Origin: an uncultured Candidatus Binatia bacterium | GTDB lineage: Bacteria; Desulfobacterota; Binatia; Bin18 | NCBI GenBank assembly: GCA_965200965.1 | Contig: OZ241744.1 | Coordinates: 1,376,001-1,440,000 of the forward strand | DNA: 64,000 nucleotides | Direction of reading: 5' to 3' | Part shown: piece after piece, positions 1 to 64,000 of the stretch | How the letters are laid out: each line of letters opens with the position of its first letter | Position numbering within the stretch: the first letter of the stretch is position 1 | Translations under genes and position numbers: made by a program | The notes under the pieces: model-generated | Seen by the model: the letters and a program-made list of their open reading frames with translations, nothing else | The model's database searches: none | Told to the model about the DNA's origin: nothing

Positions 1-207
1 AGCCCCCGCACGGCGCACATCGCCAGCTACGCCCTGTGCGGCTTTGCCAACTTCGCCTCGATCGGCGTACAAATCGGTGCCCTGCGGGTGTTAGTGCCAG
101 ACCGACGCGGCGAGGTCAGCCGCCTAGCCGTGCCAGCGATGATCGGCGGCGCACTAGCCTCGTGGCTCACCGCGTGTATCGCCGCGCTGTTCCTCCCCTT
201 CGACTAA
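1..207 (+). CDS. NupC/CNT-family nucleoside transporter, C-terminal part (5'-truncated by window)
   Basis: Frame +1 reads ...IASYALCGFANFASIGVQIGAL...AMIGGALASWLTACIAALFLPFD*; the YALCGFANFxSIG motif is typical of CNT/NupC. Not in the ORF track. Confidence 0.85.
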   Translation, partial: SPRTAHIASYALCGFANFASIGVQIGALRVLVPDRRGEVSRLAVPAMIGGALASWLTACIAALFLPFD

Positions 208-1964
208 GCCGAGGCGTTCCCTGGCTCGGGCTTGGCGGGGACCATCTGCTGTCCCTGCAGGGCCTCCTGGAGAACCTGCCACACCTCGCGCTCATCCTGG
301 GCGTGTTCCAGGCGAGTGCGAACCTGTTCCTGGCCCATCTCGCGCGCCAGGGCGGCCAGGATTTGGAGTTGTAAGCCGTCATCGGCCACCGGTGTCAGGA
401 GCAGGAAAACCAGATGGACGGGCAGGCCGTCGGGCGCGTCCCATTCGACCCCATACCCGGAGCGGCCAAACACCAGCAGCGGTCTGGTCAAATGCTCCAG
501 CCGGGCGTGGGGGATAGCCAGCCCGCTGCCCAGTCCGGTTCCCATCAGCTCTTCCCGGTCGTTCACCGCGGCAAAGACGCTGTCGGCAGCCAGACCCTGA
601 CCGGGCGGGGCGTGCTCGGCCAGGGCTTGGCACAGCTCCTGCACAACCGCCCCACGGGTGGTCCCGCGCAGGTTGGCAATCAGTGCCCCGCGGAGGAAAA
701 ACTCAAGGATATGGATTTCCTGTCGGCGTCGCACCGACCACAGCAGCCACGGGCCGACCAGCAGCGAGGAGATAATGGTCGAAACAATAATGGCCACAAA
801 AACGGGCACAGTCAGGATGTTATACTCGAGCGCCACCGCGGCCACCACAATGCCGGTCACTCCGCTGGGCGTGAACGCAATGCCGATCGACACCCGGTCC
901 ACCCGCGACAGACCTGTGCCAAAGGTCCCCAGCCAGGCCCCAAGATATTTCCCGCCAATGGACACCACGGTGACAAACACGGCCAGGAAGGCGTCAAAGT
1001 TCTCAAAGAAGTCAATCCGCAGGGCAAGGCCGGCAAAATACAGCGGGACAAAAATCGCGTGGACCATCTGGGTCAGAATCAGGCGAATCCGCTCAGACAG
1101 CGTGTGGGCATGACCAGCCATGATCCCGGCCAGGAAGAAGCCGAGCAGCGCGGTCAGACCGATCCAGGCCGTGACCGCCCCGCACAGCAGGCCCAGACAG
1201 CACACAAACGACAGCACCGCCCCGGGCTGCTGGAGGAGGAGGTGATCGATAAACGCTACCGCCCGCAGGCCGACCGTCAGACACAGGCCGGTAAAGGCGA
1301 CCGTGACCAGCAGCAGACCGCCGACCGAGCCGATGTCCAGGACTGCCTGGGTGGCCGCGGCCAGCACCAGGCTGAAGATGACAAAGGCCAGGATATCGTT
1401 GACCGCATAGCCGCACAGGGTCAGCAGGCCCAGGTCGGTTTTGATGAGGTCCAGGTCGTGCAGCACCCGGGCAATAATGACCATAGCGCTGATCGCCATA
1501 GTCGTGCCCAAAAACAGGGCAAAGGAGATGCGCCGCTCGGGCGCTGCCAGATAGCTGTCGGGCAAGAGCAGCGACAGCCCAAAGCCGACCAGGAGCGGGA
1601 CGACGACCCCGATAATGCCGATCCGCAGCGCTGGACCGCGCTTGTGCCAGGCGGCCACCACGTCAACCTCAAGGCCAGTTTCCAGCAGCAGGAACAGGAC
1701 GCCGAACCAAGCCACCGTCTCCAGCATGGCCTGCTGGATGGGGTCGGGCGGGAAGAGGCCGGCGTACAGACCAGGCAGGAGCCGGCCCAGCACAGTCGGC
1801 CCCAGGAAGACGCCGACCAGAATTTCTCCGACCAACGGGGGATGACCCCAGCGGCGCAGGACTTCTCCACAGCCCCGGGCCAGGGCCAGCAACAGCAGGA
1901 CCTGGAGCAGAAAGATGAGCAGATGATGCTCGCTGAGGACTGGCTCTTGAGTGGCCATAGGCAA
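204..1964 (-). CDS. Cation:proton antiporter (CPA2/Kef-like) fused to a C-terminal PTS IIA (Fru/Ntr-type) domain
   Basis: Multi-TM N-terminal region (GEILVGVFLGP, LLLETGLEVD, AVND) plus C-terminal REELMGTGLGSGLAIPHAR...WDAPDGLPVHLVFLLL. Confidence 0.85.
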   Translation of the reverse strand: MPMATQEPVLSEHHLLIFLLQVLLLLALARGCGEVLRRWGHPPLVGEILVGVFLGPTVLGRLLPGLYAGLFPPDPIQQAMLETVAWFGVLFLLLETGLEVDVVAAWHKRGPALRIGIIGVVVPLLVGFGLSLLLPDSYLAAPERRISFALFLGTTMAISAMVIIARVLHDLDLIKTDLGLLTLCGYAVNDILAFVIFSLVLAAATQAVLDIGSVGGLLLVTVAFTGLCLTVGLRAVAFIDHLLLQQPGAVLSFVCCLGLLCGAVTAWIGLTALLGFFLAGIMAGHAHTLSERIRLILTQMVHAIFVPLYFAGLALRIDFFENFDAFLAVFVTVVSIGGKYLGAWLGTFGTGLSRVDRVSIGIAFTPSGVTGIVVAAVALEYNILTVPVFVAIIVSTIISSLLVGPWLLWSVRRRQEIHILEFFLRGALIANLRGTTRGAVVQELCQALAEHAPPGQGLAADSVFAAVNDREELMGTGLGSGLAIPHARLEHLTRPLLVFGRSGYGVEWDAPDGLPVHLVFLLLTPVADDGLQLQILAALAREMGQEQVRTRLEHAQDEREVWQVLQEALQGQQMVPAKPEPGNASA

Positions 1965-2077
1965 AACCCCGTCAGCGCTTCTTATAGCCTATCTGCCAGT
2001 TTTCGTCGTGCTCCTCACGCGGCCCCCGCGCGTGTCTTTTCATTTGGGCCGAGACGCGCCGTACTGCGCAGAAATGG

Positions 2078-2223
2078 TTCAACGCCAGCGGGATGGGTAC
2101 GCCGGGATGACCTAGCCCCCTTTGAGGCCTGCCAGCGGGACTATGCCGGCCGCCGGGTCCGCAAAGAAAATCATTGTGCTCAACCACGAGATTGAGACGG
2201 TGTTGGAGGTGTATCATGTCTAA
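2078..2223 (+). pseudogene. Remnant of benzoate/anthranilate-type Rieske dioxygenase alpha and beta subunit genes
   Basis: FNASGMGTP-(+1 nt)-DDLAPFEACQRDYAG resembles the BenA/AntA C-terminal motif; KKIIVLNHEIETVLEVYHV* resembles the BenB/AntB C-terminus. Confidence 0.55.
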
Positions 2224-2310
2224 GACGGGGTCGGCATGTGCCCGGATTCCAATGCTGGCCCATCAGCGCAGAGATGCCTGGGCACGCGCTCCTCTGGTCT
2301 CCGGCCGGCC

Positions 2311-3570
2311 TCAGGCATCAAGCGAGCGTGACGAAAAGACCGCCCAATTCAGCCGCCCCGCCTTATGCAGCAGGACGGCCAGGACGCACCAGAACACCTG
2401 TACGCCGACCGCCGCGCTCCACAGAAACCACGACAGTTTCTGGACCAGCGCACACAGCAGGATAATGATGGAGTAGTCGCGGCTGGTCAGCCCCTCGATC
2501 ATCTGCCGGATAACCGCATTCTCCCAGCCGCCCTGCTTTTTGCCTTGCTCCTCGGTCTTCTCAGCCATGGTGACAAAAGGAAAACAGATCGCCGCCCCAA
2601 CGGCCAACGCTCCGCCAAGGAACGGCGCATAGCTGGCACCGCCCTGTTTCCAGACCGCAATACCCACCCCCACAAAGATGGCGATATGCACAACGGTATC
2701 AAGGGTGATATCGAGCCACGCCCCCAGGGGCGACTCCAGAAACTTCACCCGGGCGACCTCGCCGTCAATGCAGTCCACCACCGCGGAAAACTGCAACAGC
2801 AGGCCGCCCAGAATTAGCCAGCCATAGCCTCCGCCCCAAAAGCAGGCCGCCCCGAGCAGACCGATGCCGCACGAGAGCAGGGTGATATGATTGGGCGTCA
2901 GCGGGGTGCGGAGCAGCAGGCGGGTTAGGGGACGCGATAGCTTCCGATTGAGATAGGCGTCAACTAGGCCGTCTTTGGGGTTTGGCAGAGATAGCAGCAG
3001 GGCTTTCTCAATGTCGTCTACCAGGCCGGGACGAGACACCTGGGCCAAAAAATAGCCGTCGGCAGAAAAGCGCTGCACCTCTTCTCCCCAACCTCCCCCG
3101 GCCAGCCCGAGACCCGCGGTCCGCAGCCGCGCCACCGCGGTCGGCAGGCTGCGCAGCGGGAAGAGCACAAGGCGGTAGCCCGGCGGCTCTCCGCCCACCG
3201 CACAGACGCCCTGCGGCGTCGCAGCCTTGGCTAAGTCGCGGCCCAAGTTGGCCGAAAACACGGTCTGGACCTCAAAGGCAAGACACTGCTCGCCGCTCGG
3301 CCCGGCAGGCAACGAGACGGGAGGCGTCTCGTTGCCTGCCGGGCCGAGCCACACCAGCTCAGCATTCAGGCACGGGTCGTCGGACAGCGACTGACGCAGC
3401 CGGCGCGTCTGCCCGGCGGTTTGATTGGAGAGCAGATAACAGGTTTTTGCACCCGCGCGCTGGGCAGTCAAAATCGCCCGTTTGAGCAGAGACAGCCCGC
3501 CGAGCATGGTGAGCGGACGACAGTGTGTCGGTAACACAATGACAGCAGCGCGAATCATAGACATTCTCAT
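2311..3570 (-). CDS. CDP-alcohol phosphatidyltransferase with degenerate N-terminal nucleotidyltransferase-like domain
   Basis: TPNHIT and DCIDGEVAR...GAWLDITLD CDP-alcohol phosphotransferase signature; N-terminal LGGLSLLKRAILTAQRAG. Confidence 0.8.
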   Translation of the reverse strand: MRMSMIRAAVIVLPTHCRPLTMLGGLSLLKRAILTAQRAGAKTCYLLSNQTAGQTRRLRQSLSDDPCLNAELVWLGPAGNETPPVSLPAGPSGEQCLAFEVQTVFSANLGRDLAKAATPQGVCAVGGEPPGYRLVLFPLRSLPTAVARLRTAGLGLAGGGWGEEVQRFSADGYFLAQVSRPGLVDDIEKALLLSLPNPKDGLVDAYLNRKLSRPLTRLLLRTPLTPNHITLLSCGIGLLGAACFWGGGYGWLILGGLLLQFSAVVDCIDGEVARVKFLESPLGAWLDITLDTVVHIAIFVGVGIAVWKQGGASYAPFLGGALAVGAAICFPFVTMAEKTEEQGKKQGGWENAVIRQMIEGLTSRDYSIIILLCALVQKLSWFLWSAAVGVQVFWCVLAVLLHKAGRLNWAVFSSRSLDA

Positions 3571-3622
3571 TCTGCGGGCGACTCCCCGCTACCACCTGTG
3601 TCAGAGAGGCCGTGCAGATGTC

Positions 3623-5647
3623 TTATAGCTCATCCTCCAGGTCGGCCAGCCACTGCGCGACGTAAGCGTCGCTCGGCATACGCCAGTCGCCGCGGGGCGA
3701 CAGACTGACCGAACCGACCTTTGGTCCGTCCGGCAGACACGAGCGTTTGTACTGACTGGCAAAGAAGCGGCGCAGAAAGACCTTCAGCCAATGCCGGATG
3801 TCTTGGGGCGAGTAGGGCCGACTGAAACGGGCCTGACCGGCCAAGTACAAAATCTTGGACGGAGCGGCACCATAGCGCAGAAAATGGAACAGAAAGAAGT
3901 CGTGCAATTCGTATGGACCAACGATGTCTTCCGTCTCTTGGACCATGTCGCCGACCGGGTTGGGGGGTAGCAGTTCAGGCGAGATTGGGGTCTCAAGCAC
4001 CGCCCGGAACGTTGTCTTGACGGATCCGCTGAACTCGTGCTCGGCCGCCCAGGCGACCAGAAAACGGACGAGGGTTTTGGGAATGCCGACATTCGGATTA
4101 TACATGCTCATGTGGTCGGCGTTATACGTCGCCCAGCCCAGGGCCAACTCAGACAAGTCTCCGGTACCAATCACAAAGGCACTGTTCATCAACAGGCTGG
4201 TCCGCATCCGGGCTTGGACATTCTCAAAAACCAGATCGTGCCGAGCCTCGGGCGGGAGCTGCCTGAGTTGCTGGCTCAGGGTTTCGACACTCAGCCCATC
4301 AAGCCCTATCCCAAACGGCTTGTGGCCGAGGGCCCGCATTGCATCCAGACACAGCTGGCGAATATCAATCTGACAGCTCAATACGCCGAGCTGGCGCATC
4401 AGGTCGGTCGCGTTTTTTCTGGTGCGCTGGGTGGTCCCGTAGCCAGGCATGGTGAAGGCCCGAATGTGGCGGCGCGGCATCCCAAGCCAATCCGCGGTGC
4501 GACATGCCACCAAAAGAGCCAGGGTGGAGTCCAAGCCGCCCGACACGCCGATCGCCACCGGAGGGGTGTTGAGGTGGCGCAGACGCGAGCCCAGACCCGC
4601 GACCTGGATACGAAAGATCTCTTCGCAGCGCTCGCGCAGATCATCTTGACCCGAGGGGACGAAGGGGTGAGCCGCAACCGGTCGGACCAGACGGGCCGGG
4701 GCCGGACGCGGAGCGCAGGCAAACAGCGCCCGCCGCAGGATCGGCAGCCGGGCGCTCCGACTGTCGTGAAAACTGCCCATCCGCAGCCGGTCGGCGTGTA
4801 AGCGTTCGAGGTCAATATCGGCCATACACACCGCCTCGTCCCCGGCGAAGGGCCCGGATTCGGCCAGCAGGGTGCCGTTTTCGGCGATCAGGCAGTGCCC
4901 GCCGAAGACCAGATCGGTGCTGGATTCCCCACCCCCACAGGCGCTGTAGACATAGGCGGCGATACACCGGGCCGCCTGGCCGCTCACAAGCTGGCGGCGG
5001 TAGGCGGCCTTGCTCGTGCCCTCAGTGCTGCCCGACAGATTGACCAGAACGGTTGCCCCGTCCACGGCCTGGCGTGAGCTGGGCGGCTGCGGAACCCACA
5101 GGTCTTCACAAATCTCAACGCCGAGAACGAGTTGCTCCCAGCCGTCGGCCGCAAAGAGCAGGTCAGTGCCAAACGGGACCGGTCGGCCGAACACGACGAT
5201 CTCCGCGCTTGGGGCGGCAGAAGCCGGCGCAAACCACCGCCGTTCATAGAACTCCCGATAAGTGGGCAAAAAAGACTTGGGCACAATCCCTAGCAACGCC
5301 CCCTGGTACATGACTGCCGCGCAGTTGAAAAGCTGCCCCTCAGCGGCTAGCGGAAGGCCGACCACGGCCAGCCCCAAAAACCGCCGGGCGGTGTGTTCAA
5401 TGAGGCCTGCCAGGGCGCTTAGCGCCGCCTGCTGGAGGCGCTGCTGATGAAACAGATCGGCGCAGGTATAGCCGGTCAGACAGAGCTCGGGAAAAACCAG
5501 GACAGCCACATCTTGCTGTTGGGCGCGTTCCATCATGGCCAGGATACGCTGGGCGTTGAAGCCGCAGTCGGCAACCCGGACCGCCGGCGAAGCCGTCGCA
5601 ACCCGGACAAATCCAAACCCGGCGCGGTCGGCGAATGACACGGACAT
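3623..5647 (-). CDS. nadE: Glutamine-dependent NAD(+) synthetase
   Basis: Nitrilase domain (FPEL, PKSFLP, EICEDLW) plus SGGLDS and KRSCLPDGPKVGSVSLSPRGDWRMPSD. Confidence 0.95.
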   Translation of the reverse strand: MSVSFADRAGFGFVRVATASPAVRVADCGFNAQRILAMMERAQQQDVAVLVFPELCLTGYTCADLFHQQRLQQAALSALAGLIEHTARRFLGLAVVGLPLAAEGQLFNCAAVMYQGALLGIVPKSFLPTYREFYERRWFAPASAAPSAEIVVFGRPVPFGTDLLFAADGWEQLVLGVEICEDLWVPQPPSSRQAVDGATVLVNLSGSTEGTSKAAYRRQLVSGQAARCIAAYVYSACGGGESSTDLVFGGHCLIAENGTLLAESGPFAGDEAVCMADIDLERLHADRLRMGSFHDSRSARLPILRRALFACAPRPAPARLVRPVAAHPFVPSGQDDLRERCEEIFRIQVAGLGSRLRHLNTPPVAIGVSGGLDSTLALLVACRTADWLGMPRRHIRAFTMPGYGTTQRTRKNATDLMRQLGVLSCQIDIRQLCLDAMRALGHKPFGIGLDGLSVETLSQQLRQLPPEARHDLVFENVQARMRTSLLMNSAFVIGTGDLSELALGWATYNADHMSMYNPNVGIPKTLVRFLVAWAAEHEFSGSVKTTFRAVLETPISPELLPPNPVGDMVQETEDIVGPYELHDFFLFHFLRYGAAPSKILYLAGQARFSRPYSPQDIRHWLKVFLRRFFASQYKRSCLPDGPKVGSVSLSPRGDWRMPSDAYVAQWLADLEDEL

Positions 5648-5687
5648 GCTCTTCCTCGGCCCAAAGGCTCCGGGTCAACTCGAAGCG

Positions 5688-6089
5688 TTAGGAGAGACGG
5701 TCGAAATGGACCTCAATATGCCTTGACTGGACACGTTTTTCGAGGGCACGTCGGAGAGACAGCTTGAGGGCGCTCCGGGTGGGCGGAAACAGGAGGCCCA
5801 GACCAAGCGCATCGGTCAAGACGCCGGGTGTAATCAGCAACAGGCCGGCGACCAGGATCAGGACCCCGTCGATCAATTCATGGGTCGGCGTCACCCCCCG
5901 CTGCCACTCGGTCTGGATCTTACGCCATATCCGCCAGCCTTCCAGTCGGGCCAGATACGCCCCGGCCATACCTGTGCCAAGAACGAGCAGGATGGTCGGT
6001 CCGGCCCCGAGGTAGCTCCCGATGGTCAGGAGCAGGTAGAGTTCAATCAGGGGCAGAAAGGTGAAGAGGAGGAGAAGGCGTAGGAACAT
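5688..6089 (-). CDS. fxsA: FxsA family membrane protein
   Basis: MFLRLLLLFTFLPLIELYLL...LLITPGVLTDALG; start moved to ATG at 6089. Confidence 0.85.
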   Translation of the reverse strand: MFLRLLLLFTFLPLIELYLLLTIGSYLGAGPTILLVLGTGMAGAYLARLEGWRIWRKIQTEWQRGVTPTHELIDGVLILVAGLLLITPGVLTDALGLGLLFPPTRSALKLSLRRALEKRVQSRHIEVHFDRLS

Positions 6090-6281
6090 GGACTCAGTGA
6101 AACAAAACATAGCCCAAATGTCAAAAGGCATAAGGCCGCAGCTCACACGCCCTATGCCTTGGAAGCTCGCCAAGCCGTTGGCACGACGCAAGCGAATGTG
6201 TCAGAATGTGTGCAAAGATTGTATTCGCCATGTTCCAGACGTGCTGACCCTTGTTCTCAACACACAGGAAGACGGACTCAC

Positions 6282-9005
6282 ATGAGGAAACTGATTGTCT
6301 TTGGCCTCATACTCTTGCTGCTGCTCGGCGGTCTGATCGGCTTTGCCGCCTCAAATCTCAACAGTCTTGTCAACGCCAGTAAAGACCGGCTGTTGGCCCA
6401 GGCTGAGCGGGCGCTGGGCCGCACGCTACAGATTGGAGAAATTGAGATCAGTCTGTGGGGTGGGGTGGGGGCCCGGCTGCAAAACGTGGCTCTGGCCGAT
6501 GACCCGGCCTTTTCCTCGGAGACTTTTGTCCAAGCAACAGAGGTGCAGGTCAAGGTCAAGCTCATGCCGCTTCTCAGGCAAGAGATTGAGGTCAGGCGGG
6601 TCAGTGTGCGTGATCCGGTCATTCGGGTGATTCGCAACGCCGAGGGCGTGTTCAATTTTGCCAGCCTGGTGAAAGGGGAGACGCGGGACGCTCCGCCCCA
6701 AACTTCTGAGGCCACACCGGCGAGCAGCGCGACGAGCGGTGCGGACGGTCTTCCGCTGTTGTTGGTGGCGCTGGCCAACATCTCTAACGGCGATATTCAC
6801 TACACCGATCAGGGCACGAATACTGAACTCCGTGTCAGCCAGATTGACCTCGAAGTCGAGGACCTCAGCTTTGATCAGCCTCTCAGCCTGGAGTTGGCCG
6901 CGGCCCTGCTGTCCAAACGGCCGAACCTCCACCTGGCGGGCAGCTTCGGCCCGCTAGGCCGAGAGGCCGAACTCCTGGCCGTTGACGCCAGCCTGAGGCT
7001 GGATCCGCTCGATAGTGCCGTCCTGCCTCAGGCACTCCCCCAGCTCGCCGATGCACTCCCGCCCGGCCTCGGCCTGTCCGGCCCGCTGCGCGTCAGCAGC
7101 CGCATATCGGGGACTGTCAGAGCCCTGATGGTGTCGGATTTGCGGCTGACGGCGGCGGTGTTTGAGTCCGACCAAGCCAATCTCCAGGTGACGGGTGAGG
7201 CAGGCCCGCTGGCCCCCGATATGGCCGCGCTGAGCCTCAAGACCGATATTGCCCTGGGGCCGGTCGGTCTGCCCCAGCTGCTGCAATTTGCCCCGCTGGC
7301 CGAATATCTCCCGGCCCAACTCAGTGCTGAGGGTAGGGCCGCGGTGACGGTCCATGCTGAGGGCCGGCTGAACAATCTGGCCCTCACCGCAACAGTTGAC
7401 GCAACGGACAGCGCGCTTCAGTTTGGAGGCCAGTTTCAGAAACCCCAGGGCACGCGCCTGGTCGCGTCAACCAACGCCCGCCTGACACCAGAGCGCGTCG
7501 CAGTACAAGGGGCAAAAATCCAGATGCACACGCTTGCGCTGACAAGTCACGGTGAGCTCACCCTTGGCAAACCCCTGGGTCTGGACCTGCACCTGGACTC
7601 CAATACTGTTGACCTAGCCGGCTGGCAAGAGATTTTGCCCGAGATGCGAGCGTTTTCTCCTGGAGGCCAGATGGAGCTGGACTTCCATATCAAGGCGACC
7701 GAAGAAGGGCGGCCCACAATTACGGGGACGCTTGACCTCCGCGAGGCAAGCGCGAGTCTGGCCCAACTCCCCCAGCCGGTGACCGCCTTGAACACCTCGC
7801 TGACCTTTACCGGTCAAGGTGCCGACATCCAAAACGCCTCGGCCCAGCTCGGCGGCTCGGCCCTCGAGTTTACCGCCAGCGTTGCGCGTTTCAGTCCCCT
7901 GAAGGCCAGCTATCGTCTGCGTTCACCCGAGCTGTGGCTGGCCGATGTCCAGGCCGGCGACGGCTGGCCGTCAGCTTCTGATGTGCTGCGCGATTTCACG
8001 AGCGAGGGTCGGCTGCGGCTGGAGAACAAACGGCTGGCGTTCAACGCCACCCTCTCATCCACCCACGGCCGGCTGGTCAATGTGGACTATAGCGATATCC
8101 ATACGGCGCTGGCCGCACTCGACCGGACCGTCAGGCTTGAGCTACTCAGCCTGCACACCTTGGGCGGCTCTGTCAGCGCCTCGGGCCGTTACGAGATGGG
8201 CGCAGCCCCGCCCCGGTTCCAGTTCGCTTCACAACTTACCCGGATTGAGTTGGCCGGGCTGTTCAAAGCCTACCTGCCGGGGGCGCTTGACGCGGCGCGC
8301 GGCACGGCCAGTTTGACCCTGGGCCTGACAGGCCACGGCCGGGACTGGCCGGCGATACAAGCCAGCTTGGACGGTCAGGGCGAGTTGGAGGTCACAGACG
8401 GGGCACTGGTCAATATGAACATTGCCGACGAGGTGCTGAGGAGGCTCAGCGGGATTCCCGGTCTCACAGCGCTCATCTCTCCGGAAGTGCGAGCCAGATA
8501 TCCGGCCCTGTTCAGCCGCCACGGGACCGAGTTTTCCCGGCTCGGCAGCCAGTTCCGCCTCAGCCAGGGCAAAATCCTGCTTGACGCAGCGCGTCTGGAC
8601 GCGGCCGGCTATGCGGCCCGAGGCAAGGGCTGGCTGGACTATGAACAGAACATTGATTTTCAGGGCCAACTGATTCTGGCCAAAGATCTGTCACAGGACA
8701 TACAGGCCAGCGTGAGGCTGGCCAGCCTGCTCAGCAACGCTCAGGGACAGATCACGCTCCCCTTTGCGCTGAGCGGCAACCTGCCCGGTGTAAAACCCGT
8801 CCCGGATGTTGCGGCTGTGGCCCAGCGGGTGCAACACGGCGTCGTCACCAGCGGCCTTGAAGCCTTGCAGGAAAAAGTCCTGGACAAGCTCCTGCCCCCA
8901 CCACCGGACGAAGACACGCACCCCGAGCAGGAGGATTCCCCTACCGGCCCGGTCACGCCCCAGGATATGTTGAGAGAAGGCTTGGAGGGACTGTTTGGAC
9001 GTTAG
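6282..9005 (+). CDS. AsmA family protein
   Basis: N-terminal TM anchor, ALGRTLQIGEIEISLW and beta-rich repeats, AsmA-like C-terminus; start at ATG 6282. Confidence 0.8.
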   Translation: MRKLIVFGLILLLLLGGLIGFAASNLNSLVNASKDRLLAQAERALGRTLQIGEIEISLWGGVGARLQNVALADDPAFSSETFVQATEVQVKVKLMPLLRQEIEVRRVSVRDPVIRVIRNAEGVFNFASLVKGETRDAPPQTSEATPASSATSGADGLPLLLVALANISNGDIHYTDQGTNTELRVSQIDLEVEDLSFDQPLSLELAAALLSKRPNLHLAGSFGPLGREAELLAVDASLRLDPLDSAVLPQALPQLADALPPGLGLSGPLRVSSRISGTVRALMVSDLRLTAAVFESDQANLQVTGEAGPLAPDMAALSLKTDIALGPVGLPQLLQFAPLAEYLPAQLSAEGRAAVTVHAEGRLNNLALTATVDATDSALQFGGQFQKPQGTRLVASTNARLTPERVAVQGAKIQMHTLALTSHGELTLGKPLGLDLHLDSNTVDLAGWQEILPEMRAFSPGGQMELDFHIKATEEGRPTITGTLDLREASASLAQLPQPVTALNTSLTFTGQGADIQNASAQLGGSALEFTASVARFSPLKASYRLRSPELWLADVQAGDGWPSASDVLRDFTSEGRLRLENKRLAFNATLSSTHGRLVNVDYSDIHTALAALDRTVRLELLSLHTLGGSVSASGRYEMGAAPPRFQFASQLTRIELAGLFKAYLPGALDAARGTASLTLGLTGHGRDWPAIQASLDGQGELEVTDGALVNMNIADEVLRRLSGIPGLTALISPEVRARYPALFSRHGTEFSRLGSQFRLSQGKILLDAARLDAAGYAARGKGWLDYEQNIDFQGQLILAKDLSQDIQASVRLASLLSNAQGQITLPFALSGNLPGVKPVPDVAAVAQRVQHGVVTSGLEALQEKVLDKLLPPPPDEDTHPEQEDSPTGPVTPQDMLREGLEGLFGR

Positions 9006-9014
9006 AGCGGCCTC

Positions 9015-10055
9015 TCAGCCCTCCTGTCGGCCTAAGAGTTGGCCGATCGCCCGCTCCAGATGTCGGACCCGGCGGACCAGCTCGGGCAACTTGGGGAGGA
9101 CGGCCGAGTACCGACGCCAGGAGAAGATGTCAACCGCGGGATAGCCACCAATAACGGTGTCGGGCGGGACATCGTTGGGAATGCCGCTCTTGGCCGCCAC
9201 CCGCGTCTTCTCACCAATCGTTAAGTGGCCGGCAACCCCGACTTGGCCCCCCATCTGCACCCCTGCCCCGACTTTTGTGCTCCCGGACAGCCCGACCTGG
9301 GCAGCCAACAGCACGCCTTGACCAAGCTCACAGCCGTGGGCAACCATCACCAGATTATCGATTTTGCTCCCACGGCCGATCCGCGTTGCCCCCAGGGTAG
9401 CCCGGTCAACCGTGGTGTTTGTGCCGATTTCAACCTCATCCTCAAGAACCACATGACCGGTCTGCGGATTCGGCACAACCGTCCCATCGGGAAGCGGCAC
9501 ATAGCCGAAGCCGTCTCCACCGATGACTGCCCCACTTTGCAGGACGACCCCATGCCCGATACGGCTGCCCTCGCGCACCACCACCCCGGCGTGGGCGGTA
9601 AACCGGTCTCCAATCGTCACCCGGGGATAAATGACGACATGGGCGGCGATGCGGGCATCCTGGCCAATCACCACCTCGTCTCCAACCACGGCATACGGCC
9701 CGATCGAAGCACCGCCGCCGATCTGAGCCGAAGGTGCGATCACGGCCGTTGGATGAATCCCTGGCGGGGGAACATAGGGCGGATAAAACCAGCCCAAGAC
9801 CCGGGAAAGGGCCAGGGCCGGATTGGCCACCCGGACAAGGGCAAGCCTGCCCTCAAGCTGCTCAAGCGGCATCTCCTCGGCCACCAGGACAGCCGCCGCC
9901 TTGGTCAGCGGCAGTTTGGCCGCATACTTTGTATTGGTCAAAAAGGTCAAATCTCCCGGCTCGGCCTCTTCGCTTCCCCTGACGCCGACAATCTCAAGCG
10001 CGGCGTTGCCGTGCAGTTCGGCACCCAGCCGCTCGGCGATCTCTCCAAGTTTCAT
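9015..10055 (-). CDS. lpxD: UDP-3-O-(3-hydroxyacyl)glucosamine N-acyltransferase
   Basis: Hexapeptide repeats, GGDGFGY, EIGTNTTVDRA, KIDNLVMVAHG. Confidence 0.95.
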   Translation of the reverse strand: MKLGEIAERLGAELHGNAALEIVGVRGSEEAEPGDLTFLTNTKYAAKLPLTKAAAVLVAEEMPLEQLEGRLALVRVANPALALSRVLGWFYPPYVPPPGIHPTAVIAPSAQIGGGASIGPYAVVGDEVVIGQDARIAAHVVIYPRVTIGDRFTAHAGVVVREGSRIGHGVVLQSGAVIGGDGFGYVPLPDGTVVPNPQTGHVVLEDEVEIGTNTTVDRATLGATRIGRGSKIDNLVMVAHGCELGQGVLLAAQVGLSGSTKVGAGVQMGGQVGVAGHLTIGEKTRVAAKSGIPNDVPPDTVIGGYPAVDIFSWRRYSAVLPKLPELVRRVRHLERAIGQLLGRQEG

Positions 10056-10228
10056 CTGACCTGTCCTTTCTCTGGCGTCCCGCGGGTCGTGCCCAACTGC
10101 CCCAGCCCGACATAGCAGGGTCAGCAGAAAACCACCATCCGCCAGCACTTTGCTTGTCACTCCCTGCCCCGTATGTTAGGAACACCAGTTGGCTTCAACC
10201 AAAATCCGTGAGAAATGCAGAGGCCTTC

Positions 10229-11101
10229 ATGCAAACATTAAAACTTGGCATTCCGAAGGGTAGTCTGGAGTCCACCACCATTGACCTGTTTCGCAAGGCT
10301 GGCTGGAAAATCACCACAAGTTCTCGGAGCTATTTTCCGAGCATTGATGATCCGACGATCCGCTGCATGCTGGTCCGGGCCCAAGAGATGGCCCAATATG
10401 TGGAATCGGGTGCGCTCGATGTCGGCCTGACCGGCAAAGACTGGATCATGGAGAAGAACGCCGACGTCGAGGTGGTGGAAGACCTGGTCTATTCCAAGGC
10501 CAGCTTTCAGCCGACCCGTTGGGTCATTGCGGTTCCGCACAACTCGCCAGTTACAACCCCCCAAGACCTGCACGGCAAACGGATCGCAACCGAATTGGTC
10601 AGCTACACCAAGCGCTATTTTGCCGAACGGCAGATTGAGGTCACGGTCGAATTTTCGTGGGGGGCGACCGAGGCCAAGGCCGCCGAAGGGATCGTGGATG
10701 CGGTCGTTGAGGTCACCGAATCCGGGTCAACCATCCGCGCCCACGGCCTCACAATTATCCGCGAACTGTTCACCTCCAACCCGCAACTCATTGCCAATCG
10801 CCGGGCTTGGCAAGAGCCGGCCAAAAAGGAGCAGATTGAGCAGATTGCCCTGTTACTGACCGGTGCCCTGGAAGCCGAGGCCAAGGTCGGGCTCAAGATG
10901 AATGTGCCCAAGGAGAGGCTTGACCTCATCGTCAAGATGCTGCCAAGTCTGACTGCCCCAACCGTCTCGCCCCTGTATAAGACCCGGTGGTTTGCGGTAG
11001 AAAGCGTGATTAGCGAGAGCCGGGCCAGGGAATTAATCCCGCAACTGATCAAAAATGGCGCGGTGGGGATTATCGAATATCCCCTGAACAAAATTATTTA
11101 G
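10229..11101 (+). CDS. hisG: ATP phosphoribosyltransferase (long form)
   Basis: KLGIPKGSL, DVGLTGKDW, GATEAK, ESGSTIRA, C-terminal regulatory domain. Confidence 0.95.
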   Translation: MQTLKLGIPKGSLESTTIDLFRKAGWKITTSSRSYFPSIDDPTIRCMLVRAQEMAQYVESGALDVGLTGKDWIMEKNADVEVVEDLVYSKASFQPTRWVIAVPHNSPVTTPQDLHGKRIATELVSYTKRYFAERQIEVTVEFSWGATEAKAAEGIVDAVVEVTESGSTIRAHGLTIIRELFTSNPQLIANRRAWQEPAKKEQIEQIALLLTGALEAEAKVGLKMNVPKERLDLIVKMLPSLTAPTVSPLYKTRWFAVESVISESRARELIPQLIKNGAVGIIEYPLNKII

Positions 11102-11125
11102 CCACCGTCAGCGGGCCTCGTGTCC

Positions 11126-11320
11126 CTATTCTTCTTCGATAGGCTCGGTCAATCGTCTGCCCCGATAGTAATACGCGCCGTCAGTGCCAACATGAGCGCG
11201 ATGCGACAGGTGAACTTCTCCTGTCTGCGTATCCATCCGCAGCGTCGGGTCCGACAAGGCGTGATGGGCCCGTCTTTTGTTGCGTTTGGTGCGAGAGGTT
11301 CTTCGTTTGGGAACTGCCAC
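11126..11320 (-). CDS. rpmF: 50S ribosomal protein L32 (Cys-free form)
   Basis: MAVPKRRTSRTKRNKRRAH...YYRGR. Confidence 0.9.
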   Translation of the reverse strand: MAVPKRRTSRTKRNKRRAHHALSDPTLRMDTQTGEVHLSHRAHVGTDGAYYYRGRRLTEPIEEE

Positions 11321-11344
11321 AGTTCTTCCTTTCCACGACCGGAC

Positions 11345-11824
11345 TTAGGCCGAGGCTTCGCTGGCCTCTGGGGGCTGTTCCTCCATAGTGCTGAGGAATG
11401 CGTTCTTGTCTGCTCCGGTCATGATGAAAATCCCTTCCCAACCACACACCTCTTCGCACAACTGGCAGCCAACACAGGTCTTCTCGTCAACCTCGACGCG
11501 GCCGAGGTACTGGGGACCGTTATTGGGCGAGGGTGCAATACAGTCAAAAGGGCACACGTCAATGCACACGCCGCAGCCGTTACAGTTATCGAGATGGACA
11601 ACCGCGATGGGCCGCTCAACCCGTTTCAGGACAGATGTCACCGTCCCGAAGGTGTCCAAAATAGCGGCGTCGGGACAGATCACGCCGCAGGCCCCACAGT
11701 CAATGCACAGCGAGGGGTCAATGTAATAGGCTTTTTTGGACTCTCCGCTGATGGCTTTGGTTGGACAGCGCTTCTCGCAGGCGCTACACCCGGTGCAGTT
11801 TTCTGCCACAATGGTAAACGGCAT
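11345..11824 (-). CDS. Polyferredoxin with four 4Fe-4S binding motifs
   Basis: CTGCSACEKRCP, CIDCGACGVICP, CNGCGVCIDVCP, CVGCQLCEEVCG. Confidence 0.9.
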   Translation of the reverse strand: MPFTIVAENCTGCSACEKRCPTKAISGESKKAYYIDPSLCIDCGACGVICPDAAILDTFGTVTSVLKRVERPIAVVHLDNCNGCGVCIDVCPFDCIAPSPNNGPQYLGRVEVDEKTCVGCQLCEEVCGWEGIFIMTGADKNAFLSTMEEQPPEASEASA

Positions 11825-11835
11825 ATGGCCACTCC

Positions 11836-12018
11836 CTATTTCTGCATCTCATCGAGAACTTCGTCAGCCCGGCCCTCTTCGATCAACTGATCGTTTTTTC
11901 GACCTTCCCGAAAGGCGAGCCAAGTGAAATATAACACTAGAAACATCAAGCCAACAATAGGGATATTGTCGGGCTTGGTGATGATTTCAACGAACTGGTC
12001 CCATCCCGTCTTTTGCAT
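11836..12018 (-). CDS. Small single-TM membrane protein (60 aa)
   Basis: MQKTGWDQFVEIITKPDNIPIVGLMFLVLYFTWLAFREGRKNDQLIEE...; real 3' part of the long spurious ORF 11836..12762. Confidence 0.65.
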   Translation of the reverse strand: MQKTGWDQFVEIITKPDNIPIVGLMFLVLYFTWLAFREGRKNDQLIEEGRADEVLDEMQK

Positions 12019-12183
12019 AGTGCTTCCAACACTAACGAGCCACCCAAGATTTGTCAACGAAGGGCGGCAACAGGCTCCCGGTCCAGGCCTGGATTCGTGT
12101 GTCCTTCCCCCTCCCCTTGCGGTGAACCGGGTTTTCGGTATACATGGGGGTGACTCTGCACAGGAGAAAAGGAAAGAGTATCC

Positions 12184-12966
12184 ATGCTGGGATGGCTGCC
12201 TGAAGATGTCTCGCCGTATGGAGCGGGTATCGATTCGCTCTTCTATTTTATCTATTACCTGACCGCGGCGGCTTTCATTCTCGTCACCGTCCTGATGCTC
12301 ATCTTTCTGTTCGTGTACCGAGACCGGGGCGGCCGGCGCGCCGCCTACACCCACGGCAACACCTCGCTGGAGATCATCTGGACGGTCATTCCGGCCATGG
12401 TCTTCATCGGCCTTGGGCTGTGGAGCAAGTCGCTGTGGGAAGACATCAAACTCCTGCCGCCCGATACCGATACGGTGGTGAAGGTGACTGGCAAGCAGTT
12501 CAACTGGGAAATTCTGTACCCCGGCCCGGACGGCGAGTTTGGCACCGCCGATGACAAACAGGTCGACAACGACATTCGGGTCCCGGCCGGCAAGCCTGTC
12601 CGCGTCATTCTGGCTTCCAAAGACGTTATTCACAGTTTTTTTCTGCCCAACCTCCGCTTCAAGCAGGATACCGTCCCGGGTCGAGACATCATCGGCTGGT
12701 TCCAGGCCAATAAGCCGGGCAAATATGAAATTCCGTGCGCTGAACTGTGCGGCTTTGGCCACTCAGGCATGAAGGGATGGCTGTACGCCCTGGCACCGGA
12801 TGAATATCAGGCCTGGGTAGACGAGCAGTGGCCACCGCCGGCCGCTTCCAATGGAACAACAGTTTCATACTCAGCCGCCGGTATGACGGAAACGGCTCAG
12901 ACCACAGCCCAAGAGACGGCGGTCAATTTACCGATAGCCACCGAGACTACACCAATAGGAGAGTGA
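12184..12966 (+). CDS. coxB: Cytochrome c oxidase subunit II
   Basis: LEIIWTVIP, DVIHSF, CuA motif CAELCGFGHSGM. Confidence 0.95.
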   Translation: MLGWLPEDVSPYGAGIDSLFYFIYYLTAAAFILVTVLMLIFLFVYRDRGGRRAAYTHGNTSLEIIWTVIPAMVFIGLGLWSKSLWEDIKLLPPDTDTVVKVTGKQFNWEILYPGPDGEFGTADDKQVDNDIRVPAGKPVRVILASKDVIHSFFLPNLRFKQDTVPGRDIIGWFQANKPGKYEIPCAELCGFGHSGMKGWLYALAPDEYQAWVDEQWPPPAASNGTTVSYSAAGMTETAQTTAQETAVNLPIATETTPIGE

Positions 12967-12968
12967 CA

Positions 12969-14828
12969 ATGAGCGATGCAGGAGCGGTGGAAGCCCATGA
13001 TGCCCACGCTCACGGTGCCCACCACGAGCTGGGGTTTATCCGCACCTATATTTTTTCCACCGATCATAAGATGATCGGACGCCAGTTCTTGTTCTCAAGC
13101 GTTTTTATGCTCATCATCGGCGGCCTGTTGGCCATGATGATGCGCTGGGAGTTGGCTTGGCCGGAGACCGCGGTACCGTTGACGAGTTGGATTTCCGAGC
13201 CGTTCATGTATCCGACCGACGACGAGACCGCCGCGGGCGCGGTGGATGCGCTGAGCGAGTTTGTCGATCCCTACCCGGGTGCCAGCTTTGCCAAATCGCT
13301 CGGGCCAACCGCGGGGGCCCATATGGACCCGGCCTTCTACAACGCGCTGTTTACCATGCATGCCACGATCATGATTTTCTTCGTGGTCATGCCGTTCATG
13401 GTCGGCGGCTTTGGCAATTTCCTGATCCCGCTGATGATCGGGGCCGGCGATATGGCCTTCCCGGTCCTCAATATGCTGTCGTTCTGGACTGCCGTTCCCG
13501 CCATTGTCCTCATTCTGTGGAGCTTCTTTGTCGAAGGCGGGGCCGCCTCCGGTGGCTGGACCATGTATGCTACCCTGTCGGCCGATCCGACCCTCAGCGG
13601 CGTTGACCAGGGCGTCAACCTGTGGATTATCAGCCTGCTCATCCTGGGTTTTTCGTCTTTGATGGGCTCGATCAACTATATTACGACGGTTATCAATATG
13701 CGGGCTCCTGGCATGACTTGGTTTCGCCTGCCCCTCGTGATCTGGTCTCTGTTCGTGACCGCCATCCTACTGCTGCTGGCCCTGCCGGTCCTGACCGCGG
13801 CCTTGGGCATGTTGCTGTTTGACCGCACAATGGGGACCAGCTTTTTCCTGCCCTCGGGCGGGGGGGAGCCGCTGCTGTGGCAACATCTGTTCTGGTTCTT
13901 CGGCCACCCGGAAGTGTACATCCTGGTGTTGCCGGCAATGGGCGTGACCTCAGATATTCTCTCGACCTTTGCCCGTAAACCCATCTTTGGTTATCACGCA
14001 ATGGCCTTCTCGATGATCGCTCTGGCCTTCTTGTCCTGGATTGTGTGGGGCCATCACATGTTTTTGAGCGGCATGAATCCGGTGCTGGGAACCGCGTTTA
14101 TGCTGACCACAATGGTCATTGCGATTCCGTCCGCCATTAAGACCTTCAACTGGCTCGGCACTCTGTGGGGGGGGACGATCCGTTTTACCAGCCCGATGCT
14201 GTTTGCCCTCGGCTTTGTGTCCAATTTTGTTATTGGCGGGCTGAGCGGCATCTACATGGCAGTCACGCCGGTGGATATTTTTATTCACGACACCTATTTC
14301 ATTGTCGCCCATTTCCACTATGTGGTGGCCGGCATCATCTTCGGCATGTTTGCCGCCCTGTACTACTGGTTCCCCAAGCTGTTCGGTCGGATGATGAATG
14401 AACCACTGGGCAAGCTGCACTTTGCTCTGACCTACCTCTTTTTTAACGGCGCTTTCTTTCCCATGCATTTCCTGGGGGTGGCCGGCCATATGCGGCGGAT
14501 TTATAACCCGCTGCAGTACGAGTTTCTGGTCGACATGCAGTGGTGGAATGTGTTCATTACCATGAGTGCCTTCTGCCTCGGCGCGGTGCAGTTGATTTTT
14601 CTGTTTAACTTCGTGTGGAGCTTGTTTGCCGGGAAAAAGGCCGAACGGAATCCCTGGCAGGCCAACACGCTGGAATGGACCGCAGCGTCGCCGCCACCCC
14701 ACGGCAACTTCGAAACTGCCCCAAGCGTCCATCGCGGTCCCTACGAGTATAGTTCACCGCTGGTCCAGGAAGACTGGCTCCCACAGGATAGACGGCTCGG
14801 ACCCGAGGCCGCCGCCGCAACCCACTGA
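12969..14828 (+). CDS. coxA: Cytochrome c oxidase subunit I (A1 type)
   Basis: STDHKMIG, WFFGHPEVYI, VWGHHM, VAHFHYV; start at ATG 12969. Confidence 0.95.
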   Translation: MSDAGAVEAHDAHAHGAHHELGFIRTYIFSTDHKMIGRQFLFSSVFMLIIGGLLAMMMRWELAWPETAVPLTSWISEPFMYPTDDETAAGAVDALSEFVDPYPGASFAKSLGPTAGAHMDPAFYNALFTMHATIMIFFVVMPFMVGGFGNFLIPLMIGAGDMAFPVLNMLSFWTAVPAIVLILWSFFVEGGAASGGWTMYATLSADPTLSGVDQGVNLWIISLLILGFSSLMGSINYITTVINMRAPGMTWFRLPLVIWSLFVTAILLLLALPVLTAALGMLLFDRTMGTSFFLPSGGGEPLLWQHLFWFFGHPEVYILVLPAMGVTSDILSTFARKPIFGYHAMAFSMIALAFLSWIVWGHHMFLSGMNPVLGTAFMLTTMVIAIPSAIKTFNWLGTLWGGTIRFTSPMLFALGFVSNFVIGGLSGIYMAVTPVDIFIHDTYFIVAHFHYVVAGIIFGMFAALYYWFPKLFGRMMNEPLGKLHFALTYLFFNGAFFPMHFLGVAGHMRRIYNPLQYEFLVDMQWWNVFITMSAFCLGAVQLIFLFNFVWSLFAGKKAERNPWQANTLEWTAASPPPHGNFETAPSVHRGPYEYSSPLVQEDWLPQDRRLGPEAAAATH

Positions 14829-14846
14829 ACCGAGACACGAGGTGTA

Positions 14847-14872
14847 ATCCGGCTGTTCATCAGCAGCCGGAT
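14847..14872 (+). terminator. Intergenic stem-loop between coxA and the heme A synthase gene
   Basis: ATCCGGCTG...CAGCCGGAT inverted repeat without a U-tract; stability or attenuation element. Confidence 0.4.
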
Positions 14873-14886
14873 AGCCTGATACGAGC

Positions 14887-15831
14887 ATGGCACACGGCCT
14901 CCCTTCCTCAGCACGGTCGTTCTCAGTATCACCCTGGCCGTACCGGCTTGCCCTGCTGACCACCGTTTGTACCCTGCCCCTGCTGTTTGTGGGGGGTCTT
15001 GTCACCAGCCTGGGAGTCGGGCTGGCCGTGCCGGACTGGCCGACGACTTTTGGCTACAACATGTTTCTCTACCCCTGGTCACAGATGGTCGGTGGTATCT
15101 TCTACGAACATAGTCATCGGCTGCTCGGCTCGGTCGTTGGCCTGTTGACCAGCCTGCTCACGGTCACCCTGTGGACCCTGGAGCGGCGGCCGTGGATGCG
15201 CTGGCTGGGTCTGATCGCACTGCTAGCTGTGATCGTCCAAGGCGTGCTGGGAGGTCTGCGGGTTGTGCTGGTAGAAAACCTGCTGGCCCTTATTCACGGC
15301 GGTTTCGCCCAGGCGTTTTTTGCCTTCCTGGCCGCCCTGACCCTGCTGGCCTCAGCCGAATGGCAAAACCGGCAGCCACCCAAAGTGGTCTCAGACGCCG
15401 CGTCTGTCCAACGCCTGAGTGTCATAACCACAGCCGCGCTTTATATCCAGATCATTTTGGGCGCGGTCGTGCGACACACCGGCAGTGGGGCGGAAGTCCA
15501 TATCCTTGGCGGTGTGCTTGTGGCAGGGGTCATTTTCTGGCTTGTCGATTGGGTTGTCGAGTCCTACGCCGGGCATATCGCTATCACTCGGTCTGCCCTG
15601 TTGCTGCGGCGTTTGCTGCTCTTCCAGCTCGGGCTAGGCACGTTCGCCTATGTCGGCAAATACACCCTCAGCGGAGCATCTTTCAGCCCCTACATCGTTC
15701 TGCTGGCCACCGCTCATGTTGTCATTGGCGCACTCATGCTGGCCACCAGCGTCCGCCTCACGCTGCGCTCCTGCCGTGACGGTATGGCCTTTTCTACACG
15801 CCCGACACGCACCCCGGAACATTCGGTATGA
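14887..15831 (+). CDS. ctaA: Heme A synthase (COX15/CtaA family)
   Basis: GLAVPDWP, FYEHSHRLLG, QGVLGGLRV, conserved His residues; cox operon context. Confidence 0.85.
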   Translation: MAHGLPSSARSFSVSPWPYRLALLTTVCTLPLLFVGGLVTSLGVGLAVPDWPTTFGYNMFLYPWSQMVGGIFYEHSHRLLGSVVGLLTSLLTVTLWTLERRPWMRWLGLIALLAVIVQGVLGGLRVVLVENLLALIHGGFAQAFFAFLAALTLLASAEWQNRQPPKVVSDAASVQRLSVITTAALYIQIILGAVVRHTGSGAEVHILGGVLVAGVIFWLVDWVVESYAGHIAITRSALLLRRLLLFQLGLGTFAYVGKYTLSGASFSPYIVLLATAHVVIGALMLATSVRLTLRSCRDGMAFSTRPTRTPEHSV

Positions 15832-16745
15832 TACTCCGCACCCACGCGCAGACCCTGGACCGCACAGACCGTCCTGATCGGGTTTGGTACCGCGGCTTGG
15901 CCTTTTTTGAGTTGACCAAACCCCGGATCGTGAGTCTTGTCCTAATCACGACCTGTGTCGGGTTTTATCTGGCATCGTTAGGTGTCGCCGATTACCGCTT
16001 GCTGCTGCACACCCTGCTGGGGACGGCCCTGGCCGCCGCCGGTACCCTGGCCCTCAACCAGCTGCTCGAACGCGAAGCCGACGCAAAAATGCGGCGCACC
16101 AAGCTGCGGCCTTTACCGGACGGGCGTGTACACCCTGTTGAGGCATTTGTGTTTGGGGCGCTGATCACCACCGCCGGACTCGTCTATCTGGCCTGGACCG
16201 TCAACCTTGCCAGTACCGCGGTCACCACGACTATTGTGATCAGTTACCTGGGATTCTACACCCCGCTCAAGAAAACCACATCCCTGTGTACCTTGATCGG
16301 TGCCGTCCCCGGTGCCTTACCCCCGGTTATCGGCTGGGCGGCCGTCCGTGGCTCGATCGGTCTGGAGGCCTGGATATTGTTTGCCATCATGTTTCTGTGG
16401 CAGATGCCCCATTCGCTGGCCATAGCCTGGCTGTACCGTGACGACTACGCCCGCGCCGGATTTCAGCTCCTCCCGGTGATCAACCCTGACGGCAAAAGCA
16501 CCGGCCGGCAGGTCACTAGCCACTGTTTAGCCCTGTTAGCTGTCGGCCTCCTGCCAACCCTGATCGGCTTGGCCGGACCGATCTATTTCTGTGTGGCGTT
16601 TGGGCTGGGCACTATGTTCCTGTGGTATAGTGTGCGTCTGGCCCTTGTCCGCTCGCTGGCGTCGGCCCGGCATCTGTTGTTTGCCTCGTTGATTTATCTG
16701 CCGGTGCTGTTGGTCGTAATGGCCTTTGATAAAGTCCCGCTGTAA
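15828..16745 (+). CDS. ctaB: Protoheme IX farnesyltransferase
   Basis: LTKPR, NQLLEREADAKMRRTKLRPLP, GAVPGALPP, WQMPH. Confidence 0.95.
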   Translation: MILRTHAQTLDRTDRPDRVWYRGLAFFELTKPRIVSLVLITTCVGFYLASLGVADYRLLLHTLLGTALAAAGTLALNQLLEREADAKMRRTKLRPLPDGRVHPVEAFVFGALITTAGLVYLAWTVNLASTAVTTTIVISYLGFYTPLKKTTSLCTLIGAVPGALPPVIGWAAVRGSIGLEAWILFAIMFLWQMPHSLAIAWLYRDDYARAGFQLLPVINPDGKSTGRQVTSHCLALLAVGLLPTLIGLAGPIYFCVAFGLGTMFLWYSVRLALVRSLASARHLLFASLIYLPVLLVVMAFDKVPL

Positions 16746-16911
16746 TCCCGTTGAAGAGCCAGGGATGAAAACGCCGAGTCGAGAAGACCATCACACAGTC
16801 AACCGCATCATCGGTCGTGGCTTGGCCATTTTTATTGCGCTGTATATTGCAGCTACCGTGTGTTTTATTATCCTCGTCTAAGTTCATGGGAAAGATTCCG
16901 AGGAGTGCCTC

Positions 16912-17559
16912 ATGCCAAGCGCAACTGCCGCCGTTCCTCAGATAGCCGAACAGCCCCAGGCTCGCCCGGCTCCAGGTTTTGGCGGCGGGCCGCCACCGGG
17001 CGTATCAGACCCGCCGATCAGTAATGCCCGGCTGGGCATGCTCATGCTCATCAGCGCCGAAACCATGTTCTTTGTGGGCTTGATTGGCGCGTATGTGGTC
17101 TTTCGGGTCGGCAGTTCGGCTTGGCCGTCCGGCCATTTATACCTGCCGGTCGGTGTGACCTGGGTGAATACCCTGGTCTTATTCGTCAGCTGCTACACCA
17201 TGTATCGGGCCATAGCCGCCCTACGGCTTGACCACCAGCAAAGTTCAGGCAACTGGTTGGCCGTGACCTCGCTGTTAGGCACCCTCTTTTTAGGCGTCCA
17301 GGGCTATGAATGGACCCAACTGGTTCGGGACGGCCTGACGATTTCAACCGGCATCTACGGCGCAACATTCTACACCCTGATCGGCTGCCACGGCCTCCAC
17401 GTTTTGGCCGCCGTAGTCTGGTTGCTGATCGTCCTTCTCCTGACCAAGCGGGGTGCTTTTTCTGCCCGTCAGCCGATTGTCGTTGAGGTGTGCGGCATGT
17501 ACTGGTACTACGTTGGAGCCTTATGGGCCCTGTTATTTCCCCTGGTCTATTTGAACTGA
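16912..17559 (+). CDS. Cytochrome c oxidase subunit III (copy A)
   Basis: LGMLMLISAETMFF, QGYEW, GCHGLHV, YWYYV. Confidence 0.9.
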   Translation: MPSATAAVPQIAEQPQARPAPGFGGGPPPGVSDPPISNARLGMLMLISAETMFFVGLIGAYVVFRVGSSAWPSGHLYLPVGVTWVNTLVLFVSCYTMYRAIAALRLDHQQSSGNWLAVTSLLGTLFLGVQGYEWTQLVRDGLTISTGIYGATFYTLIGCHGLHVLAAVVWLLIVLLLTKRGAFSARQPIVVEVCGMYWYYVGALWALLFPLVYLN

Positions 17560-17578
17560 TCACCTTGCGGAGCATTCA

Positions 17579-17905
17579 ATGTCGCCCAAGACCGTCGTGC
17601 TGATACGCCGAAGAAGCCTTGCCAGCCTAGGGCTAGCTTGGGGGCTGACCGGGCTGTTTCCGGTCCGATCCCTGGCCCAGGGCTGTGCCATGTGCAAGAC
17701 AGCCCTGTCCGGCTCTGAGGACCCCTTAGCGGTCGGCATTTTTTGGAGCGTCATGCTGATGATGGTCATGCCGTTTGTTCTCTTTGCCTCGGTCGGCGGA
17801 TGGATCTTTTACACCTATCGGAACGCCAGCCGTTCCTCACATCCGCCGGCAGAAGTGTTCCCTTTTGAGACCAGCCCGACAAAAAAGAAGGAGGATATGC
17901 CTTGA
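17579..17905 (+). CDS. Small exported/membrane protein with CxxC (CAMC) motif in cox operon
   Basis: Signal-like N-terminus, AQGCAMCKTAL, one TM helix; overlaps the next gene by 4 nt. Confidence 0.65.
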   Translation: MSPKTVVLIRRRSLASLGLAWGLTGLFPVRSLAQGCAMCKTALSGSEDPLAVGIFWSVMLMMVMPFVLFASVGGWIFYTYRNASRSSHPPAEVFPFETSPTKKKEDMP

Positions 17906-18522
17906 GCGAAGCGGTTATTGAAACACACGGGGCTGTTGAACCAGCCGAATCGCCACTGACCCCGGAAAGCTGGGGCAAACTTGGCATGTGGGTTTTTCTG
18001 GCCGGTGACGCCATGTCGTTCGGCGGGCTGCTGGCCGGCTACGGTGCCTTGCGTGCCAGCAGCCCGGACTGGCCCGACCCGCTTACCACGCTGGGTATTG
18101 AGTTGACCGCGGGGATGACCTTCCTCCTCATCTGTAGCAGCGTCACTATGGTCAAGGCGCTGTCCGCGGCCCGGCATAATGACCTAGCCGGCTTTAAAAA
18201 ATTCATGTTGCTGACCATCATTGGCGGGACCATCTTTCTCCTGCTCCAGGCCTATGAATGGACCCATCTGACCCACGAAGGCATGACCATGAGCCGCAAT
18301 CCCTGGGGAGCGGCGCTGTTCGGCACAACCTTCTACATCCTGACCGGCTTTCACGGCTGCCATGTGTTTGGCGGTGTGGTCTATCTGACGTGTATTCTGC
18401 TCAGCGGTCTCAAGGGTAGATACACCGGCGAAGATGCCAACCATGTCGAGATCGTCGGCCTGTACTGGCACTTTGTTGACCTGGTCTGGATTCTGGTCTT
18501 CACCTTCGTCTACTTGCTATAG
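17902..18522 (+). CDS. Cytochrome c oxidase subunit III (copy B)
   Basis: KLGMWVFLAGD, TGFHGCHV, GLYWHFVDLVWILVF. Confidence 0.9.
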   Translation: MSEAVIETHGAVEPAESPLTPESWGKLGMWVFLAGDAMSFGGLLAGYGALRASSPDWPDPLTTLGIELTAGMTFLLICSSVTMVKALSAARHNDLAGFKKFMLLTIIGGTIFLLLQAYEWTHLTHEGMTMSRNPWGAALFGTTFYILTGFHGCHVFGGVVYLTCILLSGLKGRYTGEDANHVEIVGLYWHFVDLVWILVFTFVYLL

Positions 18523-18534
18523 GGAGAGCGTCCT

Positions 18535-18864
18535 ATGGAGAACGCCCATTACGAGCCTAACTACATGAATATCTTTTGGGCCTTGACCATTCTGACGATC
18601 GTTGAGGTCTTAGTCCCGGTCCTCGGTGTGTTCAGCCGGTCAATAAACGGCACCATTCTGGTTCTACTAGCGGTGGTCAAGGCCACCCTGGTTGCCCTGT
18701 ATTTCATGCACCTCAGGTTCGAGCGCACGACGCTGGGTGCCATCGCCCTCACGCCCATGATTATCTGTGTCTTTCTGATTTTCATGCTGCTGCCAGACCT
18801 GACCTCAGACGACAGGACCTACACCCCGCCAGAAACCCCGGCGGTCAGCGCCGCCGAACACTAG
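18535..18864 (+). CDS. Cytochrome c oxidase subunit IV
   Basis: LTILTIVEV...KATLVALYFMHLRFE. Confidence 0.85.
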   Translation: MENAHYEPNYMNIFWALTILTIVEVLVPVLGVFSRSINGTILVLLAVVKATLVALYFMHLRFERTTLGAIALTPMIICVFLIFMLLPDLTSDDRTYTPPETPAVSAAEH

Positions 18865-19219
18865 CCGGTTTGCCGGTCGTCAAGATGTAGGCCAGACTGA
18901 GCCACAGGCTGCGCGAATACCGAAAGAACCACAGAGGAAACACCCCGGCAAATGTCACCCACACCACCAACTGCTCGGTGAGGGTCATGCTGGTGCAGGC
19001 GTCAAGGACGAAAAAGCCGGCTATGCCCAGCACGGCCGTGGCACCATAGTTGATATAAATCGCCCCGACAAAATAGCCCTGCTCCTGTTCAAACGCGTAG
19101 CCACACTGTGAGCACCGGTCGCGCATGGTGAAAAAGCCAGTAAACAGCCGCCCATCTCCACACCGGGGACAGCGCAGGCGCACGCCCCTCAGCAGCATGT
19201 GTCCAATCCGAGCCATCAT
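18845..19219 (-). CDS. DUF983-like membrane protein with Zn-ribbon
   Basis: LRCPRCGDGRLF...CSQCG followed by two TM helices. Confidence 0.75.
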   Translation of the reverse strand: MMARIGHMLLRGVRLRCPRCGDGRLFTGFFTMRDRCSQCGYAFEQEQGYFVGAIYINYGATAVLGIAGFFVLDACTSMTLTEQLVVWVTFAGVFPLWFFRYSRSLWLSLAYILTTGKPASVRRR

Positions 19220-19241
19220 TCTCCTCCGCTACGTCTTTTCC

Positions 19242-19437
19242 CCTTGACCGTACATGCTGGGGACCTGTGATCCTTGGCTACCGAGACAGGAAAGCGCTTC
19301 GCCTTGTCGGAGACTTCCAGAGCTTTGAGCAGCAAGCCGCCAAGCGACTCGCGATCCTGAACGCGGCCCCATCTCCATACAACATCCGCAGCCCTGCCAA
19401 GCAACCGTCTTGAAGCCCTCAGCGGAGGTCGCCAAGG
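19242..19437 (-). ncRNA. Candidate ~195-nt rod-like structured RNA (6S-like architecture)
   Basis: Nested inverted repeats across the whole intergenic region; G-U pairs mostly favour the minus strand; no family motif recognised. Confidence 0.35.
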
Positions 19438-19575
19438 ACAGTCTTCCATCTCAGGGCGAAGAACAGCCGACTTTGGAATAGAACGCGACAAGAACGGACG
19501 AGCGCCGTATCCTCGGCCGGCCAACCGCATTGCTGCCTAGCGTCTCCTGTGATAGGCTCAGTTTTCTCCCGCAAC

Positions 19576-19647
19576 GCCCTCGTGGTGAAATGGATATCAC
19601 ACAGGTCTCCGGAACCTGGGGTCTGGGTTCGATTCCCGGCGAGGGTA
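19576..19647 (+). tRNA. tRNA-Arg (anticodon CCG), CCA not encoded
   Basis: Acceptor GCCCTCG/CGAGGGT, anticodon arm CAGGT-CTCCGGA-ACCTG, T-loop GGTTCGATTCC. Confidence 0.9.
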
Positions 19648-19768
19648 TGTTCACTGCACCGGAGGGCCGCTCTCTACAGATCGCCACAATCGTTGCCGCG
19701 GACGGCCACATCCTTAGAACCGTCCGCTCTGTGGAAAAAGAATCTCTCCACCTCACAAAGGAGGACTT

Positions 19769-20575
19769 ATGCCATACGCACACGTCAACCGGATTCGGCT
19801 GCACTACGACAGTCAAGGCCATGGCCAGCCTCTCTTGCTCATCATGGGCCTCGGCTCACCAGCCGCCAACTGGGACCGGCCATTTGTGGAAGCCATGACC
19901 CAGACCCACCAGGTCATCACCTACGATAACCGGGGCACCGGCCAGTCCGACAAGCCCGACGAAGACTACTCGATCGCATTGTTTGCCAGCGACGCGTCCG
20001 GACTGCTGGATGCCCTGCACATTCCCAGAGCCCATGTGTTTGGAATCTCAATGGGCGGCATGATTGCCCAAGAGTTGGCGATTCATTATCCCCAACGCCT
20101 AGCCAGCCTGACCCTCGGCTGTACCACGCCGGGCGGAAAACACGCTGTTCCGGCTCCGCCGGAATCAATGCAGGCGCTCAAAGGCCGGGTCGGCCAGACG
20201 CCGGAAGAGGCCGGCCGGGCAGCCTGGAAACTGGCCTATTCAGCAGACTATATTCGTGAGCACTGCGACGAACTTGAAGCCCACCTGCAACAGTCTTTGA
20301 CCCACGTCACACCGCGCTTTGCCTATGAACGCCATATTCAGGCAACCATGACCCTGCGCGTATTCAGGCAGCTCAAAGACATCACCGCCCCGACCTTGGT
20401 TGCGACCGGTCGTGACGATATTCTGATCCCATCCGCCAACTCCGAAATCCTGGCGCGTGAGATTCCAAACGCCGAGTTGCGCATTTTTGAGAATGCCGGA
20501 CATGGCTTTGTGACGGCCGCCCGCGATCCCTTCTTAGCCGTCTTTCAGGAGTTTCTTTCCCGGCAGAGTATCTGA
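19769..20575 (+). CDS. Alpha/beta hydrolase (3-oxoadipate enol-lactonase-like)
   Basis: YDNRGTG, GISMGG nucleophile elbow, AGH. Confidence 0.9.
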   Translation: MPYAHVNRIRLHYDSQGHGQPLLLIMGLGSPAANWDRPFVEAMTQTHQVITYDNRGTGQSDKPDEDYSIALFASDASGLLDALHIPRAHVFGISMGGMIAQELAIHYPQRLASLTLGCTTPGGKHAVPAPPESMQALKGRVGQTPEEAGRAAWKLAYSADYIREHCDELEAHLQQSLTHVTPRFAYERHIQATMTLRVFRQLKDITAPTLVATGRDDILIPSANSEILAREIPNAELRIFENAGHGFVTAARDPFLAVFQEFLSRQSI

Positions 20576-20660
20576 TTTTCCTTCGCCCTGGTGAGTGAGG
20601 GCGAGGGAATGCGCGGTGAAGACCTGCCGAGACGCTGCCTGAAGAGGCGAGGGAGAGGGT

Positions 20661-22547
<1,887 letters not shown>

Positions 22548-22631
22548 TGAGGCAGAATGACTGTCGGCTGGTCATGCAGGAATCTCTGCATATGCCGATT
22601 TCGCAGGGTTGAGGGAGGGGCAGACCTTCCT

Positions 22632-22685
22632 ACCGGATTCCCATTTTCCGGGATCGGGCAAGTACGCTGTAACCAACACTGCCGG
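22632..22685 (-). pseudogene. Fragment resembling the C-terminus of a DUF4258 (putative toxin) protein
   Basis: PAVLVTAYLPDPGKWESG resembles the VTAYxPDPxxW end motif of DUF4258; no N-terminus seen. Confidence 0.35.
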
Positions 22686-22740
22686 ATACTTGGAGGAACG
22701 ACATTCGGATAAGCGGGTCCGATTGGCCGAAGTGTTGAAT

Positions 22741-23117
22741 TCATCGTGGCGGAGGATGATCAAGGCGAAAGTAGGCAAGTCCTTCGATTGGGATGCCATC
22801 CTTACTCATACCGCCCAAATCCCCACACCTCCGGGTGGTCCCTCATCACTACCCAGAGGAATAACCCGAAGCAACGCCCGGAAGCGTTGATGTCACGGCG
22901 ACAGGCATGAGTGTAGATCGACTCAAAAACCGTACCGGTCCAATCAGAGCCTGGCATCCAGCTTGAAGTGTGGACTTCGCCGCCTTCAATCCGCCCCCAG
23001 GAGGCCGGTACGAATAGCGTCGAACTGCTCATCCGTTAGCCGAGATCGCCAGATATCAAATTCACGCCGGTGGGGGATATCCGTGATATACTGATTAGAG
23101 TCGAAGGAGTACAGCAT
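22741..23117 (-). pseudogene. Frameshifted hypothetical protein (about 125 codons)
   Basis: AG-rich RBS (GAGGAGGAG) then MLYSFDSNQYITDIPHRREF... / RIEGGEVHTSSWMPGSDWTGTVFESIY...GRYE / KDGIPIEGLAYFRL...*, split over three segments by two indels. Confidence 0.6.
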
Positions 23118-23210
23118 CCTTGCTCCTCCTCTGAATCTGACACCGTTAATGATGCGAGCGAAATACACACGCTACACCGTTATTTCCCAAAACGAGAGTC
23201 CCACAGCGGC

Positions 23211-24260
23211 CTAGCTGCCCCGCAACTCTTTGCGCACAATCCTGGCTCCGGCAACCAGGGCGTGCAACTTGGCCCGGGCCAGACCGCGCGACGAGGCCGA
23301 AAAGCCACAATCACAGCTCAGGTAGAGTTTTTCAGGATCGACGTGCTGTAAGACGATCCGTGTCCGTTCGGCCACATCTTCCGGCGTCTCCAGATACATC
23401 GACTTCACGTCAATGACCCCGGCGGCCAGCTCACGGTCCGCACCAAACTCGCTCCAGAGTTCGACTTCGGACATTTCCCGGTTCGAGAACTCCAGGGCAA
23501 ACTGCTCTGCCCTGGACTCCAGAATGCCCGGAAACAGCGGACGGTAGGTGCGTTTCGTGGCCGGGCGGCCCTGATTGTTGCCAAAGCAGATGTGCAACGC
23601 GATTTTGGCCTCGAGACCCTCAACCGTCTTATTGAACAGGGCGACCGTCTCTTCAACCGGCAGGACCGGGGTGCGACCAACCGCGGAGGGCTCATCAATC
23701 TGAATAAATGTCGCCCCCGCGGCCACCACCTGCTTGAGTTCCCGGTTCACCAGTGCGGCCAGATCATACAGCAGCGGCAGGGAGTCGCCGCTGTAGCCGG
23801 CCTTGGGGGTGATCGGCAGGGCGAGCGTCAACGGGCCTGGGCAGCACACCTTGAGCGGCTTGCAGGTCAGCTTACGCACGTCCTGGTATTCCTGGACCAA
23901 GCCAAAGCCTTCAGGCGCACCGACCCGCTCAAGTGTCTCAAAACGCGGCGCACTGTCATAGCTCATCACCCCCAGCTTGCGTTGGGCGGGAACAACGCTT
24001 AGGCCGGACAGCTTTTCGACCACATTCCACAGGAAACGCTGGCGGCGGATTTCCCCATCGCTCAGAATATCAAGCCCGGCCTCCTCCTGGTCGCACACCG
24101 CAACCCTGACCGCATCAAGAACAGCCTCTTCCAGGTCGGCCGGCCCCGCGCTGCCGGCCCGCAGCGCTCGGCGCATCGCGGTCAACCAGCCGGGTGACGC
24201 ATACGATCCCACCCCCATAGTGGGCAGGACACCAAGCTCAGTTCCGTTGAGAAGCGGCAT
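23211..24260 (-). CDS. Cobalamin-independent methionine synthase II family protein
   Basis: VGSY, SDGEIRR, IQIDEP, HICFGN, CDCG Zn-ligand motifs. Confidence 0.9.
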   Translation of the reverse strand: MPLLNGTELGVLPTMGVGSYASPGWLTAMRRALRAGSAGPADLEEAVLDAVRVAVCDQEEAGLDILSDGEIRRQRFLWNVVEKLSGLSVVPAQRKLGVMSYDSAPRFETLERVGAPEGFGLVQEYQDVRKLTCKPLKVCCPGPLTLALPITPKAGYSGDSLPLLYDLAALVNRELKQVVAAGATFIQIDEPSAVGRTPVLPVEETVALFNKTVEGLEAKIALHICFGNNQGRPATKRTYRPLFPGILESRAEQFALEFSNREMSEVELWSEFGADRELAAGVIDVKSMYLETPEDVAERTRIVLQHVDPEKLYLSCDCGFSASSRGLARAKLHALVAGARIVRKELRGS

Positions 24261-24459
24261 TGTTCAACCTCCTTCACGGCTGTGAGCCAGCCCTGTTCTT
24301 GTCGCGCTCTTGTAGCAAAAAAGCGCGCCGGTGTCTGTAAGGGCGAACGATGATTTGATGGGGCGCGTATCATCCTTCCCCCTTTCTTGCGGACACCGGC
24401 GCTTTTTCCTGTCAGCCGTCTGTGCTAGGCTGAAATGGTCCATACTGAGGGGAGTATAC

Positions 24460-25647
24460 ATGACACGGCTTGGTCGGCTGTCCATCCCGCAACGGGTCCT
24501 GCTCGGTCCAGGTCCCAGCAATGTCCATCCGCATGTCCTCCAGGCGATGTCCACCCCCTTGGTCGGTCATCTTGATCCCAAGTTCATCGAACTGATGGAC
24601 CACACCCAAGAGCTGCTGCGGTTTGTTTTCCAGACCCACAACAGGATGACCTTGCCCATCTCCGGCACCGGCAGTGCGGGTATGGAAACCTGTCTGGCCA
24701 ACCTGATTGAACCGGGAGATGAGGTCATCATTGGGGTGAACGGGGTCTTTGGCACGCGCATGGTCGAGGTTGCCGAGCGCTGCGGCGCGCGGCCATTTGC
24801 CATGCGAACAGACTGGGGCCGCGTCTTCAGCCGCGAACAGGTCCAAGAGACGCTGGACCGGTGCCGGCGGCCCAAGTTTGTCGCCTTGGTCCACGCCGAA
24901 ACCTCAACCGGTGCCTGGCAGCCGCTCGAAGAACTGGCCTCCCTCATTCACCAGGCCGGTGCCCTGTTTGTGGTGGACGCCGTGACCTCGCTGGGCGGCT
25001 GTCCGCTTGAGGTCGATAACTGGGGCATTGACGCCTGCTACAGCGGCACTCAGAAATGCCTGAGTTGTCCGCCGGGGCTATCCCCGGTGACCTTCAGTCA
25101 GGCCGCGCTAGATGTCATTGGCAGGCGCGCCTCTCGGGTCCAGAGCTGGTATCTCGACCTCAGCCTGCTGGGCAATTACTGGAGTAAAGGCCAAGCCAGG
25201 CGGGTCTATCACCACACCGCCCCAATCTCAATGATCTATGCGCTGTGTGAAGCCCTGAGCCTGGTCAAAGACGAAGGGCTATTGGCCCGTCATGCACGCC
25301 ATAGGCGCAACCACGAGGCTCTAGCGGCCGGCCTCAAAGCCCTGGGCATGGAACTGGTCGCCGAGGAGGGCCACCGGCTGTGGATGCTCAACAGCGTCAG
25401 CGTACCCGACAGAATTGACGAGGCCGCGGTGCGCACTACCCTGCTGAACGACTACAACATTGAGATCGGTGCCGGACTAGGCGATTTTGCCGGCAAGGTG
25501 TGGCGGATTGGGCTTATGGGAGAGTCCAGCTCTCAGGAAAACGTCTTGCTCCTGTTGGAATCTCTGGAAGCGGTGTTGGGTCACCACGGCCATCAACGTC
25601 AGCCTGGAGACGCTGCCCGGGCGGCGCGGCAAGTCTACGCCACCTAA
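24460..25647 (+). CDS. Alanine-glyoxylate/serine-pyruvate aminotransferase (class V PLP)
   Basis: LLGPGPS, VHAETSTG, DAVTSLGG, SGTQKCL, YHHTAP. Confidence 0.92.
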   Translation: MTRLGRLSIPQRVLLGPGPSNVHPHVLQAMSTPLVGHLDPKFIELMDHTQELLRFVFQTHNRMTLPISGTGSAGMETCLANLIEPGDEVIIGVNGVFGTRMVEVAERCGARPFAMRTDWGRVFSREQVQETLDRCRRPKFVALVHAETSTGAWQPLEELASLIHQAGALFVVDAVTSLGGCPLEVDNWGIDACYSGTQKCLSCPPGLSPVTFSQAALDVIGRRASRVQSWYLDLSLLGNYWSKGQARRVYHHTAPISMIYALCEALSLVKDEGLLARHARHRRNHEALAAGLKALGMELVAEEGHRLWMLNSVSVPDRIDEAAVRTTLLNDYNIEIGAGLGDFAGKVWRIGLMGESSSQENVLLLLESLEAVLGHHGHQRQPGDAARAARQVYAT

Positions 25648-25674
25648 CCCAAAACGCAAAGGTGGAGCAGGAAG

Positions 25675-26841
25675 ATGGAGATGTGGATCAGGCTGGGAAG
25701 GTCGTATTTTTGCCGTTTGCCGTTTGTCATTTGCCTTTTGACCCTTCTTGTCTTCCTCCTCCCTCCCCTCCACGCCGCCCCGCCCATCCTCGTCCGCCTC
25801 GCCCCCCACAGCGCGCCCGCCCTGTACGACGACCTCAGCCGCACCTCTCTCAAGTATGCGGTGAGACGCAGCCTCACGGCACTCCGCCCCAGACCCGACG
25901 CCGCACCCGTGGTCTTTGGCGCTCAGCGCCTGAGCCTGAGCCACCTCCGTAACAGCCTGCAACACTTTTACACCCTGCTGGAAACCGAAGAAGACCTAGC
26001 TGCCGCGGTCCTGCGCGACTTTGATATCTACCGGGCCAACGCTCAGATCCTGTTTACCGGCTACCATGAGCCGCTGCTCAGGGGCAGCCTAGTCCGCACC
26101 CAACGCTACCGCTATCCCCTCTACCGCACGCCCGACGACCTGGTCAAACTCGCCCCGGCCTCGGGCCAGAGCACCCCGCGGGTCGGGCGCTGGATCAAGG
26201 GCCGGTTCGTGCCCTACTTCACCCGGGCCGACATTGATGGTCGGGGTGTGCTGGCCAACAGACGTTGTGAGCTTGCCTGGCTGGATGACCCGGTAGCCCT
26301 GTTCTTCTTGCACATTCAAGGCTCTGGACAGATTGAACTGACGGACGGCTCACGCCTGCGGGTCGGCTATGCCGGCACAAACGGACACCCCTATACCAGT
26401 ATTGGCAAACACCTGCGCCAACAGGGCAAACTCCAACCCGGAGCCACCGCTGCTCCGGATATCAAGCGCTACCTGTATACCCACCCCGAAGAACAGAACG
26501 CCATTTTTTTTCAGAATCGGCGCTATGTTTTTTTTCGACCCAGCCGGGGCGAGCCGCGCGGCAGCCTCGGCAGCCGGCTGACCGCCGGACGTTCGATTGC
26601 CACCGACCCCCGGGTCTATCCGCTCGGCGCACTTGGATTTATCCGCACCAGAAAACCCCATGTCAGTCGCCACCAGGACTTGGCTTGGCAGCCCTTTTCT
26701 CGTTTTGTACTGCTTCAGGATAGCGGCGCAGCAATTCGCGGTCCCGGGCGGGCGGATATCTTCTGGGGCAGTGGCGACCAGATTGAAGCCGGCTATATGG
26801 CCGAGCAGGGCGAACTCTACCTGCTGCTGAAAAAGCGCTAA
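25675..26841 (+). CDS. mltA: Membrane-bound lytic murein transglycosylase A
   Basis: FTGYHEP, FFLHIQGSG, SIATDP, QDSGAAIRGPGRADIFWG. Confidence 0.9.
   Translation: MEMWIRLGRSYFCRLPFVICLLTLLVFLLPPLHAAPPILVRLAPHSAPALYDDLSRTSLKYAVRRSLTALRPRPDAAPVVFGAQRLSLSHLRNSLQHFYTLLETEEDLAAAVLRDFDIYRANAQILFTGYHEPLLRGSLVRTQRYRYPLYRTPDDLVKLAPASGQSTPRVGRWIKGRFVPYFTRADIDGRGVLANRRCELAWLDDPVALFFLHIQGSGQIELTDGSRLRVGYAGTNGHPYTSIGKHLRQQGKLQPGATAAPDIKRYLYTHPEEQNAIFFQNRRYVFFRPSRGEPRGSLGSRLTAGRSIATDPRVYPLGALGFIRTRKPHVSRHQDLAWQPFSRFVLLQDSGAAIRGPGRADIFWGSGDQIEAGYMAEQGELYLLLKKR
25709..25740. repeat. Short heptamer tandem repeat (TTTGCCG-like, about 4.5 copies)
   Basis: tttgccg tttgccg tttgtca tttgcct tttg in the mltA signal-peptide region. 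Confidence 0.55.
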
Positions 26842-27275
26842 TGGGCAAACAGATCAGGGCAATGTCAGCACCAGCCATTCCCACCAGGGGACTGCGCCAT
26901 GTAGCCCTCAACGTTGCCGATGTTGCGACCTCGGTCGCCTTTTACACCGAACTGTTCGGGATGCGGGTCGTCTGGCAGCCCGATGCCGAGAATGCCTATC
27001 TGTCGTCCGGCTGCGACAACCTTGCCCTGCACCGGGCCTCACCCGAGCCACCGAGCCAAGCGGCCGGACAGCGGCTCGCCCATCTTGGTTTTGTGGTTGC
27101 CGACCCAATCGATGTGGACCGGGCGGCCGAGATGCTGAGCGCCCGGCAGGTCCCCATCGTTGCCGCTCCGCGAACCCACCGAGACGGGAGCCGCTCCCTG
27201 TACTGCAAGGACCCGGACGGCACCCTGATCCAGGTCCTGTATGAACCACGCCTCAGTCCCCAACAATTCGGCTGA
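26841..27275 (+). CDS. VOC/glyoxalase family protein
   Basis: LRHVALNV, FYTELFGM, HLGF, YCKDPDG. Confidence 0.85.
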   Translation: MGKQIRAMSAPAIPTRGLRHVALNVADVATSVAFYTELFGMRVVWQPDAENAYLSSGCDNLALHRASPEPPSQAAGQRLAHLGFVVADPIDVDRAAEMLSARQVPIVAAPRTHRDGSRSLYCKDPDGTLIQVLYEPRLSPQQFG

Positions 27276-28011
27276 TGGCCTTTCCCCCTTGCAGTACGCC
27301 GCCGCCTGGGCGGTCCATGTCTATACAGCTTCGGGCTTTGTCGTTGGCTTTCTGGCTCTGCGGGCAACCGTGGACGGGCGGCCGCAGAGCGCCTTCTCGT
27401 GGATGCTGATCGCCGTGCTGATTGATGCGACAGACGGGATGCTGGCCCGAGCCGCACAGGTCAAACGGATCGTGCCGTGGTTCAACGGGGCCAAACTCGA
27501 CGACCTCGTTGACTATTTCACCTATGTCATCGTCCCCGCTGTGTTTGTCTATCAGTTCCAGCTTCTGCCGGCCTCAGCCGGCCTGCCCTTTGCCGGCCTC
27601 ATCCTTGTGGCCAGCGGCTATGGCTTCTGTCAGGCCGAGGCCAAAACCGCGGATTTCTTCTTCAGCGGTTTTCCATCGTACTGGAATATCGTGGTCTTCT
27701 ACCTGTATGCCGCCCAGACGCCAGCTTGGCTGAACGCCGGCGTGGTGGCCTTGTGCGCCGGCCTCGTCTTTGTGCCCATTCGGTATGTCTATCCCTCCCG
27801 TACCGTCCCTTTGCGTGGCCTGACCACCAGCCTTGGGGTGGCCTGGGCCGTCCTGCTGGGCATCCTCATCTGGCAGCTGCCCAGCCCGAACCGGTGGCTG
27901 CTCGGAGCGTCGTTGAGCTACCCACTCTACTACACGCTCCTGTCCGTCTACCTGCAAACCACACTGCCACGCGCGGCTAAGGCCAAACAGACCGCGAGTT
28001 CTCCACGATAA
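27241..28011 (+). CDS. pcs: Phosphatidylcholine synthase-like CDP-alcohol phosphatidyltransferase
   Basis: AWAVHVYTASG, DATDGMLAR, LDDLVDY, FFSGFPSYWN, YVYPSR. Confidence 0.75.
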   Translation: MNHASVPNNSADGLSPLQYAAAWAVHVYTASGFVVGFLALRATVDGRPQSAFSWMLIAVLIDATDGMLARAAQVKRIVPWFNGAKLDDLVDYFTYVIVPAVFVYQFQLLPASAGLPFAGLILVASGYGFCQAEAKTADFFFSGFPSYWNIVVFYLYAAQTPAWLNAGVVALCAGLVFVPIRYVYPSRTVPLRGLTTSLGVAWAVLLGILIWQLPSPNRWLLGASLSYPLYYTLLSVYLQTTLPRAAKAKQTASSPR

Positions 28012-28720
28012 GGGGAGAATCCGGACGCCAGGACCGGAACCGTTTCTTGCGCGCCCGCCAACGCTTGAAGGCCAAAGACAGCGGGCCACCGACGACGCCG
28101 GCCACAAATCCCCCCACATGCGCCCCCCATGTCATCAACTGCTCGTTGCGGGCGAGGAGATAGAGTTCAGAGCCGAGCAACAAGACCAGCCAGACCAGCA
28201 CATAGCCAAGGGTCGGAACCCGAACAAGCCGGAAAACAGGCGGAATGACCGTCAGAACGCGCCCGGTCGGATAAAAGACACAGTAGGCCCCGGCCAGCGC
28301 GGCAATGGTACCGCTGGCCCCGATCATCGGTACGGTCGAAAACGGTGCTACCCAGGTCTGCACCAGCATGGCCACCGCTCCGCCGAAGCAGAAGAAGACG
28401 ACATAGCGGCCAGCGCCCAGCCGATCCTCGACATGCCGACCAAAGACATACAGAAAAAACAGGTTGCCGATCAAATGGGTCCATCTGCCGTGTAAGAACA
28501 TACTGCTCAGGAGGGGCGAGAGGCGCGGGAACTGGCGCTGCTCAATGGCTTCGGTGAACTCGGCCGGAATCCAGCCGTAGCGGGCAAAAAACGCATCCAG
28601 GCCGGGGCCGTTGTGGTGTTGGTCCAATTCATAGCCGAACAGGCCGATACAGGCCACCATCACGGCGCAGGTTGCCCACGGAGGGCGCTGCAAAGGGATC
28701 GTTGAGCCGAGTGGAATCAT
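27977..28720 (-). CDS. Rhomboid family intramembrane serine protease
   Basis: SMFLHG, HLIGN, GASG, AHVGGF. Confidence 0.9.
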   Translation of the reverse strand: MIPLGSTIPLQRPPWATCAVMVACIGLFGYELDQHHNGPGLDAFFARYGWIPAEFTEAIEQRQFPRLSPLLSSMFLHGRWTHLIGNLFFLYVFGRHVEDRLGAGRYVVFFCFGGAVAMLVQTWVAPFSTVPMIGASGTIAALAGAYCVFYPTGRVLTVIPPVFRLVRVPTLGYVLVWLVLLLGSELYLLARNEQLMTWGAHVGGFVAGVVGGPLSLAFKRWRARKKRFRSWRPDSPLIVENSRSVWP

Positions 28721-28814
28721 GGGGGCAGAAACGCTGGGAGAGCTTGTGTTGTGTGCCGGACTTAGCGAGCTCCTTATAGCACCAGCGTGTCAGGTATGAT
28801 AGGAGAAGAGGACG

Positions 28815-29159
28815 ATGCCGATTTACGATTACCGCTGCCAAGCGTGTCACACAACGCAGAGTCTGCTCTTCCTCAGCCTGGTTGAGGCCGAGGCTGAGGA
28901 GCGGACGGCCACCTGTCAGCGGTGCGGCAAACCTCGGCTCAGCCGCATCCTGTCCCGTTTTGCCTACCATCAGAGCGAGGCGATCCGTCTCCAGGACTTT
29001 GATACCGGTACCGCGCGGGACGAATCCTTCTACCGCGACTCTCGCAATGTCGGTCTGTGGGCAAAGAAACGGGCCGAAGAGATGGGGGTTGACCTGGGGG
29101 CACAGTTTGAAGAAACCGTGGAAAAAGCCCGGAGCGGGAAGATCGGCGATGATCTCTAA
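28815..29159 (+). CDS. FmdB-family zinc-ribbon protein
   Basis: MPIYDYRCQAC...CQRCG. Confidence 0.85.
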   Translation: MPIYDYRCQACHTTQSLLFLSLVEAEAEERTATCQRCGKPRLSRILSRFAYHQSEAIRLQDFDTGTARDESFYRDSRNVGLWAKKRAEEMGVDLGAQFEETVEKARSGKIGDDL

Positions 29160-29222
29160 ACGCTCTCTGCCCTCATCGCCCGCGCCCGCGGCCTCCCGCT
29201 TGTCCGGGCATAGGTCGGTGCT

Positions 29223-29507
29223 ATGATCCGTCGGGCGCGCACCCTCGTGTGGCGGGCGTGTCGCGTGGTCGGCGGGATTGCGCTCGTCGTGGTCGGCGGC
29301 GTGCTCAGTCTCCCCGGCATCCCAGGTCCCGGCATTGTGGTGGTCATCTTGGGCTTGGGCCTGCTGAGTTCGGAGTTTCACTGGGCCGACCGGCTGTACA
29401 GCCGGGTCAAGAAGACGGGCCAGGCCCTTGTCCGGCGCGCGCAATCAAAAAGGAAGGGCACGGATGGATGCCAAGGACCGTTTGGGCAGTCAACGCGACA
29501 GGGCTGA
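29223..29507 (+). CDS. PGPGW-family small membrane protein
   Basis: LPGIPGPGIVVVILGLGLLSSEFHWA. Confidence 0.7.
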   Translation: MIRRARTLVWRACRVVGGIALVVVGGVLSLPGIPGPGIVVVILGLGLLSSEFHWADRLYSRVKKTGQALVRRAQSKRKGTDGCQGPFGQSTRQG

Positions 29508-29624
29508 GAAGGGAAACGATAACACCCGCACTCATCAAGAAGATATCATCGTTCGCCTGTGCCGAAGAAGCGCACTATTTTGCCAAGCGCGACCACGAGC
29601 CCGTCGGTAAAAAGGAGGGGGTCA

Positions 29625-30242
29625 ATGTCCAACACCATCACGCTGTACGATTTCCCCATGTCCCCACGGGTCCGCAAGGTCCGCATCGTACTGGCTGAAA
29701 AGGGCCTGGAGTACGAAAAGGTGAACATTGATATCACCAAAGGCGAGCAGAAAACGCCCGAATATCTGGCCATCAACCCCTACGGCAAGGTGCCAGCCCT
29801 CCAGGACACGGGGACGACCGTGTACGAGTCAACTATTATCATGGAGTACCTGAACGACACCTGCCCAGACCCGGCCCTCCTGCCCCAAGACCCCGGCCAA
29901 CGCGCCCGGGCGCGTGTCCTCATGCACTACGCCGACAATCCGTATGAAAGCGCTATTGCCACCTTGGCCGGGGAAATCATCTTCAAGCCGATGCAAGGCG
30001 GCAGCCCGGACAGGGCGGTGGTAAGTCAGGCCACGGCCGACCTGAACACCTGCTTTGACAAAATCGCCCACGAGTTGGGCAAGCAGGACTATCTCTCAGC
30101 CTCGGGCTTCAGCCTGGCCGATATCGCGTATGTGTCCTGGTCGCTGCTGTTTCCTGTGCTCAAGGTCACGGTCCCTCACCCCAGACTCGAGGCGTGGCTT
30201 AAACGGCTGCAAGAGCGGCCGAGTGTTCAGGCCGCGGGGTGA
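29625..30242 (+). CDS. Glutathione S-transferase
   Basis: SPRVRKVRIVLAEKG, NPYGKVP, YESTIIMEYL, FSLADI. Confidence 0.92.
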   Translation: MSNTITLYDFPMSPRVRKVRIVLAEKGLEYEKVNIDITKGEQKTPEYLAINPYGKVPALQDTGTTVYESTIIMEYLNDTCPDPALLPQDPGQRARARVLMHYADNPYESAIATLAGEIIFKPMQGGSPDRAVVSQATADLNTCFDKIAHELGKQDYLSASGFSLADIAYVSWSLLFPVLKVTVPHPRLEAWLKRLQERPSVQAAG

Positions 30243-30257
30243 AGGCGAAGGGCAAAT

Positions 30258-30932
30258 ATGTTCAGCGGGATTATTGAGACGAGCGGGACGATTACCCGGA
30301 TTGACGCCATCGCCGAGGGGGTGCGGCTCAGCCTGTCGAGTGCGCTGCCGGTGGCTGAGGTCAATCTTGGGGAAAGTATTTGTGTCAACGGGACCTGCCT
30401 GACGGTGACCGAGGTCGGTGACTCAGGGCTGAGCTTTGCGGTCTCGGCCGAGTCGCTGCGGCGCACCAACTTGGGCGAGTTGAGGCTAGGCTCGGTCGTC
30501 AACCTTGAGCGTTCGCTGCGGCTGGAGGGCCGTTTGTCCGGCCATCTGGTCTTTGGCCATGTTGACGGCCTCGGCTCAGTTGCCTCAATTCAGGCCGAGG
30601 GAGATTCGTTTCTGTACACCTTTGCGATTCCGCGGGAGTTGAGCCGCTATCTGGTTGAAAAGGGATCGGTTGCGGTGGACGGCATCAGTCTGACGGTTTT
30701 TGACTGTCAGCCACGGTCCTTCACCTGCTCAATCATTCCCCATACCTATCAACTCACAACCCTCAAACACCGCCAGACCGGCGACCGGGTCAATATCGAG
30801 GCCGATATGCAGGGCAAGTATATCGAGCAGTTTGTCAAAGAGACGCTTGAGGGCTATCTGTCAGGCCCGCTCCAGGAACTGCGCAATGAGTTGGCATCGC
30901 TCAGACGACAGCTGCAAGAGCCGAAAACATAA
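30258..30932 (+). CDS. ribE: Riboflavin synthase (alpha chain)
   Basis: MFSGIIE, VNGTCLTV, GHLVFGHVD, KGSVAVDGISLT. Confidence 0.95.
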   Translation: MFSGIIETSGTITRIDAIAEGVRLSLSSALPVAEVNLGESICVNGTCLTVTEVGDSGLSFAVSAESLRRTNLGELRLGSVVNLERSLRLEGRLSGHLVFGHVDGLGSVASIQAEGDSFLYTFAIPRELSRYLVEKGSVAVDGISLTVFDCQPRSFTCSIIPHTYQLTTLKHRQTGDRVNIEADMQGKYIEQFVKETLEGYLSGPLQELRNELASLRRQLQEPKT

Positions 30933-31103
30933 AACGTGTCTGCTGTCCGTCCACGCCACCCGCGCCTTGGACTGATGCACTGCCTCTCGCCGCGCCCCCT
31001 CCGCAATTGACCCGCTGTCGCCGATACGATAGCACAGGCTACGACAGCGTGCGCCTCAGACACGCCTGATAGGAAAGCCGAGCATACAGGGAGGAGGACA
31101 ACC

Positions 31104-31457
31104 ATGACCTACATCATCACCAGGCTGTGTCGAGACTGCCTTGACACCGGCTGTGTGGCCGTCTGCCCGGTAGACTGCATCTATAAATACACCGGTGATG
31201 ACCACGAGCGGTTCCCCAACCAACTCTACATTCATCCTGACGAATGTATTGACTGTGGAGCGTGTGAGCCGGAATGTCCCTGGCAAGCCATTTTTGAGGA
31301 GGTGGCCGTCCCTGACGTGTTTGCCGAGGATACGCCCTTGAACTATGCGATGGTTGAGCCGATCGACGACTTTGAGGTCGCCGTTCACGAGAAACCGGAC
31401 AATCCCTCGCCCGAGGAAATCCAAGCCAATAAAGAGAAATGGGGCTGGGACGGCTGA
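31104..31457 (+). CDS. Ferredoxin (FdxA-like dicluster)
   Basis: [26 protein letters not shown]...[12 protein letters not shown]. Confidence 0.9.
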
Positions 31458-31466
31458 CACGAACAA

Positions 31467-31491
31467 GGCAAAGGGCGCGCGGCCCTTTGCC
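31467..31491. terminator. Hairpin between convergent genes
   Basis: GGCAAAGGGC-GCGCG-GCCCTTTGCC perfect 10-bp stem. Confidence 0.6.
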
Positions 31492-31499
31492 CGGCCTCG

Positions 31500-32111
31500 T
31501 CAGGCGCTGCGCTTGAGCTCTTCTTCGACCAGGACCAAGCGGTCGTTGCCAAAAAACATTGCGCCGTTGACAAACATGGTCGGCGTGCCATAGCCGCCCC
31601 GCCGCATGAGCTCATCGGTGTTGGCCCGGATACGGTCTTTGTAGTCCTGGCGGGCGATCTTGTCGAAATACTCCTGCGGGTCAAGCCCGACCGCCTCCAC
31701 AATGGCGCGCAGCACCGCATCCTGGCTGATGTCCTTGTCCTCCCCCCAATAGGTCTCAAACACGCGGAAGCTGTAGGGCAGAAAGGTGTTCGGATGCTCC
31801 AGCGCTACCAGGGCACCGCGCAGGGCTTTGACCGAGTTGACCGGAAACACGCTGGGCGGGTTTTTAATGGTCAGCGCGTAGTAGCGCGCCCAGTCCTGCA
31901 TGTCCTTGGCCATATATTTTTGCTTGGCCGCAACGCCCTTCTCGCGGAACTCGTAGACCGACGGATTGATTGTGTTGAAGATGCCGCCGACCAGAATGGG
32001 CCGCCAGCTTAAGGCGGCAGCGTATTTCCGACACAGGCCGTCAATTCTGGTAAACGCCAAATACGTCCAGGGGCTGGAATAGTCATAAAAAAATTCGACC
32101 TGAGCGGCCAT
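31500..32111 (-). CDS. 2-hydroxychromene-2-carboxylate isomerase / DsbA (GST-kappa) family
   Basis: FFYDYSSPWTYL, GTPTMFV, FFGNDRL. Confidence 0.9.
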   Translation of the reverse strand: MAAQVEFFYDYSSPWTYLAFTRIDGLCRKYAAALSWRPILVGGIFNTINPSVYEFREKGVAAKQKYMAKDMQDWARYYALTIKNPPSVFPVNSVKALRGALVALEHPNTFLPYSFRVFETYWGEDKDISQDAVLRAIVEAVGLDPQEYFDKIARQDYKDRIRANTDELMRRGGYGTPTMFVNGAMFFGNDRLVLVEEELKRSA

Positions 32112-32883
32112 GTGGGCTCTCCTTTGCAAGCGGCTGAGGGGTTAAGAAATCGGCGATCAGCCGGTTCATTGCCGGGGCATGGGCGAGGTGGATATTGTGT
32201 TTGCCGTCGGGAAAAAGATGCAGTAGCGAGCCGGCAATGCCCTGGTGCAAGACATCTGCATGAAAGCGCGGGACGAGCGGGTCTTTTTCACCGTGTAGAA
32301 GAAGAGTCGGACACCGAATCTCGGCCAGGCGCTGGCGGCATACCTCACCCCCGGCTTTGTACAGGGCGTACATCACGTCGCACCAGCCCGTCCACAGCTC
32401 CTGGAGTTCATCGCCGTACAGCGCACCCATTGCCTGGCGCATCCGGGGGGACCAGGACGACAGGGATCGGGTTTTTTCATAGCACTCAATATCGTGGCGG
32501 CTGATGTGGGCGTTGCCGCCCCACACGACGAGTTTTTCGACCCGCCGGGGATGGGCCAGGGTCAGCAGCAGACCGATGATCGCGCCATCGCTCCAGCCCC
32601 CAACAGCGTAGGACTCACAGCCCAGATGGGCCATCAGGGCCGCGCAGTCTTCGGCATCCCGGTGGTAGAAATCCAGCGGAAAATCGCGCTTGGGCGGGCG
32701 TGACTTGCCATAGCCACGCGGGTCAAAGGCAATGACCCGCACCCCCATCCCGGGCAACTGTTCAAGCTGTGGGCCGAAGTCCGACTGGCCGGTTCCAAGT
32801 GCACCGGGAATCAAGACCAGCGGCACGCCGTGTCCGCGGTCTTCGTAGTACAGCCTGACTCCCCGGAGCTGTGCATACGGCAT
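32083..32883 (-). CDS. Alpha/beta hydrolase (valacyclovir hydrolase-like)
   Basis: PGALG, DPRGYGKS, GWSDG, GKHNIHL; start at ATG 32883. Confidence 0.85.
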   Translation of the reverse strand: MPYAQLRGVRLYYEDRGHGVPLVLIPGALGTGQSDFGPQLEQLPGMGVRVIAFDPRGYGKSRPPKRDFPLDFYHRDAEDCAALMAHLGCESYAVGGWSDGAIIGLLLTLAHPRRVEKLVVWGGNAHISRHDIECYEKTRSLSSWSPRMRQAMGALYGDELQELWTGWCDVMYALYKAGGEVCRQRLAEIRCPTLLLHGEKDPLVPRFHADVLHQGIAGSLLHLFPDGKHNIHLAHAPAMNRLIADFLTPQPLAKESPHGRSGRIFL

Positions 32884-33021
32884 GTCTTCGCCTCCTCGCC
32901 CTACACTGATACCACAATCGTGGCCAGGAGAGAACCGGGGGGTGGCTGTCTTGCAGAAGCCGCCTGTCTCTGCCACAGTACACGGGGTACCGCAAGGACC
33001 GCTGGACGGCGAGAGGGGCGT

Positions 33022-33618
33022 ATGAAAACCATAGGATTGACTGGCGGGATTGGCTCGGGCAAGAGCACCGTCTCTCAGCTGCTGGCAGAACTCGGCGCGC
33101 TTGTCATTGACGCCGATACAGTCGGCCACGAAATCTATCTGCCGGGCAAGGAAGCCTGGAAGCAGGTCACGGGTGCCTTCGGCCCGGAGATTGTGGCCGC
33201 GGATCAAACTATTGACCGGAAAAAACTCGGCGCGATTGTGTTTGGCAGCCCCGAGGCGCTCCAGCGCTTAAACGCCATTGTCCATCCCCTGATGTTCCAG
33301 GACATCGCCCGGCGTATCCAGGACAAACGCGCCGCGGGGTTCTCTGAGCCTATCGTGGTGGAGGCGGCCATTCTGATCGAGGCCAACTGGATGCCCCTGG
33401 TTGACGAGGTGTGGCTGGTCGAAGCCAGCACCCAGGCCGTGGTTGAGCGCGTCACCGCACAACGCGGCTTGGCGGCCAGCGAGACCGAGGCCCGCATTGC
33501 CAGCCAGTTGTCCAAGGCCGAACGGCGCAAACACGCCCAGATCGTTATCCATAATGACGGATCGCTGGCCGACCTCAAGCGCCGGATCAATCGGGCCTGG
33601 GAGCGGCTGTCAGCATGA
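33022..33618 (+). CDS. coaE: Dephospho-CoA kinase
   Basis: IGLTGGIGSGKST, IDAD, IDRKKLG, LNAIVHP. Confidence 0.95.
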   Translation: MKTIGLTGGIGSGKSTVSQLLAELGALVIDADTVGHEIYLPGKEAWKQVTGAFGPEIVAADQTIDRKKLGAIVFGSPEALQRLNAIVHPLMFQDIARRIQDKRAAGFSEPIVVEAAILIEANWMPLVDEVWLVEASTQAVVERVTAQRGLAASETEARIASQLSKAERRKHAQIVIHNDGSLADLKRRINRAWERLSA

Positions 33619-34280
33619 GAGGCCTGGCAGTCACAGGCGTCATCTTTGATATGGACGGCACCCTGGCCGACTCGGTGGAATACTTCTACCGGGTCTCGCT
33701 GGAAGTCCTGGAGATTGCCGGCGTCCCCCCGCCCTCCCGGGAGCGGGTGTACGCGCTGATGCGGGCCGGGGATGACAATCCGCTGCTCAAGCTCTTTCCG
33801 CCCGACCATCCAGACCCGGCGGCCACCCTCAAGCGCATTGTTGACGACCGGATGGACGCCTGGATGGCACACTATCACCACAAGACCGCGGCCATTCCGG
33901 GCAGTCTGGAACTGCTCAAGCATCTGCACACCCGAGGGCTGCGGCTCGGCATTGCCACCTCTTCGGGCCGTGCGCTGCCGTTTCTGGATCACTGGGGGGT
34001 CCGCCGTCTGTTCAGCGGCATTATCGGCCGGGAGGATGTTGAGCACAAAAAGCCGCACCCTGAGCCGATTCTCAGGTGTCTGGAGCGCCTCGCCCTCCAG
34101 CCGCACGAGGCGGTGTATATCGGCGACTCGCCAATTGACGTGCAGGCCAGCCGGGCCGCGGGTTCGCATACCGTCGGGGTGTTGACCGGCACCAGCGACC
34201 GGGCGGTCATGCTGCACCACGCGCCGGACTATATTCTGGACAGTGTGGTCGAACTGCCCGATATCCTCGCCACGCACTAG
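33615..34280 (+). CDS. HAD-superfamily hydrolase
   Basis: FDMDGTL, KPHP, IGDS. Confidence 0.9.
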   Translation: MRGLAVTGVIFDMDGTLADSVEYFYRVSLEVLEIAGVPPPSRERVYALMRAGDDNPLLKLFPPDHPDPAATLKRIVDDRMDAWMAHYHHKTAAIPGSLELLKHLHTRGLRLGIATSSGRALPFLDHWGVRRLFSGIIGREDVEHKKPHPEPILRCLERLALQPHEAVYIGDSPIDVQASRAAGSHTVGVLTGTSDRAVMLHHAPDYILDSVVELPDILATH

Positions 34281-34292
34281 AGAGGACAGACA

Positions 34293-34760
34293 ATGGGACA
34301 TCTGCTTGGCATCGCCGTGCGCCGCGCTTCACGCGCGCCAATGGAAACCCGAGACCAGACCCACATCAGCCAACACAGCGGTCTTCAGGGCGACTATCGG
34401 GGCAAATACGGCCCGCGTCAGATCACCGTCCTGTCTCAAGAGGCGTGGCAGGCCGCCTGTCAGGACCTCCGGGTCGAGCTGCCGTGGACGGCCCGCCGGG
34501 CCAACCTGCTCATCAGTGGCATTAAGCTAGAGCAAACGACCCGCCACATTCTGCGCATCGGCCCGATCAGACTGACCATTACCGGCGAAACCGACCCCTG
34601 CCAGCGGATGGACATGCAGCACCTGGGGTTACGCCAAGCCCTCGTCCCGGCTTGGCGGGGCGGGGTCACATGTTTTGTCCTGAGCGAGGGCGAGATTCGT
34701 CTTGGCGATGAGATCGAGTTGCTGTCCGATAGAGATTGTATGGATCGGACTTTGCTCTAA
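34293..34760 (+). CDS. MOSC domain protein
   Basis: GLQGD, RQIT, RRANLLISG, PCQRM, GEIRLGD. Confidence 0.85.
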   Translation: MGHLLGIAVRRASRAPMETRDQTHISQHSGLQGDYRGKYGPRQITVLSQEAWQAACQDLRVELPWTARRANLLISGIKLEQTTRHILRIGPIRLTITGETDPCQRMDMQHLGLRQALVPAWRGGVTCFVLSEGEIRLGDEIELLSDRDCMDRTLL

Positions 34761-35296
34761 CCCTCCAGCGTCCACACATCGCACCACACCTCCGCCGGCC
34801 GGCCCGGTCCAGGTAGAGACAGGGTGCGTATCGTGGCCGCTACCCCCAGGGGCACGGCCTCAGCCGCCAGGGCTTTCAGTCGCGCGATAACGCTGGCCGG
34901 CAAACGGCCAAGCGGAACGCGCTGCGGAACATCCCCCCTGTCCCGCCACTCGCCACGCACCGCTATCGTGTCTTCATCCAGATATTCCAGCGACAGCCGG
35001 CGCGCCTGGCCAGTCATAAAGGTGGTAATGCGCCCCGCTTCCGCGGCCTGCGACAGCCCTTCCAGGCGGACATTTTCGGCCAGCCGCGGGGTGAGATAGG
35101 CGACCGAATACGGGGACAGCCTCGGCGGGGTGTCTGCCGTAGCAAACAGCCCGCCGGGGTCCTGACGCAAGCGGATGAGAGACGGCCCATCCGTCACCAG
35201 GCGGAAGGCCCGCTCATACGGAACGGTGACCGCATCGTCTGGGCTGTCAAGCAGCAAAATCTCTTCGGACCGCGAACGCTCGCCAGGCATCTTCAT
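34757..35296 (-). CDS. Hypothetical protein
   Basis: Fills the gap directly downstream of the SDR gene on the same strand; no motif recognised. Confidence 0.55.
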   Translation of the reverse strand: MKMPGERSRSEEILLLDSPDDAVTVPYERAFRLVTDGPSLIRLRQDPGGLFATADTPPRLSPYSVAYLTPRLAENVRLEGLSQAAEAGRITTFMTGQARRLSLEYLDEDTIAVRGEWRDRGDVPQRVPLGRLPASVIARLKALAAEAVPLGVAATIRTLSLPGPGRPAEVWCDVWTLEG

Positions 35297-35298
35297 CG

Positions 35299-36069
35299 CT
35301 AAATCAACGACCGCGACTGACAGCCATCAACGGTAATACACGCCCCGGATACCCAGTTTGCCCGGCCCGAAGCCAGGAACACCACCACGTCAGCCACCTC
35401 CTCCACCGTGCCAAAGCGGCCGGCTGGCAGCTCGGCCTTGATGAACGCCGCAATGCCCTCCGGGTTCTGCTGCTGACGCCGCTCCCACGACCCGCCGGGA
35501 AACAGAATCGAGCCAGGCGCAACGCTGTTGACCCGCACGCCGTGCGGGGCCAGCTCACGGGCCATTTCTTTGGACAGGCTGATCATGGCGGCTTTGGAGG
35601 CGTTATACGTCATCGGTCCGCCCCACTCGCGGCCATAGATCGAACTGATGTTGATCACGCAGCCGCTCCCCTGCTCCCGCATAGCCGGCACAGCCAGCCG
35701 ACACAGCTCGAGCGCTGAAAAGAAATTGAGATCAAAACCCTTGTGCCAGTCCTCACCCGAGGCATCCAGGTTCCCGCCCGGACGCGAGCCGCCAACATTG
35801 TTGACCAGGATGTCGATAGCCCCGTACTCCCGGCGCGTGGCCTCAACCCAGCCCTTGGTCTGGATCTCGTTCGAGACATCAAGGGCGGTGGTCAGGACCC
35901 GGCCGCCCCGACCGCGGATTGCCTCGGCCGTCTGCTCCAACGCTTCCCGGCCCCGCGCACAGACGCTGAGGCGGCAGCCCTCGGCAGCCAAGCCCAGCGC
36001 AATCGCCTTGCCGATCCCGCGGCTGGCCCCGCTGACCATTGCGACTTTCCCTGCAAGTCCCAACTCCAT
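35299..36069 (-). CDS. SDR family oxidoreductase
   Basis: GASRGIG, LVNNVG, YNASK. Confidence 0.92.
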   Translation of the reverse strand: MELGLAGKVAMVSGASRGIGKAIALGLAAEGCRLSVCARGREALEQTAEAIRGRGGRVLTTALDVSNEIQTKGWVEATRREYGAIDILVNNVGGSRPGGNLDASGEDWHKGFDLNFFSALELCRLAVPAMREQGSGCVINISSIYGREWGGPMTYNASKAAMISLSKEMARELAPHGVRVNSVAPGSILFPGGSWERRQQQNPEGIAAFIKAELPAGRFGTVEEVADVVVFLASGRANWVSGACITVDGCQSRSLI

Positions 36070-36219
36070 AACTCCCTCCGCTGTGTATCCTGCCGGTCTA
36101 CATAGCCTGTGTGCGGCTGGGCTGCCAGAGCCCGAACAAGAGCCCCACTAACTCTTGCCAGCATCCGACCTGTCCAGATAGACTGGACGGCGGCTCACAA
36201 CACAGCAGGGAGGGAGAAT

Positions 36220-36942
36220 ATGCCAGAGCATTTTGTGCTGGACAAAGACGGTCGGATTGCCACCCTGACCTTTAACCGGCCCGAAAAACGCAATCCGCTG
36301 AACGAGGCGATCTTGCACGAACTCGAAGGGCTGCTCCATCAGGTCCGCGATGACCCCGCGGTTCGGGTCATGATCTTCACCGGCACGGGCAACACCTTTT
36401 GTGCCGGAGCCGACCTGAGCCAGACCAGGGGGGTCGCCGACAGGCACGAGCGGGAACGTATCTTCGCCAGCTATCGGCAACGCCGGGGGCGGCTGGTCGG
36501 ACGTATTCTGCACACCCTGGTCCACCTTGAGCCGATGACCATTGCGGCCATCAACGGCTATGCGGTCGGCGGTGGCTGGGCGCTGGCCCTGGGCTGTGAT
36601 CTTCGGCTCGCGGTGGAGGAGGCCCAATTCTGGTTTCCCGAAGTAGACCTCGGGGTGCCGCTCAGCCCCGATTCAACCGCCCTGCTGACCGCCCATGTCG
36701 GCCCAACGCTGGCCAAGGAGATCATCATCACCTGCCGCCGGTATATGGCCGAAGAATTGGTCCCCCTGGGGCTGCTTAACCGGGTGGTCAAAAGGGATGC
36801 GCTTACGGCCACAGTACGCGAGCTGGCCGACAGCCTGGTGGACAAGAATCCCCAAGCCGTGGTCGCCTCCAAGGCGACGGTCAATGCCGCGGCGTTCGGA
36901 GGGGCGGTCGTCAGCCCGGACCTGCTCCTGAGCAGGGACTAG
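36220..36942 (+). CDS. Enoyl-CoA hydratase/isomerase family
   Basis: NRPEKRN, FCAGADL, GYAVGGG, PEVDLG. Confidence 0.9.
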   Translation: MPEHFVLDKDGRIATLTFNRPEKRNPLNEAILHELEGLLHQVRDDPAVRVMIFTGTGNTFCAGADLSQTRGVADRHERERIFASYRQRRGRLVGRILHTLVHLEPMTIAAINGYAVGGGWALALGCDLRLAVEEAQFWFPEVDLGVPLSPDSTALLTAHVGPTLAKEIIITCRRYMAEELVPLGLLNRVVKRDALTATVRELADSLVDKNPQAVVASKATVNAAAFGGAVVSPDLLLSRD

Positions 36943-37014
36943 CAGGGCCTGAGGCATGGGGGGAAAGGTTCTGCCCGCTCGCCTGTCGCCTCCGATTCAG
37001 TCAAGGAGAGCCGT

Positions 37015-38169
37015 ATGCCGTCTATGGAACAATGCCCTGAAATCCGTGAAGAGATGCGCAAGCTGTGTCGCAAATATCCAGATGAGTACTGGCGCAGACT
37101 CGATAAAGAGGACGCCTATCCCGCACACTTTGTTCAGGAACTGACCGATGCCGGTTGGCTGGCCGCGCTGATTCCAGAGCAGTACGGTGGCTCGGGCCTG
37201 ACGGTTCGGGAAGCCAGCGTGATCCTCGAAGAAATCAACCGCTCGGGCGGCAACGCCGCCGCCTGTCACGCCCAGATGTATATCATGGGTGCCCTGCTCC
37301 GCCACGGCAGCAACGAACAAAAAGCGCGCTACCTGCCCAAAATTGCCAGCGGTGAGATCCGCCTCCAGGCGTTTGGCGTCACCGAGCCGAACGCCGGCTC
37401 AGACACGACCCGGCTCGAAACCTTCGCCCGCAAGGACGGGGACTATTATATTGTGAATGGGGCCAAGATTTTTATCTCCCGCGTCCAGCACTCCGACATG
37501 ATGCTGCTGCTGGCCCGGACCACGCCGGCAGCCGAGTGTCCCAAAAAGACACTGGGGCTGAGCGTGTTCCTGGTTGATCTGAAACAGGCCGGCAACGCGC
37601 TTGAGGTGCGAAAAATTGACGCCATGATCAACCATGAAACCAACCAGCTCTTTTTCCACGACCTCAAGGTTCCCAAAGAAAATCTGATCGGCGAAGAAAA
37701 CCGGGGCTTCTCCTATATTCTGGATGGCATGAACGCCGAGCGTATTCTGGTCGCGGCCGAGTCGGTTGGCGACGCGCGCTGGTTTATCGACCGCGCCGTC
37801 ACCTACGGCAAGGAGCGCGTCATCTTTGGCCGCCCGATCGCCCAGAACCAGGGCATCCAGTTTCCGCTCGCCCAGGCCTACGCCCAGACCGAGGCCGCCG
37901 ACCTGATGCGGTTTCGGGCCGCCGAGCTGTTCGACACCGGCCAGCCGTGCGGACCCGAGGCCAACATGGCCAAGCTGCTGTGTGCCCAAGCCGCCTGGGC
38001 CGCGGCCAACGCCGCCCTCGACACCCACGGCGGCTACGGCTTTGCCGCCGAGTATGACGTGGAGCGCAAGTTCCGCGAGTGCCGCCTGTTCACCATTGCC
38101 CCAATCTCAAACAATATGGTCCTCAACTATGTGGCCGAGCATGTGCTGGGGATGCCACGCTCGTACTGA
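37015..38169 (+). CDS. Acyl-CoA dehydrogenase
   Basis: GVTEPNAGSD, NGAKIFIS, FGRPIAQNQG, HGGYG. Confidence 0.93.
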   Translation: MPSMEQCPEIREEMRKLCRKYPDEYWRRLDKEDAYPAHFVQELTDAGWLAALIPEQYGGSGLTVREASVILEEINRSGGNAAACHAQMYIMGALLRHGSNEQKARYLPKIASGEIRLQAFGVTEPNAGSDTTRLETFARKDGDYYIVNGAKIFISRVQHSDMMLLLARTTPAAECPKKTLGLSVFLVDLKQAGNALEVRKIDAMINHETNQLFFHDLKVPKENLIGEENRGFSYILDGMNAERILVAAESVGDARWFIDRAVTYGKERVIFGRPIAQNQGIQFPLAQAYAQTEAADLMRFRAAELFDTGQPCGPEANMAKLLCAQAAWAAANAALDTHGGYGFAAEYDVERKFRECRLFTIAPISNNMVLNYVAEHVLGMPRSY

Positions 38170-38218
38170 CTGTGCCCCGCGTCACATGTCTTGAACGCGC
38201 TATCACCCAGGAGGCAGC

Positions 38219-39448
38219 ATGGGAGCACTGACCGATAAGTACTGCATTGTTGGAGTCGGCGAGACGCCGCATATGCGGCCGTCGAACCGCACCACCCTGT
38301 CCATGGCCTGCGAGGCCGTCAAAAAAGCCATGACCGACGCCGGTCTTGGGCCGGGCGACATTGACGGTATGAGCAGTTATCAGGCCGGCGACTCAACCAC
38401 CTCAAACCATGTGGCGAGCTCGTTGGGTATGCGCCTCAACTATTCGGTCGATATCCTGGGCGGCGGCTCAAGTACCGAGGCCCTGCTTGGCAAGACAATC
38501 GGCCTGCTTGAAGCCGGCTACTGCAAAGTCATGGTGATCTTCCGCTCGATGAACGGTCGCTCGGGCCGTCGCATGGGCGGGCAGGCCCCCAGCGGTCCAG
38601 TGCCGCCCACCCGGGCCGCGGAAGACAACCAGTTCATGATGCCCTGGGGCTGGACCTCCCCGGCCCAACGCTTCGGCATGTCGGCCATGCGCTATTTGCG
38701 CGATACCGGCACAAGCACAAAGTCCCTGGCCGAGGTCGCGGTCGCCCACCGGCACCACGCCAGCCTGAACCCCAAGGCCGCCATGCGCCACCCGATCACG
38801 ATTGCGGACCACCAGAACTCGCGCTGGGTTGTCAAACCCTTCCGCCTGCTGGACTGCTGTTTGGAGACCGATGTGTCTGCCGCGCTGATTGTCACCTCGC
38901 GCGAGCGCGCCTACGACCTGCGCCAACCACCGGTGTTCATCATGGGCGGGACCGGCCGCACTATGGCCCCCAACGCGGCCTGGAACTACTCCCGGCCGGA
39001 GATTCACTATGTGGCCGGCAACTATGGCCGCCAACGCTTGTTCGGGATGGCCGGCATCAGCCACAAGGATGTCAACCTGATCTCGTGCTACGACGCCTTC
39101 ACCTTTACTACCCTGATCCAGCTCGAAGCCTACGGCTTCTGCGGCAAAGGCGAAGCCGGCGAGTTTGTCAAAGGCGGACGCCTCCAGATCGATCATCAAC
39201 TGCCCTCAAACCTGTCCGGGGGCCATCTGTCCGAGGGCTATACCCACGGGATCAGCATGGTGATTGAGAATGCCCGCCAACTCCGTCACCGCGCCGACGA
39301 CGCCTGCCCGGGCTGGGCCGAGGGCAAGCACAGCTACGACCGTGAGGCCGGCTGTCGGCAGGTGAGAGACGCCCGGATCGCGGCCTGTCTGGGCTGGGGA
39401 ACGGAAACCATGTCAAGTTCGGCAATTCTGCGCGGGATTGCAGCCTGA
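38219..39448 (+). CDS. Thiolase-fold (SCPx/Ltp2-like) protein
   Basis: IVGVGET, LLDCCLETD, YDAFT, GGHLSEGYTHG; no canonical N-terminal catalytic Cys. Confidence 0.85.
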   Translation: MGALTDKYCIVGVGETPHMRPSNRTTLSMACEAVKKAMTDAGLGPGDIDGMSSYQAGDSTTSNHVASSLGMRLNYSVDILGGGSSTEALLGKTIGLLEAGYCKVMVIFRSMNGRSGRRMGGQAPSGPVPPTRAAEDNQFMMPWGWTSPAQRFGMSAMRYLRDTGTSTKSLAEVAVAHRHHASLNPKAAMRHPITIADHQNSRWVVKPFRLLDCCLETDVSAALIVTSRERAYDLRQPPVFIMGGTGRTMAPNAAWNYSRPEIHYVAGNYGRQRLFGMAGISHKDVNLISCYDAFTFTTLIQLEAYGFCGKGEAGEFVKGGRLQIDHQLPSNLSGGHLSEGYTHGISMVIENARQLRHRADDACPGWAEGKHSYDREAGCRQVRDARIAACLGWGTETMSSSAILRGIAA

Positions 39449-39460
39449 GGAGGGCGGAGT

Positions 39461-39931
39461 ATGCCAGGCCCGATTGATTACAGCAAAATCATGATTGTCC
39501 CGGACTTCGACACAGCCGAATGGTGGCTGGGCACCAAAGTCGGCAAGTATCTGGTGCGCCAGTGCAAGGACTGTGGGCACACCTGGTTCCCGCCCTTCCC
39601 GGCCTGCAATACATGTACCTCAATGAACCTGGGCTGGTTTGAAACGGCCGGCAGAGGCGTATTGCACAGCTATATCGTCGTCACCCAGCCGATTCTGGGT
39701 GCCTTTGTCGAGGCCGTCCCGTATGTCGTCGGCCTGATTGAACTCGACGACTGCCACGAGGCCGACGGCTCGCTGGTCCGCGTTGGCGGCGTACTGCTCG
39801 ACGACGAGGACGCCGTGGCTATCGGCCTGCCGGTCGAGGTCGGGTTTGAGCAAACCAGCGACCCGGATATTGTTGTGCCGCGCTGGAAGATCTGCGGTAC
39901 CGCGGACAATACCTGGAAGTTCACCGGGTAG
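39461..39931 (+). CDS. DUF35 Zn-ribbon/OB-fold protein
   Basis: QCKDCG...FPP...CNTC, PYVVGLIEL, IGLPV. Confidence 0.88.
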   Translation: MPGPIDYSKIMIVPDFDTAEWWLGTKVGKYLVRQCKDCGHTWFPPFPACNTCTSMNLGWFETAGRGVLHSYIVVTQPILGAFVEAVPYVVGLIELDDCHEADGSLVRVGGVLLDDEDAVAIGLPVEVGFEQTSDPDIVVPRWKICGTADNTWKFTG

Positions 39932-39961
39932 CGCGGCCAGGCCAATAAGAGGAGACAGACG

Positions 39962-40732
39962 ATGGCTGACGAAATCCTGTGTTCCATCCAAGACAGTATT
40001 GCCACCATCACCATGAACCGGCCCGAGAAACGCAACGCCATGAATAGCGCCTTGCTCGACGGTCTGGTCAGCAACTTCACCGCCCTTGAAACCAATCCGG
40101 ATGTGCGGGTTATCGTCATCCGGGGCGCGGGCAAAGCGTTTTGCGCCGGTCTTGATCTGCGCGAACTCAGCGCCCGCCAGCAGGGCGCTGACGCCGAGAT
40201 GGGCGTGGTCGAGATTCTCCAGATGATCGAGGGCGCACGTCACCCCACTCTTGCTATGGTCCAGGGCGACGCCCTGGCCGGCGGCTGTGAGTTGGCCCTG
40301 CACTGTGACCTGCGGGTCGTGTCAGACCTGGCCCGCTTTGGAATGCCGCTGGCCCGCCTGGGGTTGGTCATTCCCTTCCCGCTGTGCCAAAAGTTGGTCG
40401 AGATCGTCGGCCCGGCCTTCACCAAACAGATTTTGCTGAGCGGCCAGCCGGTCACGGCCACCCGTGCCTACGACATGGGCATGGTGCATCAGGTGGTGCC
40501 GGCCGCCGAACTTGAGCAGGCCACCTATGATCTGGCCCGGACGATTGCCGCCAACGCGCCGCTGTCCCTGTCCGGCATGAAAACCACCATCCACCGCGCG
40601 ATCTCGCTGCGCAAAACAATTGACTATCAGGACTTGCAGCAGATGGCGGCCACAGCACGGACCAGCCAGGATGCCAAAGAGGGGGTCAGGGCCATGCTGG
40701 AGAAACGCAAACCCCAGTTCCGGGGGCTGTAG
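39962..40732 (+). CDS. Enoyl-CoA hydratase/isomerase family
   Basis: NRPEKRNAM, AFCAGLDL, AGGCEL, EKRKPQF. Confidence 0.9.
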   Translation: MADEILCSIQDSIATITMNRPEKRNAMNSALLDGLVSNFTALETNPDVRVIVIRGAGKAFCAGLDLRELSARQQGADAEMGVVEILQMIEGARHPTLAMVQGDALAGGCELALHCDLRVVSDLARFGMPLARLGLVIPFPLCQKLVEIVGPAFTKQILLSGQPVTATRAYDMGMVHQVVPAAELEQATYDLARTIAANAPLSLSGMKTTIHRAISLRKTIDYQDLQQMAATARTSQDAKEGVRAMLEKRKPQFRGL

Positions 40733-40758
40733 CCGACCTCTGTGCCTGAGGCGCAATC

Positions 40759-41145
40759 GTGCTTGGTCTTGTCCTGACCGTTGGCGGTGGGCTGCTGGGG
40801 CTGGGCGGAGCCGCCTTGCTCCTGTCCGCCAGCGCCTACCTGAGCCGCCGGGGAGAGGCCATGCCCCTGTCCCTCACCCCGCCCAAACGGCTGGTTGTCT
40901 CCGGCCCCTACGCCCATATCCAACACCCCATGCTGCTCGGCGTCTTGTGCCTGGGGCTGGGTGCCGCAGCCTGGTTTCGCTCATCCGGCCTGGGGCTGGC
41001 CGGCGCGGTCTTTGGCCTGGCGGCCCATATGTGGGTCATGCTCGGCGAAGAGCCCCGACTGAAAGAGCGCTTTGGCGAAGACTATGCAGCCTACCAGGCG
41101 GCCACCCCGCGCTGGCTGCCCTTTTTTTCTACGCTCCCGGAATAG
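40759..41145 (+). CDS. Isoprenylcysteine carboxyl methyltransferase/PEMT-like membrane protein
   Basis: LVVSGPYAHIQHPM, EEPRLKERFGEDYAAY...PRW. Confidence 0.8.
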   Translation: MLGLVLTVGGGLLGLGGAALLLSASAYLSRRGEAMPLSLTPPKRLVVSGPYAHIQHPMLLGVLCLGLGAAAWFRSSGLGLAGAVFGLAAHMWVMLGEEPRLKERFGEDYAAYQAATPRWLPFFSTLPE

Positions 41146-41155
41146 GGAGGAGTCG

Positions 41156-41702
41156 ATGACCGTTCAGCACGCACCCATGACCGCTGAAGATCTGTTTGCG
41201 CTGCCCGACGACGACCACAGGTATGAGCTGGTCAAAAGAGAGTTGATTCGTCTGGCCCCCACCGGTGGAGAGCATAGAGTGCTGACCGTCCGCGTGGCCT
41301 CTGTCCTGCACGCCTCTGTCCAGGCCAATGATCTCGGTCTTGTCAGTGGCGCGGAAACGGCTTCATCCTTCAGCGCGGCCCCGACAGCGTGCGTACCCCG
41401 GACGCGGCCGGTATTGCCAGGGCACGCATCCCCGCTACCGGCGTTCCCACCGGCTACTGGCCGTTTGCGCCCGGACTTGGCGGTAGAAGTCACCTCTCCC
41501 CCAGATCGCTTCGCCTCGGTACAGACCAAAATCGCCGAGTATTTTTCGGCGGGAACACGGCTGGTGTGGGTCGTGGAGCCGGCCACACGGACGGTCTCCG
41601 TCTATCGCTCACCGCACAATGTGCAGACCCTTGGGGAAGACGATGAACTGAGTGGCGAGGGGGTGCTGCCGGGCTTTCGCTGGGCGGCGGCTGTTCGGCT
41701 GA
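41156..41702 (+). pseudogene. Uma2 (DUF820) family endonuclease disrupted by three indels
   Basis: RYELVKREL...GAET / GFILQRGPDSVRTPD...YWPFA / PDLAVEV...GTRLVWVVEP...VLPGFR / RRLFG*; the segments lie in different frames. Confidence 0.8.
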
Positions 41703-41739
41703 GTCGTATGTCTCATATTAGCCCAAGGCGATTTGCGTC

Positions 41740-42897
41740 TCAAGAAGGTTCGTCAGTATCGTCCCCCTCAAAGAGCTCGGCCAACCTATCTTCGTAGTCC
41801 CACAGTATAGAATCGACAATTCCGTATCCGTCGCAATCAAACACAGATTCTCCGCCCTCGAACGGAGCTCCACGAATAAAGGCTGAAACAGCTACACTTT
41901 CTAAATACTCTCGCAATTCTTCAAGGCTTGTAACCGGTGTAGCCATACGGTCGTCGTCAGGATCATAAAATATGATCGTCTTATTGTTGCTGTCCCATTC
42001 AGCGCCTTCAAGCGCGCCTGAGACCGCCTCGCGTGCGTCTATTTCCCAAGGCATTTCTTCTAAATATAACTCCCACTTGGAAAGATAATCGTCCAGTATT
42101 TTATGAAGCTGAGGATGTGTGTTGTCGTAATTCTCGGTGAGACTGATGCTAGGACGGCGGTTGTGAGCGACGCAGTTACGCATCTTTTCTATGGAATCCA
42201 TCAAATTTTTTAATCCGGCTAATAGTTCCGCGTCGTCTTTGTGTTCTATGGGAACACGGTTAAACTCCTCATAAAATTTCTCGTAGGTATCTGCATTGCG
42301 AATAACTGTAAGAAGGTCATCGAGTTTAAATTTTTGTCTCTGATTAAGCTCAGCATAGTTTCCAAACGTCAGATGAAAAAATTGGTTCTCCCTTCCCACC
42401 TTCATATCATTCTCTGTCGGCTTTACCCTTGGCTTGACTGTCTCATCGCGGAGCAGATTAAAAGGCTCTTCACTCTGGTAAGCGTGTAAATAGATGATCG
42501 ACAGGACGCGGCGCAATTTCATCTCCAGCGCAAAAATCTCTTTGGCCCGCTCGGCGAGTTCAGCTTGGAGCAAAGGGTCTTCAAACTTCACCGCGTGGAT
42601 GATAGGTGGGGTATCGGACAGGGCATCAGCAAACTCCCGAACGACAGTTTCGGCAGACGTAGTTTCCTCTGGCAATTCAAGAACGAAACCTACGAGTAGG
42701 TGAGAAGTCTCTGTTCCATTACCACCAGTAGACTCCTCGCCGGAACGCCGGTGACGAATTTGGATCATGCGGTCTACGATGTCCACACCAAACTCATTCT
42801 GGTTATTCTCCAGCACTCCGGCAAGCAAGCTAGCCACTACCTGCCGGAGGTCCATTAGCGGTATCGCACGACAAGAGATAATGAATTCAAAAGTCAT
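41740..42897 (-). CDS. HEPN-motif (Swt1-like) protein, putative defence RNase
   Basis: FALEMKLRRVL helix and RNCVAH (R-x4-H) motif; AT-richer than flanks; ATGA overlap with the S gene stop. Confidence 0.65.
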   Translation of the reverse strand: MTFEFIISCRAIPLMDLRQVVASLLAGVLENNQNEFGVDIVDRMIQIRHRRSGEESTGGNGTETSHLLVGFVLELPEETTSAETVVREFADALSDTPPIIHAVKFEDPLLQAELAERAKEIFALEMKLRRVLSIIYLHAYQSEEPFNLLRDETVKPRVKPTENDMKVGRENQFFHLTFGNYAELNQRQKFKLDDLLTVIRNADTYEKFYEEFNRVPIEHKDDAELLAGLKNLMDSIEKMRNCVAHNRRPSISLTENYDNTHPQLHKILDDYLSKWELYLEEMPWEIDAREAVSGALEGAEWDSNNKTIIFYDPDDDRMATPVTSLEELREYLESVAVSAFIRGAPFEGGESVFDCDGYGIVDSILWDYEDRLAELFEGDDTDEPS

Positions 42898-44300
42898 GGT
42901 GCGGATGGTCCTAGCAATTGCTCCTCAAACCAGCGCTTGGCCTCCTGCCAACCGGCTTCGGCCTCGGCGCGAAGGCGACGAGCCTCATTACGGCGACGGC
43001 GGAGCTCGGCGACTATTTTTTCTTGGACTTCCAGTTTGGCGACCGGAATGAGCAGATTTACCACATCGTCATTTGTGAGACGGGGATGGGTATTGCCCGT
43101 CATCATGTGGACGGTCTGGGCAAGTACCATCCGACTCCGCAGTACCGCAGCGAGATAGTCCGGCAATAATTTTCCGGCGTCCCTTACGCGGAGAACATGG
43201 AACTCGGGAGAGCAGCAACCATTTCTTTCCGCACGATGAACCTTGTTCAGATACGGCCGTAGACGCGCAAAGAGAATATCACCAACTTTATAGGTGAAAC
43301 AGGTTCCTTGAGCGGTGTCAGCGGAATCGGTCAATTCTCCTGTGTGGCTCTGAACGTGTGCGAGGCTCAAATAGTTTTCGCCGGGCGTATCGAGTTGATT
43401 CCGCTGAAAACTCACCACTTCGGAAAGCCGTGCAACCGTCAATCCCCCGGAGGCGCTATCTAGCGTACATAGAGCCCTCAGACGGTCCGGGTGATAGTAA
43501 TCTGCATTGAGTCGTCCGTCGGAACATAGCTGTGTCAAGCGAACTGCAAAGACACGGCATGAATCCTCAGACGGTAGCGTGATGCCCAGCCCATCAAGCA
43601 GGAAATCATCAATGCCGGCCAATAGTGCATTAGCCTCGGCGCGAAGACGACGAGCCGCCTCACGAGCCGCTTTTATTGATGCAACAATTTCGTTCTGGCG
43701 GGATTCCGAAAGTTCTGGAAACGGAAGAGCCTCAAGAAATGTCGCAGGGACTCGCTGCTGCCCGGCTGAACCCGTAAAGGCGTAAGTCGCAAGGCGACGA
43801 AGCGATGCCTGACTGACAAACTCCATGACGAACTCTTTGGAAATTCCAGGAGCACGCACCCTGAGAACGTGAAACTCTGTCGAACCGAACCCTACGCCAT
43901 TTGGTAGCCTGTCTACAATACACGATTTTCCGTTCTGCATACACGGCGTAATCTTCGCCCACAGGGTGTCTCCGTTGATGAAGGGAGTATAGCCCTTGCG
44001 TACTTCTTTAAGTGGCCTGTTTGTAACTGTGTATTCTCCCGTAGCACCGTCGGAAACCGCTTGCATTGGTATGAAGCCCACAAGATCGTCCTCACCAATC
44101 CCAGCTATATTGACGGGTGGATTAACATCAACATAGGCCGAAAGTGGCTTACTAGCCGTCGGATTCCTCCGAAGACCCTTCAAATAGAGTCGGAGTTCTG
44201 GCGTATGGAGAGGGACACTTAACGAAAATCCCTCTAAATTGCCCCGCTTCACCGCAAAGCACTGAGCTTTGCCCGGTTCAGCGGGGCTTAAGCGAAAAAA
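42894..44300 (-). CDS. hsdS: Restriction-modification specificity (S) subunit with two TRDs; probably entered by -1 frameshift from the upstream gene
   Basis: TRD motifs (AKITPCMQNGK, GSTEFHVLR, GSAGQQRVP; ARLRPYLNKV, SPEFHVLR) each followed by a coiled-coil conserved region; no credible start codon. Confidence 0.85.
   Translation of the reverse strand, partial: FFRLSPAEPGKAQCFAVKRGNLEGFSLSVPLHTPELRLYLKGLRRNPTASKPLSAYVDVNPPVNIAGIGEDDLVGFIPMQAVSDGATGEYTVTNRPLKEVRKGYTPFINGDTLWAKITPCMQNGKSCIVDRLPNGVGFGSTEFHVLRVRAPGISKEFVMEFVSQASLRRLATYAFTGSAGQQRVPATFLEALPFPELSESRQNEIVASIKAAREAARRLRAEANALLAGIDDFLLDGLGITLPSEDSCRVFAVRLTQLCSDGRLNADYYHPDRLRALCTLDSASGGLTVARLSEVVSFQRNQLDTPGENYLSLAHVQSHTGELTDSADTAQGTCFTYKVGDILFARLRPYLNKVHRAERNGCCSPEFHVLRVRDAGKLLPDYLAAVLRSRMVLAQTVHMMTGNTHPRLTNDDVVNLLIPVAKLEVQEKIVAELRRRRNEARRLRAEAEAGWQEAKRWFEEQLLGPSAP
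44241..44300 (-). promoter_or_regulatory. Putative -1 programmed ribosomal frameshift cassette
   Basis: T_TTT_TTC (44300-44294) in the RM frame, GCTTAA spacer, hairpin GCCCCGCT-GA-ACC-GG-GCAAAGC-TCAGT-GCTTTGC-GGT-GA-AGCGGGGC (44287-44241). Confidence 0.65.
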
Positions 44301-46303
44301 AGTGTCGGGTCTCTCTGAAACGCCCTCCACTTGCGCAACAGGCCGGTGTCGGGGATGATTTCGCGCCGGCGTTCGCTCCAGTCAGGCTTCTTTGGGTTGG
44401 CGGTGCTCCACTCGTAAGAGACGCGGTAGTCAAACAAGTCACAGCTTTGCCGCTCAATTTTCTCCTTGCCCGGCTCTTCCTTCTCAACAGTCACCTCAAA
44501 GGTTTTCCGCCCGGTGGCGTCATAGCCGATGTTGTCCGTCAAGGCCATGAAAATGGGGGCGTCGTCGGGAACGGTCTCGCCGTCCTTGAGGCGACGGAGG
44601 AAAACGAGGCTGGCCTTGACGCCGGCGTCGTAGTGCTGAAAAGCGAACTGCGGCAGGCTGACGACTGCCAGCAGTTGGAAATGCTCAAGCAGCCAGTTAC
44701 GCACGCCCTGGAGCGAGGAGTTGGTGAGAATGCCGTCAGGCAGCACCACCGCGGCACGCCCGCTGCCAGGCTTGAGGAAAGAATAGACACGTTCGAGGAA
44801 CAGGATTTCTGTCTTGACGCTGGCGCGGGCTTTGACCGCCTTGGCCCCGCTCTTCGCGCCGACTGCACCGTTTTTCTTGGCATCCGGATACTTTTTCCCG
44901 ACGTAATCCAGGAGGTCAAACTGCCCCAGATAGTCGGCACCCTTCTCTGCCCGCCTGACGACAGACCCAAAAGGCGGGTTGGTCAGAATCAGGTCAAATT
45001 TGCCTGAGGCGAGTCCCAGATTTTTGGCGCGAAGCTCTTTCAGAAAGTCCAGCGCGTCATGGCCGACAATGTTGGAGTGTCCGTCGTCATGGACGATCAT
45101 GTTCATTTTTGCCACGCGGGCCAGTTCGTCGTTGATCTCAATGCCAAACAGGTTTTTCTGGGCAAAGTCATGCCAGAATTGAAAATGTCTGGCTGTGTTG
45201 GATTTATGCTTGTGGTCCGCTTCGCGGCGAACATGGTCCAAGGCGTACAGCAGAAAGCCGCCTGAGCCACAGGCCGGGTCAAGGACCAGATGCTTGCGTT
45301 TGGGGTCAAGCACTTCCACGGCAAAGGCGATCAACTCGCGGGGTGTGAAATACTGGCCGAAGTCACCCTTGAAGAAGCCGCCCATGAACTCCTCAAAGGC
45401 AACGCCTTTGGTGTCAAGTTCGGTGCCCTGGAGCGATATGCCTTCCAGGTGTTCCACACACTGTGCCAGAACGGGCGCGTCTACATTGATGCGGTCGGTG
45501 AACACATCCGGTTCCAACTCCTTCTCATGTTCGTAAAGGCGGTGAACGCGCTCGGCAAGTTGGGCGGTCGTTTCTCCATCGCGGCGTTGAAACTCGTAGG
45601 GCTGGCCGTCTTCGCGGTCCGGGTCCTTCTCGTCACGGTTCTTGACAAAGACCAGTTTGGAGAACTCGCCAAAGGCGGCGATGGGACTGCGTTTTCCGCC
45701 CTCCCAGAGCGTTTGATGACACTTGCGGATGGCGGCGCGCAGCGCTTCGCGGGGAATGGCCGCAAGGTCGCGGCCCGGCTCGTTTTTGTGGAAGCGCCAG
45801 GGAAGCGGCTTACCATAGCGCTGGGGGATATCGGTGAGATGGTTCCTGTCCCGCTCGCCAGGTGGAAACGTGTCGAACCGCAGCAGACGGCGTGTCAGAC
45901 CGGCGATTGATCCGCAGTATGTCGCGCCAAGGCTGGCCCTGTTGCCACACGCCTGCTCAATGGACTGGCCAAACCCGCCATCGCTGATATCGGTCCGCTT
46001 GCACTCGAACACGAAATACGGAGATTTCAGCTCATCATCGTCATAGACGACAATATCGGCAAAATCGTTCGGGGTCCGGCGCGGAACGTTGACCTCAAAA
46101 CGGATGCGCTCGGGCGGGTAGTCATACTTATAGATCAGCTCCGCCCAGAACTCGGCGCGGACTTTTTCTTCCGGGTCAGCCCACCGTTCCGAATGGCTGG
46201 CCGCCTTGTAGTGGATGCGCTCGGCCCTTCCTTCGCCGGTAATTTCCGCCTTGCCCTCGGCAAGGGCGTACTCAAGGTAAGGAGGCTGTCGTGTGTCAGG
46301 CAT
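44288..46303 (-). CDS. Fused restriction endonuclease (HsdR_N-type PD-(D/E)xK) and N6-adenine methyltransferase (Type IIB/IIG-like RM subunit)
   Basis: PEEKVR, ADIVVY, FECK nuclease motifs; GQYFTPR, LDPACGSGGFL, TNPPFG MTase motifs; no helicase subunit in the window. Confidence 0.9.
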   Translation of the reverse strand: MPDTRQPPYLEYALAEGKAEITGEGRAERIHYKAASHSERWADPEEKVRAEFWAELIYKYDYPPERIRFEVNVPRRTPNDFADIVVYDDDELKSPYFVFECKRTDISDGGFGQSIEQACGNRASLGATYCGSIAGLTRRLLRFDTFPPGERDRNHLTDIPQRYGKPLPWRFHKNEPGRDLAAIPREALRAAIRKCHQTLWEGGKRSPIAAFGEFSKLVFVKNRDEKDPDREDGQPYEFQRRDGETTAQLAERVHRLYEHEKELEPDVFTDRINVDAPVLAQCVEHLEGISLQGTELDTKGVAFEEFMGGFFKGDFGQYFTPRELIAFAVEVLDPKRKHLVLDPACGSGGFLLYALDHVRREADHKHKSNTARHFQFWHDFAQKNLFGIEINDELARVAKMNMIVHDDGHSNIVGHDALDFLKELRAKNLGLASGKFDLILTNPPFGSVVRRAEKGADYLGQFDLLDYVGKKYPDAKKNGAVGAKSGAKAVKARASVKTEILFLERVYSFLKPGSGRAAVVLPDGILTNSSLQGVRNWLLEHFQLLAVVSLPQFAFQHYDAGVKASLVFLRRLKDGETVPDDAPIFMALTDNIGYDATGRKTFEVTVEKEEPGKEKIERQSCDLFDYRVSYEWSTANPKKPDWSERRREIIPDTGLLRKWRAFQRDPTLFFA

Positions 46304-46381
46304 AGGTTGTTCCTCTCGGTTCCGCTCAATTTCCCTGTAGACTATGCAGACCGGATTAGCGAAGCATAATCCAACGCCCGA

Positions 46382-47102
46382 TTAAGCCCTGAAGGTAGAC
46401 CGGATTTCTTTCCGATACATTGCTATCAGGCTGTCCTCGGGAATCTGACCCCAGATCAGCCAGTAGAGGAGTTCGTCAACAACTTCAAGAGCGTCATTGC
46501 TGAGTTTGTGCTCGGACACTTGATAAGCGTTATGGTGTGCGCCTATTGGCTGTAAGTGATCCAGCCGAAGAATTGACTCATCAGGCCCAGCTATCGGCAG
46601 CTTATCCCAAAGGAACTGTGGGTATTCGCAATGTCGAATACGCTCCACAAACCCAGGATTATATCCCCCGCGGCTGCCGTCTCTCGTTGCGCCATAGTAC
46701 GGCACTGCCAATATCGTTGGCGCAGTCGAATGCCTTGCCATACCCCTGGTAAGGGGCTGGTCAACAGGCGGGCCGCCGGAGCCGACGATCAGGCACGGCC
46801 TCTTCTTGGCCCGATAAGCGGCCCAGACTTCACCCGGATGCAAAGGCATTGCAGCAACGGGCAATTCCGTCCTCTTGAGTGGCTGACCAATCCGAAGGGG
46901 CGCTACTCGAATTGTCGCGCTGTCGTGCCGAGTGGCTTCTGCTCGGGCCAGGGGCTCAAATGTGTAGGGAACTTGGTCAATGTGCGGAACAAAGGCGGAG
47001 ACCAGCGCGCCACGACACAAAATCTTCCTGGAATTCTCTATCCACCAAGTGCTCGCAAGTGCTCGGGTGAATGAGGGACTGAACACAATCGTCAGGATAC
47101 AT
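46382..47102 (-). pseudogene. MazF/PemK-like toxin candidate frameshifted by a 10-bp tandem duplication
   Basis: MYPDDCVQSLIHPST joins WWIENS... once one copy of CAAGTGCTCG (47046-47065) is removed; KKRPCLIV, ILAVPY, SILRLDHLQPI resemble PemK/MazF motifs. Confidence 0.6.
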
Positions 47103-47889
47103 CCCCGCCCTTCCTGGTGGGAGACTTCCAGACCTCATCTGAAAACTGGACGGTGTGTTCGCCTTCCGGCAAGGGGGCACCGGCGAGACTATCAAGCCAA
47201 TTCATGCCTTCGTCGTACACCTCGTCATAACGGGCATCTGGTACTGGGTTAATCAGCCTGGGAGCTTTTTTTCCCCTGTTTTTATATTTCGCTCGTAGTG
47301 CCCGCATTCGTTCTCTGAACTTTTTCTTTTGCCCAATTGATAAGCCAGCCATCTTCAACGGTTTCTGAACAGAGTCATGGATTGCGTTGTCCTCGGCGGC
47401 AACGGTAAAATCCAGAGACTCATTCGGTGCTGCGGATAGCATGGGTTCCGTACCATAGACGGCATGCAGTAGACTGTGCGTGTCTTGCCCGAATTGGCGC
47501 ACCTCTCCTTTCAGGCCCGAGATTATCTCAAATGGGAGTTGGCTCTCCAACTCCTCCAGCAGCCGCCCGTCACGCAGATGCCAACGAACCCAATCCTGCC
47601 TGTCCTCATAGTCGCTCTGCAACGACCGTCTCTCCGCGCTGATTGCCCTCAGCGCTGGCTCAATGCGCGCATGAACAGACAGAGACCAAGGACCAAATTT
47701 GTAGAATTGCCATTCGGTACCGGTAAAAATAGCTCCATTGTTGCGTTTCGCGTGGAAAAGGTCAGCCAAGTAGACATACTTGACCAGGTGAATTGGGCCA
47801 AGCTGACGATCAGAGAACTCATCTTGCTCTCCGGCAACCAGCAACGCGTACTGGAGCAACACATCAACACGGGAGAGGTCTGTCGGCAT
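47092..47889 (-). CDS. Panacea (DUF4065/SocA-like) antitoxin with C-terminal extension
   Basis: HLVKYVYLAD...G..FTG.EW.FYKFGPW motif; overlaps the downstream toxin start by 11 nt. Confidence 0.7.
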   Translation of the reverse strand: MPTDLSRVDVLLQYALLVAGEQDEFSDRQLGPIHLVKYVYLADLFHAKRNNGAIFTGTEWQFYKFGPWSLSVHARIEPALRAISAERRSLQSDYEDRQDWVRWHLRDGRLLEELESQLPFEIISGLKGEVRQFGQDTHSLLHAVYGTEPMLSAAPNESLDFTVAAEDNAIHDSVQKPLKMAGLSIGQKKKFRERMRALRAKYKNRGKKAPRLINPVPDARYDEVYDEGMNWLDSLAGAPLPEGEHTVQFSDEVWKSPTRKGGDVS

Positions 47890-47998
47890 CAATTCGACTC
47901 ACAGGGATGAGAATCAGAGCGGGGGAAGGTGAACATCGAACATCCCCTGACGACGATGTTCCTCATGCGCTTCTCCCGGAGTGGCGAGCCTACCAGAA

Positions 47999-48060
47999 CC
48001 GTCAGGCTGTGCCTACCCGTGGCGAGACACCCCAGCGGGGCGTCTCCACCCGTCAGGCTG
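47999..48060. repeat. REP-like palindrome flanked by 11-bp direct repeats
   Basis: GAGACACCCC-AGC-GGGGCGTCTC (48024-48046) between two CCGTCAGGCTG copies (47999-48009, 48050-48060). Confidence 0.55.
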
Positions 48061-48068
48061 CACGCCCT

Positions 48069-48851
48069 CTACACCACCGCCGACACCCCGCCGTCAATGT
48101 TGATCGCCGTGCCGGTGATGAAGCCGGCCTGGTCCGAGACCAGAAAGGCGACGAGCGCGCCGACCTCTTCGGGCTGGCCGAGGCGCTTGAGCGGCACACT
48201 CTGGGCCATTTTGTCCTTGAACTCATCAAGCGTGCCCGTGGTCCCCATCCGCTGCCAGTAGCGTTCGGTCTGGGCGCTGACGATATTGGTGAGGCATACC
48301 GTGTTGACCAGGATGTTCTCCCCGGCGTAGTCCAGGGACAGGGCTTTGGTCAGCGCAATGCCGGCAGCCCGGCTGACCGAGGTCGGCAGGGACCGCGCCC
48401 CCGGGGCCTTGCCACCCGGGTGGGTGACGTTGATAATCCGCCCGCCGCCGACCGCGCGCATATGCGGCAGCACGGCCCGGGTGCAGCGCACCGCGGCGGT
48501 AAACTTGAGGTCAAGGTCTTCGGTCCACTCGGCTTCGCTGATGTCCTCAAACTTCTTGGCCGCGGAGCGCCCGGCGTTATTGACCAGAATATCGACCCGG
48601 CCAAAATGGGCCGCGGCGCTGGCTACGAAGGTGTCGATGTCTTCGCCTTTGGTGACATCGGCCGGTACGGCCAGCACCTCACCGCCGGTCTGCGCCCGCA
48701 CCTCGGTCGCGGCCCGATCGAGCACCTCTGGGCGTCGGGCGCAGATGGCCACCTTGGCCCCCTCGCGCGTCAAACACACCGCAATGCCCTTGCCAATGCC
48801 CTCACTGCCACCGGTGATAAGCGCAACCCTGTCCTGTAATCCAAGCTCCAT
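48069..48851 (-). CDS. SDR family oxidoreductase
   Basis: TGGSEGIG, LVNNAG, atypical active site (TSVSRAAG), FITG...DGG. Confidence 0.9.
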   Translation of the reverse strand: MELGLQDRVALITGGSEGIGKGIAVCLTREGAKVAICARRPEVLDRAATEVRAQTGGEVLAVPADVTKGEDIDTFVASAAAHFGRVDILVNNAGRSAAKKFEDISEAEWTEDLDLKFTAAVRCTRAVLPHMRAVGGGRIINVTHPGGKAPGARSLPTSVSRAAGIALTKALSLDYAGENILVNTVCLTNIVSAQTERYWQRMGTTGTLDEFKDKMAQSVPLKRLGQPEEVGALVAFLVSDQAGFITGTAINIDGGVSAVV

Positions 48852-49014
48852 AGCGTTGTCCTCCTCACAAAGTTTATGGCCCTCACGGCCTAGGCCGCCC
48901 TCTGGCAGGTGCACCCGCCCGGGCGGAAGCGCTCACGCTCGGCCTAGCCGCAGCCCGGGACGGTATAGTGTATCCGGCAGCTCTCAGACAGCAGGGGCAG
49001 CCCTGCTCCTCGGA

Positions 49015-50145
49015 CTAGCTCCCTAACTGATACAGCTGCACGCAGTTGTCCGCCACAATAGACTGCCGGTGTGCGGTGGGCACGCCGGCAAAATGCCGGT
49101 CAAGGAACTGCCGCGACTCCGGCCAACTGCTGTCCAGATGGGGAAAATCTGACGACCACATCATGCGCCCGACGCCGATGAACTCACGCAGCATGATCCC
49201 TGGAACATCGTCAATAAAAGTCAAATAACAGTGCTCGTGCCAGTACTCGCTGGGCAAGCGCCGACACCTGACCATCGGGTCTTTGGCCATCGTGCGGCGA
49301 TGATAGCCCCAATCCAGGCGATGCAGAAAATTGGCCGCCCACGACAGCTCGTTCTCGGCCGAGATCAACCGCAGGCCGGGATGCCGGTCAAACACCCCTT
49401 CCAGGATAAAGGTGGCAAAGGCCCGCGCCATGCGGACCGGCAGCACGGCATAGCCAACCGCAGCACTCTCTTCGCCGGTCTCGTCCTGGGTCCAGTTCAC
49501 ATTGGCATGACCGGAGGCGATGATGTGCAAACTCAGCGGCATATTCAACTCGGCCAGGCTTGCCCACAACGGGTCCCACTGGGGAGCCGAATAGCGTGAG
49601 CCATTTGGCGTGTCCTGGGGCAGGAGGACGCCGACCAGCCCCTTTTCCTTGGCCCGGCGGCACTCCTGAACCGCCCACTCAACCTCGAAGGCTGGGACGA
49701 CGGCAATGCCGAACAAGTCCTGGGGGTGGCTGCGACAAAAATCGCTCAGCCAGTCATTATACGCCTGACACACCGCCTGCTGGAGTTGTTGGTCTGGAAT
49801 CCCGAATGCCCGCATGGTGTAGTTTGGGTACAACACCTCGGCATCAACCCCGTCCATACGCATGTATGTGACCCGGGCGTCCGGCTGCCAGTCCTTGGCA
49901 TCGGTAGCGTAGCGTTGGTCGCCTTCAGCCGCCGCGGCATAGGCTTTGTCTCGATTTCTGGCCACCGCCCCCATCGGACGCCTGGCCACATGGGATGGCA
50001 GACCCTCACACACCCAGCGGTCGCCAGAGGCGGTTGAGACGACCCGCGGGCCACGGTCTCTGTAGGCCCCGGGCAGATAGCGCTGCCACAGGTCGGGCGG
50101 CTCAATCGCGTGTGAATCAGCCGAGACGGCGCGATAGGGTTTCAT
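49015..50145 (-). CDS. Amidohydrolase family (amidohydro_2)
   Basis: SADSHAIEP, AYNDW, SLHI, MWSSDFPH. Confidence 0.9.
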   Translation of the reverse strand: MKPYRAVSADSHAIEPPDLWQRYLPGAYRDRGPRVVSTASGDRWVCEGLPSHVARRPMGAVARNRDKAYAAAAEGDQRYATDAKDWQPDARVTYMRMDGVDAEVLYPNYTMRAFGIPDQQLQQAVCQAYNDWLSDFCRSHPQDLFGIAVVPAFEVEWAVQECRRAKEKGLVGVLLPQDTPNGSRYSAPQWDPLWASLAELNMPLSLHIIASGHANVNWTQDETGEESAAVGYAVLPVRMARAFATFILEGVFDRHPGLRLISAENELSWAANFLHRLDWGYHRRTMAKDPMVRCRRLPSEYWHEHCYLTFIDDVPGIMLREFIGVGRMMWSSDFPHLDSSWPESRQFLDRHFAGVPTAHRQSIVADNCVQLYQLGS

Positions 50146-50160
50146 GGCTGCCTCCTTTCC

Positions 50161-51072
50161 TCAGCGGAAGGCCTCAATGGTTTCCTGGAGGGCCACCATC
50201 TGATTGCCGTTTGCCGACGAGGGCACAAGAATCGGCGTCTTCAGACCGGTGTCATACCAGGCCTCAATCCCGTCCCGCACCTCAGAGACGCCGCCGTACA
50301 GGGTCGTCTGTTGCAGCCAGCGGTCCGACATCAGGGCCGGGAGCTTGTCGGGCTGTTTGTTGGCTACGGCCCGCTGGATATCCCGCATCTCCTCTTCAAA
50401 GCCAGCCTCAATCCAGTACTGCTGATAGTTGGGCAGGGTGACATACGACCTGAGTATGCGTCGCAGGACCTGAGCGGCCGCGGCCGTGTCGTCCGCAATA
50501 ACGGTCGGGATCATATTGCCGACAAAGAAGGTGTCATCCTGCATCTTGTCAGCCGGCAGAACGCTGAGCGAGGTTGGCATATGCGAGCGGGCGGCGTTGG
50601 CCCACACCGCGCCCTGCGACACCTCGGCCGACAGTCTGGCCATCGCCGTGCGCAGGGTGGCCAGAATAATCGGCGGCAGGCTATCGTTTTTCGGGAGTCC
50701 AGCCCGCATATCCTGGATGAAGCGGCGCACGTCGGCCAGCGGTTTGCCGACCTGGAGATTCATGCGTTTGTGGACCGGGCCGTGGCTCACCCCAATGCCG
50801 AACCGGAAGCGGCCGCCCGAGAGTTCGTGGAGAAAGGCCGCGGTTTGGGCGTAGTCGTAGGGGTGACGGGTATACAGGTTGGTAATGCTCGTGCCAAACG
50901 GGATTTCGTTGGTGACCAGGGCTAAGGCTTCGCACAGGGCAAGGCCATCGCCCACACTCTGGCAGTAGATGCCGCTGAAGCCTTCGCGTTCAAGCTGTTG
51001 GGCGACTTCCAGGGTTGCTTTGCGTCGTCCGGCAACCGCGACTAGGGCGACGGCGGGTTTGGGGTGTGGCAT
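50161..51072 (-). CDS. LLM class flavin-dependent oxidoreductase
   Basis: GTSITNLYTRHP, LSGGRFRFGIGVSH. Confidence 0.85.
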   Translation of the reverse strand: MPHPKPAVALVAVAGRRKATLEVAQQLEREGFSGIYCQSVGDGLALCEALALVTNEIPFGTSITNLYTRHPYDYAQTAAFLHELSGGRFRFGIGVSHGPVHKRMNLQVGKPLADVRRFIQDMRAGLPKNDSLPPIILATLRTAMARLSAEVSQGAVWANAARSHMPTSLSVLPADKMQDDTFFVGNMIPTVIADDTAAAAQVLRRILRSYVTLPNYQQYWIEAGFEEEMRDIQRAVANKQPDKLPALMSDRWLQQTTLYGGVSEVRDGIEAWYDTGLKTPILVPSSANGNQMVALQETIEAFR

Positions 51073-51160
51073 GACAATCCTCCTCGTTCGTAGACATGGG
51101 GCGGATTGTAGCTGGAGTTGGCCGGATTTGCTACGAGAGGATAGCTGAAAGGGGGAGACG

Positions 51161-51982
51161 ATGAACCTGTGGACAACCGAAACGAGCGACGGCGTGGTGC
51201 TGGCCCGCTATGACAACCCGCCGATGAATTATTTCTGCGCCGAAGGGGCGCAAGAGCTGAACCACCTCATTGAAACCTGGCGCGAGCCGTCCTGCCGAGC
51301 CGTTGTTTTGGGCGGCGCGCTGCCGGGCAAGTTCATCACCCACTACAGCGTGGAAGAACTCGTTGAGTTAGCCCGCAACCGGGACAAGATGCGGACGCTG
51401 GGCACCGCGCTAAGCACCGGCTATCACGCCATGTTGCTGCGTCTGCGCAATCTGTCCAAGCCAGTCATCGTAGCCATGAACGGCGACACAATGGGAGGTG
51501 GCTTTGAGTTGAGCCTGGCCGGCGATATCCGTATCGGCCAGCGTGGCGACTATCGATTCGGGCTGCCGGAAGTGAAGCTCGGTATTCTGCCGGGCGGCAG
51601 CGGGACCCAGCGGCTGTCCCGTTTGATCGGTCCTGGCCGGGCGGTCGAGTTTGTGCTGCGCTCGCGGGTGGTCCGTCCCGAAGAAGCCCTGGCGCTCGGT
51701 CTGGTCCACGAACTGGCCGATGACGCCCTGGCACGGGCGCAAGAGATTGGCCGGGAGATTGCCAACTTCCCGCCGCTGGCCGTGGCCCGGGCCAAACACG
51801 CCGTGTATGCCGGGAGCGACACCCACCTGAGCACCGGCCTGGATATTGAGAGCGCCGATTTTCTGGAGACCATGCTGTCAGACGACGGGCTGCTGGCCAT
51901 GCAAACCTATATCGATCTGCCGTATGACAAACGCCGCGACTGGCTCGAACGGCCGACCAATCCCGGCTATACGGGCCGCTAG
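51161..51982 (+). CDS. Enoyl-CoA hydratase/isomerase family
   Basis: FITHY, MGGGFELSLAGD, PEVKLGILPGGSGTQRL. Confidence 0.9.
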   Translation: MNLWTTETSDGVVLARYDNPPMNYFCAEGAQELNHLIETWREPSCRAVVLGGALPGKFITHYSVEELVELARNRDKMRTLGTALSTGYHAMLLRLRNLSKPVIVAMNGDTMGGGFELSLAGDIRIGQRGDYRFGLPEVKLGILPGGSGTQRLSRLIGPGRAVEFVLRSRVVRPEEALALGLVHELADDALARAQEIGREIANFPPLAVARAKHAVYAGSDTHLSTGLDIESADFLETMLSDDGLLAMQTYIDLPYDKRRDWLERPTNPGYTGR

Positions 51983-52104
51983 GCCCCTCGTGTCTTCCCG
52001 GCTCGGTTGAGCTATGATGGTGTGGCCCTGCCACCTTACCATGTGCTACTCTTCATCTATTATGAGGTCGTGGATCCCGCCGGGATCGTAGAAGGAGTAC
52101 CGCG

Positions 52105-54099
52105 ATGCGTCGTCCTGTCCTATTTGCATGCCTGTTCACCGTCCTGTTCGGAAGCAGCCCGAGTTGGAGCCAGACCACCTCAGCCTCCCCCTCAGCGCCC
52201 ACCCTGACGAGCCTAGCGAGCGAGGTCGCAACCTTGAAGGCTACTGTCACTACCTTGCGGACCACCGTGGCCAAGCTGACCCGCTACATTCAGGTTATCG
52301 AGAATGCAGCCACCAGCACCTACCATGGCCTGAGCAGTCCGCATGTGGTCTTCACCGGGGCCAATGTCCACATCCGCAGCGGGTCGTCGGGGGTGACCCA
52401 TAAAGGACGGACCGTGAACGATGGCTGGGTCTCCGAACCCCTGGGGCTGGGCAACCTGATTATCGGCTACAACGAGGCGAACACTTGGCCGACTGCGGAT
52501 ACGGCCCAGCGGGGCGGCTCGCACAACTTGGTGATCGGGAGGTATCATCAGTACCCCACCTCTGGTGGGTTGGTGGCGGGGGAGGATAACGTCATCTCCG
52601 GCCATGCGGCGAGCGTGAGCGGCGGCACTCGGAACACAGCCAGCGGTCCTGCGGCGAGCGTGAGCGGCGGCACTCAGAACACAGCCAGCGGTCCTGCGGC
52701 GAGCGTGAGCGGGGGCTACCGCAACCGCTCCAGCGGCTATCACACCAGCGTGAGCGGCGGCGGTCAGAACACGGCCAGCGGCTCTAACTCCAGCGTGAGC
52801 GGCGGCCATGCCAACACGGCGACGAGCATCGCGGCGAGCGTGAGCGGGGGGCTAGAGAACACGGCCAGCGGCTCTAACTCCAGCGTGAGCGGGGGGCTAG
52901 AGAACACGGCCAGCGGCTCTAACTCCAGCGTGAGCGGCGGCCGTCTGAACAGGGCCAACGGAGGGAACTCCAGCGTGAGCGGCGGCCACAGCAACACGAC
53001 CCGGCATTATGACTCCAGCGTGAGCGGCGGCCATGCCAACACGGCCAGCGGCTGGGCGGCGAGCGTGAGCGGCGGCACTCAGAACACAGCCAGCGGCGCT
53101 GACTCCAGCGTGAGCGGCGGCACTCAGAACACAGCCAGCGGTCCTGCGGCAAGCGTGAGCGGCGGCTACCGCAACCGCTCCAGCGGCTATCACACCAGCG
53201 TGAGCGGCGGCGGTCAGAACACGGCCAGCGGCGCTGACTCCAGCGTGAGCGGCGGCGGTCAGAACACGGCCAGCGGCTCTAACTCCAGCGTGAGCGGGGG
53301 GCTAGAGAACACGGCCAGCGGCTCTAACTCCAGCGTGAGCGGCGGCCGTCTGAACAGGGCCAGCGGAGGGAACTCCAGCGTGAGCGGCGGCCACAGCAAC
53401 ACGACCCGGCATTATGACTCCAGCGTGAGCGGCGGCCATGCCAACACGGCCAGCGGCTGGGCGGCGAGCGTGAGCGGCGGCGGTCAGAACACGGCCAGCG
53501 GCGCTGACTCCAGTGTGAGCGGCGGCACTCAGAACACAGCCAGCGGCGCTGACTCCAGCGTGAGCGGCGGCGTCGGCAACATGGCCAGCGGCTCTAACTC
53601 CAGCGTGAGCGGGGGTGCCAACAACACGGCCAGCAGCCGCCAGTCGAGTGTGAGCGGGGGCCTCAGCAACACGGCCAGCGGTGCTCACTCCAGTGTGCTC
53701 GGTGGCGGCCGCAACACGGCCAACGGCTTTAACTCCAGCGTGAGCGGGGGTGCCCGCAACACGGCCAGTGGTCAGGCGACGAGCCTGAGCGGGGGCTGGG
53801 GCAACACGGCAGGTGACTATGGGGCCAGCGTCAGCGGCGGCATTCGCAACAGGGCCCTGGGCCGGATGGCCAGTGTGAGCGGCGGCAGGGACAACAGGGC
53901 CCTGGCTAATGAATCCAGCGTGAGCGGGGGCAAGAACAACACGGCGATCGGGAAGCGGAGCAGCATCAGCGGGGGCGAAAACCAGACGGTCAACGGCGAC
54001 CTCTGGTCCTGCTGGGGCTGGGGGGCCGTGCCTCGCCCGCTCGTCCCGTCCAGAGACAGTCCCTTTCGCCAACATTCCGTCGGGCTGTTGCGCCCATAG
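52105..54099 (+). CDS. Secreted Gly/Ser-rich protein with 31 x 15-aa SVSGGxxNxAxGxxS repeats (predicted beta-solenoid)
   Basis: AGAAGGAG RBS, signal peptide, short coiled coil, GLGNLIIGYNE domain, repeat array. Confidence 0.85.
   Translation: MRRPVLFACLFTVLFGSSPSWSQTTSASPSAPTLTSLASEVATLKATVTTLRTTVAKLTRYIQVIENAATSTYHGLSSPHVVFTGANVHIRSGSSGVTHKGRTVNDGWVSEPLGLGNLIIGYNEANTWPTADTAQRGGSHNLVIGRYHQYPTSGGLVAGEDNVISGHAASVSGGTRNTASGPAASVSGGTQNTASGPAASVSGGYRNRSSGYHTSVSGGGQNTASGSNSSVSGGHANTATSIAASVSGGLENTASGSNSSVSGGLENTASGSNSSVSGGRLNRANGGNSSVSGGHSNTTRHYDSSVSGGHANTASGWAASVSGGTQNTASGADSSVSGGTQNTASGPAASVSGGYRNRSSGYHTSVSGGGQNTASGADSSVSGGGQNTASGSNSSVSGGLENTASGSNSSVSGGRLNRASGGNSSVSGGHSNTTRHYDSSVSGGHANTASGWAASVSGGGQNTASGADSSVSGGTQNTASGADSSVSGGVGNMASGSNSSVSGGANNTASSRQSSVSGGLSNTASGAHSSVLGGGRNTANGFNSSVSGGARNTASGQATSLSGGWGNTAGDYGASVSGGIRNRALGRMASVSGGRDNRALANESSVSGGKNNTAIGKRSSISGGENQTVNGDLWSCWGWGAVPRPLVPSRDSPFRQHSVGLLRP
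52612..54006 (+). repeat. Coding tandem array, 31 x 45 bp, no phase break
   Basis: AGCGTGAGCGG core recurs every 45 nt; unit 31 starts exactly at 53962. Confidence 0.9.
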
Positions 54100-54111
54100 G
54101 AGGAAAAACAT

Positions 54112-55914
54112 ATGCCATACGCAGGTCTGCACAAGCTGCTGCGCAGTACGATCGCTGCAAGCGCGTTCTTGCTTGTTCTCCCAGGTGAGGCGTCTGCCGT
54201 AGGCGGAAGAGCCCAGACACCTGAGCCGACACCGGCTGCCGCCCCCGCCTCGGTCCCGGCACCGCCGGCCCAGAACGACACCTCCCAGCTTGGCGATTTC
54301 AAGCTGGTCACCCACGCTCGTCTGCTCAAGGGCACGCAAGACCCCTCGGCTTGGCTGATGTACGGCGGCAGCTATGACAGCACCCGCTTCAGCCCGCTGA
54401 CCGATATCAACCGCGCCAATGTGAAAAAACTCCAGGCGGCATGGATGTTTCAAACCGGGGTCCCGGCCCAGTTCCAGGCCTCGCCGGTTGTGGCTGACGG
54501 CGTCATGTATATGACGGCTGCCTTCAACCATGTGTATGCGCTGAATGCCGAAACGGGCGAGATGCTATGGCGTTATGACCACCCCCTGCCGGGTGATATG
54601 CGGGTGTGCTGCGGCCCCAGCAACCGGGGCGTGGCAATAAGCGGCGATACGGTCTTTATGGCGACCCTCGACGCCCGCCTCGTCGCCCTCCAGGCCCAGA
54701 CCGGGGCCCTGGTGTGGCAGGTTGAGATCGACGATTACCGCAAAGGCTATAGCGCAACCGCCGCGCCCCTCATCGTCAAGAACAAGGTCATCGTCGGGAT
54801 TGCCGGTGGCGAGTATGGCATTCGTGGCTATGTGGATGCCTATCACGCGCAGACCGGAGCGCGCCGGTGGCGCCGTTATACCACCCCAGGCGCGGACGAA
54901 CCCGGGTCTGAAACCTGGTCCGGCGACTCGTGGAAGATCGGCGGCGGGCCGACCTGGATCACCGGCTCCTATGACCCTGAGCAGGACCTGATTTTCTGGG
55001 CAACCGGCAACCCGTCTCCCGACTGGAACGGTGATGTCCGCGAGGGAGATAATCTGTATACCGACTCGGTGCTGGCCCTGGAGCCGGAAACCGGCGCGAT
55101 CAAGTGGCATTTCCAGTTTACGCCGCACGATATCTGGGACTACGACGGCAATACCGACCTGTTTCTGATTGACGTTGAGCGGAGCGGGAAGACCGTCAAA
55201 GCCCTGGCCCAGCCCAACCGCAACGGCTACCTGTATGTGCTTGACCGAACCTCGGGCGAGTTTCTGCACGGCTCGCAGTATGTGGAACAGCTCAACTGGG
55301 CCAAGGGCCTTGACGAGCAGGGCCGCCCCATTGTGAACCCCGAATACGTCCCGACCAAGGAGGCCGGCAACTTTATCTGCCCAGGCTCGGTCGGCGGCAA
55401 AAACGGCTCGTGGACCGCAGCCTACAGCCCCATCACCAGGTACATGTATCTGCCGGTGGTCGAGAGTTGCTGGCAGATGACCAAAGGCGCGGCCACCTTT
55501 ATTCAGGGCATCCCTTTCTGGGGCGGCGGGCCAGGCAAGACGCAGGCCGACGACCAGTCGTCCTACGGCCATCTGTCCGCGGTAGACGTGTCAAGCGGAG
55601 CGGTGAAGTGGCGCTACAAAGACGACTATCCCCTGGTCGGCGGCACGATGGCCACCGCTGGCGGCCTGGTGTTTACCGGCGACCAAAAGGGCTATGCGCT
55701 GGCGTTTGACGACACCACAGGCGAGCTGCTGTGGAAGTTCCAGACCGGCTCAACCGTGCGCGGCCAGCCGGCAACCTACAAGGTCAACGGGCGTCAATAT
55801 GTGGCGATTCCGAGCGGCGGCGGCGGCTTGGCCGTGTCTCTGGTTGGCGAGAACCCGCTGGCGTCCAAAGGCAGCGCCCTGTTTGTGTTCGCCCTGCCCG
55901 AGGGTGAAGAATGA
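54112..55914 (+). CDS. PQQ-dependent alcohol dehydrogenase (methanol/ethanol family), probably lanthanide-dependent
   Basis: Vicinal CC (RVCCGPSNRG), GGEYGIRG, GNPSP, HDIWDYDG, tryptophan-docking repeats. Confidence 0.9.
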   Translation: MPYAGLHKLLRSTIAASAFLLVLPGEASAVGGRAQTPEPTPAAAPASVPAPPAQNDTSQLGDFKLVTHARLLKGTQDPSAWLMYGGSYDSTRFSPLTDINRANVKKLQAAWMFQTGVPAQFQASPVVADGVMYMTAAFNHVYALNAETGEMLWRYDHPLPGDMRVCCGPSNRGVAISGDTVFMATLDARLVALQAQTGALVWQVEIDDYRKGYSATAAPLIVKNKVIVGIAGGEYGIRGYVDAYHAQTGARRWRRYTTPGADEPGSETWSGDSWKIGGGPTWITGSYDPEQDLIFWATGNPSPDWNGDVREGDNLYTDSVLALEPETGAIKWHFQFTPHDIWDYDGNTDLFLIDVERSGKTVKALAQPNRNGYLYVLDRTSGEFLHGSQYVEQLNWAKGLDEQGRPIVNPEYVPTKEAGNFICPGSVGGKNGSWTAAYSPITRYMYLPVVESCWQMTKGAATFIQGIPFWGGGPGKTQADDQSSYGHLSAVDVSSGAVKWRYKDDYPLVGGTMATAGGLVFTGDQKGYALAFDDTTGELLWKFQTGSTVRGQPATYKVNGRQYVAIPSGGGGLAVSLVGENPLASKGSALFVFALPEGEE

Positions 55915-55921
55915 GCAGGCC

Positions 55922-56761
55922 ATGACGCGATTTTTCAGTGCCATCTGCCTTGTCGTCCTGGCTGTGTGTCCGGTGTCTGGCCAGGACAGGGCGGTTTTCC
56001 GCGCGTGTTTGCTGGCCGATAATCCGCCCTACTCCTGGCAGGCCGACGAGAGCGGTTTTGACCTTGAGACAGCCCGGGCGGTTGCCGAGTCAATAGGACG
56101 CAGGTTTCAGCCGGTCTGGGTTGCCCACGACACCCGGATCACCGAGATTGATGAGACCGACCTGCCCGTCTTTGGTCTCTCGCGTAGCCAGTGTGACGCG
56201 ATTTTCAGCGTGCCGGGCCAAGAAGCGCTGAACGAAGCGCCGGCGCTGGTGGTCGGAGAGCCGTACTACGGGGCCGGCTTTGAGCTGCTTGGACCGACTG
56301 CAAACAGTCCCCGCGGTCTGGACGATATCGGACAGCGGCCGGTTGCGGTTCGGGCGCAAACGATCGCGCATTTCATGCTGAGCGCCCGGCGCATCCAGAC
56401 CTTTACCACCTTCTCTCTTGAAGAGGCGCTCGGCGCGGTCAGCAGCGGCAAAGCGGCCGCCGCCCTGGTGTGGGGACCAAAAGCGGGCTGGCACTTGCGC
56501 ACCCATCCTGAACTGCCCTTCCGGCTCGTTGATACGCGCGAGCCGCCCAGCGTGGTGCGCTGGAACGAATCGGTCGCCACCCGCAAAGCCGATGCCGAGT
56601 TGCGCCAGGCCATTGACGGCGCGCTCAGCCGGCTGGCGGAAGCCGGTGCTCTCACCCGTTTGCTCGAAAAATATGGGATTCCCGCCCACCGTCCTTTTGC
56701 CACCACATACAGTTTTGCCGAGATGCAGCAGCTCATGTTTCACTCACTGAGCAATCGCTGA
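55922..56761 (+). CDS. XoxJ/MxaJ-like periplasmic binding protein
   Basis: NPPYS...GFDLE, PYY, ALVWGP, LEKYGIP; directly follows the PQQ-ADH. Confidence 0.75.
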   Translation: MTRFFSAICLVVLAVCPVSGQDRAVFRACLLADNPPYSWQADESGFDLETARAVAESIGRRFQPVWVAHDTRITEIDETDLPVFGLSRSQCDAIFSVPGQEALNEAPALVVGEPYYGAGFELLGPTANSPRGLDDIGQRPVAVRAQTIAHFMLSARRIQTFTTFSLEEALGAVSSGKAAAALVWGPKAGWHLRTHPELPFRLVDTREPPSVVRWNESVATRKADAELRQAIDGALSRLAEAGALTRLLEKYGIPAHRPFATTYSFAEMQQLMFHSLSNR

Positions 56762-56775
56762 CCCGAGGGAGCGCT

Positions 56776-57192
56776 ATGAGTCGTCTGGCGGCCGGTTTCT
56801 CTTTTTTGGTGTGGAGTCTCTTCGGTATCGCAACAGGGCCGACCCTCGGCCAGGACAGCAATCCGTTTGCCGGTGATGCGGCCGCCATTGTCGAGGGCGA
56901 GGCCCTGTTTCAGGCCGTGTGTACCGGCTACTGCCACGTCGCCCCGGACAGCCAGCGCGACGCCAAATGCCCGGACCTGTTTGACTGTGAGTGGAAGAAC
57001 GGCGGCAGCGACAAAGAGATGTTTCAAGTCCTGCTCGACGGCGTGCCCAACACCGAGATGGTCCCTTTCAGGGGCCAGTTGCCCGACGATATGCTGTGGC
57101 AGATTGTGGCCTATGTGAAATCCGCTTCGCGCTGCGAAGAGGGCAGCGCCGCCGTGGATCAAAAAACCTCCGCGGTGTCCGCCCACGAATAG
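56776..57192 (+). CDS. Class I cytochrome c (XoxG/PedF-like) with CX3CH motif
   Basis: Signal peptide, NPF..D..AI.EG..LF, CTGYCH, distal Met (TEMVPF), WQIVAYV. Confidence 0.8.
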   Translation: MSRLAAGFSFLVWSLFGIATGPTLGQDSNPFAGDAAAIVEGEALFQAVCTGYCHVAPDSQRDAKCPDLFDCEWKNGGSDKEMFQVLLDGVPNTEMVPFRGQLPDDMLWQIVAYVKSASRCEEGSAAVDQKTSAVSAHE

Positions 57193-57204
57193 GAGGGGAG
57201 AGCA

Positions 57205-58176
57205 ATGATACGTCTGACTGCACGAAGTTTCTCAGTGTTGCCCTTTGCCCTGTGCTTTGTGACATGGGCCTTTTCCGCCTCGGCCGCGGCCCAGCCCTTT
57301 GCCTATGTCAGTCACGAAAAGTCAAACGATGTGTGGGTCATCAATACCCGGACCGACGAGGTGGTGGCCAAAGTCCCGGTCGGCGACCGGCCGCGCGGGC
57401 TTGTCGTGTCCGCGGACGGCAAACGGGTGTACGCCGCCAACGGCAACTCCAACGATATCTCGGTCATTGACGCCGAAACTAATACCGTCGTGGAGACCTT
57501 CCCGGTCGGCATTGACCCCGAAGGCATTGACCTCAGTCAGGACGAGAGCCTGCTCTTTGTGGTCAACGAAAACGAGGGTGTGATGCGCGTTGTTGAACTG
57601 GCCACCAAGAAGGTGCTCGCCACCGTCGAGGCCGGCATAGAGCCGGAAACAGTGGTGCTCTCGCCGGATGGCCGGCTGGCCTTTGTGCCGAATGAAACCT
57701 CCCACGATGTGACCGTCATTGACGCCCAGACCTATCAGGTCCTGCGCTCGATCAAGGTCGGCGAGAATCCGCGCGGGGTGGCGTTTCTGCCCGACGGTAA
57801 AACCGCCTATGTGAGCAGCGAGCGCAGCAATACGGTGGCGGTGATTGATGTCGAAAAGCTGGCCGTGACCGACACCATCGCCATGGGCGAGCGGCCAGTC
57901 GGCATCTCTGTGCTGCCGGACGGCTCAAAAGTCTATGTGGTGCATGGCCGGGCCAATGACGTACGGGTGATTGATCCACACACCAAGCAGGTGACTAAGA
58001 CCATCCCCCTGGGCGGCCAGCGGTGCTGGTGGTCGGCCCTGACCCCGGACGGCAAGAAGCTCTACGCCACAATGGGCCGGTCTGACGGCTTGGCCGTGAT
58101 CGATACTACAACCGATACGCTGCTGAAGACCATTGCGGTCGGCAATGTCCCCTGGGGAGTAGCAGTCACGCCCTGA
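57205..58176 (+). CDS. YVTN/YncE beta-propeller protein (PQQ catabolism-associated)
   Basis: Repeated VGxxPxGxxxSPDGxxxYVxN units. Confidence 0.88.
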   Translation: MIRLTARSFSVLPFALCFVTWAFSASAAAQPFAYVSHEKSNDVWVINTRTDEVVAKVPVGDRPRGLVVSADGKRVYAANGNSNDISVIDAETNTVVETFPVGIDPEGIDLSQDESLLFVVNENEGVMRVVELATKKVLATVEAGIEPETVVLSPDGRLAFVPNETSHDVTVIDAQTYQVLRSIKVGENPRGVAFLPDGKTAYVSSERSNTVAVIDVEKLAVTDTIAMGERPVGISVLPDGSKVYVVHGRANDVRVIDPHTKQVTKTIPLGGQRCWWSALTPDGKKLYATMGRSDGLAVIDTTTDTLLKTIAVGNVPWGVAVTP

Positions 58177-58977
58177 TCAGAACCGCCACACCAGCAGGAA
58201 CTGCGGAACGCTCTCGTCGTTTTCCGTGCCCAGCTTATTCATCCAGTACTGGTACTCCAGGCCGATAAAGACCCGGTTGGCCGTCCCCAGCAGCGCCTCG
58301 CCCAGGTCCAGCCGGAGCTGCGGTTGGGCCAGAATCCAGCTTTTGACCCGATTGCCGAACTCGTTGGTCCGGACATCTATGTACTCGGCGTGCCCTTCGA
58401 TTGAGAAAGACAGGCCGCGGATACTGAAGGGGTAGGCCCAGTTGATGTCGAGCATGAAGCTGTCGCTCTCTTTGGGCGCACCGCCGCGCGACACGCCCCG
58501 GCTGTCGTCAATATAGGCGGTCAACTCAGTATTCAGAAACGCAAAACCCGGCAGATTCCAGGCGATACGCAGGCCGGGCAGGTATTTGATGACCTTGGCG
58601 TCTACGCTGACGTTGAGGCCGAGGAGCAGCGAGAAGTCCTTGATCGGCCCGATGCCGAGATGCTTGCCGGTCAGCTTGCCGAGGCTGAAGCTGGGATACC
58701 ACTCGAAGTACAGGTCGGTATCGTTGAAGTTGTCTCTTTCGACGTCTTCAATGAAATCGGCAAAAAAGAAGCTCTCGCCATACTTCCAGCCCAGGGCGTT
58801 CTGGAGGGTGAGGATGAAGGTATCATCGTTGAGGTCCGAAAACGGGTTTTCGAGATGCCCGTACTGGAAGTGTAACTCGGTCGTACTCCAGTCCACAAGG
58901 CCGGCCGCAGCCGGTGAGGCGGTCAGTAAGAGGGCCAGGAGCGCGGCACACACAGCGAGGCGGGGGCGGTCGGGCAT
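58177..58977 (-). CDS. Outer-membrane protein, Tsx-like
   Basis: Signal peptide, WSTTELHFQYG, GWKYGESFFF, EYQYWMNKLG, C-terminal VWRF. Confidence 0.75.
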   Translation of the reverse strand: MPDRPRLAVCAALLALLLTASPAAAGLVDWSTTELHFQYGHLENPFSDLNDDTFILTLQNALGWKYGESFFFADFIEDVERDNFNDTDLYFEWYPSFSLGKLTGKHLGIGPIKDFSLLLGLNVSVDAKVIKYLPGLRIAWNLPGFAFLNTELTAYIDDSRGVSRGGAPKESDSFMLDINWAYPFSIRGLSFSIEGHAEYIDVRTNEFGNRVKSWILAQPQLRLDLGEALLGTANRVFIGLEYQYWMNKLGTENDESVPQFLLVWRF

Positions 58978-59151
58978 GAGGTTTCCTCCGTTCAGGGCTG
59001 GAGCACAAGCATGAGGATACACACCGCTACAGGGCGTAGAAGGCGGCCCCGGTTGCTTTTTTGAAGTACGAAAGTTGTGGCTTTTTCATGGCTGCTCTTA
59101 CCCTTGTCATTCTCCTGGACTGGTTTGATGCTTTTAGGATAGAGACGAGTA

Positions 59152-59519
59152 TCAACGCTTCAAGGGCAGAACCCGGGCTCTGGAGCTCCTTTCGTCTACC
59201 ACGATCAAGGCTCCTGCCTCCAGGAACGCCTCGTGCTGCCGAATGGCCGCAACGACTAGAGCCTCAAGATGCTCTGGTACGACATTTTGGGCGCGTACTT
59301 GGATAACGCTCGGTCCTCTGGCGTTGGTGAGAGCCAGTAACATGCCGAAATCCAAATGTGAGTAAAGACGACAGACCGGCTCTCTCGTGCCCAGTCCATA
59401 ATGACCCGATCTGCGGCACACGGATCACCGACCACCGACCAGTGTACAGCAGACCAACCATGACATGCGAAGACCTCTCTCCATCTGGGTGAAAGATTCA
59501 TGTCAATGAGGAATTTCAT
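59152..59519 (-). pseudogene. DUF5615 PIN-like (VapC45-type) toxin, frameshifted
   Basis: MKFLIDMNLSP...VFTH / LDFGMLLAL...GPSVIQVR; 1-nt loss near 59356 in the conserved THDLDFG. Confidence 0.8.
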
Positions 59520-59749
59520 GGGTGGCTGATGTGAGATTCAAATTCTTCAGCCCGCCATGCAGCATATGCCAGTGCTCTACGGATATCTTCTTCCTCCAAA
59601 TAGGGATAGGCATCCAGGATCTGTTCGGTAGAATGACCTGCGGCGAGCAAGCCCACCACGGTCCCTACGGTTACACGCAGCCCACGAATACAGGGTTTCC
59701 CGCCCATGACTGCTGGATCGAGGGTGATATGTGTCGGAGGTTTCATCAT
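59516..59749 (-). CDS. DUF433 (VapB45-type) antitoxin
   Basis: ITLDPAVMGGKPCIRGLRVTV...ILDAYPYLEEEDI; ATGA overlap with the toxin. Confidence 0.9.
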   Translation of the reverse strand: MMKPPTHITLDPAVMGGKPCIRGLRVTVGTVVGLLAAGHSTEQILDAYPYLEEEDIRRALAYAAWRAEEFESHISHP

Positions 59750-60101
59750 ACTCCTTTACAGCAACCACACTGCGCAGGGCGATTGCGGTCGGGAATATCC
59801 AGTGGGGTAGAGTGATGTTGCCTATCCATCGGCTGTGGCAGGCATTATTCGGCTCTGTACTTCTTTAGCAAGGCCCTCATTTCATCGGTTTTCGCTGCCG
59901 CGGAGGGTGTTTGGCCATCACTATCCTGGGCGTTTACATCTGCCCCGTGCTCAAGTAAGAACTCCGCCATTTCTCCACTTCAAAATGAGGCCGTTGCGAT
60001 TTTTTCATGGCCGCTAGCTCAGGGGGGCAGTCCGTGTCACCGTAGGCTTGATACGGATATAACGGGCTGCCTTCCAGGCGGGGCGTTCTGTGACGCCGCG
60101 C

Positions 60102-60437
60102 TTAGCCCGCGTCTTCAATGGCCGCCCGCACGACCGGCTCAAGCTCGCCGCTCTGGTGCATCTCCTGGATGATGTCGCAGCCGCCGATGAACTCGCCCTT
60201 GACGTAGATCTGTGGGATGGTCGGCCAGTTGGAGTAGTGCTTGATGCCCTCCCGCACCGCGGGATTCTGGAGCACATCAACCGTTTGGTAGGGCACACCG
60301 AGCGAATCAAAAATCTGAATCGTGGCCGCGGAGAAGCCACACATCGGAAACTGCCGGTTGCCCTTCATAAAGATGAGGATCGGAGTGTCTTTGACGTGCT
60401 GGTCAATTTGGCTGAGAATATCGTCTGCCATACGCAT
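60102..60437 (-). CDS. grxD: Monothiol glutaredoxin
   Basis: FMKG, CGFS, WPTIPQ, GGCDI. Confidence 0.95.
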   Translation of the reverse strand: MRMADDILSQIDQHVKDTPILIFMKGNRQFPMCGFSAATIQIFDSLGVPYQTVDVLQNPAVREGIKHYSNWPTIPQIYVKGEFIGGCDIIQEMHQSGELEPVVRAAIEDAG

Positions 60438-60488
60438 GACTCCTTAGGGTGGTGGGTGAATGAAAAGAGCCTCAAGCGAGACTCGCCC

Positions 60489-60782
60489 TTAGGGGGTTTT
60501 GGCCGGCTGTATAGTCAGGACGCTGGCCGCCTCGGCCTGCGCCTCCTTCGGGGTAAGGGTGCTGAGCTTCAGGGCGTGGATGCGCTCTACCATCGCGTCC
60601 TGGAGTGCTCCATACACCATCCGGTGACGGGCGACTTTCCCTTTGCCGTGAAACGAGGCCGAGATGACCAGCGCCTCGTAGTGGTCTCCACCGCCGGTCA
60701 GGTCGCGGATTTTGACCTCGGCATCGGCAATTCCCTGGACAATCAGTTGGCTGATTTCCTCAGCCGTCATTGGTTCAGTCAT
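60489..60782 (-). CDS. BolA/IbaG family protein
   Basis: GGGDHY, VARHRMVY, IHALKLST; adjacent to grxD. Confidence 0.9.
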   Translation of the reverse strand: MTEPMTAEEISQLIVQGIADAEVKIRDLTGGGDHYEALVISASFHGKGKVARHRMVYGALQDAMVERIHALKLSTLTPKEAQAEAASVLTIQPAKTP

Positions 60783-60882
60783 GAGACGCTCCCCTCGCTG
60801 TTGAACACGGCTCAGCGCTCGGACCGAAGGCCGGGCCGTGGGCGTTTGCTCTGAGGGCAAACGAGGCGGGCAAAGCGCAGGA

Positions 60883-60999
60883 TTATTTCTTCTGCATCTC
60901 TGCTCCGCAGCACCTCACAGCACCGTCTCCGCCTTTGGTGACAATGATCTGGGCACCGCATTTTCCACACAGATACATTTTTCCGAGTTGGTTGGCCAT
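60883..60999 (-). CDS. Desulforedoxin-like miniprotein (38 aa)
   Basis: GGAGG RBS then MANQLGKMYLCGKCGAQIIVTKGGDGAVRCCGAEMQKK* (CxxC...CC); below the ORF-track length cutoff. Confidence 0.8.
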   Translation of the reverse strand: MANQLGKMYLCGKCGAQIIVTKGGDGAVRCCGAEMQKK

Positions 61000-61051
61000 G
61001 ACACTACCCTCCTGTCAAGAATGTATATGTATGCCGCATTGTGCGGGGTTT

Positions 61052-61825
61052 TTAGTTTCGCGTAAAGACCGGCTTGCGTTTTGCCAGGAAGGCGCGGACG
61101 CCCTCGGCTCTGTCCTGGGTCGTCTGGAGCAGGACGTACAGGTCTTCCTCAAGGCGGGTGCCCTGCTCCAGGCTCAGGTCCAGGGCCTTTAGCACCGCCT
61201 CTTTGCCGAGACGCAGGGCAATGGGGCCTTTCTCCAGCAGACCGGCCAGGACCTCGTCAACCCGGGCCGTAAAACGGTCAGCTGCAATGGCCTCTGTCAC
61301 CAGGCCAATCTGTTGCGCCCGGCTCGCGTCGAGACGCTTGGCGGTCAGAATCAGCTCCAGCGCCCTGGCTTGGCCGATGACGCGGGGCAGACGTTGGCTG
61401 CCGCCGCAGAACGGAATCAGGCCCTCGGTCAGCTGCGGGAGACCAAACTGCGCGCCGGCTTTTGCCAGTCGCAGGTCACACGCCAAGGCCAGTTCCAGCC
61501 CGACCCCCAGGGCGTCGCCGTTCAGCACGGCGATGGCCGGTTTGGTCAGGGCGGCCAGCCGCTCGACACAATACAGCCGACCAAACTGCTGGCGAATGCT
61601 GTGAGCGGTCGCTCCGCTGGGACCCGGCGTATACTCCAGCCCGGCGCAGAACGCCTCACCCTGACCGGTCAGTAACAGAATCTCGACCGCGTCGTCGTTC
61701 TCAACCGCTTCGCACACCGCAGCCAACTCTTGGGCCATAGCCGGGGTGAGGCGGTTGCCGCTGTCAGGCCGATTCAGCCTCAGCCGGGCAAAGCGCCGGT
61801 GGGTGGTGTAGGTGAGGTCTGACAT
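61052..61825 (-). CDS. Enoyl-CoA hydratase/isomerase family
   Basis: AFCAG, GVGLELALACD, GGSQRLPR, KRKPVF. Confidence 0.9.
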   Translation of the reverse strand: MSDLTYTTHRRFARLRLNRPDSGNRLTPAMAQELAAVCEAVENDDAVEILLLTGQGEAFCAGLEYTPGPSGATAHSIRQQFGRLYCVERLAALTKPAIAVLNGDALGVGLELALACDLRLAKAGAQFGLPQLTEGLIPFCGGSQRLPRVIGQARALELILTAKRLDASRAQQIGLVTEAIAADRFTARVDEVLAGLLEKGPIALRLGKEAVLKALDLSLEQGTRLEEDLYVLLQTTQDRAEGVRAFLAKRKPVFTRN

Positions 61826-61837
61826 GGCCGGCCAGCC

Positions 61838-63394
61838 TTAATCTCCGTACTCGGCGCGGAGTTCCTTTTTCAGAATCTTGCCCATATGGTTTTTGGGCAG
61901 TTCGTCCATGAAGTGAATGTCTTCGGGTTTCTTAAAGCTCGACAGCCGCTTACGGCAGAATTCTCCCAACTCGTCTTCGGTCACACTCTGGCCCGGACGC
62001 ACCGCGACAAAGGCGGCAATTTTTTGCCCCCACTGCTCGTCCGGCACGCCGATAATGGCCGCTTCGTCAACCGCGGGGTGGGCGTGCAAGACGGCTTCGA
62101 TTTCGGCTGGGGCGATATTCTCGCCGCCCCGGATAATGATGTCGTCCTTGCGACCGACCAGGTAGATATAGCCGTCCCGGTCGAGATAGCCCATGTCTCG
62201 GGTATGCAGCCAACCCTCATCATCAAACAGGGCCGCGGTCGCGCTCTCCTGGCCGGCGTAGCCCTTCATGGCGCGTGGCGTGCGAATCACCACCTCGCCG
62301 ATCTCGTCGGCCGGCAGCGGTCTGTTATCGTCGTCAAGGATGGCGACTTCAACATCGGGCAGCGGCTTCCCAACCGAGGTGAGCCGCTTGAGGTTGCGCT
62401 CGATCTCTTCCTGGCTGCCGTTGAGTTTATGGTCATCCGGGCCGAGTACCGACAGGGTGGAGTTGGTCTCGGTCTGGCCAAAAGCATTCACAAAGCCGGT
62501 GCTATCCGGGAACAACTCAATCGCCTTGCGAATGACCGGAAACGGCATGGGCGCGCCCCCGTAGGACAGGTTTTCCAGGCTTGACAGGTCATAGTTGGAA
62601 AACTCTGGAAGGTCAATAAGCTGTTTCATCATGGTCGGCACGACAAAGGCGTGGGTGACGTGTTCGCCCTGGACCGCGGCCAGCCACTCCTTGGCGTCAA
62701 ACTGGCGCAGAATGACGATCTTGCGGCCAGACCACATCGCGGTCATAATGTTCATCGCACCGGCGATATGGTACAGTGGGGCGCACAACAGCGAGGTGCC
62801 GCGCGGAGTACCATCGGCCATCTCGACCGTGCCGACAACATAGTTGGTAAACCCGCCGTAGGTCAGCATCACCCCCTTGGGCAGCGAGGTGGTGCCGCTG
62901 GTGTACATCAGGATCGACAGGTCTTCTTCGTCCACATCGGCGTCTTCAATATCGGGCGAGCCTCTGGCAATCAGCTCCTCATGGTTGTGCATGTCAGGCT
63001 GGGTGCTCTCCATCGCTACATAGTGCTGAATCATCGAAAACCTGGGCTTCAGCTGCTCAAGCAGCGGTAGATAGCGGTCGCCGATAAACATGACTTTGAC
63101 ATCCGCGGCCGTGACCATATATTCCACTTCGGGCGGTTTGGCCCGGTAGTTGAGGGGCACGAAGGTCGCGCCGAGGGTCGCGGTCGCGTAATACGCCTCA
63201 ATATACTGATTTGAGTTGGTCTGGAGGGCGGCGACGCGGTCGCCGGGGCCAACGTCAAGCGCTTTCAGACTGCTGGCCAGTCGGCGGACACGGTCGAGTG
63301 TTTCGCCATAGCTCTGTCGTTTGCCCTCAAAAACGAGGATTTCCTGATCGGCCAGCATCATACCGGGAAGACTGAGAAAATTCGCAGTGTTCAT
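61838..63394 (-). CDS. Long-chain acyl-CoA ligase (AMP-binding)
   Basis: YTSGTTSLPKG, FGQTE, WLHTRD, GGENI, MGKILK. Confidence 0.93.
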   Translation of the reverse strand: MNTANFLSLPGMMLADQEILVFEGKRQSYGETLDRVRRLASSLKALDVGPGDRVAALQTNSNQYIEAYYATATLGATFVPLNYRAKPPEVEYMVTAADVKVMFIGDRYLPLLEQLKPRFSMIQHYVAMESTQPDMHNHEELIARGSPDIEDADVDEEDLSILMYTSGTTSLPKGVMLTYGGFTNYVVGTVEMADGTPRGTSLLCAPLYHIAGAMNIMTAMWSGRKIVILRQFDAKEWLAAVQGEHVTHAFVVPTMMKQLIDLPEFSNYDLSSLENLSYGGAPMPFPVIRKAIELFPDSTGFVNAFGQTETNSTLSVLGPDDHKLNGSQEEIERNLKRLTSVGKPLPDVEVAILDDDNRPLPADEIGEVVIRTPRAMKGYAGQESATAALFDDEGWLHTRDMGYLDRDGYIYLVGRKDDIIIRGGENIAPAEIEAVLHAHPAVDEAAIIGVPDEQWGQKIAAFVAVRPGQSVTEDELGEFCRKRLSSFKKPEDIHFMDELPKNHMGKILKKELRAEYGD

Positions 63395-63470
63395 AGGCGC
63401 TCCTCTTTGCGTAGTGCGGGTACAGCCGTTTCAGCTATCAGCCTTGAGCCGGGATGACAAGATACGAGGG

Positions 63471-64000
63471 CTACAGGCGGGAAAACAGACGCCATTCCAG
63501 CCCCAGACCCTCGGCCAGGGGCAGGTCAAGGCCCTGCCGAACCGCACGTTTGGCCAGGGCCAGCAGCCGCGGGTCGTGTCGGGCCAGGCTGGTGGCCAGC
63601 GTTTTTGCCGTTGTGAGCAGGACTTCGCGTGGCACGACCTGATTGGTCAGGCCGATCTGAAGCGCCTGCTCGGCGTTCACCCGCTTGCCCGTCAGGACCA
63701 TATCAAGGGCACGGCCAAGACCGATCGCCCGTGGCGCGGTCTGCGTTCCGGCAACGCCGGGAATCATCCCCAGCCCGGTTTCGGGCAAAAAGAACACCGT
63801 ATCGTCAGCGGCAATACACAGGTCGCACAACAGGGCCATTTCCATGCCGCCGCCAACGGTAAAGCCGTGGACCGCGGCAATTGTTGGCTGGGGCAGGCTG
63901 AGCAGCGTACCCCACACATCGCGCCGCCAGCGGATCTCCCGCGCGCCGACCGGCGAGGGGGCCGAGCCGAACTCCGACACATCCCCGCCGGTGGAGAAGG
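63471..64000 (-). CDS. Enoyl-CoA hydratase/isomerase family (5'-truncated by window)
   Basis: GGGMEMALLCD, PETGLGMIPG; the frame runs off the window end. Confidence 0.88.
   Translation of the reverse strand, partial: FSTGGDVSEFGSAPSPVGAREIRWRRDVWGTLLSLPQPTIAAVHGFTVGGGMEMALLCDLCIAADDTVFFLPETGLGMIPGVAGTQTAPRAIGLGRALDMVLTGKRVNAEQALQIGLTNQVVPREVLLTTAKTLATSLARHDPRLLALAKRAVRQGLDLPLAEGLGLEWRLFSRL

Follow-up and report, generated by a model that had tools for sequence, protein, structure and literature searches.

A segment of 62 bases at the junction between a nuclease-methyltransferase gene (RM) and the region encoding its specificity subunit (S) is likely, at a probability of about 0.85 and judging from the sequence, to be a signal for programmed -1 ribosomal frameshifting, by which both RM (671 aa) and an RM-S fusion (1136 aa) would be made from one message. 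The junction lies on the minus strand of the window (the whole stretch of 64,000 nucleotides that was analysed), and its features are the following, with counts taken from the split loci compared below:

46303-44288, minus strand: RM gene, 671 aa, with an N-terminal HSDR_N-type nuclease and an N6-adenine methyltransferase
44328..44330, minus strand: GTG, 12 codons 5' of the slip site, a by-product of RM Gln/Lys-Trp codons and without SD
44294..44300, minus strand: slippery heptamer U_UUU_UUC, in register with the RM codons (T_TTT_TTN in 116/117 split loci)
44288..44293, minus strand: 6-nt spacer consisting of the final RM codon and the RM stop (6 nt in 114/117)
44241..44287, minus strand: 47-nt RNA hairpin, the predicted frameshift stimulator, which doubles as coding sequence for the first S residues
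42894..44294, minus strand: S region past the slip site (predicted structure at pLDDT 89.6, with HsdS and S.BsaXI folds)
43641..44277, minus strand: first recognition-domain module; a near-identical strain has 643 different bases in its place
44064..44066, minus strand: first in-frame S ATG, within the first recognition domain
43633..43664, minus strand: direct repeat copy 1 (S helical region 1), 88% alike to copy 2
42961..42992, minus strand: direct repeat copy 2 (S helical region 2), 88% alike to copy 1

Re-reading of the minus strand upheld the anatomy that the first-pass annotation had described: the RM gene ends in ACA CTT TTT TTC GCT TAA with the hairpin next, the heptamer occupies 44300-44294, and the 6-nt spacer is followed by the hairpin (44287-44241) with all three claimed stems, ACC/GGT and GCAAAGC/GCTTTGC among them. 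The S frame is open from 44330 to 42894 in the -1 phase relative to RM, its first ATG (44066) is 89 codons past the GTG, and the fusion length was computed as 670+466 = 1136 aa, all as annotated. The GTG does lack an SD, anti-SD pairing being -1.7 kcal/mol there and -2.4 kcal/mol at the first S ATG, as compared to -5.8 kcal/mol at the RM start. The window hairpin has a fold score of z -3.94 (equally good shuffles, 0/200). The host genome contains 32 sites in which a single codon and then a stop come after T6+H; at 2/32 the predicted hairpin reaches -25 kcal/mol or lower, and the RM/S junction hairpin is the stronger of the two. The hairpin has no Rfam match and is absent from the terminator listing on both strands, and the T run sits 5' of it.

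RM carries the nuclease residues D83 and E100-x-K102 and the methyltransferase motifs DPACGSGG (at 342) and NPPF (at 442), and the Pfam domains HSDR_N_2 and N6_Mtase are found in one chain; E-x-K is present in 118/119 relatives and NPPF/Y in 98/99. The closest solved structure by PDB sequence match is RM.BsaXI (E 3e-34), and S is HsdS-like with two recognition domains by both sequence and predicted structure. A type I system, which would have an HsdR motor subunit beside M and S, was rejected, as a simple motif test detected a helicase-motif ORF in 0/51 loci of at least 9 kb. The MADS defence system, whose MAD2/MAD5 are also related methylase and specificity proteins, was rejected on NCBIfam scores (MAD2 302 vs. 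the cut-off of 720, MAD5 44 vs. 400). Three neighbour genes were tested and gave no family match.

The comparison set consists of 117 distinct split loci, the window among them, from at least 14 phyla; as the split loci are related to one another, the counts overstate independent events. Cultured carriers include Microcystis (L038), Thiobaca (L067) and Chlorogloea (L030). Heptamer, -1 phase and covarying hairpin, which the first-pass annotation had singled out for comparison in homologues, are all kept in this set, and so is the spacer. The heptamer is T_TTT_TTC in 104 loci, T_TTT_TTA in 7, T_TTT_TTT in 5 and A_TTT_TTC in 1, the T run is T6 in 107/117 (T8 at the longest), and the hairpin begins 6 nt after the heptamer in 114/117. 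Synonymous positions of the signal are, by their codon usage, evidently under selection: the Pro codon before the site is CCT in 93/94 (background 18%) and the non-Pro codons found at that position all end in T (23/23), the TTT codon at the site is used in 117/117 (background 41%), and in the S frame CCY is used for Pro in 112/114 and GGC for Gly in 98/109, both far over background. Within 30 codons past the site no -1 frame contains a stop (0/115), while the +1 frame is closed past the site in 95/115; in the 12 codons before the site the -1 frame is closed in 27/117. The hairpin scores z < -2 in 101/115 loci and is weak in 14/115, as compared to 2/66 for control positions at the second S repeat matching the motif, 2/115 upstream and 11/114 downstream, and z is near 0 in two loci with in-frame fusions (L003 and L051). 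Covariation was analysed in 80 of the 115 sequences, in which 84.3% of cells are paired vs. 78.0% after shuffling (0/500) and 39-47% when slid, and base changes on both sides are found in 11/18 hairpin pairs. SD-like pairing upstream of the heptamer, which could serve as an internal stimulator, reaches -6 kcal/mol or lower in only 7/117 split loci.

The cassette is missing from distant relatives (~30% identity), which have ordinary overlapping starts instead. A protein search of viral contigs gave no RM relatives, and E. coli genomes gave no DNA match. Plasmid and phage records contained relatives of <60% identity only, with the cassette in 0/10 examined (four are single long chains and six are split with different junctions). 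The same cassette is present at an unrelated -1 junction, that of the Mu-like portal and MuF, in 38/38 distinct junctions.

From the anatomy, conservation, synonymous constraint, covariation and phase read in these sequences, together with the linker match with natural fusions described below, we infer ribosomal slippage, its two products, their ratio and the resulting complex. The hairpin would make ribosomes pause while their Phe-tRNAs occupy UUU UUC; without slippage they would add one residue and stop, giving RM, and with slippage they would read ...DPTLFF-RLSPAEPGK... into S, giving RM-S with the predicted junction peptide DPTLFFRLSPAEPGK. One free RM and one RM-S may then assemble into the equivalent of a type IIB (RM)2S trimer, the composition of BsaXI (PMC11997821), and such a complex would have one RM per recognition domain. 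Frameshift efficiency might set a 1:1 ratio of RM to RM-S. This ratio is not assured, because in E. coli test constructs frameshifting at U_UUU_UUA and U_UUU_UUU is far weaker than at A_AAA_AAG (PMC5009743).

The main rival to the frameshift reading is a weak start, the GTG/ATG lying 12 codons upstream of the RM end: S would be a separate chain initiated there by translational coupling, the hairpin tuning the start or message stability, which we consider unlikely. The first-pass annotation had stated that S start codons are absent, and this held in part only, in that an open start is missing there in 37/117 loci (with none before the FAV motif in 23) and SD is found at 0/80 open upstream starts vs. 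29/100 RM starts, but a GTG/ATG is present at this position in 98/117 and open to S in 80, so that free S could be made from it. In distant relatives (L163, L165, L166 and L168) the S frame overlaps RM in the -1 phase and has an ordinary start, and coupling of hsdM and hsdS has been described for EcoKI (PMC3510504). However, the NTG follows from Gln-Trp codons (QW in 92/117), and a separate S gives no account of why the T run is fixed, of the 6-nt spacer or of the fusion linker.

The same fusion would result if RNA polymerase slipped on the T run and added one U, and Thermus dnaX reaches a 1:1 ratio in that way (PMC5009743). The site is indeed a homopolymer, but only T6 in most loci, whereas the runs described as slipping efficiently have a length of 9; the conserved structure is 3' of the site and would be untranscribed at the time, whereas the described stimulator is a nascent 5' stem, and the upstream control region here is unstructured with no 5' stem. 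Moreover, the T run is kept in codon register, and we regard polymerase slippage as improbable.

Less probable again is that the junction serves as a homology block for recognition-domain swaps, S staying silent or varying in phase for as long as no DNA indel brings it into frame. Swapping is seen: in a near-identical strain (contig X9) the first-domain module has been exchanged with the 5' break inside the hairpin, just behind its 5' arm, and contig X10 diverges at 43640 too. In-frame fusions recur, and the S frame is broken in 21/106 loci. Against this reading, the S frame is full length in 85/106, run length and phase do not show the variation of a phase-variable tract, and the compensatory base changes indicate RNA structure. 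Homopolymers are prone to sequencing error, but an assembly error that split a fused gene is refuted, since the junction is without gap or indel in contigs from three studies (X1 and X2 span the whole stretch, either of which may be the window's own source, and X6 covers 43829-44800) and, of the 120 best homologous proteins, 118 end at this RM position too.

The organization of S and its natural fusions are consistent with the frameshift reading. It had been annotated that the residues after the slip mirror the start of the second S half; the family consensus FAV..RxD..P is present in both halves, and relatives carrying the first-half module in the second position display the mirror as well, but pairwise BLASTP of the two halves stops short of the N-terminal motif. 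Seven natural in-frame fusions contain the same 11 residues from FF/FL to CFAV as the predicted frameshift product. Fusions arose repeatedly within the frameshift group (12 changes on the tree, at least 8 of them forced). Clear in-frame fusions have one recognition domain in 13 cases and two in 2, and complete frameshift loci have two in 86/106; recombination between the S direct repeats would yield a one-domain S. Because two-domain in-frame fusions exist (P0122, P0127 and the distant L164), and two-domain single-chain type IIB enzymes are known, the system might work without free RM.

On balance, and with less assurance than for the signal itself, we favour a broader proposal: a third motor-less architecture, in which an RM + RM-S heterodimer is produced from one recoded gene and lineages repeatedly flip to an RM-half-S homodimer upon domain loss, with the module of U_UUU_UUC, codon, stop and GCCCC hairpin, which also joins phage portal to MuF, serving bacteria generally as a means of linking a minor subunit to some of the copies of a major one.

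In bacteria, -1 frameshifting is known from few cellular genes. Our literature search (subscription journals, REBASE notes and patents lay outside it) found nothing on such a signal in restriction systems and nothing on a portal frameshift; the word "frameshift" has 0 occurrences in the BsaXI structure paper, and the GeneTack report (PMC3711429) has no such cluster in its main text and 2 supplementary files, although its file 1, outside the search, might list one. If the frameshift reading is true, databases give false starts to the S genes of a widespread family, and separate cloning of RM and S would miss the native enzyme. Translation could tune subunit stoichiometry and hence the balance between cutting and self-protection, and the cassette would be a route linking two-chain and single-chain type IIB/IIG enzymes.

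Among known recoding signals, the -1 cassettes of dnaX and IS3/IS911-type elements share the X_XXY_YYZ heptamer, the short spacer, the 3' stem-loop and the production of two chains differing in length from one gene, and in one dnaX form the stop is directly behind the site and the long chain is made via the shift (PMC5009743). The present cassette differs in its U-rich Phe-Phe site instead of A_AAA_AAG, in that an upstream SD-like stimulator was not found, and in its location in restriction genes. The genes of magnesium-chelatase and of the carboxysome protein CsoS2 are likewise cellular, belong to multi-subunit assemblies and contain a conserved -1 frameshift, but with other heptamers and proteins, and csoS2 shifts into a stop (PMC5009743). 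The engineered EcoKI M-S fusion ("Type IMS") is also an M-S chain requiring one free M: it cut in vitro only with extra free M, for which its authors propose proteolysis or stalling as the source (PMC3510504), and the predicted frameshift would be a natural answer to this question. That fusion is artificial and of type I with HsdR, and the genes of native EcoKI rely on coupling rather than recoding. The type IIB enzymes BsaXI and BcgI share with the present system a nuclease-methylase chain, a two-domain S and the absence of a motor subunit, and S.BsaXI is a fold match for S; known type IIB systems are described as RM with a separate S or as one RMS chain, whereas S is reached here by a predicted frameshift (PMC11997821, PMC9159934).

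The analysis bears out the junction anatomy described by the first-pass annotation: the 671-aa nuclease-methyltransferase gene (RM) ends in CTT TTT TTC GCT TAA, a 47-nt hairpin whose fold beats 200 of 200 shuffles begins 6 nt 3' of the slippery heptamer, and the 466-codon frame of the specificity subunit (S) continues in -1 phase past the RM end. Contigs of three studies, one or two of which are possibly the source of the window, match the junction without a gap; the T run is therefore genuine and not an assembly error. The RM-S island has a G+C content of 54% vs 62% in its flanks, and the nearest RM relatives are found in genomes of Candidatus Binatia and Acidobacteriota. The features of the region are as follows:

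44288..46303, minus strand: RM gene
42894..44294, minus strand: S frame
41740-42897, minus strand: ORF of 385 aa, overlapping the S stop (ATGA)
46382-47892, minus strand: two ORFs of 234 and 266 aa that belong to no known family and directly precede RM within the island of lower G+C
52105-54099, plus strand: ORF of 664 aa with many 14-residue SVSGG repeats, which presumably resemble an adhesin stalk or head repeat

The 385-aa ORF has no match in Pfam, NCBIfam or PADLOC; a similar gene start also follows S in L003 and L051, two loci with RM and S fused in frame, and the ORF may travel with the RM-S system. Elsewhere in the same genome, only one further T6-codon-stop site has a strong hairpin, around 1732778 (plus strand) of contig G000:C1.

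RM contains an HSDR_N-type nuclease and an N6-adenine methylase, with the catalytic motifs E-x-K kept in 118/119 homologues and NPPF/Y in 98/99, and RM.BsaXI is its best solved relative. A model of the S frame beginning at the slip site (pLDDT 89.6, residues 1-30 of low confidence) matches the HsdS and S.BsaXI folds; were translation to begin at the first ATG (residue 77), the first domain of the predicted structure would lack a helix and two strands. Since an ORF with helicase motifs is also absent from all 51 loci of at least 9 kb, the system would work like a Type IIB enzyme, a class that is defined by its cleavage pattern.

The signal is real and conserved, and we consider it very likely, on comparative grounds, that it is a programmed -1 frameshift. 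Among the 120 best-matching homologous proteins, 118 share the stop position, mostly with the ending ...PFFV or ...PFFA. From 158 loci fetched, 29 that stop short of the RM end and 11 duplicate junctions were removed, leaving 119 with the window included: 117 split loci (RM and S in different frames) from at least 14 phyla and the 2 in-frame fusions; the loci are related, and their counts are not independent events. TTT TTN stands in frame at the RM end in all 117 split loci and is directly preceded by T in 116, the -1 frame has no stop in the 30 codons past the site (0/115), and the +1 frame closes in 95/115; the heptamer and the -1 phase are thus conserved, as had been anticipated. Ahead of the site, -1 frame stops (accepted up to 4 codons before it) occur within 12 codons in 27/117. 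The Pro codon before the run is CCT in 93/94 cases vs 18% in the remainder of these genes, and 23/23 non-Pro residues at that position likewise have a T-ending codon. Among individual loci, L078 and L079 have the stop right after T_TTT_TTT with the 6-nt spacer retained, L125 no longer has the first stop, and one Dehalococcoidia genome (L039, L040) carries two near-identical RM copies with differing S alleles and the cassette in both.

The hairpin is an RNA structure and not a by-product of the protein. Its z score is below -2 in 101/115 loci, a level reached in 2/66 at the corresponding FAV motif with which the second S repeat opens, and the hairpin is lost in both fused loci. With the arms anchored on the stop and the protein motif, pairs 5, 7 and 8 covary above all 2000 shuffles (112/117 loci). 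In a MAFFT alignment of 80/115 junctions, a visual selection in which most hairpins are equally long, both sides vary in 11 of 18 pairs, and 84.3% of cells are paired, vs 39-47% in slid controls, which agrees with the covarying hairpin proposed earlier. RNAalifold recovered the outer 8-pair stem unaided, and the synonymous positions of the stem in the S frame are also constrained. L009, L010 and L044 have a short alternative hairpin (GCCCCGCCCAAGCGGGGC) at the RM end in place of the long one.

A near-identical strain has its first recognition domain exchanged: 643 bases stand in place of 637, and the two breakpoints lie just past the hairpin 5' arm and in the helical repeat. (The swapped stretch, window 43641-44277, is seen in the X9 and X10 strains; the remaining locus is nearly identical.) An incoming module would have to carry a matching 3' arm, which may explain the near-invariant outer stem and the variable inner stem.

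A 20-base pattern from the RM junction also matched 22 viral stretches, none with similarity to RM or S. At 18 of these sites the pattern falls in register, with a long ORF (or a contig end) before it and a long -1 ORF after it. By Pfam, 8/8 upstream ORFs tested were Mu portal proteins and 7/8 downstream ORFs were MuF. A portal-protein collection gave 80 loci and 38 distinct junctions (1 ran off the contig), with T_TTT_TTY two codons ahead of the stop in 38/38 and MuF in the -1 frame in 36, for example:

L174:2501-2520 (one of the IMG/VR loci L169-L190 and L194-L273): portal/MuF cassette, T_TTT_TTC, one codon, stop, hairpin

Some of these hairpins have their arms reversed (GGGCT...AGCCC), and several MuF frames finish in toxin-like domains (CdiA_C, PBECR2, Gln_amidase). 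In a related Porphyromonas prophage (L191:1974-4532) portal and MuF form a single 853-aa in-frame gene whose junction is still RRFFASAPSQGG, and in L193 the portal ends in A_AAA_AAT with MuF in the -1 frame. The cassette thus recurs at a place that constraints on the RM protein cannot account for. The RM and portal cassettes are near-identical and may reflect shared origin or convergence.

The weak point of the frameshift reading is a possible start of S's own. The first-pass annotation proposed to test whether S start codons are absent, which holds in part: 98/117 loci have a GTG or ATG at 12 codons upstream of the site, owing to conserved RM Gln-Trp codons, and in 80 the S frame is open from it; 37 loci have no open start at that position, 23 lack any start codon ahead of the FAV motif, and a Shine-Dalgarno (SD) sequence accompanies 0/80 of the open codons vs 29/100 RM starts. 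Since distant relatives near 30% identity have ordinary overlapping starts and no cassette, start coupling may be the older state and might still occur at a low level. RNA polymerase slippage on the T run is unlikely, as the run is only T6 in 107/117 loci and the structure sits 3' of the site. Tandem -1 slippage on the ribosome is the best fit. In E. coli constructs, A_AAA_AAG shifts more than U-rich heptamers do (PMC5009743), and no SD-like stimulator was found in the split loci; a 1:1 ratio of RM to RM-S is therefore offered only as a hypothesis. No frameshift signal of such kind in a restriction system was found in the literature searched, including parts of PMC10885494 and PMC7911831, nor in passages of the main text and two of the supplementary files of PMC3711429.

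Natural fusions show what the predicted product would look like and hint at its purpose. In-frame RM-S proteins are present among the best 120 matches of a junction search; in five of them, and likewise in L003 and L051, FF/FL and CFAV are separated by exactly 11 residues, the same spacing as in the predicted trans-frame chain (the junction of P0130, a homologous protein, reads FFRVSPSEQGEAHCFAV). Fusions are dispersed within the frameshift group, with 12 tree changes, at least 8 of them forced by well-supported branches. A single recognition domain is found in 13, and two in 2, of the 15 fusions whose junction is clear. The complete frameshift loci number 106; 86 of them have two domains, 85 are full length and 21 are short with ragged ends. 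A 32-nt direct repeat between S helical regions 1 and 2 of the window would offer a deletion path to a one-domain S. The closest relative, L001 (90% RM identity; around 5911-6650), has the cassette and a one-domain S with its last helix out of frame, and is a possible intermediate toward the fused form or a broken copy. The pattern fits a rule in which each recognition domain is served by one RM: a fusion with one domain would pair with itself, and a two-domain S would need a second, free RM. Against a strict rule stand the two-domain fusions found here, which, according to PMC11997821, also occur among known Type IIB enzymes. BsaXI is (RM)2S (PMC11997821), its S with one domain leads to a symmetric site (PMC9159934), and an engineered EcoKI M-S fusion allowed DNA cutting in vitro only with added free M (PMC3510504).
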